A stretch of 64,000 nucleotides of DNA from Blastocladiella emersonii ATCC 22665. Its lineage: Eukaryota; Fungi; Blastocladiomycota. The translations under genes were made by a program, and so were the position numbers. Of this stretch, positions 1 through 64,000 are shown piece by piece. Every line of letters starts with the position of its first letter. Within the stretch, counting starts at the first letter, position 1. Location: positions 1,736,001-1,800,000 of the forward strand of contig JANHCV010000004.1 in assembly GCA_025594325.1 (NCBI GenBank). The letters are read 5' to 3'. The notes below the pieces were generated by a model. The model was not told the origin of the DNA. It saw only the letters and a list, made by a program, of their open reading frames with translations, and did not search any database.

Positions 1-1146
1 CGAGCGCGCTTGGGGTCATGCCGCGACGGATCCGGGGGTACGCGATTGGGTACTCGGGGCTGGCGATGTAGCTGAGTTTCTCCTCCGTCGTCAGCTTAGA
101 AAACGGCGCGCACCCGTACAGAAGCTGGTACAGGATGCACCCGATCGACCACACGTCGGCCTTGGTGGTGAGCGGCGTGGCCGTCTTGGGCGCGTCCACG
201 GGCGTTTCGTCTGCTGTTGATGAGGACGAAGCCGACGCGATAACCATGTTGTCCCGTTGCGTGTGCGCGTTGACAAGAATAGCCTCGGGCGACATGTAGT
301 CCACGGCGCCAGCTTGCGAGTTGAGGTTGGCCGTGGCCATGTTGCTGGCCGCGGTCCTCATGATCCCAAGGTCGATGAGCTTCAGCTCGGACTTGACGAC
401 GACAAAGCTGGCGGGCTTGAGGCTGCCGTGGATGATCTCGTGTCGGTGCAGTTCGTTCACAATCTCTACCATGCTACGCCAGTAGTAGCGAATGAAGTCG
501 AGGTCAATGGGCCTCTCGGCGCGGAGCTCCATCAGCTTGGCCATGTCCATCTCGCCCAGCTCCATGACCAGGTACAACCGCCGTGACTCGAGGTGGACCT
601 CGTGCGTAACGCTGTCCCTGCTGTCCGCGTTGAGCCGGATACGCTTACTACACGCGTAACGTGGCATAGGCGCGTGAATGAGCAATTGAGGCTGAGTTTA
701 TCCAGCGTGATGTGCGCAATCAAGCGGTAAACGTACATGGCGATGGGCTTCGTCCCCTCTGGGAACGCCTGGAACACGAGCGACCTCCTGCCCTCGCCCT
801 GGCGCTCGCCCATCCCGACCATGTCGCCGTACTTGTACTTGTACTTGCGACCGCGGATCCACACCACGTACCGCTTCTTCTCAGGCGACATCTCCGTCGT
901 CACCCGCGCGGGCAGGTTGAGCTTGCGGATCGGGATCGCGGCCCTTGGGGCAGTGGCTGGCAGGTCGTCGTCGGCGACGGTCTCCGACGTTCCGTGTGCG
1001 CTGCTCTCGGAGGTGGTCCGTGCACGTTTCGCCGCGCGATGAGCGCCGGACGCGGTGTCAGGCGTGGAGGCCGGGTCGGTGGCCGGCGTGCTTTCGCTGC
1101 CTCCGCAGCGATTTTAAGAGGGATTTCGCGTCGGCAAGTTGGACAT
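1..1146 (-). pseudogene. Mps1/TTK-like kinase with degenerate catalytic motifs (pseudokinase or pseudogene); runs off window start
   Basis: Splicing intron 648-736 restores PIAIKRIRL. Then LYLVMELGEMD, IIHGSLKPASF..LKLIDLGI, DYMSPEAI, ADVWSIGCILYQLLYGCAPF. In-frame TAA at 1116-1114, ten codons after ATG 1146. Confidence 0.7.
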
Positions 1147-1357
1147 GATGACGCGGATTTTGCCGGATTGTAGATCATCTATTGGACGGGACGAGAGGTC
1201 GTGCGCGCTGCTTGCGTGCATGCGGGCTGGACGCGGACGACCATGGCCGTGTGCTCAGCCGCAAACGTGACCGGCGTGCCGATGACCAACGCGCGAGCCC
1301 ATCCCATCCTCACCTCGTCTCACGCTGAGGTTCTTGAGTCAATGATGATGGACTACC

Positions 1358-1367
1358 TTTATATATA
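1358..1367 (-). promoter_or_regulatory. TATA box upstream of the kinase-like gene
   Basis: TATATATAAA on the minus strand in GC-rich context, about 210 bp upstream of ATG 1146. Confidence 0.4.
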
Positions 1368-1390
1368 CAATTCAATCCCACCCGCCACCC

Positions 1391-2510
1391 TTAATCCGCG
1401 TTCGGCGGCGCCGTAATCCAAATAGACCGCGGGGTGCTTGGCCGCGTGTCGACGTACGGGCTGTGCGGGTCGAGTCGCGCCGTCGACGTCGTGTGGAGCG
1501 CGGAGATGGACCCGGTCGACTTAGTCGGGGACAGGTGCGCGGTACTGGCGAGCTGCGATGTCGAGCCCGTCCCGCCGTCGTGGCTCGCGCCGCCGTGGCT
1601 CCGATGCCCGCCACCGCCGCTGTGCGTGTTGCTGACGCGCGAGTGCATGAGGTCCGCGAGCCCGGCGAGGAAGCTATAGGGGTTGGCGTCAGCCTAATTG
1701 GACTGTCATCGGGGCGAGGGACACGTACCCGCAGAAGCAGCGAAGCCGAAACGCTTCCGCAAAGTAGGCGGACGACCACTGCGGATCCCACGTCGACGAG
1801 GACAGCTGCGCGATGTTGACGCCGATGACGAGGGCGCTTTCGGCGACGAGAAGCAGCGTGACGTGGCGCAGAAGCTTGGAGAAGCCCTCGCGGAACGTCG
1901 GCATGCCAGCCTTGGGCTTGGTGATGGTATGGAGGTGCAGGATGAAGGCGGCGGCGATAATCCCGTTGACGAACGCGTCGACGACCGAGTAGCTCGAGTA
2001 CGCGAAAGTGACGAGCTCCGAGATGTGAACGATCGACTCGCCGGCGTCGCGCAGGAACGACGCCACGATGCAGATGATGTTGACCGCGGATGAGAGGATG
2101 ATGGCTATACTGACGACAGTCTTGAGGACCGCTACCGTGCGCGGCATGTCCTTGGAGATCAGCGACTGAAGCCTAAACGCGGCTCGAGGTCAGCTGAGGA
2201 GATAGTGCGACCGTGGCCATGCACATGCGCGTACCTCTTGAAGTTGAGCAGCGTGAATCCACACTGGCAGAACCAGCCGAGCGCCTGCTGGATGACCTCG
2301 AGCGACGTGGTCTGCGGGCCGTACTCGAAGTTCATGACACAGACGCCAAGCGTGATCTCGATGAGCCGCGCGCACGCGATGGCCAGCAGCGACAGGTAGA
2401 AGCGCGAGAGCCGACTTCGGTACAACAGCGCGCTGTTGTAGCTGGTCAGGCCATGGATCATGACATTGAGGCCGAAGATGAAGGATTCGGGCGAGAAGTA
2501 GAAGGTCATC
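1391..2510 (-). CDS. Multi-exon, about 7-TM membrane protein (orphan GPCR-like) with Ser/His/Gly-rich C-tail; 5' end uncertain
   Basis: ORFs 2159-2509, 1689-2147 and 1391-1648 joined by GT-AG introns; about seven hydrophobic segments. Confidence 0.55.
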
Positions 2511-2880
2511 TATGGCGACGAGGGCCGGCAGTCGCGTCAGAGCCGTGGCCGAGTGCGGGGCTGCGGCGCGACCGCGCGACGGGTTCCATGGGCGTTGCGT
2601 ACATCTGCTTCTGTCATCGTTCCATAGGTTTCATGCTGCAGGGTGGGGAGCAGGTGGAGAGGCCCAGAGGACGGAGACCAAGCCCTCCACGACCGAGCCG
2701 GGAGGCGAAGCGAAGCGTGCGATCACGACGCGTCGTCGCGAGCGTCTCCCTCTTCGGCCGACAGTCTCCCAGCGCCGATCCGCAGTTGAACAATGTACAC
2801 GGACTCTTGCATTCACCAACCGACTATAGGTACACCAGGAATCACACGAGCAGCAGCAGCGCGGCGGTGAGAGTGCGCGC

Positions 2881-3438
2881 TCAGACGAGCTTGGCCAGCG
2901 GGTACACGACGAGGTGGATCTCGCCAGCGGCGCCCTTCTTGCCCGTGAGCGTGAGCCACATGTCGGCGTTGCCGTTGCGGATGAGCTTGTCGGCCGAGAG
3001 CGTGACCTCGCCGATCAGGTCGTCGCGGCTGAGCTTGTCGTCGTCGTAGACCTCGACGCGGATCTCGGTGGCGCCCGCGGCGGCCAGGTCGAGGTTGAAG
3101 GTCTCGTTGAAGGTGGCGTCGGCGCCGGCACCCTTCTGCGTCGCGGTGCGCACCTCCTTGCCGCCCCACTTGAGGATCACGTACGGGTCGTTCTTGCCGC
3201 CGAACAGGTGGTCCGACTTCTTGAGGTTGCGCACGGCCGCTACATGGCAGGTGTGCGGTCAGGACACGGTCCGAAGCAGTCGCGTCGTGCCGCCGGCCGT
3301 ACCAACGGTGACCTCGGCCGACTCGAGGCGGGGAACCGTCTTGGCGCTGGCGTAGGGCGCGACGGCGGGGACGGCGGGCTTGGCCGCGGCGGCAGCGGCG
3401 GGCGCGGGAGCCGACTGGGCGGGCACGGCGGTGGTCAT
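2881..3438 (-). CDS. C2-domain protein (2 exons)
   Basis: NLKKSDHLFGGKNDPYVILKWG..RT..A.FNETF..VEVYDDDKLSRDDLIG is a canonical C2 pattern; ATG 3438, intron about 3241-3300. Confidence 0.85.
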
Positions 3439-3636
3439 CTTGTGTGTGATACGTGGCAAAGAGCGAGGTTGCTGCTGGGGAGAGAGAGGAAGCGAAAGCG
3501 CGCGGTCGTGCCACTCAAAGTCGGCCGACGCGTTCGACTTCGACCGGCCTCGCCCGTGATGCCGAAAGGAGCACTCGCTCGCTTCTCTTCCAACCCACAC
3601 CGCCGCGGCAACCTGCGTCGCACCACGCTCGCTGCA

Positions 3637-5750
3637 ATGGATATCCGCGGTAACTGTCGCCCTGAATGAAGCTCCATGCACGCATACGACGCCGCGACTG
3701 ACGGCGGGCCGGCGCCGCGCTGCAGCGCTCTCGTCCGGGGCGACGCTCCTCCAGTGCCACGACGTCCGCATCCTCGTCGACACGTTCCCGTCCAACCATG
3801 CCGCTGCGGCCGCGAGTAAGCCAAGGAAGCCCAGCGTCGTTGCCGGCGACCCGGACGTGGACGGCGTCGACCTCGTCCTCGTCTCCGACTTCATGTCCGG
3901 CGCGCGCCTACTCCGGTCGCTCCGCGGCACAGCGCTGTCCCCGCGGGCACAGATTCTCGCCACGCGGCCGACGCTCGACCTCATGCGGTACGTCTGCCGC
4001 CCGACCAAGGTGGATTGAACCCTGACCCGATCGCCACGTCCAGGCGATGCCTCGAAAAGGACCTGCACTCGGCGTCGACGGGCCGCGGGGACGGGATCAG
4101 CATAGCGCCCGACGAGGGCAAGGAGCTGCTCCAGCTCATGGCTCTGTTCGCCGCGCAGTCCAAGATTGTGGGCTTTGACGAGACCATCGTGCGTGCTGGT
4201 CGCTCGTTACGAGAACTGCGCAGCCTTCTGACCCCCGCTGCTCCCGTAGACCATCAACAGCGCGCTCAAGCTGTGCGTGTACAGCTCGGGCTTCACCATC
4301 GGCTCCGTCAACTGGATGTTCCACCTCGGCGACCGCCGCATCGTGTTCGCCGGCCCGTCCAGCTTCGAAGAGACCCGCTTCCCCGAGCACATGGAGATTG
4401 ACGCGCTCGCCTTCGCCGACGCCATGGTCGTGTCATCGGTCTCGATGCGGCCGCTCGATCACTGGCACTCGCAGCTGCAGAATATCGAGAACTTGATCGG
4501 TACGCTCTCCTCGCCGCGATGCCGTCCGTAAGTGGTCCGCTAACACTCCCAACTAGTCGAGCACGCCGCCGAGAAACGCGCCGCGCTATTCCCCGTGTCG
4601 GTAACGAGCCCCGTCTTCTTCGACGTGCTGCACGCTATCTGCCGCACGCTCGAGACCACGGGCCTGCTCCGGACCTCGCTGATCGTGGTCGTGTCGCCCG
4701 TCATGGAGAGCGTGGCCGAGTACGTCAACGTGTCGTCAGAGCACCTCAACGCCGACCTGCGCGCGCGCACCCACGCCGGCCTGCTGCCCATGCTGCCCAA
4801 CGCGCTGGCCGACCCCGTCTACGCCGCCCACTTCATGACGCTGCCGTCGCTCGCCGACCCGCTCTTCTCGCTGCGCGCGCGCGACCAGAACCTGGCCCTG
4901 TTCGTCGTCGCCGGCCACGAGAGCTTCCAGCACGGCGACGCCGTCGAGATCCACCGCATCCTCGCGGGACTCCGCCCGCTCACCGTGTGCGTTACGGATC
5001 CGGACGCGGCCGTGTACTGGACCAAGAAGCGCGAGGCCGAGCACCGCACGGCCGCCGACGACGGCATGACCGTGATCCCGCTCGACCCGCGCCTCAACGC
5101 GATCGGCCTGATGCGCGCCCTCGATATGCTCAAGCCCCGCAAGCTGCTCTCGGTCGGCCAGCTCCCCGACACGTACGCGGACCTGCTCGAGCCCATCCAG
5201 CTGCCGGCGGCCCCGATCCCGCACGCGTGGACGTCGCTCGATCTGCCGCCCGAGCTGGTCCGGGCTGACGTGCGTCCCGAGGTACGTCTTTGAGCTGGTG
5301 CGCGTGACAATGCCCAAGCGAGCTAACCGTCCGTCTCCACGTCCTCTGTAGCTCGAGGCTGCCCTCGCGCTCGAGCCCGCCTTCATCCTGCCGGACGGCA
5401 GCTCGCTGCGGCGCATCACGTGCGTGTGGGACATGCAGGCCAACGAGCTGGCGCCCATCATGTCGCAGGTGGACCACGAGCGCGCGCTCGACCAGGCGCC
5501 AGCCAAGCAGTACATTGGGCTGTTCGAGTTCTCGGCGCTGGTCAAGCTGCTCGAGCAGATGTTTGGCAACAGCATGACGCGCGTCTCGGCGACGGAGGTG
5601 TCGCTGCCGCAGGTCGCGGTCAGCATCGTGCACCTGGCGGACGAGGGCGACGTCGAGATCGTGTTCCGCCACCGCGAGATCCCGCAGGTGACGAACGCGT
5701 TGCAGGAGGCGATGCGCGCCATGTTCCAGCATCAGTTCCAGACGCAGTGA
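3637..5750 (+). CDS. INTS9: Integrator complex subunit 9-like (inactive MBL/beta-CASP), multi-exon
   Basis: DLVLVSDF (no HxHxDH), ILATRPT, SSGFTIGSVNW, VVSPVMESVAEYVNVSSEHL, VAGHESFQHGDAV, PLDPRLN..LKPRKL follow the recalled INTS9 motif order. Confidence 0.75.
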
Positions 5751-6730
5751 TGACGGCGAGGGCAGTGAATAGACACCTGATTGGACGCAGATGACGATGG
5801 TGATGGAGAAGAGAGCCGCGAGGGGCTCTTGATGATGATTGATTGATTGATGAGATCACACAAAACAACAACGACTCTGTGGCCCTCACACGGCCATCGA
5901 AGCACGCCGAACAACTCAGGCCGACGAGTCGCCGGCGAGGCACAGGATCACGTCCTTGTCGCGCTTGATCGTGTCGAGGAACGACGGGTGCTTGAGGTCG
6001 AGGATCTGCTCGAGGTCCTTGGACGTGTGCGACATGACGCCCTTGGCGATCAGGTCGTACGTCTCGACGAGCGTCTCGATCTCGGTCTTGTCGAGCTTGG
6101 GCGTGGCGCTGGCGAGCAGCGAGCGCGCCTCGTTGAGCGAAATGTCCTTGAAGGTGACGGCGCCTTTGCCCTGGCCCGCGTCCTTGCCGAGCGCCTTGCC
6201 GAGCAGCTCGGCCATCTGCTGGCCCGTCAGCGCCTCGGGCCCCGTCAGCGTGAGCACCTGGCCGCGGTACGTCGACTGCATCGGGTGCGCGGCGAGCATC
6301 TGGGCGAGCGCCTTGCCGAGCGTCTGCGCGTCGAGCGGCGCCCACGCGCCCTGCTTGGTCGGCAGCGGCAGCGTGCCGTCGCGCACGAGCTGGCGCGCGT
6401 ACGTGAACAGGTTCTGCGTGTAGAAGTTGGCGCGCACCACCGCCTTGTTCGGGATCTTGGAGTCGAGGAAGGCGCGCTCCAGCGACTGCCACGCCGCCAG
6501 GTGCTCGTGCTTGGACGAGTCGTGCTTGCCGGAGCCGCCCTCGGCCACGTGCGTGCCCGTCCACGACAGCAGCACCGCGTTCTGCACGCCGCACTGCTCG
6601 GCCGCCTGGATCATGTTGATGGCCACCTGGTGCTTGCGCGAGCGCGTCGGCGGGATCAGCGCCAGCGTCGTCACCCCGTCCAGCACCTGTTTGAGGTCGT
6701 CGAGCTTCTCCGGGTGGACTGGAGTGGATC
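5640..6730. repeat. Left arm of 1091-bp inverted duplication
   Basis: Reverse complement of 9341-10431; both end pairs sum to 16071; the 256-aa ORF is identical in both arms. Confidence 0.95.
5916..6718 (-). pseudogene. 5'-truncated duplicate (exon 2 only) of the NmrA-like gene
   Basis: Same protein as 9385-10155 but no exon 1 upstream; identity stops at 6730, inside the intron. Confidence 0.75.
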
Positions 6731-6834
6731 CCCGCCTTGATCGCGCACTCGGAACGGTCGAACGATGGCCGGCTCCGAGGGCCGAGCGTAACGGTCATGA
6801 AGTCGATGGCGCGAGTGGCCGCCGCCCGTCCACA

Positions 6835-7834
6835 TCACGACGACGCGGTCGGCGTCTGCGGCGCCGTAACGGATCCCACGAGGAAAACGGCGAAGCTGCC
6901 CTTGGCCGGCGTCGACGACCACCACAGCACGTTGAGCGCGTCCGTGATCGCCTCGAGGCTGCGGCCCGCGTGTATGAAGCCGAATCCGAACACGAGCGCC
7001 ACGGCCCAGTACTGCCGGCGGAGCGCGGCCACCTTGTCGAGGACTCCGAAGCTGTCCTGCGGCGCGGAGGAGGGCCGTGAAGTCGACCTGCGTGGATACG
7101 ATGTTGTCCGGGGCGTCCGCGCCGGGTTGCTGGTCGTACGTGAGCGCGACGAGGCGCTGCGGCGTGGCTCGCGGAAATCGTCGAGCGGGCAGCGAGGATC
7201 AAGTTGCCGCGCATCGAGCACGCGGGTCGCACGTCCTTATTGGTGCGGTGGAAGACAATCAGCTTGCTCGCGTTGCGCGACGGCGCAAACTCGCGCGCGA
7301 GGATCAGGGCCTCGTGCGCCGCATCGTCGAGGAACGACAGGTACTTGGCGACGAGCTCGCCGATGGCGGCCATGGTCGCGGCCACGAACGACTCGAACGC
7401 GACCGGGTCGTACAGCGTCGAGAGGTTGGCCGAGAGAGCCGGGACGGTCGGCGCCTGCGGGGGCGGCGGCACCGATGCCTCCTGGTCGGCGTACGAGTCG
7501 CGGCGGCCCTTGGCCATGGCGGCGACCACGGCCTCCTGCTCCTCCTCGGCCACGATGTTGTTGATCGAGGTGATGGTCGAGGTCGTGTCGAGCGGGTACT
7601 CTGTCGGACGGGCGAGAGACAAAGTCAGTTATCATGTGGATTGTAGGGAGGCATGCGAGTCGAGAACGTACCCGAACCGGTCACCGAGCTAGCGTCCGAG
7701 TGCTCGGCAACCGAGTCGGAGGCGCCCGTGAACAGCTTGTCGAGGCCGAGGTCAAACGAGGCGAAGCTCGGCAGCGTGACGAGCGACGGCGCGCGCAGGA
7801 CCGCCGAGCCGAGCGACGGGAGCGCTGACAGCAC
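6835..7834 (-). CDS. Hypothetical multi-exon protein, possibly disrupted
   Basis: Coding-like segments 7625-7834, 7250-7600 and 6835-7050 with GT-AG junctions; no family recognised. Confidence 0.35.
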
Positions 7835-7989
7835 AACGAGGGGCGCCGGAGCGACGACAGGCTGTACAGGGCCTCGGCCGAGTTGTAGTTGGTGACCGTG
7901 GCCTGGATCTCGGCGGCCTGAACATAAGGTACAGCGGGCACGGCGTCGGAACCGGAGTGGTTGATCTCGCCGGCGACGATGAAGATCTG

Positions 7990-8400
7990 GGAAGTGTCGA
8001 GTGTACTCGCCGTTGGACAGCTAGACGAGGTTCTTGCGGCGGTAAATCAGCGACAGCAAGCCGTCCGGGTTGATGCGGCCGACGTCGCCCGTCTTGAACC
8101 ACCCGTCCTCGGTCATGGCCTCGCGCGTCAGCTCGGGCTGCTTGAAGTACCCGCGCATGATCGAGGGCCCGCGCAGGAGCACCTCGCCCGTCGGCGGCTC
8201 GGCCGTCGCCGAGTACCCGGCCTCGGGCACGTCGATCAGCTTGTACTCGACGCACGGCATCGGCGCGCCCACGTTCTTGGTCGCGAACCCGAACTTGGGC
8301 GTCAGGATCGTCGTCAGACCCTCCGACTCGGTGGCGCCGAACCCGGCGATCAGCGGGCACGGAATCGACGAGATGAACAGCCGGGCGTCGGCCGAGAACG
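7990..8400 (-). pseudogene. Long-chain acyl-CoA synthetase (AMP-binding) internal fragment
   Basis: GFGATES..NVGAPMPCVEYKLIDVPEAGY..GEVLLRGPSIMRGYFK..DGWFKTGDVG..IYRRKNLV*LSNGEY: TAG where Lys is expected; no N- or C-terminal parts present. Confidence 0.85.
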
Positions 8401-8915
8401 ATTCAAGCGCTTTGTGCGAGCGTCAGCGACGCGAAATACACGTCGTCGGGGTCCACTCGCGCGACGCGGCGGCCCGCTCTCTCAACCGGGCGACGTGCGG
8501 GCGCAGTGCAACGTTGGCGAGGCCGAATACAGCGGCGGTTACCCCGGTGCGTCGACCGAGTCAGGTTGCATAGTCTTTCATCGTGTGACTGTGGTTGGCG
8601 TGTGGAGGGGACGCGCGAGAATGGGCGCCGGCCGATCGACGCGAGCGACGCGTCGTGAAACGCGCGAGACATCACGTGAGGCCCATCGAGACAGTCCAAC
8701 GCGTTCGCGTTCTGAGACCGCCCGGCGACCGGCGCGCCGCCTTCCCCGCGTACTCGCAAGCCCTGCTGCGCTGCAATGCTGAGCGCCCGAGACACCCGTC
8801 GCAACGGGACACGGAAGGCGATGGAACGACCGCCCGCCCGCGCGTCGACGTGAGCAGGCAAGCCGGTGAGGTGCCCGCCCGCCCGCCCGCCTGTCGCTGC
8901 CGGCATCGACGCGGG

Positions 8916-8921
8916 TATAAA
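8916..8921 (+). promoter_or_regulatory. TATA box of NmrA-like gene
   Basis: TATAAA about 130 bp upstream of ATG 9049, followed by a pyrimidine-rich leader. Confidence 0.5.
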
Positions 8922-9048
8922 GCTCGGCCGGACCCCCCGCACCTCCCTCTCTCCGCTGTCCTAGGCACTCGCCAAGGTCTCCCTCCGTCACCACTGCGCG
9001 CGCACTCCCACCCACCACCCTCCACCCTCCACCACCCCACCCATCATC

Positions 9049-10155
9049 ATGTCGAACACGTCCGGTAAGCCGACCATCTTCGTGTCGTCGTGCGACGGCT
9101 ACTCGGGCACGGCCACGGTCAACAGCCTCCTCGCCCTCGGGCCCGACCGCTACGCCTCGGTCAAGCTCGGCTGCGAGAACAAGGACGAGGCGCACGACTC
9201 GCTCGAGACGGCGGGCGCCAAGAACGTGTCGATCTGCGAGAGTACGTTTTGCCGCTGTGTCTCGCTGCCGTCCTCCTGCTCCTGCCGTCGTCCTCCCGCC
9301 CGCGACCGAGACTGGGACTGATGATGGCTGCCGCCGCGTTGATCCACTCCAGTCCACCCGGAGAAGCTCGACGACCTCAAACAGGTGCTGGACGGGGTGA
9401 CGACGCTGGCGCTGATCCCGCCGACGCGCTCGCGCAAGCACCAGGTGGCCATCAACATGATCCAGGCGGCCGAGCAGTGCGGCGTGCAGAACGCGGTGCT
9501 GCTGTCGTGGACGGGCACGCACGTGGCCGAGGGCGGCTCCGGCAAGCACGACTCGTCCAAGCACGAGCACCTGGCGGCGTGGCAGTCGCTGGAGCGCGCC
9601 TTCCTCGACTCCAAGATCCCGAACAAGGCGGTGGTGCGCGCCAACTTCTACACGCAGAACCTGTTCACGTACGCGCGCCAGCTCGTGCGCGACGGCACGC
9701 TGCCGCTGCCGACCAAGCAGGGCGCGTGGGCGCCGCTCGACGCGCAGACGCTCGGCAAGGCGCTCGCCCAGATGCTCGCCGCGCACCCGATGCAGTCGAC
9801 GTACCGCGGCCAGGTGCTCACGCTGACGGGGCCCGAGGCGCTGACGGGCCAGCAGATGGCCGAGCTGCTCGGCAAGGCGCTCGGCAAGGACGCGGGCCAG
9901 GGCAAAGGCGCCGTCACCTTCAAGGACATTTCGCTCAACGAGGCGCGCTCGCTGCTCGCCAGCGCCACGCCCAAGCTCGACAAGACCGAGATCGAGACGC
10001 TCGTCGAGACGTACGACCTGATCGCCAAGGGCGTCATGTCGCACACGTCCAAGGACCTCGAGCAGATCCTCGACCTCAAGCACCCGTCGTTCCTCGACAC
10101 GATCAAGCGCGACAAGGACGTGATCCTGTGCCTCGCCGGCGACTCGTCGGCCTGA
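9049..10155 (+). CDS. NmrA-like NAD(P)-binding (atypical SDR) protein, 2 exons
   Basis: TIFVSSCDGYSGTATV Rossmann start; VVRANFYTQNL, WAPLDA..LG, LTLTGPEALTGQQMAELLGKALG..VTFKDIS. Confidence 0.8.
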
Positions 10156-10431
10156 GTTGTTCGGCGTGCTTCGATGGCCGTGTGAGGGCCACAGAGTCGT
10201 TGTTGTTTTGTGTGATCTCATCAATCAATCAATCATCATCAAGAGCCCCTCGCGGCTCTCTTCTCCATCACCATCGTCATCTGCGTCCAATCAGGTGTCT
10301 ATTCACTGCCCTCGCCGTCATCACTGCGTCTGGAACTGATGCTGGAACATGGCGCGCATCGCCTCCTGCAACGCGTTCGTCACCTGCGGGATCTCGCGGT
10401 GGCGGAACACGATCTCGACGTCGCCCTCGTC
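9341..10431. repeat. Right arm of inverted duplication (NmrA exon 2, 3' region and INTS9 tail fragment)
   Basis: 10321-10431 is the reverse complement of the INTS9 3' end 5640-5750. Confidence 0.95.
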
Positions 10432-10899
10432 GGCCACCTTCGCAGACCGTGGCCGTCGTAGCGCGGGCGATGGCATTGGTGCCTCCCCTCAACGCTGCTG
10501 CTCGTCCCCGCCGAGCTACCCGGGACGTCGACGCTATCTATATGATGGGCCGGAATGCACGTTTGAGAACTAGATGTTGCGTCACCGAGTCGGACCACCT
10601 GTAGTTCCTACCTGCGCTCTCAAGCGGGCCGGCCCATCAAGACCTCGATTAGTTTTAGCGAGCAGATGGTTTTTAGACTTACGTCTACGATAGGCCGAGC
10701 TCGTGCTCGGAAGCAGCTGCCCATTGATCGAGCAGTTCTGAGTGCTTTACGGCTCAGGCTTGAGTGCGCGGCATGGAAGTCCACACGGCCCTCGTCCTTT
10801 TGTCCGCGGCCATGGCCGCGGACATGACCACTGTGGCGCCTGAGACGATGGCCAACCCAACTACCGTAGAATGAGCTCAAGCGGAGAAAGGATCATACT

Positions 10900-12581
10900 T
10901 TAATTCGGGTACATCTCAATCAGGAAGCGAAAGAGGCGACGGCCATCAACTAAAACAGGTCGGGCCGCGTGGTACAGGTCAATATCCCAGTCGTCATTGC
11001 GCATCCCGCAGGGAACGGCCATCGGTTCCGTCCGGTCCCCGATACTTGTGTCTCGAACGCAAACGTGCGACGAGCGCACCGGAGAGCAGAAGGCTAGATC
11101 GCGGGCGCTTGGGCCCACCGTGTAGAAGACGCATCGCGTCTGATACATGGCCTCATGGCGGTGATCAACAACGCGACCTGTCTTGCGGGCGACACGAAAC
11201 CTGTTCAAAAGGAGGCGAGTTAGTTAGTTAGTTGGCCAGAGCGGATAAGCGAGCACGCCCAAGAGCTCAACGTACTCTGACACGCCGATGATAATATGTC
11301 CAGGTTCATCAGCGACAGGCTTGGGATGAAAGTTGACTTGCCACCAAGACCCGGCAAGAAAACGAGGCCCGAATGTGTAGGACTTGCTCCAGTCCGGATC
11401 AGCCGTCAGGTCGAGCTCAATGGGAATGCGCAGGACCGGTCGGCGAATCGCGTAAACATCATTCATGAGCGAAGCGACCGGGTCCATGCCGTCCGTGCGC
11501 CCGCTATCAGGGCCACAATAATGGTCGTCGCCCACATCGTTAGGCAACCAACCATCGGGAAGCTTCGTATCGACAGGCTTGGCGGCGGTAATCGCCTTCA
11601 TGAGGGCAAGGTGCTCGTACGCAGCCGATTTGACGTACATGCGAAAGAGCGGATCACGGATTGCAAGAGGAGAAGTCACGGCAAGCTGCAATTCGTCTGT
11701 AGAAAAGGCGTGGAAGCCCACAACGCGGACGATATCCGCGACAGCCATGTCAAAGTCGCACATAAACTTGAACCGAGCAAATTCCGAGGGGGCCCAGAAG
11801 TCGACCTTGTTCAGCACCTTGCGTACAAGCTGCGCGGGACATTTCTCGAGAATATGACGCGTGATTGGATGCGGACCGAGGAACTTGAGGTGGGCGACGG
11901 TTGTGTCAAGGAGCGAGCGCATGGGAGCTGGCACGGCGACTGCGTCACAGTAGATGAGCACCCGGGACGCGAGATCAATGAAAGATGTCGGTAGCGGGTC
12001 GGCAGTCGCAGCACAGTCTGCGAGCAAGGCAAAGTAATAGCTGCAGCACGCGTGTACGAGATGGTCCAAGTCTGCGTCGGGAAGCGCGAGCTCGCATTCA
12101 GTCCAGAGATTATGTTCGAAAGCAGCGAGTAGAGCGTACCAAAGTACGATCCGGCCTCGAGGTGATCCAGCAAATTGTCGGGGGTGATGCGCGATGCAAT
12201 CAGCGTCTCGCACCCGCCGTAGAGCGCGACGAGCACCGTCTCCCACGCATAAATCGTGCGCTGAAGGATATGGGCATCGTTGTTGCCACCGGCACGGGTA
12301 ACATCGGAGAGCATAAATTCGAGGCGAAGCACGCAACCCTCGGTCGGGGCGTGCCAGACGTCGTCCAGCAGAGCAGCAAAGAACGGGCACTGGATCAGGA
12401 CGTCACGATGCAAAGAGTAGGTCCGGCCATGCAGCATGAGGCTAAGATCTGCCTGTCGCCCGTCGCAGCCGAGAGCCCGAAAGTGGCGGACGAGCGGGAG
12501 GACTTTCGCGGTGCACTTGCACTCGGTCGCGAGCGTGTCCCGGAAAGACACGAGCTTGGTCGGTTCATCAGATTGCTCCAT
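10900..12581 (-). CDS. BTB/POZ-BACK protein with MATH-like C-terminus (germ-cell-less-like), 3 exons
   Basis: ADLSLMLHGRTYSLHRDVLIQCPFFAALL..W BTB start; FWAPSEFARFKF BACK-like; FGPRFLAGSWWQV MATH-like; lower GC than neighbours. Confidence 0.7.
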
Positions 12582-12930
12582 GTTAGACGGTTGTTGAATA
12601 CATGGGTTGCATAGAGGACAAGTTGGAAGAGAGCAGAGTACTTCAAGCGGCCAGGCATGAGAAGTGGCGTCGACCTGGGCATCAACCCCGCTTGCACGCA
12701 CGTCAAGTAGACCACGCCACGAGCGCTCACCACGCTGCCGACAGGGATGCTGCCGCCGAGCAGGGGCTGGGCGCACGAGAGCGAGTTGACGGCGTTTCGA
12801 GAGCGACGGGGAGCACCGTTACCGCTGCAGCAGCGCGACGAGCACGCTGCACGCGTCGCCAACAAGGTATGTATGGCAAGAGTAGCGTGGTTTGGATGAA
12901 GACATGCATTAAATAATCACCAGTCCACGT

Positions 12931-15160
12931 CTACCGCGCCTGCGGGTACTGCTGCTGCTGCTGCTGGCCCGGGGCCGCGGTTGGCCCAGGCGCCACGGCC
13001 GCGGGCTGCGGCTGCGCGTACCCGACCTGCTGCTGCTGCGACTGCGGCTGCTGCGCGGGGTACATGGCGACAGGTGCGCCGGCGGTGGTGGGCGGCATGA
13101 TTTGCTGCTGCTGGGCGGGACCGGGGACCGGGACGACCTGCATCCCCGCGAGCATGGGGCCGGGACCCGCTGCCGCGACGGGCTGAATCTGCTGCTGCTG
13201 CTGCTGGGTCGCGACGGGCATGGGCTGCTGGAGCGGCAGGGCCGAGGTGGTACCGGGCGCGGCGCGATACGCTGGGTTGATCTGCTGCGGGTGCTGGGCG
13301 ACGACGGGCGACTGGAGGGGCTGCTGATGTTGTTGCTGCTGTGCCGCGTACTGCTGCTGCTGCGCGATCTGCTGTGGTGGCGGACCCTGGGCGGGCTGCT
13401 GCTGCTGATACTGAACCGCACCTCCCGCCGCGGGGTTCGGCGAGAGCGGACCACGTTGCTGCGCCTGAGCTTGCTGCTGGGCGGCGGCGGCCGCCTGCAA
13501 CTGCTGCATCTGGAGCGCATGCTGCTGCTGTTGTTGCTGGTACTGGAGCTGCTGCTGCTGCTGCTGATACTGGAGCTGCTGCTGCGTCAACTGCTGCTGA
13601 GGCTGAGCGACGGGCTGCGCGCGCTGCTGCTGCTGCTGCGAGGCGGGCTGGGACTGTGAGGGCACGCGGACCGGGTTCGCAATGGGCCGCTGCTGCATCT
13701 GCATCTGCTGGTGGGCGACCTGCGGCTGCGCGGCGACCGGCGGGTTCGCAATCTTAGCGGCGGCGGCGCGAGCGAGCGCTGCGGCCTTGGCGGCCTCGGC
13801 CTGCTTAGCGGCGGCGATGGCGTTCGGGTCGGGCAGGGTGCCGCGTACGGCGCCAGCGGGCCGTGGTGCGGTGACGAGGGCGCGGAGCGAGGCGAGGATG
13901 GCCGCGGACGGGGTAGCGACGGCGGTGGGCGCGTTGGCGACGAGGTGGGCGAGGGTGGACTCGATGGCGTGAGCGAGGGCGAGCTCGCGCGGGGACGGGG
14001 TGGCGGGGTCGATCTCGAGGTCCGTTTCGGGGTGATCGGACGAGACGAGGTGTGAGGCGGCCGCGACGGCGGCGGCAATGGTCGGGTCGCCGAGCACGCC
14101 GGCGCGGCGCGCCTGAAGGTCGGCGAGGGCGGTGAGGTCGGCGGCGATGGCGGCGAGGATGGCGTCAAAGTTCTCGGGGTCCTCGTTGAGCGCGGCGGTC
14201 GACTTGGGTGCGTGGTCAGTGACTGCCTCGGTCGACTCGGTGGTGGTGGCATCGGGCCCGACGTAGCACACGGCCATGGCGTCGCGGGCGTTGCGGAGGC
14301 GCTGGGCGCAGAGGACGAGGGTGTTGAGGCTGTCCGAGGACGCGATGGCGGCGTTGGATGAGTCGCGGACGGGCGCGAACGAGGCGAAGGGCCCGTGGTC
14401 GAGAAAGTCCATGGCGTTGATTTTGGCGGAGCGGAGCCAGCGGCGCGAGGTTACCATGGCGGAGGCGGCGGTGGCGGACCGCTTGCGGGAGCGCGAGGCG
14501 GCGGAGAGGGCGAGGCGGCCGAGCGGCGGCGCCGGCGTGGTGCCAGTGGTGTGCATGATGGTCATGAGGTGCGTGTTGTGCGGGACTATCGATCAAGCGA
14601 TGAGAGTAAGCGAGAGTCGGGTAGACGGGCGTGCGAGAGGCAGACGTACGCTTCCCCTTGAGGTGCGCGGTCCCGACACCGCGCGAGATGCTCGAGTAGA
14701 CGTGCGGGGTCTGGCGCGTCTCGGTCTTGTGCATGAGCACGACGGTGCGGGTCCAGGGGCGGTCGACCTCGCAGTCGCGGTCGGCGGGTGCGACGCGATG
14801 GTCGGGGTCGAGGCGGTGGTACTGCTGGGCGATGAGGCGCAGGCCGTGGCGCCAGAAGGCAACGAGGGTGTCGGCGTCGTGCGAGACGGGCGGCAGGCGC
14901 GCCAGGTGGTCGGCGCACATGCGCTCAAAGGCGTTCTGGAACGCCTGCAGCGTGGCGAATTCGCTGACGGTGTCGGCGAGCTGGCGCAGCGCGGCGGCGA
15001 GCGGGGCGGGCGACTGGGCGGGGCTGGCGAGCACCTCGACGAGCAGATCGAGCACGGTCCGCAGTGTCGTGGGCCGGGCGAACGGGGCCGCCCCGTCGGC
15101 GGTGCTCGCGGGTGCCGTCACGGGCGAGGCGGACCTCCGGGCGGGCGAGGTCGAATCCAT
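12931..15160 (-). CDS. Putative chromatin-remodeller subunit (BRD7/9 DUF3512- or Rsc58-like motif) with Gln-rich tail, 2 exons
   Basis: FLDHGPFASFAPVRDSSNAAI resembles the recalled YGPFSSFAPxYDS motif; intron about 14589-14649; long polyQ C-terminus. Confidence 0.5.
12950..13640 (-). repeat. CAG-rich polyglutamine tracts
   Basis: Many (CTG)n runs on the plus strand within the CDS. Confidence 0.85.
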
Positions 15161-15464
15161 GGTGTTGCGTGGCGGCAGCAGGCGGTGCCGATGCGTTGCA
15201 GCAAGTCGGGTGCGGCAGGCGAGACGCGATCGAGGGCAGAGGGAGGAGGCGAGACGACGACGCGAGGAAGGCCAGGCGCACGTCAGGTGGGCGCATGTGC
15301 CGTGTGGGAGCGTGACCGCGACGCGTTTTTTCTTCATCGGCAACGGGAACCGCCGGTTCGGCCGGGGCCGCTCTCAAAGCGCGCGTCGCGTTCCGCCCAA
15401 TCCCTTCTCTCTCCCCTCCCCGACCCGACGCATCGCATTCACAACCTCAACCACATCCGAGACC

Positions 15465-18400
15465 ATGGCCACGCCCGCCCGGTCGCCCTCCCCCGCCGCG
15501 GGGGCCAGCGCCGGCTCGCTGCTGGCCGGCCACCGCGCGCCGTCGCCCGACCTCGAGGCGCAGGCGCCGCTGCTCGGCAGCACGGCCCCGCGCACCGCGA
15601 CGGCGGCCCGCGCGCGCTCCGTGTCGCCCGGCCCGGCCTCGCCCGCGTCGCGCCGCGCCGCCCCGCTCGCCTTTGCCACCCCCAAGCTGCGCACCCCGCT
15701 CGAGCGCGTCCTGCTCGGCCTCTCGGTCGGCCTCTTCCTCTCGTGCGCCGTGTTCGTGGGTCTCTACGCCAGCTCGCTGCGCAACTCCAACGGCGGTGGC
15801 CCGACTCCGCCGCCGCCCGGCCACTCCATCCCTCCCGGCGCCAACCTCCCGCCGCCGTCGAACCCTCCGCACCCGCCCGGCCCAGTCCCCGTGCCGCCCC
15901 CAACGCAGCCCGCCGACACCGAGTTCTGCCTGTCGCCCGAGTGCGTGCGCTCGGCCTCGCGCCTGCTCGACTCCATGGACCTGACCGTCGACCCGTGCAC
16001 CGGTACTTTCCCACCATCGTTCCCGTGCATGCACGCCCCGCTCCGTCTCACACTCCCCCGTCCCAGACTTCTACCAGTACACGTGCGGCAACTGGGAGCG
16101 CTCGCACGACATCCCCGACAACAAGGCGCGCGTCGGCACCTTTGACGCGCTGTTCGACGCCAACAAGCGCGTCATCCAGGAGATTCTCGCGTCCGACTCG
16201 CCGCCCTCGGTCGGCCCGCTCGCCATCCCCGCCGATGCCGATGCCCCCGCCGCTGGCGACCTCGAGAAGGAGCTGTTCGCCAAGGTCCGCAGCCTGTACG
16301 GCGCGTGCATGGACGAGGAGACCATCGCCAAGCGCGGCGCCGCCCCGCTGCGCGACCTGGCCGCGCAGTTCCGGCACACGTTCAACGGCACCACATCGGG
16401 CCCGATCGACCGCGCCGTGCTCGCCGATGCCCTCGCCAAGCTGCACGACCTCGGCGTCGACGCGTTCCTCGGCGTTGGCGTCGAGTCGGACGCGCGCGAC
16501 CCGACCACCCAGTCCGTCTACGTCTCGCAGTCGGGCCTCGGCCTCCCCACCAAGGAGTACTACACCGAGTCCCGCTACACGGACGTGTACCGCGACACCA
16601 TCGCCGCCGTCTTCACCTACCTGTTCGACAAGCCCGGCGCTGCCGCCGCGGTCTCGGTCCACACCGCTGACAATCACCACAAGGTCGCCGCCGACAAGGG
16701 CCGCCACTGGACGTTCGGCCTCGGCAACCTCGAGCTCGACCTGTTCTGGGGCCGCCACCGCAAGGACAAGGACGGCAAGAAGCACCGCAAGCCGCACCAT
16801 CCCCCTGGTGACGGCGACGACAACGAGCCCAAGATCCCCGAGGACCCCGAGCACCCGCCGCGCGACCCGTCGGACCCGTCGATCCCCGAGGACCCGTCGC
16901 TGCCCAACGACCCGACCATCCCGCCCGGCGACGGTGACGACGAGGAGCCGCAGCCGTCGCGCCCCGACAAGCCGTCGCCCAAGCCGGTGCCCGGCCACCC
17001 GACGTGGACCCAGCTCGCCGCCGACATTGTCAACCTCGAGAAGGCGCTCGCGGCCATCTCGTGGTCGAGCGAGGAGCTCAGCGACCCCGTGGCCACGTAC
17101 AACCCCATGTCGCTCGACCAGCTGCAGAAGGCCTCGCCCGCGCTGCCCTGGAAGTCGTTCCTCGCCTCGCTCGCCAAGCGCAACGGCGCGACGCTGCCCG
17201 ACTCGTCCACGGTCGTGGTCGTGACGCCGAGCTACCTCGAGCAGCTCGACGTGATCATCCAGACCACGTCCCCCGCGACGCTCAACGGGTACCTGACGTG
17301 GCACGCCGTGTTCTCGGGCATGGGCAGCGTCGACCCGCGCACGCAGGCCACGCTCGACGAGTTCAAGCGCGTCGTGTACGGTCTGCAGCCCGGCGCGCGG
17401 CCGCCGCGCCCCGACACGTGCCTGCAGGCGACGGACCGCACGCTCGGGCTGGCGACGGGGCGGTGGTTCGTGGCCAAGAAGGTTCGATTTTTTTTCTAGA
17501 CATGTGTCCCGCCAGCGCGCTAACAATCAGCGCTTATTTAGTTTGCCGGCGCGTCGCGCGCGTCGGCCCGCGACATGGTCGAGCGCATCATTACCACGTT
17601 CGACGCGCGGCTCAACACGTACACGTGGCTCGACGAGCAGACGCGCGAGAAGGCGCGCGCCAAGGCCCGCGCCCTCGACCGCAAGATCGGGTACCCGGAC
17701 AAGCTCGCGGACGTGGGCGCGGTGGTCGCCGAGTACGCGTCGCTGCGCATCGAGGACGGCGACCATTTCGGGAACCTCGAGCGTGCGACGCGCGACGCGG
17801 TGCGGCACCAGTGGGGCAAGCTCGGCAAGCCGACGGATTTCACCGAGTGGGGCATGACGCCCGCCACGGTCAACGCGTACTACTCACCGACGGGGCAGGA
17901 GATCGTGTTCCCCGCGGGGATCCTGCAGCCGCCCTTCTACTCGGTCGACACGCTCGACGCGCTCAACCACGGGGCGATTGGCGCGGTGGCCGGGCACGAG
18001 CTCACGCACGCGTTCGACGTGAACGGGCGGTGGTACGACGAGAAGGGGCGGCTCGCGGACTGGTGGACCAACGCGACGGCGGCCGAGTTCGAGAAGCGGT
18101 CCAAGTGCTTCATCGACCAGTACTCGAGCTTCACCATCACGGACCCGAACGGGAACAAGGTGCACGTCAACGGCGCCCTCACGCAGGGCGAGAACGTGGC
18201 TGACAACGGCGGCCTGTCGCTCGCGTGGGACGCGTGGAAGGCCAAGCAGTCGCACGGCGACAAGACGGACCTCCGCCTCCCCGGCCTCCCAACGGTGTCG
18301 TCGGAGCAGCTCTTCTTCATCGGGTTCGCGCACGTGTGGTGCGGCAAGGCGCGGCCCGAGTACCTGCTCAACCAGATCCGGTCGGACCCGCACTCGCCCG

Positions 18401-18516
18401 GGTTCGTGCGCGCCAACGCGGCCATGCAGAACTCGCCCCAGTTTGCCTGCGCGTTCAGCTGCAAGACCGGCGCGCCCATGAACCCGCCGCCCGAGAAGAA
18501 GTGCAAGCTGTGGTAG
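15465..18516 (+). CDS. M13 family metallopeptidase (neprilysin/ECE-like), type II membrane, 3 exons
   Basis: N-terminal TM; CLSPECV..DPCTDFYQYTCGNW; VNAYY; GHELTHAFD (HExxH); ENVADNGG; DPHSP. Confidence 0.95.
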
Positions 18517-18718
18517 GAGTTTTGTTGAGTTTTGGTGATGATCGCATCGTTTTGTTTTCAACGCGCTGTCTTTGGTTGGGAGGGAGGGGAAGGGGGAGAC
18601 ACGGCGACGCGTCGCGCCACCCCCGCGTGTCCGCGACCGACCGCCGCCGCCTCCACTTCGGCACCTTACCCTCGCATCTGCACTCGCACTCACACTCAAC
18701 GCAACTTCATCCCGCTCA

Positions 18719-20830
18719 TGGCCACATTCACACGCACCCGCCCGCGGCCCGTCCCGCCGCCCCTCGCGCACCGTCACCGCCGTCTCGCGGCCACGCCGAC
18801 GTGGTCGACCGAGTACCGCGACGAGTACATGCGCGACCTGTGCATGGCGATCCGCGCCGCGGCAGGGTCGGATTCGAGCGACGATGACGGCGAGGAGCGG
18901 GCGAGGTGGAGGGGGCGGCGAGCGAAGAGTCCATCGCCACTACCGTCAAGGCGGTCGCCGTCGCGGATGCGCGCGCAGGCACGCGTGCTGTCGCTGTCGC
19001 CGACGAGGAGGCGATCGACGCCGGTTCCAGTCCAGCAGCCGGATCGGACGAGGAGTCGCTCGCCGACGCCGCGACCGCGGCCGCGCGAGACCGCGACGGC
19101 GTGTGTCTGCCGCGACTGCGACTGTGGCCGCCGAGACGCATGGGCGGACGATGTACCGACACAGTCGCGGTCGCGGCATCGCTGGGCGGGCGAGGAGGCG
19201 CGGGCCGGGCACGGTGGTCGGCGGTCGCGCTCGCGGCGGCGACGCAGCTCAAGTAGGCGGTCATCTTCAAGCAGCTCATCATCGACATCGTCGCGCGACT
19301 CGGAGTCGAGCGAAGAAGAGGAGCCCAGGTGCGTCTTTCGAGATCCGAGTGACGCGGCGGCCGACGAAGCTCACGCGTTCGCCTGCTGCGCACAGCTCTC
19401 GGCACCGTCACCGTTCTCGCCACGGCCACGGGCGCGACCCGCGGCCCGCTCCCGCTGCTCCGCCATCGAAGCGTCCCGCGCCTCTCTCCTCTGCAGCCGC
19501 ATCACGCACCACCACGACCCGTTCCCGCAGCCGCGCCGCCATCGCTCCCCTCGCGCGCCGCACCGACTCGGCCGTCTCGGTCGGGCAGCAGACATCACCG
19601 CCTCCATCACCTCCTCCGCCGCCGCGCCGTCCGCGCCGCACCTCGACCGCAACCCTGACCTCGCCCGCGACCCCGCGCGAGCCCGCCGTCGCGTACCCGC
19701 GCAACCGCGTCTTCTTCCCGTACGGCCGCGGGTCGGCCGACCACCGCACCTTCAACGTGGCCGCGCCGCCGCGCGAGGTCCACGTCGAGACGCGCGCGCG
19801 CGTCGCCCACGCCGCCGCCGCCAAGAAGGAGGCCGAGACCGCGAGACGGATCGTGCAGCGGCACGTTCCACGCGACGCGCACCCGTTTTTTGGGGGAAAG
19901 AAGATGTACACGGGCCGCCGCGCCGCGTCCCCACCTCCGCCGCCGCGCGGAGTGGATGCCGCGACGGCGTTCAACACGTCCGCCCTGCGCCGCGCGCTCG
20001 ACGACGCGGGTGCAGGTTCCGGCGCCGGCTCGGCCCGCCCGCGCGCCGGGCTGTACTCGACCGAGTACTCGCGCGAGTTCCGCGACCACTCGGCCGCGCT
20101 GTACCCGCCGCGCACCCGCTACGGGTATGCGAAAGAGGACGAGGCCACGCAGACGCCCGCGAACGCGTCGGTCCGCGACCCGCCGCCGCGTAGCGCCGCG
20201 GTCCAGACGCCTGGCGCGCGCGTCGCGAGTCCGTCGTCGCGGTACCGCGCCGCGGCGGCGTCGCGCGAGGTCCAGACGCCCGGCGGACGTGTCGCTAGCC
20301 CGTATCGCGACCCGTACGACGCGCACCGTTACCGCCGCGAGTACGACGTTCGTCGGTCGCCGCCGCCGACCTCGGTCCCCGTGTACCACGCGCCGCCGAG
20401 CTACACCTACTACCGCCCCACCCCCACCCCCTCGGCCCGCGCCCGCACCCGCGCGCCGTCGGACCCAGGCGTAATCCCGCCCGCGTACCCATGGGCGCGC
20501 CACGCGCTCGCGCCCGACGACGACGACGCCGAGTATATCGACCCGCGCACGGGCGCCGTCGTGCGCGACCCGGACGCCGACCACATCTGGCGGATCCTCG
20601 GCGAGTCGGACCCGGCGTTGCGCGACGAGGACGAGCAGCCGTGGGGCAGCGCCGGGGGTGTGCGGACGCGGTACCGGTCGGCGCCCGCGGTCGACCCGCT
20701 GGTCCCCGCCGACCTCGCGCGCGGCGCGCGGACGCCCGGGCGCGTGGTGCATAGCGGACAGGCGTGGGCGTGGTCCAGCACGCCATCGGCGTATACGAGT
20801 GGGGCGAAGCGGCGGTCGGTTGGACTGTAA
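18719..20830 (+). CDS. Low-complexity protein with CCSAP-like motifs, 2 exons
   Basis: WSTEYRDEY, VFFPYGRGSADHRTFNVAAPPREVH and LYSTEYSREF; intron about 19330-19396 joins the two frames. Confidence 0.45.
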   Translation, partial: WPHSHAPARGPSRRPSRTVTAVSRPRRRGRPSTATSTCATCAWRSAPRQGRIRATMTARSGRGGGGGERRVHRHYRQGGRRRGCARRHACCRCRRRGGDRRRFQSSSRIGRGVARRRRDRGRARPRRRVSAATATVAAETHGRTMYRHSRGRGIAGRARRRGPGTVVGGRARGGDAAQVGGHLQAAHHRHRRATRSRAKKRSPGASFEIRVTRRPTKLTRSPAAHSSRHRHRSRHGHGRDPRPAPAAPPSKRPAPLSSAAASRTTTTRSRSRAAIAPLARRTDSAVSVGQQTSPPPSPPPPPRRPRRTSTATLTSPATPREPAVAYPRNRVFFPYGRGSADHRTFNVAAPPREVHVETRARVAHAAAAKKEAETARRIVQRHVPRDAHPFFGGKKMYTGRRAASPPPPPRGVDAATAFNTSALRRALDDAGAGSGAGSARPRAGLYSTEYSREFRDHSAALYPPRTRYGYAKEDEATQTPANASVRDPPPRSAAVQTPGARVASPSSRYRAAAASREVQTPGGRVASPYRDPYDAHRYRREYDVRRSPPPTSVPVYHAPPSYTYYRPTPTPSARARTRAPSDPGVIPPAYPWARHALAPDDDDAEYIDPRTGAVVRDPDADHIWRILGESDPALRDEDEQPWGSAGGVRTRYRSAPAVDPLVPADLARGARTPGRVVHSGQAWAWSSTPSAYTSGAKRRSVGL

Positions 20831-20871
20831 AGGAGTCAAAAGTGTTTGGATATATCTCTTGTCGCCGATCG

Positions 20872-21806
20872 TTACACGGGAAGCAGCGACCGTCCGCCGT
20901 TGGCCAGCATGCCCGTCATGGCGCGCAGGCCCGCGGGCCCGCCGGGCAGGAACGACACGTAGTACCACACGAGCGCCACCGTGTGGATCACGATGAACAA
21001 GATGGTCAGGATGTAGCTGTGGATCTACGGTCCGGGAGGTCAGGGAGATGTTGGGAGAGGGACCGAGGGCAGGGGGACGTACAACGACACTGCTCCACAG
21101 TCCGCCCACCAGGGACAGTAGGTACCCGACCGTGAACGGCCACCGGTCCTTGGCGAACACGGCCGCCATGTGGCTCGGCCAGCCGCTACATGACGTACGA
21201 TACGTGTCAGCGGTGACGTCGGCGCGGCTGCGGGTAAGAGGAAGTACCGCAGGAACCCGATCGACGAGAAGAGCAGCGCCGACCCGATGCACGACAGGAA
21301 CGCAAACTTTTGCGGCGCGATCACGACCATGGGCAGCATGAAGAACGACTACAGGCGCCCTCGCGGCGTGAGACCGCGTCGTAGCGGTACCGTCGCGCCG
21401 AACGGTACGTACAATCATGAAGAAGAGCAGCCCGCCGCCGGTACAACACGCGAACGCAATGAACCGCTACACATCACGCTACATCAGCTCTCAGTTCATC
21501 ACATATCTCTCACCATCACCCTACGTTGTACGTCGACATGGGCGGAAAGCACCCGCACAGGACATCAAACACCCCGTTCCCGCTGTTCGCGCTGTTGCTT
21601 GTGCTGCTCCCAATGATCCCAGACAGCAGCCCGCGGCCCTCATCGGACGGGTGCGCGGCCTCGTCGTCGCGCATCGACGACAGCCACCGCTGCGGGTTGA
21701 TGCTGCCCAGGACACCGCCCGTGTTGGTCGGCGCGGGTGCCGTTGGGGCCGCGGAGCCGCGCGACTGGAACGCGCGTAGCGACGACTGGAATGCCGATTC
21801 GGCCAT
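20872..21806 (-). CDS. SFT2: SFT2/Got1-family vesicle transport membrane protein, multi-exon
   Basis: MLPMVVIAPQKFAFLSCIGSALLFSSIGFLRG..DRWPFTVGYLLSLVGGLWS..YILTILFIVIHTVALVWY. Confidence 0.8.
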
Positions 21807-22156
21807 GTTACGTTGCAGTGTGTGGAGTGTCGAGGTAGCGGAGGGGAAGGGAGGGGAGGGAAGAAGAGCAAGGGAGGGCAGCAGCGGCGCCGCGTGGCGA
21901 AGGGCGCGTCGCTCTCGTCCATGGCGACGCCACGTGCGCTTCCGTCTTCATGCAGACTCTGATGATCGATGCCTCGCGGAGACATCGGTGACGCGTCGAG
22001 CTGGGTGGGTGTGTAAGGAGGCGATTTTGAATTTATTGCGCAGCCCGCGCGCGCCCCGACGCTATACGACAAGGGTCATCGGGGACGGGCGAGAGCGGTG
22101 GTGGTGGTGGTGGGGAAATGACAAGGGAGGGAGGGAAGGACGACAAACAGCGACGC

Positions 22157-22934
22157 TTAGAGGGCGAGCTCCTCGCGGGTCTCGACGCCGAGCTGCTCGC
22201 GGAGCGACTTGGTGGCCTCGAGGTACTGCTTGTACTGCGAGTCGGAGGGGCACTTCTCCTTGAGGCCGGCGAAGACGCGCACGGCGGTCGGGTAGTCGTT
22301 GACGCGGCGGCACGCGGCGAGGGCCGCCTCGACGATCTCGACCGACGGCACCAGGTCGTACGAGAAGGCGTTGTTGAGGCCGCGCTGCACCTCGAACAGG
22401 TCCTCGGCCTGCTCGAAGAAGGTCACGTACTTCTTGGTGAACTCGTCGAACGACAGGTTCTCGTCCGAGTGGGCAGAGTACGAGCGCACTACGCGGTGGG
22501 CGGGGAGGGTGAGCGGAGGCTCGGGCCGACGTGCAGTCGACGACGCATTGGGGGCCATCTCAGGGAGGAGCGGAGGGACAGGATCCGGTTGGCGTGCGGA
22601 CCGCGGCGTGCGTGAACGTGCAGGTCGAGATCGCAGACGAGTGGCACAGCAGCACGCGCCACCAAACGATGGCAATAGTCGATGCATGGTGTTGATAACA
22701 TGGCCTCGATGCGGCATTATTGTCGAGTCCCCTCGGCGCGTAGACCTCGACGAGCGCGCGGCGATCGGAACGAACGCCGGGCAATCCCTCCTCCTCCATG
22801 TCCTCCTCCCCGAGATGGCGCACCCGAGGCGCGCAAGGTCAAGCGGGGTGCCGCCACGTACCAGAGAGGGCGGCGGGGCGGGCGGCGATGGCCAGCTTGG
22901 TCGAGCGAGCGATGGTCCGGGCGACGGCGTACAT
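22157..22934 (-). CDS. COX6: Cytochrome c oxidase subunit VI (Va family), 2 exons
   Basis: DLFEVQRGLNNAFSYDLVPSVEIVEAALAACRRVNDYPTAVRVFAGLKEKC. Confidence 0.95.
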
Positions 22935-23449
22935 GGCGAATGCAGGGGGTGGTGGGCAGGGGAGAATGTAAGCAAGGAAGTTATCACTCGTCGGCAAGGG
23001 GGCGGGCGGGCTCGCGGTGCGATGCGACTTGTGCCACCACGCCTTCAGCCTCTCTCCTCGGACCAAGGGAGGTCGCCGGAACAGAGTTTTGCGTGCGAGG
23101 CAGAGCATCTACTGACCTCACGTGCGCTGAACCGGGTCATTCCGATACCGCTCGGTTACGTCATCTCGCTGCCTATAACTTAAATAGTTCGCTTGGGCTA
23201 TGATATATTTCGCTTGAGGCTCCGGAGACTACTTGTGCAATATTCTAGCGAGAGGAGCGCTATCGCGCAGAGTCCCGTCATTTGCATCGGCGCGGCCTGA
23301 CCGCGGGTTTGTGCTCGCCACCTCCCCCACTCGTCTTCGCGATGGAGATCCGCCCGCCGATGCCGCGACCACGCAAGGGAAAGTAACGCACACGTATCGC
23401 TACCCGCGTCTCCCTGCAACGCCCGCCCCTGCTACGGATCAACCTCACC

Positions 23450-34044: not shown

Positions 34045-34260
34045 CGTATAAATGTATTTTCTTTTCTCGCACGCGGCCATTCCGCCCTGATGGATCCGCG
34101 GCAGCGAGGCCAAGCGCGCGTCGCACATCTGCGCGTGACCAGCCACTTGCCTGATCCGGCGGGTCTCGACGTGCGCACGAGGAAACAGGGGTGCCGGTGG
34201 ACATCCTCGCCATCAAAATTCGAGTTGATTCCTCGTCACACAAGTGCGATCATGTATCTG

Positions 34261-36524
34261 CTACGTAGAACTACTCTCATCCGCCCAACTCGAATCCCCC
34301 GGCCGGTGCTCAAGCAGCAACGCGCGGATCGGCGCCACATAGCGCTCCACAGCGTCCGCGTCCATGTGCGGGAGCCGAGCAATCTCGGCCGCAAACGCCT
34401 CGGTGTCGAGCGCGATCTGCATGCGGATCTTGTCCTCGTCCGTGACCGCAGCCGCCCCACCCGTCGTCGCCACGGCGCCGCCGCCGGCGTGCCGCGCCTT
34501 GGCCATCTTGAGCCGCTTGAGCGACTCCTCGGTCTTCTTGAGCGTGGTGAGCAGCTCCGTGACGATCCCGAGGTACGTGTCGGTAGCGGACTGGACGACG
34601 GCCGGGACCACGTCGCGCCACACCGCATCCCCACCTTCCTCCACCTCCGCCAACGCGCGCGCGTCGTCGGTCGCCATGAGCTCAGCGACGTGCTTGAACG
34701 CGAGCGGCATAAACGACGAGGCCTCGGTCGGCGCGGCGCGGCCCGTGGCGCGGTACTGGCTCGCGACCGTTTTCGTGAGCCGGAGCACGGTCGCGCATCC
34801 CTCGGCGAGCTCGGTGGCGAGGTACGCGCGCCACGCGCGGACGAGCGGGTCGCCGCCCTTGGCGAGCAGCGGCGCGAGGCCCGCGGCGATGCTCGGGTGC
34901 TGCGCGACGAGCGGCGACGCGAGGATCGCGCGGTGCGTTTCGCCGAGCCCCGCGAGCCGCTGCAGCGCGTGTGCGCACGAGGTGACGGGTGCGGTGGTCA
35001 GGGCGAGGTGGTGGCGCAGGGCGAGCTGCGCGGCCAGCTTGTAGAAGCGGTGGACGAGCGCGGGGAGAAAGTCGGCGTGCATGCGGTCGAGCGCGGCGAT
35101 GACGGCGGGGCCCGCGTCGGCGCGCGGCTCGAGATCGGCCGTCACCTGGCGCGCAATCAGCTGGAAGTAGGTCTCGACGGGCCACTTGCGCATGAACTCG
35201 TGCAGCTCCGGGATCGCGGCGAGCTGGTCGGCGAGACCGAGCTCGTCGAGCATCGACCGGAAAAAGGTCACGGTCGCGACGTAGTTGCGGTGGAACGCCG
35301 TCGGGACCGCGGCGCTGAACGTCGCGGGCGTGGTCCCGCCCTCGAGCCCCTCGAGCAGGCGCAGCAGGACGTGGCGCGACAGGAGCTCGCGCTCGGCGGG
35401 CGGCGCCACGTCGCGCAGGTGCCGGAGCAGCGTGAGCGGGGCCTTGCTCAGCTCGCGCTCGACGGTGCGCAGGTACACGGGGATCTGGCGCTTCCCACCA
35501 CTACCGGCACCCGCGACGTCGCGCGCGGCGAGGAGGACCGGGTCGACGAGCCCCGTGATGTACCCGACGACGAGCTGCGACCACGCGTCGAGGTACAGGT
35601 AGGCGCGGGCGCACGCGTGGACCGTGGGGACATCACCGGCGCGGCCGGCGCGGAACTCGTCGAGCTGCGCGGTGAGGAGGGCGTGGGCGGACCGCTGGCA
35701 GATGGTGCGGACGACATCGAGGCGCGGGGCGAGGTTGGCGAGGAACGCGTACTGCGCGGCGGCGGGCTCGACGCTGGCGCGGAGGAGGGAGAGGAACAGG
35801 GAGACGCGCTCGAGCTGCGCCGGGTCGCGCACGTACAGCCGCTCCGTGTCCGGGATCACGGTGGCAGTGCTTACGCGGCGGTTGGTGCGCGGGTTGCGCG
35901 ACGCGGCGGCAGCTGCCTCGGACTGCGCGGCGGCAAAGTCGATGCCGACCAAGCGCTCGAGCCACTCGACTTTGCGGTGCGCGTCGAGGAAGAACTCGAG
36001 CAGTTTCTACGCGGGTTGCAGGAGGTCAGTCGACGGCGCAGGCTGAGGGTAGGGACGGGACGCACCTTGTGGTGGCGAATGCGCTCGAGCTGCGCCAGCT
36101 TGGCCGAGTACGCGCCGCTCTCGGCGGTAGCCGTGTCCGCGAGGCTCTACAAGTGGGCTGCCGTCAACACCCACCGTGGGACCGCTCATGCGCACGCAAA
36201 CGGAACGCGTACCGCGGCATCATCCTGCAGGGCGCGCAGCGGCTCGCGCGTGTCCTGCAGCCACTTTGGCGTGTCCTGGAGCGCCTTGATGGCGGCCTGG
36301 TACCTCTACTCGTTCCCGAGCGCCCACGCGGCGCAGGCTGGGTGTGTCAACACGGCAAGGGCAAGTCAGGATCCGCACGATCCCCCAACGGTTGGAGCAG
36401 CGGGGAGGCGGGCGAGAGAACGCACCTCGTAGTGCGCGTTGATGGTCAGCACGATGCGCGACCGGACCTCGGCCTTTTGCCGCGACAGGTCGGCCTTGAG
36501 GTTCCGCAGCACCTTGTCGTCCAT
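34261..36524 (-). CDS. COG2: Conserved oligomeric Golgi complex subunit 2, multi-exon; 5' end approximate
   Basis: LRNLKADL..IVLTINAHYE; FMRKWPVETYFQL; ELLTTLKKTEESLKRLK..DEDKIRMQIALD. Confidence 0.85.
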
Positions 36525-37049
36525 CTGGGGCTGCTAGTGCGCGTTGCGGCGAGTCGGGCCGGCGCGCTCCGAGTACATGGGCGAGGTGGGGGTGGGCGAA
36601 GGAGGGGCAGAGGCGGACCGGTCGCGTCGTTCACGGCGGCGGCGAAGCGAAGAGGCGGCGCCCACCGAGGCGGGTCGCGCGCGCACGTGGCGCAGCATGA
36701 GGAGCAGGAGAGGCTGGGAGACAGCCGGCCGGGTCCTTCTCCCTCTCCTCCCCCCCTCTCTAGTCCCCGCAGCCGTTTGGCCTCCACGAAGCTTCGATCG
36801 CATCGCCGCGCTGCTCTCCCATCGCGCCCGAAACCGGCCCCCGCAACGAGTGATCACCCTTTCATCACACTCGCCGCTGCCGCCGAAAAGTCTCCCGCTC
36901 GCCCCGCGGCCAGCGTCACCACCACCCACTCGATAGACGACCATAGACGACTACGCTCCGATCTCTCGGCAGCACCACCACCTACCACGACGGCTACTCG
37001 CTCCGCCATCTCGGCCGTAACCCCCACCGACTCGCGACCCATCACCGCC

Positions 37050-39413
37050 ATGCCCGAGGACTCGACGGCCGCCCCGACGGGCTACCCGCTGTGCACGCTG
37101 AGCGACGGCTCGATTGTCGTCGAGCCCATGCGCCCGCCGCGCCCCTCGGCGTTTTGGTCGCAGGTCGCCGCCACGGCCTCGGCCTCGGTCACGGCGCGTT
37201 CCCCACCATCGACTGCGCCGCCAGCCACGGGGCCCGCGTCACCCTCAACGCTGGGCCTCTCATCGCCCGCCGCTGGCGCCGATCCGGCGACACCGTCGCG
37301 CGCCGCGCCGTCCCCGTCGCCCTCGCACACGCTCGTGTTCCGCGGCGGACACTCGGCCGAGTGCCGGCTCGAGGTGAAGCTGGACGAGTACGGGTCGGAC
37401 CACCGGTCCATGGTCATGGAGCGCACGCACCACGGCCTGCTGGGCGTGCACGATCTCGGGTTCGCCAAGTACCTCTTCTACGTGTCCTCGGCGCGCGTCG
37501 TGGCCGAGGTCGCGGGGGCTCGCATCTACCGCGCCGACACCGTCGACGCCGTCCCCGTCCAGGCCGCCATGTACCGGTCCATGGCCGAGGAGCAGTGGGA
37601 GGCCGCGTCCGTCGCGCGCCTGCTCCACTTCTTCAACGAGTTCCACTTCTTTTACTCGCGCGAGATGGACCTCACGCGGTCGCTGCAGTCGCAGCTCGAC
37701 TCGCCCCGTGCTGCGCCACCAACGGCTACCGCGTCGCTCCTCGCCAGCAACTGGGACTTTTTGATCAACCGCGAGCTCCTCGCCGCCCCGCTCGCCCAGT
37801 TCCCGAACCACCTCGGCCACTTTTTCGTCGGCCTGATCGCCGGCTCCGTCGGGCACTCGGTCGCCCGCCTGCCCAGCTCGCTCGGCATGACGGCGACGGC
37901 GGCCGCGGTAGCAGCGCCTTCGACGCTCACGACCACGGTCATCTCGCGCGTCCACACCCGCCGCGTCGGCCGCCGCTACTACTCGCGCGGCATGGCTCCC
38001 GTCACCGTCGCCACGCGGCGCCGCGGGTCACGCACCTCCACCAGCTCTTCAGACCCGCTCCCGTCCGCCGCGTCCGACTCGGCAGCCGCCGCCCTGACCG
38101 GGTGCAGCAACGCGGCCGAGACCGAGACCCTGCTCGTCGTCTCCACCCCCACCTCCTCGGCCCCATCCGCCGTCTCCTCGCACCTGCAATGGCGCGGGTC
38201 CGTCCCGCTCGTGTGGACGCAGGCGCCCGAGGACATGGAGTGGAAGCCGCGCGTGCACGTCGCGGCCCTGCACAGCGCCGCCGACCCGAGCCCGCTGACC
38301 CGGTACCTGCGCGCGTGGGCGCCGCTTGTCCCGCGGTCGGCAACGGTCGTCGTCCTCGACCTCCTCGATCGCGGGTACACGGTCGAGCGCGCGTTGTCGG
38401 AGACGTTCGAGCAGGCGTGTCGCGAGTACGCGGCCGAGGCTGAGATGCGCGAGGATGCGGGTAGGGATGGGGGTGTGAGTGTCGAGTACCACAACCTCCC
38501 CATCTGCGACCGACGCAGGCACTGCTACGCGGCCGCGCAGAAGGTGCTCGACGGGCACGCGGCGATCACGACTGCGACCACGGTGCTGCGCCGCGCCGCC
38601 GCCGTCGCGGCCAAGGACGCGCGCCGACCGAGCGAGACCGTGGCCGCCGCTCTGTCGACGCCGCCCGCGACTCCGCCCCCCTCGCCGCCCGCCCCGCTCG
38701 CCCTCATCGAGTCGCAATCGGCCGTGGTCCGCACCAACTGCCTCGACTCGACGGACCGGACCAACCTGACGCAGTACATGCTGGCCGAGGTGGCGCTCGA
38801 GCACCAGCTCGCGTCGCTCGGGCTCCCGCCGCACCTGCACGCCGCGCTGCTCCCGTCCCTGCAAACGCTGTGGATCGCGCACGGCCACGCCCTCGCCAAG
38901 CTGTACGTCGGGACCGACGCCGTGCACCAGCACCTGATCCGGCCACCACCACCAACACCCTCGCCAGCGGGCGGCAAGCGGTCGTCGCTGACCTGTATGG
39001 CCGCGGCATGGCGCGCCGAGTGGGCCACGGCCGCGACGCTGCTGCGCCGCCAGTACTGCAACCACTTTGTCGACCCGCTGGTCCAGGACGCGGCCGAGGA
39101 GCTGCTCGCGCCGCGCCGGCCCTCCCCTTCAACCGCCGCCACCTCCACCATCGCCCCGCACCTCGCCCTGCAACGACGCCTGTCCATGGCCGAGTGCGAC
39201 CTGCCCGTGGCCGGGTTCGCGTTTGTGTTCCTGCGGAAACACCTCGCGCCCGTGCGCGTCGACGGGCTGCCCCGGCTCGCCCTGTGCTTTGTGTGGATGT
39301 CCGCCGCGCGCGTCGTTAGGTGGTGGCTCGGCGGCGCGCAGGGCATGTTTCGTCGGCCAAGGAGCATGGCCGCGGCCGCGGTGTCGCCGGGCGGCCGTGG
39401 GTCGAGGCCATGA
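37050..39413 (+). CDS. SAC1-like phosphoinositide phosphatase with C-terminal hydrophobic segments
   Basis: FYSREMDLTRSLQ, ISRVHTRRVGRRYYSRG, CSNAAETE, WRGSVPLVWTQ, VRTNCLDSTDRTN. Confidence 0.85.
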   Translation: MPEDSTAAPTGYPLCTLSDGSIVVEPMRPPRPSAFWSQVAATASASVTARSPPSTAPPATGPASPSTLGLSSPAAGADPATPSRAAPSPSPSHTLVFRGGHSAECRLEVKLDEYGSDHRSMVMERTHHGLLGVHDLGFAKYLFYVSSARVVAEVAGARIYRADTVDAVPVQAAMYRSMAEEQWEAASVARLLHFFNEFHFFYSREMDLTRSLQSQLDSPRAAPPTATASLLASNWDFLINRELLAAPLAQFPNHLGHFFVGLIAGSVGHSVARLPSSLGMTATAAAVAAPSTLTTTVISRVHTRRVGRRYYSRGMAPVTVATRRRGSRTSTSSSDPLPSAASDSAAAALTGCSNAAETETLLVVSTPTSSAPSAVSSHLQWRGSVPLVWTQAPEDMEWKPRVHVAALHSAADPSPLTRYLRAWAPLVPRSATVVVLDLLDRGYTVERALSETFEQACREYAAEAEMREDAGRDGGVSVEYHNLPICDRRRHCYAAAQKVLDGHAAITTATTVLRRAAAVAAKDARRPSETVAAALSTPPATPPPSPPAPLALIESQSAVVRTNCLDSTDRTNLTQYMLAEVALEHQLASLGLPPHLHAALLPSLQTLWIAHGHALAKLYVGTDAVHQHLIRPPPPTPSPAGGKRSSLTCMAAAWRAEWATAATLLRRQYCNHFVDPLVQDAAEELLAPRRPSPSTAATSTIAPHLALQRRLSMAECDLPVAGFAFVFLRKHLAPVRVDGLPRLALCFVWMSAARVVRWWLGGAQGMFRRPRSMAAAAVSPGGRGSRP

Positions 39414-39696
39414 ACGATGAGATGAATACAACGGTTTTGGTTCCCTCGGACCTTCGACCACTGAGATGAGCGACGCGTCCTTGCACGCGCGCCGATGAGT
39501 CTCGCGTCCTCTAAAAACGTTCAGGATCCCCGTGAGCACTCACGATCCCGAGTCTCTCAAAGCATGTTGACAGGAACACAGTATAGTCAAGCAAATTCGA
39601 GGGCGCGCACGAGGACGACACTCGCAATCAGACAGAGAGGAGAGCAGCAAATCCCTAGGGCCCGTCAGAGCGGCGCAATCGTATTGTTTGCATTGC

Positions 39697-40741
39697 TTAG
39701 ATGAGGACAACGGCACCACCGGCGGCCTTGATCTTCTGCTCGGCGCGCTTGGAGACCTCGCGGGTCTTGACGATGAGGGGCTGCTGGGGCAGGAAACCGC
39801 CGCCGAGCACCTTGCCGTAGCCGGCGTTCAGGGCGTTGATGACGGGGGCGACGTCGGTCTTGCCGGCGAACTCCTCGCGCACCTCCTCGCCGACGAGCGA
39901 CCACAGCTTCTCGACGTTGACCGACGGGCGCCAGTACTTGTTCTTGTTCAGGCCAAAGTAGCGCATACCGACCTTACCGAAGTAACCGGGATGGTACTTG
40001 TCCATGTTGATACGGTGGTGGTGCTGGCCACCAGCGAGACCGCGACCACCGGGGTGCTTGCGGTGCTTGCCAACACGACCGTGACCGGCCGAGACGTGGC
40101 CACGAAGCTTGCGGGTCTTGCTGAAGCGGGTCGGCTACGGACGCGGCGACGGGGCGCAAGTCAGCGACAGGGCGTCACACGAGCAGGGTTTTCGGGCAGA
40201 GCTCCGCGACACGACAAACGACAGCGAGCGACGACTCGGCGAAAACGGCGGCGACACGCCCGCACGGCGCCAGCCCGACACGCAGCATTACCACCACGCC
40301 TGGCAACCAGACGCACGGCGAGATGGCAAGCAGCATTGGCCACCAGAGGCGGATTTTGATGCGGCCGCGCAAATTTCGGGCATAGTGCCGGCAAGCGCGC
40401 TGGTAGCATCAGCCATCCATCCGTCCGACGGCCTGCGGGTCGGCCGCGGGCAGTCACGGCGACGTAACCGCCGCGCAGCTTTTCGCCCTAGTGAGCAAAA
40501 CGAGCTGTCGGCGGGTAACGAGGAGAGTGCTGCGTGCGCGGCAGTTGGACGATGGCGAGTGAGGTGCTGCGTGGATGGATGGCCGTGTGCAGCCGGCGAG
40601 TGGTGTGGCGTCGGGGGTGAAATGCGCGAGTTGACGGGCGGGCAGCCGTCCGGGCGGTGTCGTTGCCGCCCGTTGCCGCCGCTACCGCGGTCGTCGTCGT
40701 GTTGCGCAGTCGCGCGAGATGCATGGGGGGATCGTCACCAT
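39697..40741 (-). CDS. RPL28: 60S ribosomal protein uL15 (L28/L27a); exon 1 is ATG only, intron 40135-40738
   Basis: [51 protein letters not shown]. Confidence 0.95.
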
Positions 40742-40966
40742 TTCGGTAGATGGTACGTTGACCGAGAGAAAGTCGAGGCGTTGTCGTCGCTCGCTGATCT
40801 GATCCGTCGCTCGACTTGCAAAAGTGAGTGGCGCACACACGTGTGTGGCGCTCAGCCACACCTCTCCCAGCTCGTCTCCGCCGCCTTGGTCTCGCCCCGC
40901 TCCTCGCCACCTCCCTTGCCCCTTCGCACTCACGCGTCTTTCTGGGCACTGAGTGTATTCAACAAG

Positions 40967-41233
40967 TTACTGAGCAGGCACCACGTCCGTGAGCAGCGTC
41001 ACATCGACGGCGTCGTGGACGGGCGAGAGGAGAATCTCCTGGGCAAAGTGGACCACCTTGCGCTTCTTGGCGGCCTTGAGCGTGCCGAGCAGGCCCTCGA
41101 GCGTGTTGGCGATCAGGTCGTCGTGCACCAGCTGGCCGTACTTGACCACCACCTTGCCGTCGGCCTGCGCCACGCCGAGCCGCTTGATGGACGCGACCAG
41201 AAACTCGATCTCTTGCGTGACGGGGACGGTCAT
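40967..41233 (-). CDS. ABRACL: Costars/ABRACL family small actin regulator
   Basis: EIEFLVASIKRLG..DGKVVVKYGQLVHDD..ANTLEGLLGTLKAAKKRKVVHF..EILL..VHDAVDVTLL. Confidence 0.9.
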   Translation of the reverse strand: MTVPVTQEIEFLVASIKRLGVAQADGKVVVKYGQLVHDDLIANTLEGLLGTLKAAKKRKVVHFAQEILLSPVHDAVDVTLLTDVVPAQ

Positions 41234-41476
41234 CTGTGTGAAGAGACGGTCGATCAGCTACGGCAACGTGAGCGTCACGATGGATTGGACCTTGATGGGT
41301 TGCTGCAAGTTGCGTGAGAAGCGATGCGCGAGGGGCGGACTGAGGGGCAGCCAGCAGAGATGAGCGACGCGACGCCGCTGCGACAAGTCCGCACTGGCTG
41401 GGCGGCGGCGCCTTTGACTTTTGAGCCCGCCCTCGCTCGCCCTCCCTCTCTCTCTCCCCGTAACCAACCCGAAACC

Positions 41477-42303
41477 ATGGAACTGAAAACGCGCCTCGAG
41501 AACCCGCACCCCGTGCCCAACGTCACCAACGTGTCGCGCCCGGAGCCGCTCAAGTGGCTCGGCCTGCAGGCGCTCGAGTACGCGGTGCCGGGCGCCGACG
41601 ACGGCAAGGTCCGCCACTGGGAGTCCGTGTACCGCACGCAGCACGGGCTCGCCGTCGAGCACGACGGGCCGGGTCATCCGCGCGGTGTCGTCGACGGTGC
41701 GCTGTGCTCTCCCCCTCGCAGCGACCCGCGTTCTCACTCGCCGCGCGGTGTAGCGACCGACATCATCGCCGTGACGCGCTCGACGGTCCGCCCCGCTCTC
41801 GACCGCTGCGTGGTGGTGGTGATGCAGTACCGCCCCGCGGTGAACGCGTTCACGCTCGAGTTCCCTGCCGGGTGCATCGACAAGAACGAGACGAGCGCCG
41901 TGGCGTCGGCCGTGCGCGAGCTCAAGGAGGAGACGGGTCTGACGGCGAGCAACGTGCGCGTCGAGTACAAGATGACGTACGAGCCCGGAATCACCAGCTC
42001 GTGCGGGCTCGTCGTCTCGTGCGACGTGGACATGGACGCACCCGAGAACGACAAGCCCGAGCCGGAGCTCGAGGACGACGAGTTTAGCCTGCAGACGTTC
42101 TTCTTGCCGCTCGCGACGTTGCCCGAGGCGATTCAGGGTACGTCCACTCGCGCGTTGCGCGCGCCGTGTGTGCTCGAGCGGAAGGCTCACGCGCACGAGT
42201 CTTCCATGTAGAGTTCACGGCCAAGCACGACTACGTCATTGTCGACTCGCGGCTCGGCGCGTTTGCCCTCGCGCTGCAGATGCAGAAGCGGCTCGGACTG
42301 TGA
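41477..42303 (+). CDS. Nudix hydrolase, ADP-ribose pyrophosphatase-like (NUDT5/YSA1), 3 exons
   Basis: QYRPAVNAFTLEFPAGCIDKNE..AVRELKEETG. Confidence 0.9.
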
Positions 42304-42345
42304 GACGAGTAATGAAGCGTTTTTGAGCGGCAAAACATTGATAGT

Positions 42346-43194
42346 CTAGTGAAGGAAGCGCATGTACGCTGAACACGATCCGAAAGTTAGCCGATCCATC
42401 GCGAGAGCGAGCACAACGCAAAAGCGTACCCAGCACCAACCCTCCCGCAGCCGTGAGCGTGCCGACGACGTTGCGGATGATCTCGTACTTGATCGACTCG
42501 AGCTGGGTGCGGATATTGGCGATCTCGGTCTCGATGCGTGCGTCGGCCTCGCGGATCTTGGTCTCCTGGATCGATGTCTCGTCGCGGATCCGGCCCTTCT
42601 CGAGGTTCATGTCGAGCCGCACGCCCGCCTGCAGCCGGTTCGTCTCCTCGCGCATCTTCTGCTTGAGCTTGTCGAGCTCGGCCGTCAGCCGCTCCGTCTC
42701 GCTGCGCAGGATCGCAAAGTCGTTCTTCTCCAGCATCTTGATCTCCGACTTGAGCGCCGTGAAGTCGACCTTGTACATGTGCACGTTCTGGACGCCGCAT
42801 CATCGTCGTCAGCCGTCTGCCGTCCCGCGGGATCGACATGCGCGCACGTACCTTCTCCTGGTCGCCTTTGGTCACCATCGTCGACTTGAGATTCGCCATA
42901 CTACGCCCGCACACCTCGCGTCAGCTCCCCATCTCAACCCACAACATCGACATCGAACCTCTCACTGATCACCTCGAGAAACGACTGCATGATGGCCTCG
43001 GACTGCTCGCGGCTGAACCCCTCCTGCTCGAGCCGCTGCACAAACTTGTACGTGTCGAATGTTGGCGGCGGCGTCGACAGGTACCGGCGGCCCGCGACGG
43101 TCGCGGCGCCGGGCGCTGCGAGCGCAGCCGGTGCGGCGAAGCGAGAGAGTGGAGACAGCCGCGTTGCGGCGAGTTGCATGCGAGCGAGATTCAT
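42346..43194 (-). CDS. DUF1640 mitochondrial coiled-coil protein (CCDC90/FMP32-like), 4 exons
   Basis: FDTYKFVQRLEQEGFSREQSEAIM; GVRLDMNLEKGRIRD; C-terminal TM. Confidence 0.9.
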
Positions 43195-43412
43195 GGTTCC
43201 TAGTGTGCAGATGAGGGGTGCGAGAGCGAGGGCCAGCGCGCTTGTGGTGGTGGTGGGTGGCTCACCGCGGCACGAGGCGGCGCAACACGCTCGCGTCGTT
43301 GAGCAACAAGTCCACGCCGTTCAATCAGGGGGGCTGGTTCAATGATGGATGGGAAAAACGACACATGTATCAAAAAGCAAACCTGCGGCCGCGACCCGAG
43401 CAGCGAGGCCGA

Positions 43413-46194
43413 CTACTCCTTGTCCTCCTCCATGTATTCTGGGTTCTTCTTGATGATGACGAGGCCCTCGACCACTGGCGCCAGCGGCAGGTCTACACGT
43501 TGCGAGCGCAGCAGGAGGTGAGCGATCGGCTGAAAACCCGCGCACCACCCACAAAGAAAATGTACACTCTTCGGTCGCGAGCTCGGCGCGCTCGCCGTAC
43601 GCCATGAGCACGGGGGTGTTGTGGGTCTGGAAGCCCGTAATGGTCTTGGGGCGGCCGGCCTGGCCAACGACATCGACGGCCTGGCCGACGCGCACGGACG
43701 TGACCTTGGTCTTGAGCTCCTCGTCGAGCGTGAGCAGCATGCGCGGGTACATGGCCGAGGCGAGGTGGTACAGGAGCCAGTGCGACTTGCCGAGCACCGT
43801 GTTCTTGGCGTCGGTCATGGCCGTGAGCACCGTGAGCAGGCCCGAGATGGCGACGCGGGACAGGAGCGACCGGTCCGTGTGGTACGGGTTGAGCCCGATG
43901 GTGCCCTTGCCCATGTGCACCATGCCCTGCGCGACGCGCACCATGAACAGGCAGTTGGCGTCCTTGTTGTAGTACGACGCGAGCTGGCGGAGCATCTGCG
44001 CCAGGCGCGCGTTGTTGGTACCCGCGCCGACGATGCCCATGGCGAAGATGGCGTTGACGGCCGTGTCCTGGTCGTGGTCGTGCGAGTACTTGGACAGCGT
44101 GTCGAGGACCGTGACCACGGGGTTGGACGCGCACTGGAGCGCGATGGCGAGGGGCACCGCCTTGCGGATGGCGGGGGCGCCGTAGTGCATGAGGTGGTTG
44201 TAGGTGCGCAGCGTCATCTCGGCGCCAATGTCCTCGCCCATGGCGATCAGGCTGATGCCGAGCACCGCGTACGCCTGCCACTCGGCGGCCACCTCCTGGT
44301 CCTTGTCGTTGGTGAACTGCTCGCCGCACAGCCGCGTCATGGCCTGCACCTTGAGCACGTTGCCCGTGCCCGCGTACGCGCACGCCTCGACCAGCACCTG
44401 CCACGGCTTGCTCGCGGGCGACTCGATGGCCTTGAGCGTCTCGAGCGTCGCCTCGCACGCCTCCTGCTTGCCGAGGTACAGCAGCGCGAGCCCGAGCCCC
44501 ATGAACTTGGACTTGGGCTTGGCCTCGGGGGACTCCATGAGCACCTGCAGGATCTGCGACGTCACCTCGCCGTCGCACGTGCCGGCCTGCACCATGCCGA
44601 GCGCGAGCGCCGCCGTGCAGCTCACCTCGCTCTGGTCGGTCACGAGCGGCGACAGCAGCTCGACAATCTCGGCACGGGCCGACCCGGCGTACGCGATGCC
44701 GAGGCCCGAGATGGCCGCGAGGCGAGTGGCAAGCGACCCGGCATCGCCCAGGTGCTCCGAGAGGAGGGCCATGGCGGGCTCGTTCTCGTCCTTGACGTTG
44801 GCCGAGACGATGCCGATGGAGAGCAGGGCGCCGGCCTTGACGTGCTCCTCGTTGCTGTACAGGTACTTGTCGATCTCGGTGAGCCCCTGCTGCACGTCCC
44901 ACAGGAGCAGCATGCCGAGCGAGGCGGTGGCCGACTGCATGGCGTGGTCCTTGTTCTTGTAGATCCACTGGTTGTCCTCGACCAGCATGAGCTTGTCCTT
45001 GCCGAAGCCCGCGTTGACAAAGGCGTTGACGAGCGAGGAGGCCAGGTTGAGCTTGGCGCTGTCCATGCTGCCGTACGACCCGCGCGTCTCGAGGTGGGTC
45101 TTGTAGATGTCCTCGGGGGTCTTGGGGTCCATGATGCCGAGCTCGCGCGCGAGGCTGAGGAAGTACTCGGACAGCTTGGTGTTGGACAGGATCTCCTGCT
45201 CGGTCTCGTCCTTGGTCTCGACGGCCACGGCGTGGCGGGCGAGGAGGAAGGCGAGCTGCTTGCGCAGGGCGGGGTCGGTGCACGCGTCGAAATCGTTCTG
45301 GATCAGCGTCTTGTCGTCGAGGCGCATGGCGAGGTTGATGGCCTCGGGCAGCTTGTTGACGTTGCGGTAGATCTGGTGGGCGGCGCGCAGGACCGTCTCG
45401 TCCTCGGGGTAGGGGAGGTAGGGGACGCACGAGACCATGTAGAGGCCGACGCGGGTGTACGAGTTGACGTCGACGTGCGGCACGATGCGGTCAATGACCT
45501 CGAGCTCGAGCAGCAGGTCGACGGCGTCAGCCTCGGCATTGTGCTTGAGGAAGAAGGGGGTGATCTGCTCGGCGAGGGCGATCAGCTCGTCGGTTGGCCG
45601 CGGGCCGTCGTCGGCGGCGATGCGGATGTTGTACTCCTCGCCAATCTCGGCGGCGAGGTGGCGCACGTACTCGTGGCCCCACGACCCGAGGTCGGTCGAG
45701 GTGCCGAGCAGGCGGTACTTGATCGAGTCGCGCACGCCCTCCTCGGCGTAGGTCATGCCGAGCACCGACAGCACGTCGGCGAGAAAGGCCTTGTCCTCGG
45801 ACGGGGCCCACTGCTCGTAGATGGCCTTGAGGCCCGGGTAGTGCGGGCGCAGGAACTTGAGCGGCTTCGGGACCGAGGTCATGGAGCTGGTCGAGGTGCG
45901 GATCAGCGTGCGCAGCGACTCGAGCGAGGGCCGGTAGAGGGCCGTGTTGGACTCCTGGTTGATAAGGGAGAGGGTGAGCGACCGTTGGAGAGCGCGCTCC
46001 CAGCGAAAAGAGCGTACCGAGAGGCGCTGGACCAGCATGTCGAGCTCGTTCTTGAGATGCAGGTCCTCGTCGCTGAGGTCCTCGTTGGCGGCGGCGTCGT
46101 CGAGCGGCTTCCCGCTGTCGACGTGCGGCTTGCGCTGCTCGGGCTGCGCGTCGTCCTTTTGGACCGGGTCGACGATGGCGGCCTCCTTGGTCAT
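43413..46194 (-). CDS. RPN1: 26S proteasome regulatory subunit RPN1/PSMD2
   Basis: IRTSTSSMTSVPKPLKFLRPHY; WGHEYVRHL; VRVGQAVDVVGQAGRPKTITGFQTHNTPV. Confidence 0.97.
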
Positions 46195-46559
46195 GGTTGG
46201 GTCAGGGATCGTTCGTTGATGCGTGTGCGCCGGGTCGGCGGGATGCGTCGCGTTCGTTGCGGGCAGCGTTCGATGGCGGGGGAGAGGCCAAAGGAGAGCA
46301 GGGCGGACGCGCCGGCCGACGCGCGCGGCGATGAACGTCACCACCGCGGAGCGATCACGCGCAGATGCACGGCGGGGGAACGTGATGCGTGACGGGCAAG
46401 GCATGCGCCTTCGCGACCGCGGCCAACGCGGCCCCCTCGACTCACTCCTCCTCCCAGCGCGATACCCGACCCCGCACCGGCCCTCGCACGGCCGCACTTG
46501 CTGCACCCGGCCCCTCTGCTACGCATCGACACTCTTCGTTCGTCAAGGGACCACGCACC

Positions 46560-49500
46560 ATGTCCGCCGAGCTGCGCCGGCTCGACTTCACCCAGTCGCT
46601 GGTGCCGCGCGAGCGCAACATCCCCGCCAGCGAGCTCGTCAGGCGCCTCAAGGCCCTCAACTCGAAGCTATGCGAGCTGGGCGACTCGCAGTCGGGCACC
46701 GACCCGGCGTCGTGCGACGACGTCAAGGTCCAGCTCGTCGCCCCGTCCGTGCTGCACCACCGCGACCGCCACGTCAAGATCATGGCCTCGTGCTGCATCG
46801 GCGAGCTCTTCCGCATCTACGTGCCTGACCCGCCCTTCAGTGATCCGCAGCTCAAGGTACGGACGGTTGTTGCGATCCGCTCGATGGACCCGTTGCGCTG
46901 ACCGCATGCACCCTCCATCGGCGTCCAGGACATTTTCGAGCTGTTCGCCAACCAGCTGCAGTGCATCGACCAGTTCGACAATGCCTACCACCCCTTCTAC
47001 CTGCAGCTGTTCAGCTCGCTCGCCATCACGCGGTCCATTTCGCTCGTCGCCGACCTGGAAAACTCCGAGGAGCTCACCGTCAAGTTCTTTGACCTGACGC
47101 TGTCGCGCGTCTCGGACCAGCACCCGCCGCACATCCACGGCCACGCCGCCGAGCTCCTCATCGCCCTCATCACCGAGTGCCCCTCGCTCTCCGTCGAGAT
47201 CGCCGAGCTGCTGCTCGCACGCCTGCGCGAGCCCGAGACCTCGATCGCGCACCGCATCGCGCTCGACGTGGTGCGCGAGACGGCCGACCGCCTGCACAAG
47301 TACGTGACCCAGTACTTCATGGAGGTGGTCGTGCGCGCCGCCAAGGAGTCGATCGCCAACAAGTCGTCGCCCGCCGCGTCGGCCGCGCTCGTCGAGGCCA
47401 CCGAGGCGCACTCGCGCATGGCCGAGCTGTACATTCTCGCGCCCAAGCTGCTCCTGTCCGTGATCCCGTCGCTCGAGGAGGAGCTGGTCGTCGAGCAGGC
47501 GCCGTTCCGCACCCTCGCCACCACCACGCTCGGCAACATGCTCGCCATCTCCGCCGCGGTCGCCCCGCCGCTCGCCCGCGAGTACCCGAGCGCGTGGCGC
47601 GCGTGGTGCGGCCGCCACATCGACCGCCACACGCCCATCCGCATCCAGTGGGTCGCCCACGCCGCCGAGGTCTACAACCAGCACGCCCACCTCGACCCCA
47701 TCGGCAACGACCTCAACGCCTGCCTCGTCCGCGTCCTCACCGACCAGGACGAGAAGGTCCGCCTCGCCGCGTGCCAGATCTTTGGCAGCCAGCTCGACTT
47801 CAACGTCCTGCGCAAGCACGCGTCCGCCGCCGTCTGGGAAGCGCTCGGATCGCGCATCCGCGACAAGCGGCTCAGCGTGCGGCTCCAGGCCATGCGCTCT
47901 GTCGGATACCTGTGGCGCCGCGTCATCCACGTCGTGCTCCCCGCCAAGGTGAACCCCAAGGGGCTCGACGCTGTGGGCAACGGCGAGTCGCAGCAGGCGG
48001 GCGCGAGCGAGAGCCAGGGCGCCGGCGCCCAGTCGCAGATCTACGGTCCCGGCGCGGACGCCGCGGGCGGCGACTCGCAGTTCCAGGTCCTCGAGACCAA
48101 CCTCGACGACACGGAGATCACGGACCTGCTCACCACCTTCAAGTGGGCGCCGCGCGAGCTGCTGTCGTCCATGTACCTCAACGACAAGGAGCTGATCGCC
48201 GTTCTTGAGAACGTGCTGATCGAGACGGTCGTGCACCCCAAGGACGCGGGCGCCGCCAAGACCATGACCGACGCCGACTGGCGCGGCGCGACCGAGCGGC
48301 TGCTGTGGTTCCTCAGCGCCATCATCGACGACGACCGCGCCAAGTGCGCGTTCCACGCCGTGCTCAAGCTGCAGTCCGTGACCGTGGCCGAGCTCGGCCA
48401 CCTCGTCTCGTTCGCGGGCCGGTACTCGGCGCAGGCCGCCGCGCAGCCCGACTTGGCCGTCGAGGCGACGCTCGCGCGCCTGATCCAGGGCATGGCCGAC
48501 CGGCTCCCCGACGCGCCGCGCGCGCAGCAGACGCTCAACAAGTTCGTCAAGCTGTACGACGGGGCGTGGGGCGACGCCCTGCGCGCGCTCACGCAGTGGG
48601 GCGACCGCGACTTCCACGTCATGCGGCGCACCGCCAAGGACGTGCTGCGCAAGACCGAGGCCGCGATGCCCGGGTCCATGCAGACGCTCGGGATCCTCGC
48701 CCGCCGCGCCTCGCCCTTCATCGTGTCGCACGAGATGGTCCCGAAGCTCCTCGACCGCGTCGTCACCCAGGACCCGACCGGGTGGACGGTCCGCCTGTGC
48801 CTCGCTGCGCAGTGGCTCCTCGACTCGCTCGCCACGCTGTTCCCCGCCACCATCCAGCGGCACGTCCCCGAGCTCCTCGCGCTCCTCAACAACCACGCGC
48901 CGCGCGTCCTGCAGCTCCTCGCCCACGTCGAGTGCCGCGAGATCCCCGCCCACGACGTGGCCACGCTCACGCGCCTGGCCCGCACCCAGCCCGCGCTCGC
49001 GGCCGCCGCCGGGTCGGTGCTCGCGCGCGGCAACCACGTGGCCGCGTGCAAGGAGCTCCTCGCCAACGCCGAGGCGGTCCTCAAGGACACGGCGGCGTCC
49101 GCCGACGCCGCGTGGGGCGCGCTCACCTACCTCGCCGAGCTCGCCAAGTACCAGGTCGACCTGTACGAGGTGCGCAGCGCGGACCTGACGCAGCGCGCGA
49201 TCCGGCGGCTCGTCGAGAACACGTACTCGGTCGACGACGCGCGCGACTGGCTCGACACCGCCGAGCTGCCGGCCGAGACCCGCGCGCAGCTCGCGGCGCT
49301 GACGCTGCTCATCAACCGCGTCGCGTCCCTCGCCGCACGGCGGACTACGCTCGCGCACGCCATGGACGCGAGCCAGCCGCTCGCGCGGCTCCTCGCGCAG
49401 ATCCTCGAGCGGCGCGGCCAGCTGCACGACGACCTGCCCGCGTTCGCCGCGTCGGCGCTGCGGCAGCACGCCGGGCTCGCGATCCTCGAGCTCGCCGGGA

Positions 49501-50657
49501 TCCCGGCGCTCCGCGACCGCGTCCCGACGCTCCTGTACCTGCGGCTCGCGCAGTTGCTCGAGGACCCGCTGCAGCCCGTCCGCACCGCCGTCCTGCACGC
49601 GCTGCGCGCGCTGCTCATCGGCACCCAGACGTCGCCCCGGTTCGTGCCCCTGCTCGCGCTCGTCGCCAACGATCCCGACGAGGCGACCAAGACCAGCGCC
49701 GCGTCCCTCATCAAGGCGCTCGCGTCGCGCTCCGACACGGGGGACTCGGTCGAGCAGTCCCTCGCGCGGCTCCTCCACACGGTCGCGTTCCTCGCGCCGC
49801 CCGGCAAGCTCGCGGGCGACCTCAAGCTGTACACGCCGTACGTCGAGCTGTTCCTCGGCGCGGTCCTGCGCGCCGAGTCGGCCGCGGTCCTGTACCACAT
49901 CCTCATGAAGATCAAGGAGCACCAGGTGCGCCGCGGACTGATCCTCAAGCACGACGACGACGAGGACGAGGACGCGGCGGCGGCGGCGGCGGCGGTGCCC
50001 GCGGGCGAGGACGGCGCCGACGGCGCCGACGATAACGTGGTCCGCGCGCCGCCGCGCACCGCCGACGAGATCTCGGCGCTCGTCGACGAGAACCTGTACA
50101 CGCTCGCCGAGTGGACCGTCAAGTACCTGCGCGACAAGTGCAAGCTGCACGGGTGGCCCATCGCCACCGTCGCCGCCACCGTCGACCTCCCGCGCGAGCT
50201 CTTCACCCCGCTCAAGGGCGAGGCCGCCGAGCGTAACGTCAAGCGCGTCTACCTCCCCGCCGCCGCGGCGGTGCCGACCGGTGCGGCGCCGCTCTCGACT
50301 GCCGCTGCCGCGGCCAAGAAGCGGCCCGCGAGCGGTGGCGAGGGCAGCACGCCCGCGGCCAAGCGCGCCAAGAAGGCGGCGGCGGCGACGGCGGCCGGTA
50401 CGCCCAAGAAGAAGAAGAAGCGCGCGGCCAAGGCGGCCGACGACGGCGGCGAGCAGCCCGACACCCCGCCCCGCCGCAGCGCGCGTGCCCGCGCACGGCC
50501 CGCCAAGGGGTACCGCGACAGCTCCGACGACGAGGACGGAGGCGAGGAGCGACACTCGGACGCTGCTGCGGAAGAAGAAGAGGCGCGGCCGCGCGAGACG
50601 AGCGATGTCGAAATGTCGGAGGCCGATGAGGAGGCGGACGGAGAAGGAGCAGAGTAA
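46560..50657 (+). CDS. PDS5: Sister chromatid cohesion protein PDS5
   Basis: LVRRLKAL..VLHHRDRHVKIMASCCIGELFRIYVPDPPF; HEAT repeats; basic/acidic tail. Confidence 0.9.
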
Positions 50658-50951
50658 GAATAGACTCTCAGTTTTGGTGAAACGACACACACTGACATGA
50701 GCGACGCGGTCGTGGTCGCACGATGGAGAAGTGTCCCGACTCGGTGCAGCCGCGGACGTGCGGCTGGCCGTGATCACTTCTCTTCGGAATTCGTTGCTGA
50801 ATAGTTGCGGAATGATCGCCCACTCAACGCGATTCGGAAGGGCAGGAGGCGTCACGATGATCGAGCGAAGGCAGGAGCGGCGAAAACCGTCTTCGCCGCA
50901 GCAGCGAACGCTCGCTCCCCCCGATGTTCATGGATTATTGATCGTAAACGA

Positions 50952-51917
50952 ATGTATTTCTGGAGCGGATCCCACAAACACAACGCCAACCGCTCCGTCA
51001 ACGGACCCGACCTGCTCGCGCGGCAGGTCAGCGACGTGCTGAACGTCTACGTCGAGATGGCTGTCGCGGCGGGCGAGCCCACGCCTGTCCTCGATCGTAA
51101 TCTCATCGCGCAGGTCATTACGTGCTGCTGCTCGCCGGCTGCGGCCCACGCCCCGGCGGGTGCCCCTCCGCACCACCTGCCCGAGCGCGTGTGCGCCGCG
51201 TACCGGACGTACGCCCAGCTGTGCGCCAGCGACGGCGTCCAGGAACTCGTTCCTCCTGCGCTCGAGGTGAGCCTGACAGATCTGGACTCGTTGGCGCAGT
51301 CCTACGAGCGGGACATTCTCGCGTTTGGTTGGAGGATGGGCGACAAGTACGCGACGACGTTCGGCAAGACGCTTGTCAGCGAGGAGATTGTTGCCGAGGA
51401 GGAAACCCGGCTCAAGAACCACCTGCTCGTCGAGTGGTTCTATCGCAGCCCGATGACGGCCGAGGCGGCGGCCCACTCGACCGACCCGCTCGCTGACGCG
51501 CTCGCTGCGGTCCAGACCAAGGAGAGACCCGGCCAATTCATCCGCTCGCTCCGCCGCAGGGCAAACAAGGCGCTGCAGGACCCCACGGCCGTGAACCCGC
51601 TGCCGGCCGTCCTGCCGCCCGAGCTCCGCGTGCCGCCTGCAGAGCGCTATGACCGTATCGCCGCAACCCGGACACGGATCTGTGCGGAGGCGGGGATCAA
51701 CGTGCGAGGACTGGACTGGATGGAGCGGGTCGTGCGGCTTCGCCGGCTCCGCGACGACTACGTCCGCCGCGCGCTCGCTCCCCCTACGTTGCCGTTGGTG
51801 CGCCTGGTTCCGGAGCTCCCGCTCGCCGAGGCCGCGCTCGAGACGCCGACCAAGTCGCGTGCCAAGTCGAAGAAGAAGAAGTCTTACATCGGCAGCAAGC
51901 AACAGGGTAACCGCTGA
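50952..51917 (+). CDS. Hypothetical protein
   Basis: Long single frame with protein-like composition, Lys-rich C-terminus; start uncertain. Confidence 0.55.
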   Translation: MYFWSGSHKHNANRSVNGPDLLARQVSDVLNVYVEMAVAAGEPTPVLDRNLIAQVITCCCSPAAAHAPAGAPPHHLPERVCAAYRTYAQLCASDGVQELVPPALEVSLTDLDSLAQSYERDILAFGWRMGDKYATTFGKTLVSEEIVAEEETRLKNHLLVEWFYRSPMTAEAAAHSTDPLADALAAVQTKERPGQFIRSLRRRANKALQDPTAVNPLPAVLPPELRVPPAERYDRIAATRTRICAEAGINVRGLDWMERVVRLRRLRDDYVRRALAPPTLPLVRLVPELPLAEAALETPTKSRAKSKKKKSYIGSKQQGNR

Positions 51918-52006
51918 CGCGCTCAGAGCGGGCAGCTTGTCCGATAGCGCGGGCGCAACGCGTGCGGTGGGTGTTCGAGCAATGTGATCGTGTGTGTATG
52001 GATAGT

Positions 52007-52614
52007 TCAGTACAGGTTGGTCTTCTTCATGATGCGCAGGAAGTCGTCCTCGTTGATCTCGCCGTCGCCGTCGCGGTCGGCCTCGTCGATCATCTCCTGG
52101 AGCTCCTCGTCGGTGAGGTTCTCGCCGAGCTCGCGCGCGACACGCTTGAGGTTCTTGAAGGTGATCTTGCCCGTGCTGTCGTCGTCGAAGAGCTTGAAAG
52201 CCTTGAGGATCTCCTCGCGCGAGTCGCGCTCGGCCATTTTCCCGGCCATGAGCTCGAGAAACTCGTTGAAATCAATGGACCCGGACCCGTCGCGGTCAAT
52301 CTCGTTGATCATCTTCTTGATCTCCTCCTTCTTGGGCTCGAACCCGAGCGCGCGCATCGCCACCTTGAGCTCCTTGCTGTCGATCGACCCAGACCCGTCC
52401 GTGTCGAACAGGTCGAACGCCTCGCGGATCTCCTGCTTCTGCTCGGGCGTCAGCTCCGCGCGCGGCTTCTTGGCCCCGCCGCTCGCACCGCCCGACGCCG
52501 GCTTCTTGAACGTGGTGTTGGAGGACTACACCGCCGCGCGCGCGCGGTTGCGCCAGTGTGAGCCGGGGGTGGTCCTCGCGAGGAGCTTTCATGGGAATGC
52601 ATGTGTGCCATCAT
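52007..52614 (-). CDS. CETN: Centrin (caltractin), EF-hand protein
   Basis: [57 protein letters not shown]. Confidence 0.95.
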
Positions 52615-52851
52615 GGTGGGTGAGATTGCGTATAGTGTCCAGCGTGTGCAAGTGCAGCAGTGCGAGACGAGAGGGAGAGGGGATCGGCGGCGGCGACCCG
52701 ACCGCCCGAGCGAGCGAACGACCGTGGGACGCGTCGGTCATGCCAACGGGTCACGCGGCGCCCCCTGACACTTTGTGTACGCGTTCTCGCCGTTTCCTCA
52801 CGCTTCTCAGCATGCCCTTCTTCGTTTCGTCTACGAAACCATGTATATAAC

Positions 52852-54762
52852 TTAGTCAAGCACCGACCGGGACCCGCGCAACCCGCCCTCGCCCTCCTCA
52901 GGCGTCGCCGCTGCCGCCCGCGACTTGGGCCACAGCCCGAGCTTCTGGAGCGCCTTGATCGCCTCGCGGCGAAAGTTGCGGTCCTGCGACGCGATGATGA
53001 TGGGGTCGAGGATCGGCGCGGTGCACACGGCGAGCGTCATGGCCTGGTCAAACGTCGCGGACGCGCGCTGCCCCGTCACCATGGCCGCGATGACGTGCGC
53101 CATGAACAGGGTCCACGTAATGCACAGCACCACGAACACGAGCAGGCCGCGCCGCAGCAGGATCGCCTCGGCGCGCAGGCGCCGCAGCTCCTTTTGCCGC
53201 CGCTTGCGCCGCGAGGGGGCCGCGGGCGCGGATGCCGCGCCGCCACCCGTTGAGGTAGCGGCCTCCGACGTCGTCTCGCCGCCGCCGGCCTTGGTCGGCG
53301 ACGACGTCAACACGCCCGTCGACCCGGACCCGAGCCCGAGCGCGGCGGCCGTGGCGCCCGTGAGCGGGACGCGCGCGGCGTGGAGCGCAGCGACGTTGAT
53401 CATAGCGGCCGTGGACTCCTGGCCAGCAAGGTTCGACTCGCTCATGTTGCTGGTGCTCCCGCCGCCGTTGGTCGTAGTGGTGCGGGCGAGCGCCGAGCTC
53501 GACTCGCCCGTCTCCTCGTAGTCGGTGTCGTCGCCCTCCTCCTCGTCCTCGTCGCCGCGCACGCCGATCCCGAGCTCGGGCACCGTGAGCTTCGAGATGC
53601 GCCGCATCTGCCGCCCGACCGTCGCCGTGAACCGCATGATGGTCATGTGCAGCGCACCACCACCGCTGCTCTGGCTGCCGCGCGGGGACGCGCCGGCGTG
53701 CGTCGCCGTGTGCGGGAGCTTGTCGATGTCGAGCGGGACCGAGTCGACCTGGAACGAGAGCCGCGTGGCCGAGGTTGGCGACGCGGTCGCGCCCGGCACG
53801 GCGAGCGAGACAGACTTGATTGCCGGCGGTAGGTGGGCTGCTGGCGCGGGGACCGGGTCGGGACCCGCCGCGCGAGCAGGTGGCGACGGCGACGTGTCCT
53901 CGATCGCGGGGACAGGCGGCGGCATCGGCGTCGTTGGAGGCGCGGCCGGCTGGGCCGGCGGGGCCATGACGCCCGCGATCTGCTTGGCGCGGAGCTTGTT
54001 GGCTTTCCGAAAGTTGATGCGCAGCTGCCGGATGATGCCCGCGTAGACGACTAGACAGTGGATCGCGTCAGCATGGCCATCTCGAAGAAACGAGTGATTC
54101 GGCGGCAACGTACTGACGACGAGCACGACGTTGAGGTTGATGAGCGACACATCGAAGATAGACAATATCAGCATGAACCTCGGCTGCGCAAAGGCGGGCC
54201 CGCAGAACAACCCGCTGTTTGAAATGATGGGCGTGTTGCTCGCGAACCAGTGGAGCAGCGTCGCGACGGCGCCGAGCCCCCACGCGTTCCCGGCCGACAT
54301 CCACACGGCGCGCGGCGGGAGTTTCTTGATGCGGATGATTGAGATGTACCGCTCGGCCGACACCGAGACGGAGATCATGACCAGCGACGTGAGGAAGAAG
54401 ACGTTGAAGGACGAGTCGAACACGCAGTGGCCCATCTCCCACCGCCGGTTAATGACGAAAACGGCCTTGCTGATGAAGATACACAGCGCATAGACGCAGT
54501 TCGTGACGCAGACCAGGATCGAGAGGAGGTTGGCCGAGTTGGCGCGGTGCAGCCTCGTCGAGAACCCGATCCAGACGACGAACAGGTTCAGAAGGAAGCC
54601 CGCGGCGGCCTGCGCCATGCCCACGCTGTTGACGGCGATGGCGTCCGCCAGGCTCGCCTGGAAGTCGAGCGGGTCCCACACGTCGCGGTGCGCCAGCGCG
54701 TATAGGTCGTCGGTGCTCCATGTCGTGCCCGTTGCATTGGGTGCCAGTTGTGGTGCGTTCAT
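52852..54762 (-). CDS. Rhodopsin-like (class A) GPCR, paralog A; in-frame 63-nt intron 54051-54113
   Basis: TM3 HC..SAERY; ECL2 SGLFC; long ICL3; TM7 APILDPIII. Confidence 0.85.
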   Translation of the reverse strand: MNAPQLAPNATGTTWSTDDLYALAHRDVWDPLDFQASLADAIAVNSVGMAQAAAGFLLNLFVVWIGFSTRLHRANSANLLSILVCVTNCVYALCIFISKAVFVINRRWEMGHCVFDSSFNVFFLTSLVMISVSVSAERYISIIRIKKLPPRAVWMSAGNAWGLGAVATLLHWFASNTPIISNSGLFCGPAFAQPRFMLILSIFDVSLINLNVVLVVSTLPPNHSFLRDGHADAIHCLVVYAGIIRQLRINFRKANKLRAKQIAGVMAPPAQPAAPPTTPMPPPVPAIEDTSPSPPARAAGPDPVPAPAAHLPPAIKSVSLAVPGATASPTSATRLSFQVDSVPLDIDKLPHTATHAGASPRGSQSSGGGALHMTIMRFTATVGRQMRRISKLTVPELGIGVRGDEDEEEGDDTDYEETGESSSALARTTTTNGGGSTSNMSESNLAGQESTAAMINVAALHAARVPLTGATAAALGLGSGSTGVLTSSPTKAGGGETTSEAATSTGGGAASAPAAPSRRKRRQKELRRLRAEAILLRRGLLVFVVLCITWTLFMAHVIAAMVTGQRASATFDQAMTLAVCTAPILDPIIIASQDRNFRREAIKALQKLGLWPKSRAAAATPEEGEGGLRGSRSVLD

Positions 54763-55151
54763 TTGCGCAGCTTGTTCATGAGTTCATGGTGGTGGTGGTC
54801 CGTCGTTAAGGGAGCTGGGATGTCTGCTGCGTCTCGGATTCCAGCACTCTGGACGCGTGAAGGGAGACACGGCTACACGGCTGGGAGACGATACGGGACT
54901 TGAGCGCCGGCCCGTTCCTGTTCCCGTGTTTCTCCCGCCGCTCGCGACCGTGGTCGGATTCCGGATCGAGGACACAGCAGTCAACAGGGAGACCAGCGAG
55001 CGGGACGCCGATTACCGGCGCTGAGCCACCGAAGGCTGAGCCACCGCCACCCCCACTCCAAGCTGAGCCACTGCTGAGCTTCGTCGTGTTCGAGTTCGTG
55101 GTTCGACACCGAGGAGGAGCACATATAACCTTTGTGTATCACACCGCTGAA

Positions 55152-57476
55152 TCACCAAGGCGAGAGGATATCCCCACCCCCGCCACCTCCACCCGTCGTC
55201 CCTCCACCACTGACCGCCGACCCGACCCCGTGGCGGTCCGCGCCGCTCGCCGCGAACACGGTCGAGACCGCTGCCGCGGGCCCCGCCGCTGTCGTCGACG
55301 ACGACACGGGCCGACCCTTGAGCCACTCGACGTTCCACCCTCGCGCGCGCAGTGTCTTGAACAGCGCGAGCCGGTACGCGTTGTCCTGGTAGAAGACGAT
55401 GAGCGGGTCGACGACGGGGCTGAAGCAGATGCCGATGCACAGGACGATATCGAACTCGATGCTGGTGCGGTGCTGCGTGATCATGGTCTGGATGATCTGC
55501 ACGCCGAACAGCAGCCACGTCAGGAAGAAGGTCGAGAAGATGAGCACGCCGCGCTTCACGAGCAGCGACTCGATCCGCAGCTGCCGCATCATGCGCCGGC
55601 CCTGGTCGCGCTTCGACTTTTCCGCGGGCGATGACGACGTCGCAGCGAAAGACGGGGCGCCCGGCGAACCGCGCGCCCCAGCGGCACCACCTCCAACCGA
55701 CGTCGTCGACATCCCCGCCGCGAGCGACGCCGCGGACGCCGCGTTGAGCGCCATCTGGCTCGGCGTCGTACCAGTCGGCGGACTGGGCTGCGACGCGTTG
55801 AGCCCGGGCGCCGACCCGAGCCCGTCGGCGAGCGACCCGATGCTCGGGTGCAGCTTGCTCGCGCTACTGTTCGGCGTGCTCGACGCGCTCGCATTGCTGA
55901 TGGGCGTGCCGGAAGCGAGCAGCGCCGAGTGCCCGTGGACCATCTTGAGGCCCTTGCGCCCGCCGCTGGTCCCGGACCGCGCGGCAGCGAGCGCCGCGGC
56001 CGCGGGGTTCATCTGCGACAGCCGGCGCAGGCCAACGCGCAGGGTCACGGACATCCGCTTGAACGAGCGCACGGGGAGGGCGGACTGGAACGTCGACGAC
56101 GGTGACTGCGGTGGCGGGGCCGTCTCGGGTGGCTCCGTCGGCGACGATGCGGACCGCGGCACCGTCGCTGCCGTGATGACCGTGGCCACGAGCGGCGCGT
56201 TACTCGGCGTCTCGGACGGCGGGCCGGGCGAGACGGGGCCCTCGGGTACCATGAGGTCCTGCAGCGCGGCCTTGACGTCGGACACGCGCGGGGTGGCGAA
56301 CTCGGACGGCTGCGGCGAGACCTCGTCGGCCGATGAGAAGCTCGGGATGGTCGCGAGCCCGCCAATGAAGGACGGCGCCGCGGGGGCCGGGGCGCGGGCG
56401 AGCGTGGGTCCGTAGGCCCCGCTGCGCACGCCGCCGCGCTCGAGCGTCTTGGCGATCTCGTTGAGCTGCGCCGAGACGGGCGCGGCGGTGCGTTTGTTGG
56501 ACTTGGCGACCTCGGCGGGCGCGGCGGTGGCGGGCTGGTTGCGCAGCTTGGTGATGACGCGGAACGAGTTGCGCAGGCTGCGGATGATGGCGATATACAC
56601 GACTAGCGCACGCGGGGGACCGAGTCAGTGCCAGCGAGCGCGACACGATGAGTCGGCTCGACGTACCGATCACAGCGACCATGTTCGTGTTCATGAGGAA
56701 CAGGTCGACGGCCGTGAACGCGCGCGCGACGAACCGGTCGGACCCGAACGGCGGGAAACAGAAGAGCCCGGAGCTGCTGACGATGGGCATCGGCGACGCC
56801 CACCAGTGCAGTGCGCTGCTACCGAGGGCGTAGACGTACACGCCGATGGCGCCACTCACGATGACCTTGGGCGGCAGCTTGTAGAGCCGCACGATCGACA
56901 GGTACCGCTCGATGCTGACCATGAGCAGCGTCGCCACGATGCACGTCAGGAAGAAGACGTTGGCCGCGGCGTCGAGCTTGCAGTGGATCTGTCAATGGGA
57001 TGGACGGGTCAGTGGCGGCCGAGGGAGGCGACGGCGACGGCGACGTAAGCGTACCAGCTCCCATTCTTGTCGGTACAGGAACACGATCTTGGTCGAGAAG
57101 ATGAACACGCCGTAGAGAAAGTGCGTTAAACTACGCGGCCGCAGCGGATCGTGGGTGTCAGTCAGCGCTCACACAGCACAATCCCATCGCGGACTGACAC
57201 TCACCTTAGCTGCTGCGTCAAGATGTTGGCCGAGTTATTCCTGTGCAGCTTGTGGACCCATCCGACGTAGAGCTGCACCGTGTTGAGGACAATGACGACG
57301 GCGGCCTGGGCGAGGTTGAAGGCGTTGAGCCCGACGGCCGCGGCGAGCGGGAGCTTGAAGTTGAGCGGGTCGAACTGCGCGTCGCCCATGGCCTCCCACT
57401 CGACCATCGAGTCGACGAAGCGCCGCGGCGGTGGTGGGAATGTCCATGCAGTTTCATTGCTCACGGTGGCGGCCAT
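55152..57476 (-). CDS. Rhodopsin-like (class A) GPCR, paralog B, 4 exons
   Basis: IHC..SIERY; SGLFC; SPVVDPLIVFY; colinear with paralog A. Confidence 0.85.
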
Positions 57477-57930
57477 GTTTCGAGGAGTTGGATCATGGTT
57501 GGTTGGAGGAGGGGGGAGATGAGCGGGGCGGGATGGGTGCCTCGATCACCCGGTCTTCGAGCGAGCCGGGCCTGTGTATCGCGAACATGTTTCTCGTTGG
57601 AGACGCGCGCACGAGACTTGGACGGGTGCTCAGAGTGTGCGGCGCGGCAGACGCGGTGCGTGTGCGATGGGTTGTGGCGGTGCGAGACACGCGAGACGCG
57701 TCTCTCGCTCAGAAAACGTGATATCGCGACGCGTCAACGAGCCGCCGACTCGCTCCCGACACCCCTGATCTCGAGCAGGTCCAGCGGTGAAGCAAAAATC
57801 ACCTTCCATTGAACTCTTTGCATACGCCAACACCAATCACAAAGGAGACTTAGCGCTGGGCGTAGGCGATGGTGCCGAGGACCAGGAGCACGCCCCACAG
57901 GCCCCAGTAGAAGGACGACGGACCATCTAG

Positions 57931-59022
57931 TCACAGCTCCTCCTTGGCGATCTTGTCCGAGACGACGGCGGCGGGCTTCTCGGCGGGCTTCTCGGGGGTG
58001 GCGGGCTTGTCCTCCTCGACGAGCTCGCCCGACTTGGCGATCAGGACCTCCTTCTTGGGGCGGTCGGCTACGGGCACGCGCGGATCGAGGTCAGACGGTG
58101 AGTTTGAAGGTCCCCGAGCTCGCAGACAGCGCAAAGAAAACGTACAGTAGTCGGTGGGGCTGTTTTCGATCTTCCGGACGACGTCCATGCCCTCCAGGAC
58201 CTTGCCGAACACAACATGCCGTCCATCGAGCCAAGAAGTCACAATCGTAGTGATGAAGAACTGCGATCCGTTGGTATCGGGCCCGGCGTTGGCCATGGAG
58301 AGGTAGCCGGGGGTAGCGTGGGTGAGCCTGTTGTGAGGGGTGTGGGTCAGCTCAAGGTCACGTCCGGGTCAGTCGCGCGCGAACGTACTCGAAGTTCTCG
58401 TCCTCGAACTTCTGCTGGAACTCCTTGCCCTCCTTGCCGGGGACGTAGAAGGCGCTGTGGCCGCCGCGGCCGTTGCCGAGGGTGAAGTCGCCGCCCTAGA
58501 CCGACCGACCGACGCGCGAGAGTAGCGGTAAGTCGTGCGCGTTCACCGACCACAGTCGCGCCGCCGCCGGCCAGTGCACGTACCTGGATCATAAAGTCCT
58601 TGATGACGCGGTGGAACTTGCTGCCCTGGTACCCGACGCCGCGCTCGCCCGTGGCGAGCAGGCGGAAGTTCTCGGCCGTTTTCGGAACCACCTACCGCGA
58701 CTTGACGTCAGTTTCGCCCCGCAAAACCCCCCTAAGAGAGCGCGCGTACCTTGCCGAAGAGGCCCATGACGATCCGGCCAGCGGGCTCGCCGCCGATGGT
58801 GATGTCGAAGTAGACCTTGTTGGTGATCTCGGCAGCTTCAGAGCGGGCACGCCCGGCGCGTTCCACACGAGTGGGCGGTGGTTAGACCCGTGAGCGGGAC
58901 GGCGGGACGGCGTGGCGAGGAGGGGATGGGGTCGAGTACTTACTCTGGGCCGCGGCGCGGACGTTGTAGACGAGCGCGAGGACCACGACCACGAGGGCCA
59001 GGACGACGTTGCTGGAGAACAT
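57931..59022 (-). CDS. ER cyclophilin (cyclophilin B-like) with signal peptide and C-terminal KEEL
   Basis: [15 protein letters not shown]; [29 protein letters not shown]. Confidence 0.95.
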
Positions 59023-59419
59023 GGTTGGTTGCAGGCAGGCAGGCAGGCGTCGATACAGTGCAAGTGTGTGGACGGTCGCTGACAAAGGGTCAAAGCGAGG
59101 GCGAAGGGAGAGAGAGCGCGAAAAGGGCGGACGGGCGCGTGGGGCGGCGGCGGCGGCGCGACGAACGAACGCGACATTGACAGCGTGGCGATCGTCACCT
59201 GACGCGCGCGCCACGTGGAAGACGCGAGAACTGGCAGGCTCTCGTCGCGCTGCTCATCGCGCCCGACTTCGCGCCTCGCAGCTGACCGTCGCGACCTCTG
59301 CAACCAAGCTGTGCCGCTATCGGAACATATGAATGAACGACGCTGGATTGATGTACATCTATCAGGGAGAATATCAAATCGAACAAGTGGAGTGGAGTGG
59401 AGCGGGGCGGCCGGCGAGC

Positions 59420-60475
59420 TTACAGGCTGCCGGAGCGCTTGGCGTAGGACACGAAGCCGGCGGCGATGAGGAGGCCCCACCCGCCGACCTTGAGCTTGTA
59501 GTTGAGGGCCTCCCAGTCGGCCTTGGCCTGCTCGAGCTCGGCGGCCTTGCGGAGCTCCTCGGCGGGGTCGTCGAGCGGGAGGAGGCCGGCGGCGGTGATC
59601 ACCACGTCCTCGTCGGGCACGTTGGTCATGTAGTCGGCGTTGGTGTAGTCCATGCGGGTGACCACCTTAAGCCCATCAACCACGCGGCCGAACACAACAT
59701 GGCGCCCGTCGAGCCAGTTGGTTCCCGCGGCCGTAATGTAGAACTGCGAGCCATTGGAGTCGGGCCCCGAGTTGGCCATGGCCACGACGCCCTTGGACGA
59801 GTGGTCGAGCTCCAGGTTCTCGTCCTCAAAGTGCTTGTTGGTGATGGTGCCGTCCTCGTGCTTCTCGGCCCAGATCGAGTACCCGCCGCGCCCGTTGCCG
59901 TGCTCAAAGTCACCGCCCTAGATTGGGGGAAACGAATGAGTTGCGGAACTCATGCGCCGAGTACTCGGGCGAGACGAGACGGGACGTACCTGCATCATGA
60001 AGCCGTGGATGATGCGGTGGAACTTGGATCCGACGTAGCCGTAGCCCTTGGTGTGCGTCGCGAGACCGACAAAGTTCTCGACCGTGCGGGGAGCGTCCTG
60101 TATCGAGCGCGCTTCTCGTCAGCCTCGGGTCCAGCTGCTTCTCCGCCAAGTCGAGTGCGACGTACGTTGCCGAACAGGCCAATGACGATACGCCCAATGT
60201 CCTTGGACCCGATGCGCATGTCAAAGTACACCTTGTGCGTGATCTTGGCGGCTACGGCGAGGGTGGGCGCGTGCACTCAGTCAGCTCATGCGCTGCATCA
60301 CTCACGAAGCAGCGCCGCACGTACTCTTGGTCGTGACCTTGACGGGCGCAGCCGGCACGTCCTCGCCCTTGGGCGCGGCGGGCGGGTCGGCGCGGATGGG
60401 CTCGCTGGCGTTGGCGAGCGCCACGACGCTCAGGATGAGCGCCAGGAGTGCCAGGACGGTCTTGGAAAGCTGCAT
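59420..60475 (-). CDS. Secretory cyclophilin with putative C-terminal membrane anchor
   Basis: Signal peptide; [15 protein letters not shown]; [13 protein letters not shown]; C-terminal [22 protein letters not shown]. Confidence 0.9.
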
Positions 60476-60830
60476 GGTAGTAAGATGGAGATGTGTGCAG
60501 AACTGATACAGGGCTGCTCTAGTTCATAAGAGAGCGTGCGTGTTGGGGGAGGGAGAGAGCGGGCGGACGTGGGCGTCGGCCAGCAGGGCGTGTCTGCGGC
60601 AGCGGGCCGAGTGGGCGTCGGAGCGGCGGCGCCGCATCACGCCGAGGTGAAACGCAGCGTGGCGACCGAGTCGCGGCGCGCCACGTCGCCGCCGAGCGCT
60701 TCTCGACGGTTCCGCCGGCCGCCGTGCTGACTTGACTGTCAGCGTCCCTGCCACGTAGCAGCTCTCGCGAGTGTGGGATCACGCAATCAATCATGTAAAT
60801 GTATCCAAAATGGGGTCTCGTTCAACTAGT

Positions 60831-61495
60831 CTAGCACGTCCCGTTCTCGAGCGAGCACGCGATCCCGGCCTCGACGGCGCCCTTGGCGTCTGCCGCCTCC
60901 GTCTTGGTCCCGGCGCTGGCCGCAATCCGCTCGGCGCGGATCCGCTCGAACACGCTGAGCCAGGCCGCGGGATCCTCGGCGCCGTGGATGCGGAACTTGC
61001 CGCCGGCGACGTCAAAGTCGGGGACGCCGCCGATCCCGGAGCGGCGCGACTTGTCGAGGGTGACGCGGGTCTCGTACCCGAGCTCGCCCAACGCGAGGAA
61101 CTCGAGGGTCTCGTCGCGGCTGAGCCCGGCCTTCTCGGCGCCGTTGGCGAGCACGGCGTGGTCCGACAGCGGGCGGCCCTTTTCAAAGTACTCGACGAAC
61201 AGGGCCTCGACGACCTTGGTCTGGACCCCCGCGCCGTGCGTGGCGAGGACGTGGGTCAGGAGCCGGTGGTAGTCAAAGGTGCTGCCGATCAGGCCCGTGT
61301 TGTCAAACTGGATGCCAACGCTCGCGCCGATGGCGTCCATCTGCGCCCACATGCGCCGGTACCCGGGCCCGAACCGCGCCTCGTACATCTCGGTCTTGGG
61401 TCGCGCCTCGGCCGTCAGCGTCGGGTTCAGGTCGAACGGGTGCCACCGCGTCTCGACGGCGAGCGCTGGCTCGTCCGGGTGCGCCGCGTTGTATC
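60831..61495 (-). CDS. DsbA-like thioredoxin (FrnE type) lacking its 5' CxxC exon in this window
   Basis: RWHPFDLNP..GSTFDYHRLL..LFVEYFE..GIGGVPDF..IHGAEDP; in-frame TGA at about 61504; no CPWC seen upstream. Confidence 0.8.
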
Positions 61496-61496
61496 T

Positions 61497-61600
61497 GGGC
61501 TGTCACTTTCGACATGGCCGCATTACAAGACATGTGAGGGTTCCGTCGGACACACACCCCGAGAGGTGCACCCCAAGACAGTTCCCCCAGGTAGGACGAG
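61497..61600 (-). ncRNA. Candidate Fanzor omegaRNA scaffold at element right end
   Basis: Hairpin-rich stretch downstream of the Fanzor stop, ending in the GGC-CA-TGTC-GAAAGT-GACA-GCC hairpin (61519-61498) just before host DsbA coding sequence; expected position for TnpB/Fanzor RNAs. Confidence 0.5.
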
Positions 61601-61698
61601 TGAGGAGAGAGAGGAAGAAACAAACAACAGCGGGGAAGGAAGGAAGGGAGGGAGGGAGGACCGGACCACGGACACTACCATACGCCAGCCCGCCCGCC

Positions 61699-63360
61699 CT
61701 AGTTGTCGGCCTTGCCGCCCTTGCCGCGACCGCGACGACCGCGATGACCGCGCGCGCGAGCGTGCTCGTACACGCGCGCCTCGGGCGACTCGCGCGCGGC
61801 TGCGTCCACGTCCATGGCGGTCGCCTGCTCGTTGTTGTTGCTTCTGCTGCTGCTGCTGCTGGCCGTGGTGGTCGTGGCACCCCGTGCGGGCACCATCGCC
61901 GCCATGACCGCGCGCGAGACCTGGTCCTTGGTGTACTGCTGCACCGCAGCCCGCCGAGGCGCCGAGCCGAGCCCCGCGGCCCGCCCCGCCGCCGTAATCG
62001 TCATCGTCGTCGCAGCCGAAAAAGTCGGGCGACCCGACGTCGCAGCGCGAGGCTGGACAGTCGAGGCCGACGAGGGCTGCACGTTGACGAGGTCGGGCAA
62101 CAAGGACCCAGGGGACCCAGGGGACGCGACGCGACGGCGCATGCGGGACGCGGAAGCGGGCGCGGAGCGAGACAAGGAAGACGCACTTGGCGATCTCGAT
62201 CGGCTTCTTGACGCCGAGCTTGAGGATGACGAGCTGCTTGGCGAGGAGGACCGACTGCGGGCTTGGCTGTTGGCGTCGTCTTGATCCAGGTCCATGTTGT
62301 TGAGGCCGTGGTCGTTGCCATCCTCATCACCTCCTGCACCCGGACCACCATCACCACCATCACCACCACCACCTGGACCGTCGGCGGGCTCGTCCGCGTA
62401 GCCGGGGTCGCCCTCGAACCGCAGCAGGTTGCTCGCGTACAGCGCAATGTTGAGCGCGGCGTTGCGGTCGCAGTTGAGGGCGTGGCAGCACCGCCGGCAC
62501 ACCTTCTTGGCCCACGTCTTGCCGGGCTGGTGCGGGTCCGTGCCGAGGTCGCACGAGCCGTTCTTGCCGTTGTCGGGAGCGACCGCCGCGCACGCGCAGC
62601 ACCGCTTCGACGTGTAGGCCTCGTTGACAATGTGGATGTTGACCTTGCGCTTGCGCATCTCGCGGATGAACTCCTTGACGGGGCCCTTGGACTTGGCCTT
62701 GATGTGGCCGAACTCGTTGGCGTGGCCGATGAGCACGACCGCGTCGCGCAGCATGTTGGCGATGTTGGACCACCACTGCTGCCGCCACGACAGCTGGTTG
62801 AAGTGGCGGCGCTTGTGGGCGAGGCGGTTCTGGGTCGTGTACACGGGCTCAAAGTACTTGGTGTTGGTCTGCGTCATGGCGATCTTGTCCTTGGACTTGG
62901 CCGCCTTGGACATCTTGGCGTACACGGGGTCGAGGTTCTTCTCGGCGCGGACGCGCTCCTCGTCGGCCTTGGCCTGGGTGCCGCCCGTCTGGCCCTGGAA
63001 CCGCCGCGTCGAGATCTGCAGGTAGCGGTACTCGCCGAGGCCCTTGGGGTGCGTGATCACCTTGAGCACCTCCTCCTTGAAGGCGAGCTTGTTGGCCTCG
63101 GACAGCGGCGCCGGGCCGTCGCCGTGCGTCGCTTGTCGTCGGTGGACGAGCGAGCGCGCGAACACAAACTCGAGGATGATGAGCGAAATGAAGTTGTTGA
63201 CGCCCGGGTCGATGCCGACCAGGTACTTGCCGCGCGCGACGCGGATGGGCTCGTTCTTGATCCCGAACTCCTTGACGGCCTTGCGCACGTTGAAGCCCAT
63301 GAAGTCGCCCGACCCGCCGCCCGCCTCGTCGCCCGCGTCGCCCTCCTCCTCCTCCACCAC
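61699..63360 (-). CDS. Fanzor (eukaryotic TnpB-like RNA-guided RuvC nuclease); N-terminal REC/WED part not evident
   Basis: LVGIDPG (D 63210-63208), VVLIG..GPVKEF..IVNEAYTSKRCCAC (E 62622-62620), VCRRC..CDRNAALNI (D 62469-62467). Confidence 0.92.
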   Translation of the reverse strand: MVEEEEGDAGDEAGGGSGDFMGFNVRKAVKEFGIKNEPIRVARGKYLVGIDPGVNNFISLIILEFVFARSLVHRRQATHGDGPAPLSEANKLAFKEEVLKVITHPKGLGEYRYLQISTRRFQGQTGGTQAKADEERVRAEKNLDPVYAKMSKAAKSKDKIAMTQTNTKYFEPVYTTQNRLAHKRRHFNQLSWRQQWWSNIANMLRDAVVLIGHANEFGHIKAKSKGPVKEFIREMRKRKVNIHIVNEAYTSKRCCACAAVAPDNGKNGSCDLGTDPHQPGKTWAKKVCRRCCHALNCDRNAALNIALYASNLLRFEGDPGYADEPADGPGGGGDGGDGGPGAGGDEDGNDHGLNNMDLDQDDANSQARSRSSSPSSSSSSSSASRSRSRSPSASSLSRSAPASASRMRRRVASPGSPGSLLPDLVNVQPSSASTVQPRAATSGRPTFSAATTMTITAAGRAAGLGSAPRRAAVQQYTKDQVSRAVMAAMVPARGATTTTASSSSSRSNNNEQATAMDVDAAARESPEARVYEHARARGHRGRRGRGKGGKADN

Positions 63361-64000
63361 GCTCGTCAAGCAGTGGGGTGCCGTAAAGGCCCGCAGCGTC
63401 GCGTTCCGCGGGATCGACAAGCACAAGATCCAAAAACTGCTGACCGACTCGGCGCTCGTGCGCGACGAGCTCAAGACCAGCCAGTTCCGGCTCGAGGCCG
63501 TCTCCTACTCGATCCGCACCGCCATGCAGGGCCCGACGTCCCTGGCCGCGGGACCCGTGACCAGCAGCATGGGCGCGGGTGGGCCGGTGCTCATGGCGGC
63601 GTACCACGAGATCTTCGCCCGCGCCGAGGCGGCGCGCGCCGAGGAGGTCGCCGCGCAGACGTTTGTCGACGTGGATGAGCTGGTACCCACGCCGGGTCCA
63701 CCTGCTGCTCCTGCCGCCGTCGCCCCCGGCCCGATCCCCGCCGTACCCGAGGACTTTTTGTATGGCAGCGTCTTCTCGAAGAACGCGGCCGTTCGGGCTC
63801 GGACTCGGCCTCGGTCAACGACCGCAGCAGCCGAGTACCTCGACCATCACCCCGCTGACGAGGATGACGGCGATGGAGCTGCTGCCGCCGCTGTTGCTGC
63901 TGTTGCAGCTGCTGTAGCTGCTGCTGCTGCTGCGGCGGCGGCGAGCGCTCAACCTGCTGCAACGGGTGCCGCTTCCGCGGGTGGTGGTCGCGGCCGTCAA
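63299..64000 (+). CDS. Unidentified plus-strand ORF head-to-head with Fanzor; runs off window
   Basis: No stop from 63026 to 64000; protein-like from about 63361 (LVKQWGAVKARSVAFRGIDKHKIQKLLTDSALVRDELK..), Ala-rich end. Confidence 0.5.
   Translation, partial: MKSPDPPPASSPASPSSSSTTLVKQWGAVKARSVAFRGIDKHKIQKLLTDSALVRDELKTSQFRLEAVSYSIRTAMQGPTSLAAGPVTSSMGAGGPVLMAAYHEIFARAEAARAEEVAAQTFVDVDELVPTPGPPAAPAAVAPGPIPAVPEDFLYGSVFSKNAAVRARTRPRSTTAAAEYLDHHPADEDDGDGAAAAAVAAVAAAVAAAAAAAAASAQPAATGAASAGGGRGRQ

Follow-up and report, generated by a model that had tools for sequence, protein, structure and literature searches.

What is the noncoding DNA that separates the stop codon of a Fanzor gene from a DsbA-type coding sequence in Blastocladiella emersonii ATCC 22665, and could it encode an omegaRNA whose guide is read from the host sequence beyond it? 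The window considered here is a 64,000-nucleotide stretch of contig JANHCV010000004.1 (assembly GCA_025594325.1), with a G+C content of 66%. The locus was examined over 21.6 kb as the reversed DNA of the window (locus L001; the window coordinate equals 73301 minus the L001 coordinate), and the only sequencing runs found to contain the stretch, four DNA contig sets from one sample, were compared with positions 60700 to 64000 at a likeness of at least 80%. All coordinates below are window coordinates unless a locus name precedes them.

The reading that we prefer, with a probability of roughly one-half, is that the tail is the noncoding right end of a relic Fanzor copy, one that has lost its head and abuts a truncated paralogue of DsbA. 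The ∼1.87 kb from 61490 to 63355 would be a 5′-truncated copy of a Fanzor (the eukaryotic TnpB-like nuclease) that retains the RuvC/zinc-ribbon half of the protein, a long disordered C-terminal extension, and a 209-nt noncoding 3′ end. The 3′ end of the unit would in turn be joined, through a 4-nt TACA overlap, to a DsbA/FrnE paralogue lacking its first 36 codons. The features of the locus are listed in Table 1. If the tail were instead an active omegaRNA, the locus would show a Fanzor guide that in nature reads a host coding sequence.

Table 1. Features of the Fanzor-DsbA locus, in window coordinates
Feature	Position	Strand	Basis
Acidic linker preceding the core, at which the copy ends	63298..63355	-	P0005 alignment, contig X3 record 21
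Fanzor/TnpB-type core: RuvC-I GIDPG, RuvC-II NEAYTSK, CxxC..CxxC zinc ribbon, RuvC-III CDRNAA	62392..63297	-	Pfam PF07282
Low-complexity C-terminal extension, ∼230 codons, S/T/G-rich, with a basic cluster at the end, then stop	61699..62391	-	Translation
209-nt noncoding tail of the putative Fanzor unit, ending in GATACA	61490..61698	-	Sequence, folds, contigs
TACA, 4-nt overlap of the putative repeated-unit end with DsbA codons 37-38	61490..61493	-	Homology edges
DsbA/FrnE-like paralogue fragment without the first 36 codons, otherwise an open frame	60831..61493	-	Pfam PF01323, paralogue P0004
Putative guide, should the tail yield an omegaRNA (ACGCGGCGCACCCGGACGAG)	61470..61489	-	Unique in the window

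Fanzor gene and its N-terminal truncation

The Fanzor/TnpB-type open reading frame, on the minus strand, is annotated as protein H9P43_004398. Its core is matched by Pfam PF07282 at 3.5e-7. When P0001 was aligned with nine B. emersonii relatives, D31 (in GIDPG), E227 (in NEAYTSK), and D278 (in CDRNAA) fell in conserved columns, i.e., the RuvC Asp/Glu/Asp triad of a Fanzor/TnpB nuclease is present, and the zinc-ribbon cysteines C234, C237, C268, and C271 are invariant between RuvC-II and RuvC-III. A profile of the family matched TnpB and Cas12f structure chains over RuvC-II, the zinc ribbon, and RuvC-III, and it matched SpuFz1 weakly. A phmmer search of the Fanzor core against the PDB gave no match, and TnpB was reached by the profile only. 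Word-index protein searches, limited by a length filter, gave the gene itself and a single 40% paralogue. An exhaustive protein search returned 22 relatives; the ten that were looked up are all from B. emersonii, and the closest is 48% identical, with none above that value.

These relatives are 500 to 1055 aa long and align to the core only. Each has 220 to 660 residues of its own before RuvC-I, compared to ∼30 to 50 in the window protein, and in P0005 (1055 aa), the closest full-length relative, the alignment begins at residue 661. The N-terminal residues of the relatives, in which the WED and REC lobes would be sought, align nowhere in the 21.6-kb locus, and the coding strand switches beyond ∼63355. 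The WED and REC lobes of such nucleases hold the omegaRNA and the guide-target duplex. Judged from these alignments, which demonstrate both the protein family and the truncation, the local Fanzor keeps the RuvC/zinc-ribbon half only, and the omegaRNA-holding WED/REC part is missing.

At the other end of the protein, the C-terminal extension is not common to the relatives; P0005 has a comparable tail, disordered and with a basic end. The reading frame closes with a TAG at 61701-61699 on the minus strand. Directly upstream of the beheaded Fanzor, a coding-looking frame occupies the plus strand at 63360-64000. The plus-strand gene annotated there starts at 63524, encodes 894 aa without a Pfam family, and is divergent from the Fanzor gene at a distance of ∼220 nt.

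Noncoding tail

An intact element of the Fanzor kind carries the template of its omegaRNA scaffold in its 3′ end and takes the guide sequence from the flank. Since the window tail occupies the corresponding place, it plausibly descends, by analogy, from an omegaRNA template. The preliminary description went further and proposed that the tail is itself a structured scaffold with several stems. On the minus strand, the tail has a G+C-rich hairpin at 61698-61650 and a pyrimidine tract at ∼61660-61590; the proposed stems are all present as described, namely GGGGTGCACCTC at 61574-61563, TCCGACGGA at 61550-61542 with TGTG/CACA on its flanks, and GGCCATGTCGAAAGTGACAGCC at 61519-61498, followed by CAGATACAACGCGG. 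The fold, on the other hand, is no better than that of shuffled sequence. The minimum free energy of 61497-61600 gave z = +0.49 in the sense direction and +0.63 in the antisense direction, and that of 61476-61698 gave z = +0.79 (sense). In windows of 80 nt, the part claimed as scaffold had z values between 0 and +2, with none below 0; only the first 80 nt after the stop codon reached z = -2.5, on the sense strand. An Rfam search of the tail returned no match at E values up to 1. With no excess folding, no Rfam match, and no likeness to the tail of the Fanzor family described below as family B, the reading of the tail as a structured omegaRNA scaffold is unsupported.

No terminal inverted repeat was found within the window copy, as expected of a copy whose left end is missing. 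Compared with the tail by blastn or by eye, the 3′ flanks of the proteins P0002, P0006, and P0007 showed no likeness to it. Nor did blastn find further copies of the Fanzor unit in the window or in the other loci compared, and the repeats within 61300-64000 were low-complexity families only. The CT tract was considered as a mark of Fanzor elements and rejected, such tracts being common both upstream and downstream of ordinary genes here.

Evidence for a possible second copy

The contig sets suggest a repeat at this locus. In sets X1 and X2, a 32-kb contig spans the DsbA side unbroken and ends at 61550, and the next contig starts at 61521; the 30 nt that the two contigs have in common (61521-61550) are the overlap left by a branch of a k = 31 graph, and the contigs to the right of this break are short. 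Variant contigs that are 96 to 99% alike cover 61490-61602 (X3 record 18), 61937-62337 (record 19), and 62717-63355 (record 21). Record 18 is ∼97% alike on 61490-61602 only, its first 253 nt not being on the window. The last 67 nt of record 21, beyond 63355, are likewise not on the window and read as an acidic run on the Fanzor strand. At positions 62761 and 62787, the two versions have about the same depth in X1 as well as in X2.

The simplest reading of the variant contigs suggests a sister copy that matches the window over 61490-63355 and is bordered by different DNA at either end. It would follow that 61490 is the 3′ end of a repeated 1.87-kb unit. The contigs concerned are a few short-read contigs from one sample, with depths that are not cleanly two-fold over the tail, and we regard the second copy whose likeness ends at 61490 as partly demonstrated at the level of sequence. 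The variant that continues past 63355 is probably a longer sister copy, to which no annotated protein corresponds.

Junction with the DsbA paralogue

The DsbA-type coding sequence said to follow the tail directly is indeed there. Homology to the intact paralogue detected by blastn (L003/L004) begins at 61493 (TACAAC) and ends precisely with the stop codon at 60831, at 79.8% identity, and the start of the DsbA homology can be regarded as demonstrated by this alignment. Pfam PF01323 (DSBA-like) matches the open reading frame at 60831-61502 with 1.4e-18 over profile positions 29-184, which assigns it to the family. The intact DsbA/FrnE paralogue is H9P43_006158 (P0004), an intronless gene for 255 aa, and it is 71% identical in protein sequence to the window fragment. 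Its active site, CPFC, is at residues 21-24; the window fragment begins at the equivalent of residue 37, and a search for an N-terminal CxxC active site found C[PG][WFYH]C in no frame of the 21.6-kb locus. An in-frame TGA at 61505-61503 lies just upstream of the fragment. Over the retained part, comparison with the intact paralogue gave dN/dS of 0.37 at dS of ∼0.48.

A sharp tail boundary near 61497, with different flanks, had been predicted. The DsbA homology edge at 61493 bears on this and also appears as a loose end in three contig sets; the one variant contig that crosses the boundary has an unlike flank from 61490, and X1 and X2 break at 61521-61550. In these respects the boundary seems to lie close to where it was predicted, the variant edge coming from a few short contigs of one sample. 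Since the 5′ piece of DsbA is absent within 10 kb across the element, beyond the Fanzor unit, the junction is not that of a simple insertion.

A different origin for the DsbA-proximal half of the tail has to be weighed here. The stretch from 61497 to ∼61600 might have begun as 5′ coding sequence of the DsbA paralogue and decayed since, in which case the Fanzor unit would end near 61600 and the pyrimidine tract would be the promoter or 5′ untranslated region. In the DsbA frame, MAFFT and an anchored alignment both set GTGTCCGACGG (V S D G; 61553-61543) opposite missing codons of the paralogue, where 10 of 11 bases agree and the colinear offset stays within 1 nt; they do the same with CGA AAG (R K) at 61511-61506. 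A 70-nt alignment anchored at the homology edge reached z = 2.6, a value that 25 of 2000 shuffles equalled or bettered, but an unanchored local alignment to the 5′ region of the paralogue was not significant, and the 34 residues concerned gave no Pfam match. The 3′ flanks of the two paralogues, which are presumably homologous, are equally weakly alike (z = 2 to 4), so 61497-61553 could be neutrally decayed DsbA. The third-codon-position GC there, ∼57% when counted by hand, argues against former coding sequence. CT-rich tracts are usual within 200 nt upstream of start codons in this genome, as this origin would have it. Yet record 18 shares 61490-61602 (∼97%) next to unlike DNA, which is unexpected of a unique DsbA remnant, and the abrupt change from constrained to decayed sequence, together with the in-frame TGA, would need an explanation of its own. 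We consider decay of DsbA sequence unlikely as the source of this stretch.

The NCBI gene model implies yet another arrangement, in which 61678-61500 is an intron of the DsbA gene. A one-codon exon (ATG at 61681-61679) precedes a GT...CAG intron, and translation resumes with CCC AGA TAC. The annotated 223-aa product, MPRYNAA... (P0003), fits this model exactly, and the sequence contains a GTAGTG donor as well as a TGACAG acceptor region. Gene predictors nevertheless typically resort to such one-codon first exons to obtain a start codon, and the paralogue is intronless. The one-codon exon and its 179-nt intron are probably an annotation artefact, and a genuine intron at this position seems to us extremely improbable.

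The gene H9P43_006158 is present twice, with identical protein, at L003:6001-6768 and L004:6001-6768 in opposite orientation ∼28 kb apart on contig JANHCV010000007.1. The next downstream gene is the same at both copies, which suggests that the pair is a recent inverted segmental duplication. The 3′ flanks of both DsbA paralogues are otherwise diverged and keep T(T)GATACATTT some 20 to 25 nt after the stop codon (window 60790-60830; L003:6769-6800); this sequence may be a 3′-end processing signal. The GATACA of these DsbA 3′ flanks is the same hexamer that ends the Fanzor tails.

Would-be guide and target

If the relic reading is set aside for the moment and the tail is taken as a working right end, the 20 nt beyond it would be the guide. 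This 20-mer (61489-61470) is unique in the 64-kb window. The guide had been expected to match the uninserted DsbA allele. It differs from the only intact DsbA paralogue at 4 of 20 positions (6, 8, 10, and 15), and the 21.6-kb locus showed no empty target site; neither comparison bears out the expected match.

TnpB homing, as published for IS200/IS605 elements, consists in the cutting of the vacated site with a flank guide produced from the right end (10.1101/2023.11.20.567912). The geometry invoked at the window is like that of IS200/IS605 TnpB, in which the right end supplies the scaffold and the flank the guide. Unlike the homing described there, the window offers no empty site (in 21.6 kb), the 5′ part of DsbA does not lie across the element, and the nuclease is beheaded. 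Homing or retention at the window locus would be the published TnpB model carried over by analogy. What holds of the combined omegaRNA and homing proposal is that the tail seemingly belongs to the Fanzor unit and ends sharply at DsbA; the structure, the WED/REC lobes, the DsbA 5′ piece, and the guide match do not bear it out.

The best fungal comparison is with the Spu-1 Fanzor1 loci of Spizellomyces punctatus, at which a 75-nt scaffold is conserved over dozens of loci with 30-nt inverted repeats on the flanks (Saito et al. 2023, PMC10432273). The Spu-1 omegaRNA was detected by small-RNA sequencing and pull-down, and partial Fanzor copies and ghost loci without an open reading frame were reported in Spizellomyces (PMC10432273). 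As at Spu-1, the window has a fungal Fanzor reading frame followed by a noncoding stretch to the right end of the element, the guide would be the first 14 to 20 nt of the flank, and partial Fanzor copies stand beside full-length ones (PMC10432273). In contrast to Spu-1, the window unit has at most two copies and no excess structure.

Could the tail nonetheless be a working minus-strand omegaRNA gene whose RNA, with the guide ACGCGGCGCACC..., is taken up in trans by the nuclease that an intact sister copy encodes? Such loading would resemble the ORF-less ghost loci of Spizellomyces. The position of the tail and its sharp end fit the OMEGA layout, and there appears to be a sister copy extending upstream past 63355. 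The terminal GATACA could also pair with TGTGTC at 61554-61549, as in the hairpin of family B, but this pairing was spotted post hoc and (GT)n runs are common. The tail has neither excess structure nor an Rfam match, the local protein lacks WED and REC, and the only other DsbA-like target has the 4 mismatches in 20 noted above. We judge a working omegaRNA gene improbable. Very improbable, in our estimate, are two bolder variants: that the beheaded copy is a ghost guide locus aimed at a host DsbA-family gene via a sister Fanzor, or that TACA is the scar of microhomology-mediated end joining at a Fanzor-associated break. If true, the former would mean that an OMEGA guide of a eukaryote targets a host gene of the DsbA family, and the latter, if true, that the genome of a fungus directly records Fanzor activity.

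Comparison with family B

For the relic reading, the nearest other Fanzor family of the same genome serves as a yardstick. Family B comprises H9P43_003300 (P0005, locus L005), which is full length at 1055 aa, and H9P43_009324 (P0002, locus L002), which is 5′ truncated. The two loci are 92.7% identical in DNA over 1.7 kb. The L002 copy (10001-11542) starts at the equivalent of P0005 residue 566, and its likeness to L005 begins abruptly at L002 9960/L005 7691. After the stop codon, both copies have a 111-nt tail (L005:9313-9423 and L002:11543-11653) that is 99% identical and ends sharply after GATACA; the heads of the two copies differ. At the level of their alignments, the two copies confirm, for one pair, that a tail can be kept while the head is lost. 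The family-B tail forms a long predicted hairpin (z = -3.7, with 0 of 200 shuffles as good), and no terminal inverted repeat involving the right end was found in L005.

The window copy is like family B in having a lost head, a kept tail, a CT run after the stop codon, and a GATACA end. It is unlike family B in that its tail is 209 nt rather than 111 nt, cannot be aligned to the family-B tail, and folds at the level of chance rather than into a hairpin; the proteins are 47% identical. An end-anchored comparison of the two tails gave p of ∼0.013 to 0.019, with the GATACA anchor chosen post hoc, and the best local match between them is the CT run (7 of 1000 shuffles). With default filters, a covariance model built on the family-B tail had no match in the window; with the filters off, its best match there scored 3.2 bits (E = 0.24).

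The family-B tail is a much better candidate for an omegaRNA and right end than the window tail, and, as the locus indicates, a real omegaRNA in this genome is better sought in family B. Under the relic reading, the window locus itself mainly documents the decay of Fanzors in Blastocladiella, with heads lost, tails kept, and sharp junctions with host genes. Within family B, the truncated copy H9P43_009324 reads VIYPG where the full-length copy reads VIDPG, i.e., a Tyr replaces the RuvC-I Asp.

Follow-up and report, generated by a model that had tools for sequence, protein, structure and literature searches.

A likely young, 5'-truncated and non-functional copy of a Fanzor1 mobile element in Blastocladiella emersonii

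Bacterial TnpBs belong to prokaryotic IS200/IS605 elements, which also carry TnpA. The rearranged RuvC-II site of the Fanzor proteins has been described (PMC10530073), and the guide of both TnpB and Fanzor systems comes from the sequence immediately adjoining the right end (PMC10530073; established knowledge). The SPu-1 element has terminal inverted repeats (TIRs) of 33 bp as well as TA target-site duplications, and the non-autonomous Fanzor1 elements of the Helitron2 type often occur as 5'-truncated copies with intact 3' termini, for which Bao and Jurka proposed a rolling-circle-like behaviour (PMC3627910). The structurally characterized protein closest to the sequence described here is SpuFz1, the Fanzor1 of Spizellomyces punctatus (PDB 8GKH, 9CEU-9CEZ), its best match both by profile and by fold.

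We analysed a stretch of 64,000 nucleotides from Blastocladiella emersonii ATCC 22665, referred to below as the window, near one end of which a minus-strand open reading frame (ORF) carries Fanzor motifs. In all likelihood this sequence was copied recently from a Fanzor1 mobile element, has lost its 5' part and is without function; its longer relative, called here the master, lies on the same contig. The features on which the argument depends are the following (window coordinates).

61490..63368, minus strand: whole copied unit, a 5'-truncated Fanzor1 duplicate with acidic linker, RuvC/TNB core, tail, stop and 209-bp 3' end (blastn, read depth)
63301..63368, minus strand: acidic-linker remnant ahead of the annotated ATG, with the 5' breakpoint in the GAG repeat 63355-63368 (codon usage, read graph, master)
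62392..63300, minus strand: RuvC and TNB zinc-ribbon core, amino acids 1-303 from the annotated ATG (PF07282, family profile, AF2, Foldseek, GC3)
63208..63210, minus strand: RuvC-I Asp31 codon in GIDPG (nearly invariant column, aligned to the IDP motif of SpuFz1)
62620..62622, minus strand: relocated RuvC-II Glu227 codon in VNEAYTSKRC (nearly invariant column, aligned to LDEYKTS of SpuFz1)
62488..62601, minus strand: TNB zinc ribbon CCAC...CRRC with Cys234, 237, 268 and 271 (PF07282, invariant or nearly invariant cysteines)
62467..62472, minus strand: Cys277-Asp278, the RuvC-III Asp retained and the preceding Arg now Cys, CGC to TGC (family alignment, comparison with the master)
61699..62391, minus strand: native C-terminal tail, low-complexity Gly/Asp- and Ser-rich, then a basic end (one continuous ORF in the master)
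61490..61698, minus strand: 3' untranslated right end finishing in GATACA (61495-61490), the expected place of the omega-RNA scaffold (match to the 3' flank of the master)
60831..61489, minus strand: DsbA-like gene without its N-terminal CxxC end, abutting the element terminus (Pfam DSBA, profile positions 29-184 of 191)
63369..64000, plus strand: divergent low-complexity gene with annotated start at 63524 and a coding-like signal at 63369-63523 without an ATG of its own (annotation, codon usage)

The window ORF compared with SpuFz1

The ORF occupies 61699-63474 on the minus strand and counts 591 codons from a TTG; from its earliest ATG, at 63300, it has 534 codons, all open. The motifs noticed in the sequence-only reading are all present and follow each other as in TnpB (GIDPG, VNEAYTSKRC, CCAC, CRRC and DRNAALNI), and KRRHFNQLSWRQQWW is present as well. 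They are not chance matches, because the ORF scores against the Cas12f1-like TNB family of Pfam, PF07282 (E 3.5e-7, over the gathering cut-off, ORF residues 273-343), against TnpB of NCBIfam (E 1.4e-5, in its C-terminal part) and with the family profiles described below. Numbered from the ATG, the three catalytic acids that had been reported as kept are Asp31 of RuvC-I, Glu227 of RuvC-II and Asp278 of RuvC-III; like the zinc-ribbon cysteines 234, 237, 268 and 271 of CCAC and CRRC, they stand in invariant or nearly invariant columns of an alignment of 36 family sequences. The RuvC-II is of the rearranged kind, taken here as an inert Gly or Pro at the canonical Glu site with a compensating Glu 35-45 residues downstream: the canonical position is held by Gly192 (VVLIGH) and Glu227 (VNEAY) follows 35 residues later, both columns being nearly invariant, whereas most TnpBs, including that of ISDra2, use the canonical Glu position.

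A core profile built from relatives of the ORF matched SpuFz1 (8gkh) with E 4.4e-43 and the other Fanzor1 proteins PpFz1 and GtFz1 with 1e-29 and 2e-20, as compared with about 1e-8 for Cas12f/TnpB, in the TNB/RuvC-III part only, and 3e-8 for Fanzor2. The full-length family profile reached E 3.6e-50 and spanned residues 426-1027, the portion of the fusion chain that is SpuFz1. Direct phmmer searches of PDB sequences with the core or with the full-length paralogue P0006 gave no matches, and only the family profiles reached SpuFz1. The AF2 model of the core (pLDDT 88.6, pTM 0.85) superposes on SpuFz1, the states of which fill ranks 1-4 of the Foldseek results with 9cey/8gkh on top; bacterial TnpB (ISDra2) and Cas12f share the RuvC/TNB core fold at a Foldseek E of about 1e-4 and are far more distant than Fanzor1. 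The comparison with TnpB and SpuFz1 that had been suggested as a check thus led to SpuFz1, and the assignment to Fanzor holds, more precisely to Fanzor1: by sequence profile and fold the ORF is nearer to the solved Fanzor1 than to TnpB, Cas12 or Fanzor2. Profiles and model together support a Fanzor1-derived ORF that has retained the catalytic triad and the four zinc ligands.

SpuFz1 and the window copy have the same order of RuvC-I, helical insert, RuvC-II, TNB zinc ribbon and RuvC-III, and they share the relocated RuvC-II Glu in an N/D-E-x-x-T-S motif. While the full-length Blastocladiella paralogues align along nearly the entire SpuFz1 chain, the window copy differs from SpuFz1 in having nothing N-terminal of the pre-RuvC-I linker, i.e. 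no WED or REC, and in its 230-residue low-complexity tail. The count of about 50 residues ahead of RuvC-I given in the sequence-only reading was accurate, since about 52 are of Fanzor origin (30 after the ATG and about 22 acidic-linker codons up to 63368), and the long low-complexity tail described there is found after RuvC-III as about 230 Gly/Asp- and Ser-rich residues. The absence of the WED and REC domains is also apparent from the 626-position full-length profile, of which the ORF covers positions 356-616 and the master 175-598; an HMM of the N-terminal halves of the paralogues found no match in six-frame translations of the whole window.

The copied unit and its master gene

In blastn, window positions 61490-63368 match positions 16442-18320 of the locus L005 with 97.3% identity over 1883 bp and with sharp ends, and there is no further match to L005 anywhere else in the window. 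The window ORF is 96% identical to residues 799-1109 of the gene model P0106, of which the master, the ORF at L005 15420-18107, is a part; it lies about 450 kb from the window copy. The master was detected by querying with the 1055-aa P0003, an earlier word-based search with a length filter of 0.55-1.75 times the query having left it out. It comprises a half with REC and WED, an acidic linker, the RuvC/TNB core, the low-complexity tail and a 210-bp 3' end closing in GATACA; upstream of the breakpoint it extends about 340 codons further, with REC/WED motifs that align with SpuFz1, and the annotated ATG of the window ORF (63300) corresponds to an internal Met of the master. A paralogue with a full N-terminus, for which a search had been recommended, therefore exists with REC and WED kept.

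Since the ORF belongs to a duplicate, 97.3% identical, of the 1.88 kb at the 3' side of a longer gene, it is not a compact variant, and of the two possibilities left side by side in the sequence-only reading, a rearranged copy or a compact variant, the copy stands. The tail, which had been taken as one sign of either a rearranged copy or a compact variant, is native to the lineage, because it is present in the master and shares its GC3 profile with P0003: GC3 is 0.97 in the core, matching host genes, falls to 0.6-0.7 in the tail and then returns to 0.9, and the P0003 tail shows the same dip. Homology between the tails of P0001 and P0003 remained below significance in BLASTP (E 0.1). The annotated introns within the window tail look like artefacts. 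The label "RNA-guided nuclease" is not supported for the window copy, the guide- and target-binding half of which is absent, and for want of this half a protein made from it, if any, would not be expected to act as an RNA-guided nuclease.

The 5' breakpoint can be placed at 63355-63368 by several lines of evidence. The codon-usage log-likelihood favours the minus strand at 63301-63360 and the plus strand beyond, with the switch at about 63361, and at 63355 the read graph divides into the reference path versus a path that runs on in frame as an Asp/Glu run matching the master. The previously proposed limits, 61699-63360, were right to within 8 bp at this side; on the left, the limit moves from 61699 to 61490, as the copied unit takes in 209 bp beyond the stop.

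Copy and master have diverged by about 2-3%, and in the 303-codon core they show 10 replacement and 9 silent differences. With P0003 as the outgroup, six replacements (D70N, E132K, R162H, R172W, D221N and R277C), all at conserved residues, and no silent change were assigned to the window copy, as against G206A and silent changes at codons 24, 26 and 32 in the master; a Fisher test on these small counts (6, 0, 1 and 3) gives p 0.033, or 0.005 if codon preference also polarises silent changes. R277 is nearly invariant in the family and adjoins the RuvC-III Asp (NRDRNAA in the master versus NCDRNAA in the window). The master appears, from its changes, to be under purifying selection, and the window copy is probably a dead, recently made fragment. 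In the family tree its terminal branch (0.59) was rated no longer than the stem of the sister lineage (0.50). The branch length, the open frame, the kept catalytic and zinc residues and the GC3 of 0.97 would be equally expected of a very young pseudogene and of a gene that is maintained; we infer that the open frame, the intact D-E-D triad and the host-like codons are a sign of the youth of the copy and not of its function. The dN/dS of about 0.97 (NG86) between P0001 and P0003 was set aside, as uninformative, given that extreme codon bias suppresses dS and that the value averages the history before truncation.

Element ends, neighbouring genes and the Fanzor1 family

The 3' end of the window copy, which differs from the 3' flank of the master by 4 substitutions and 1 indel (97-98% identity), terminates on the identical base. 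The GATACA terminus is common to all five element ends read in the clade (5/5), P0003-type included, with unrelated flanks beyond. Homing in which homologous repair would proceed from the flank on the guide side was ruled out, as the flanks diverge straight after GATACA, and so was a retrocopy, the 3' junction being without poly(A). Minimum-energy folds of the 3' region close a hairpin on the terminal GATACA, which is not significant, the predicted fold being no more stable than shuffled sequence (z +1.0). Rfam gave no family match; its only hits fell below threshold, on a repeat of CAG type at 63865-63966.

The host genes on the two sides both seem to have been cut. The annotated start of the upstream, divergent gene is 224 bp away from the ATG of the window ORF, and the plus-strand codon log-likelihood is +24 for 63362-63523; no homologues of this gene were found by a word search of its N-terminus, which was saturated by low-complexity words, or by local BLAST.

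No TIRs or other repeats were found to bound the window copy, and the Blastocladiella full units, which run from TTAGTC to GATACA, are also without inverted terminal repeats. Unlike SPu-1, these units have neither TIRs nor TA target-site duplications. They resemble the Helitron2-type Fanzor1 elements in that Fanzor1 is the sole gene, that TIRs are absent and that full-length insertions occur without target-site duplication. In addition, the window copy and the copy at the locus L002 follow the Helitron2-type pattern when compared with full units, being 5'-truncated with identical, intact 3' termini. However, Helitron elements would have hairpins at both ends, the 3' one preceding CTRR, and would insert after a fixed short target such as TTTT. 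The Blastocladiella terminus is GATACA and not CTRR, and the 5' flanks of the two full P0003-type copies, which differ from each other (..TATCAT versus ..GGGCCC), do not end in TTTT.

B. emersonii has a lineage-specific Fanzor1 family of at least 15 annotated genes, which is a private radiation; our literature search found no paper pairing "Fanzor" with "Blastocladiella". At least two element types have copies that are 96-97% identical among themselves, which suggests recent mobility. P0002, at L002, serves as an internal control: it is a second 5'-truncated and decaying copy, of another element type, with a 3' end just as exact. It has a frameshift and a change of D to Y at RuvC-I, and in the tree its parent has a branch about 30 times shorter. 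P0002 has thus lost the RuvC-I Asp, whereas the frame of the window copy is still open. The NCBI models of this family are unreliable, P0106 being chimeric and P0001 and P0002 containing invented introns.

Origin of the copy and alternative readings

The last 1.88 kb of the master was copied into the window locus, in a process that would have started at the 3' end of the element and stopped early, as in the rolling-circle-like behaviour proposed by Bao and Jurka; alternatively, a full insertion may afterwards have been cut down by deletion. The copy begins inside the acidic linker, at the microhomology offered by the GAG repeat, and the event would have deprived both neighbouring genes of their heads and of the promoter region that they shared.

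It might be argued that the truncation is an artefact of assembly and that the real locus carries a full-length gene, as one path of the read graph does run on as a full-length gene from the branch at 63355. However, the two paths are equally deep, and the assembly itself contains the master locus, which accounts for the second. Read unitigs have about twofold depth across 61521-63355 relative to the 32-kb single-copy unitig to the left, and at 63355 a unitig of depth 281 branches, with 138 along the reference path and 139 along the master path, against 156 in the 32-kb host-flank unitig, a pattern that indicates two paralogous loci and not two alleles. The junction is crossed in the reference configuration by the contigs X2 (62817-63874), X3 (63326-63874) and X4 (62933-63697), from two runs and a third, error-prone and long-read-like one; all runs derive from the assembly's own sample and thus attest consistency rather than independent proof. 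We give an artefact practically no credence. The same applies to a gene split by an 11.5-kb inversion, with its N-terminal half in the Fanzor-like fragment at 51282-51860 on the opposite strand. This fragment is N-terminal only (tblastn E 1.7e-8 and 2e-7), and its place and orientation fit a single inversion with a breakpoint inside the gene, but its clade is that of P0006/P0009 (in blocks, it shares 38-62% identity with P0006), whereas the window core falls into the P0003/P0106 clade, with 32% identity to P0006. Moreover, the true upstream continuation of the core, as seen in the master and the read graph, is unrelated to the fragment, and neither piece contains the WED strands, so that we find such a split scarcely conceivable.

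Readings that grant the window copy a function have somewhat more in their favour. The truncated gene could be expressed and kept as a RuvC/TNB-only protein in a new role, possibly as a dominant-negative partner of full-length Fanzor1 or as a guide-independent nuclease or DNA binder; the open ORF, the intact triad and four cysteines, the confident stand-alone fold model, the host-like GC3, the preserved basic C-terminal end and the NCBI gene annotation would all agree with this. Yet at a divergence of only about 2-3% the copy should be intact and keep its codon bias even if selection were absent, its own lineage shows six replacements of conserved residues, one of them R277C next to the catalytic Asp, and not one silent change, there is no evident promoter space, with an opposite-strand coding signal within about 60 bp of the ATG, and a library of 1.84 billion proteins contained no orthologue or short-form relative. 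Retention in a new role is therefore very improbable. Rather less improbable, though still unlikely, is that the protein is dead while the complete right end is transcribed as an omega-RNA, with the adjoining DsbA coding sequence as its guide, and, taken jointly with this, that the omega-RNA is loaded in trans by the 96%-identical master protein, making the copy a solo guide gene. The position of the guide in TnpB and Fanzor systems, the 209-bp 3' end kept to the exact GATACA with so few changes and the apparent purifying selection on the master speak for this possibility, and the fold stability of the 3' region, no better than that of shuffled sequence, and the lack of an Rfam family match speak against it. 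If it were true, the element family would reach a wider range of targets, its truncated copies serving as solo guide genes.

With a young, non-functional copy as the preferred reading, the question whether this is a naturally miniaturised Fanzor receives a negative answer, which spares the cloning of a protein without its guide-binding half. Full-length genes of the P0003, P0105 and P0106 type are better candidates for active, high-GC, mesophilic Fanzor1 nucleases, because the master shows a signature of purifying selection, and the exact GATACA terminus marks where the predicted omega-RNAs of the B. emersonii family should end.

Fanzor1 identity of the window ORF

All motifs listed in the sequence-only reading of this Blastocladiella emersonii ATCC 22665 assembly (GCA_025594325.1, contig JANHCV010000004.1) are present, in TnpB order, in the minus-strand ORF 61699-63474, and its assignment to Fanzors can be narrowed to Fanzor1. 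Searching 1.84 billion representative proteins by HMM gave 83 matches, the strongest nearly all from B. emersonii. With a profile of the core (RuvC and TNB zinc ribbon), Spizellomyces punctatus Fanzor1 (SpuFz1) was the top match (E 4.4e-43), followed by Parasitella and then Guillardia Fanzor1, whereas Cas12f, TnpB and Fanzor2 were weaker, at only ~1e-8; a profile of full-length members aligned SpuFz1 nearly end to end (E 3.6e-50). Pfam reports a Cas12f1-like TNB domain above threshold, and the NCBIfam TnpB match is limited to the C-terminal part of TnpB. NCBI's model of the ORF, P0001, is a 470-residue hypothetical protein that begins at the ATG at 63300 and carries two short, implausible introns in its Ser-rich tail. 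The AlphaFold model of its residues 1-310 is confident (pLDDT 88.6, pTM 0.85), with four SpuFz1 states as the top PDB matches in Foldseek; the proposed check against TnpB and SpuFz1 thus favoured SpuFz1 in both sequence and structure. RuvC-II has Gly at the canonical position (VVLIGH) and Glu 35 residues downstream in VNEAY, the same rearrangement as that described for Fanzors (PMC10530073). Given the profile matches, the model's likeness to SpuFz1 and the rearranged RuvC-II, the Fanzor1 derivation of the ORF is solid.

Paralogues with an N-terminal half, for which the earlier reading proposed a search, do exist in B. emersonii. They comprise ~570-640 residues or more; their C-terminal 280 residues are homologous to P0001 residues 8-298, and the 270-350 residues that precede this region conserve the motifs L.RL..LRD.Y, W-D..L and N.F.G...TDGY..R...GG..P. 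In a tree of 13 B. emersonii paralogues and metagenomic relatives, the former group together (SH-aLRT 92), and the paralogues P0003 and P0002 are sister to P0001.

The missing head and the master copy

An HMM of the paralogues' N-terminal half found no match to the missing head in six-frame translations of the window. The gene upstream is divergent, with its annotated start 224 bp from the Fanzor ATG; according to codon-usage likelihoods, minus-strand coding ends at ~63360, in an acidic run, and gives way to plus-strand coding. Unitigs of reads from the assembly's own sample were placed over this region. At 63355 the unitig 63249-63355 (depth 281) forks: one branch is the reference path (138), and the other (139) stays in the Fanzor frame with a longer Asp/Glu run. 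Read depth is ~2x across 61521-63355, and the left host flank is a single unbranched 32-kb unitig (depth 156) ending at 61550; the fork and doubled depth beside unbranched host DNA therefore represent two paralogous copies, not two alleles.

The second copy, here termed the master, lies on the same contig at locus L005, ~450 kb from the window locus and within gene model P0106, and was found by searching with the longer query P0003. At the protein level the window ORF matches P0106 residues 799-1109 with 96% identity, and blastn aligns window 61490-63368 with L005 16442-18320 (97.3% over 1883 bp), finding no further similarity between window and locus. The uninterrupted master ORF (L005 15420-18107, 896 codons) contains REC and WED motifs and a longer acidic linker, and then runs into MGFNV..., so the window start codon is an internal Met. 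The full-length profile is covered over 175-598 by the master and over only 356-616 by the window ORF. The "unusually compact variant" suggested earlier is therefore rejected: the ORF belongs to a recent beheaded copy, not a compact nuclease. The alternative of a "rearranged copy" holds to that extent, but not for the low-complexity tail. The tail is real and native to this Fanzor1 lineage, because the master holds it as one ORF and P0003 has the same GC3 dip and recovery; it is no sign of rearrangement.

At 63025 the assembly has G, whereas contigs of two runs (X2, X3) have C at full depth, as does the master; the G is possibly a consensus error.

P0106 (L005 10001-18110, 1233 aa, 8.1 kb) itself appears chimeric. 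Its N-terminal ~310 residues correspond to a degenerate Fanzor copy of P0006-like type, in which Q replaces E at RuvC-II (L005 9993-11035 matches locus L004 at 70% identity), and the remainder is the master, whose 5' edge carries a 97-bp inverted repeat (L005 13655-13751 and 15395-15489). The window also holds a Fanzor1 N-terminal-only fragment, annotated as a 321-residue hypothetical protein:

51282-51860, plus strand, within ORF 50805-51917; P0006/P0009-like lineage, GC3 0.86

Homology ends after "..VPEL". Since its lineage differs, the window contains two Fanzor1 pieces that are unrelated to each other, one consisting of a head only and the other of a tail only.

Termini, flanking genes and mode of copying

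The window copy ends exactly where similarity to the master stops, at GATACA, 209-210 bp past the stop codon. The 5' junction lies within a GAG repeat. The 3' region, which may yield an omega-RNA, showed no unusually good predicted folding and matched no Rfam family. GATACA also terminates the P0003-type unit (3505 bp) and its truncated copy, with unrelated flanks beyond:

L003 9919-13423, full copy, starts TTAGTCTACTCTCG, ends AAATGATACA
L006 5919-9353, full copy, starts TTAGTCTACTCTCG, ends AAATGATACA
L002 9960-11654, 5'-truncated and frameshifted copy, ends AAATGATACA

The full copies share 96.2% identity, and both lie between housekeeping genes, which suggests that these units were recently mobile. 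Neither TIRs nor target-site duplications were seen at the window copy or the P0003-type copies. Chlamydomonas Fanzor1 Helitron2 elements are frequently 5'-truncated with intact 3' ends, ascribed to copying from the 3' end (PMC3627910). The Blastocladiella copies show similar truncation behaviour, but their termini and target do not fit Helitrons; the likeness seen is one of behaviour.

Two coding or coding-like sequences abut the window copy:

60831-61502, minus strand, DsbA-like gene on the 3' side, matching Pfam DSBA only within positions 29-184 of 191
63369-63523, plus strand, coding-like stretch on the 5' side, GC3 0.95, codon log-likelihood +24

The DsbA-like open frame starts at most 12 bp from the GATACA terminus and lacks the CxxC end; the annotated 223-residue model places upstream exons inside the Fanzor 3' end. 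For the plus-strand signal, the nearest in-frame ATG (63299) lies inside Fanzor-derived DNA, and the 894-residue low-complexity neighbour gene may no longer have the start codon with which it originally began. Because a DsbA frame without its CxxC end and plus-strand coding without an ATG both adjoin the copy, the simplest reading is that the copying event, or a later deletion, removed a divergent promoter together with the heads of both genes.

Probable decay of the window copy and probable constraint on the master

The catalytic triad is intact, as the sequence-only reading stated, the frame is open, GC3 is 0.97 and the tree branch is unaccelerated. At first sight these features suggest constraint on the window copy, but all are expected at only ~2% divergence. 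Across the 303-codon core, which begins at the annotated ATG, the two copies differ by 10 replacements and 9 silent changes. With P0003 as outgroup, D70N, E132K, R162H, R172W, D221N and R277C are derived in the window copy, the last removing a near-invariant Arg beside the RuvC-III Asp, and none of the polarisable silent changes is; the master-derived changes are G206A and silent ones at codons 24, 26 and 32. Fisher's test of this asymmetry gives p 0.033, or 0.005 when codon preference also serves to polarise silent changes. This asymmetry, like the existence of the master and the position of each breakpoint, was established directly. In the "bridge-helix-like" segment KRRHFNQLSWRQQWW noted earlier, the W is one of the changes specific to the window copy.

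All six derived replacements (62472-63093) are CpG to TpG/CpA transitions; of the silent changes probably derived in the master, at least four are CpG transitions as well. Mutation of repeated DNA linked to cytosine methylation would fit this pattern, in a sample too small to decide. As a control, P0002 (L002), a 5'-truncated duplicate of P0003 (92.7% identical), carries a frameshift and the RuvC-I replacement D to Y, and its branch exceeds that of its parent ~30-fold.

Although small, the counts form a coherent picture and suggest that the master is under purifying selection and the window copy drifts. The Fanzor1-derived window copy still has its catalytic residues in place and is probably non-functional.
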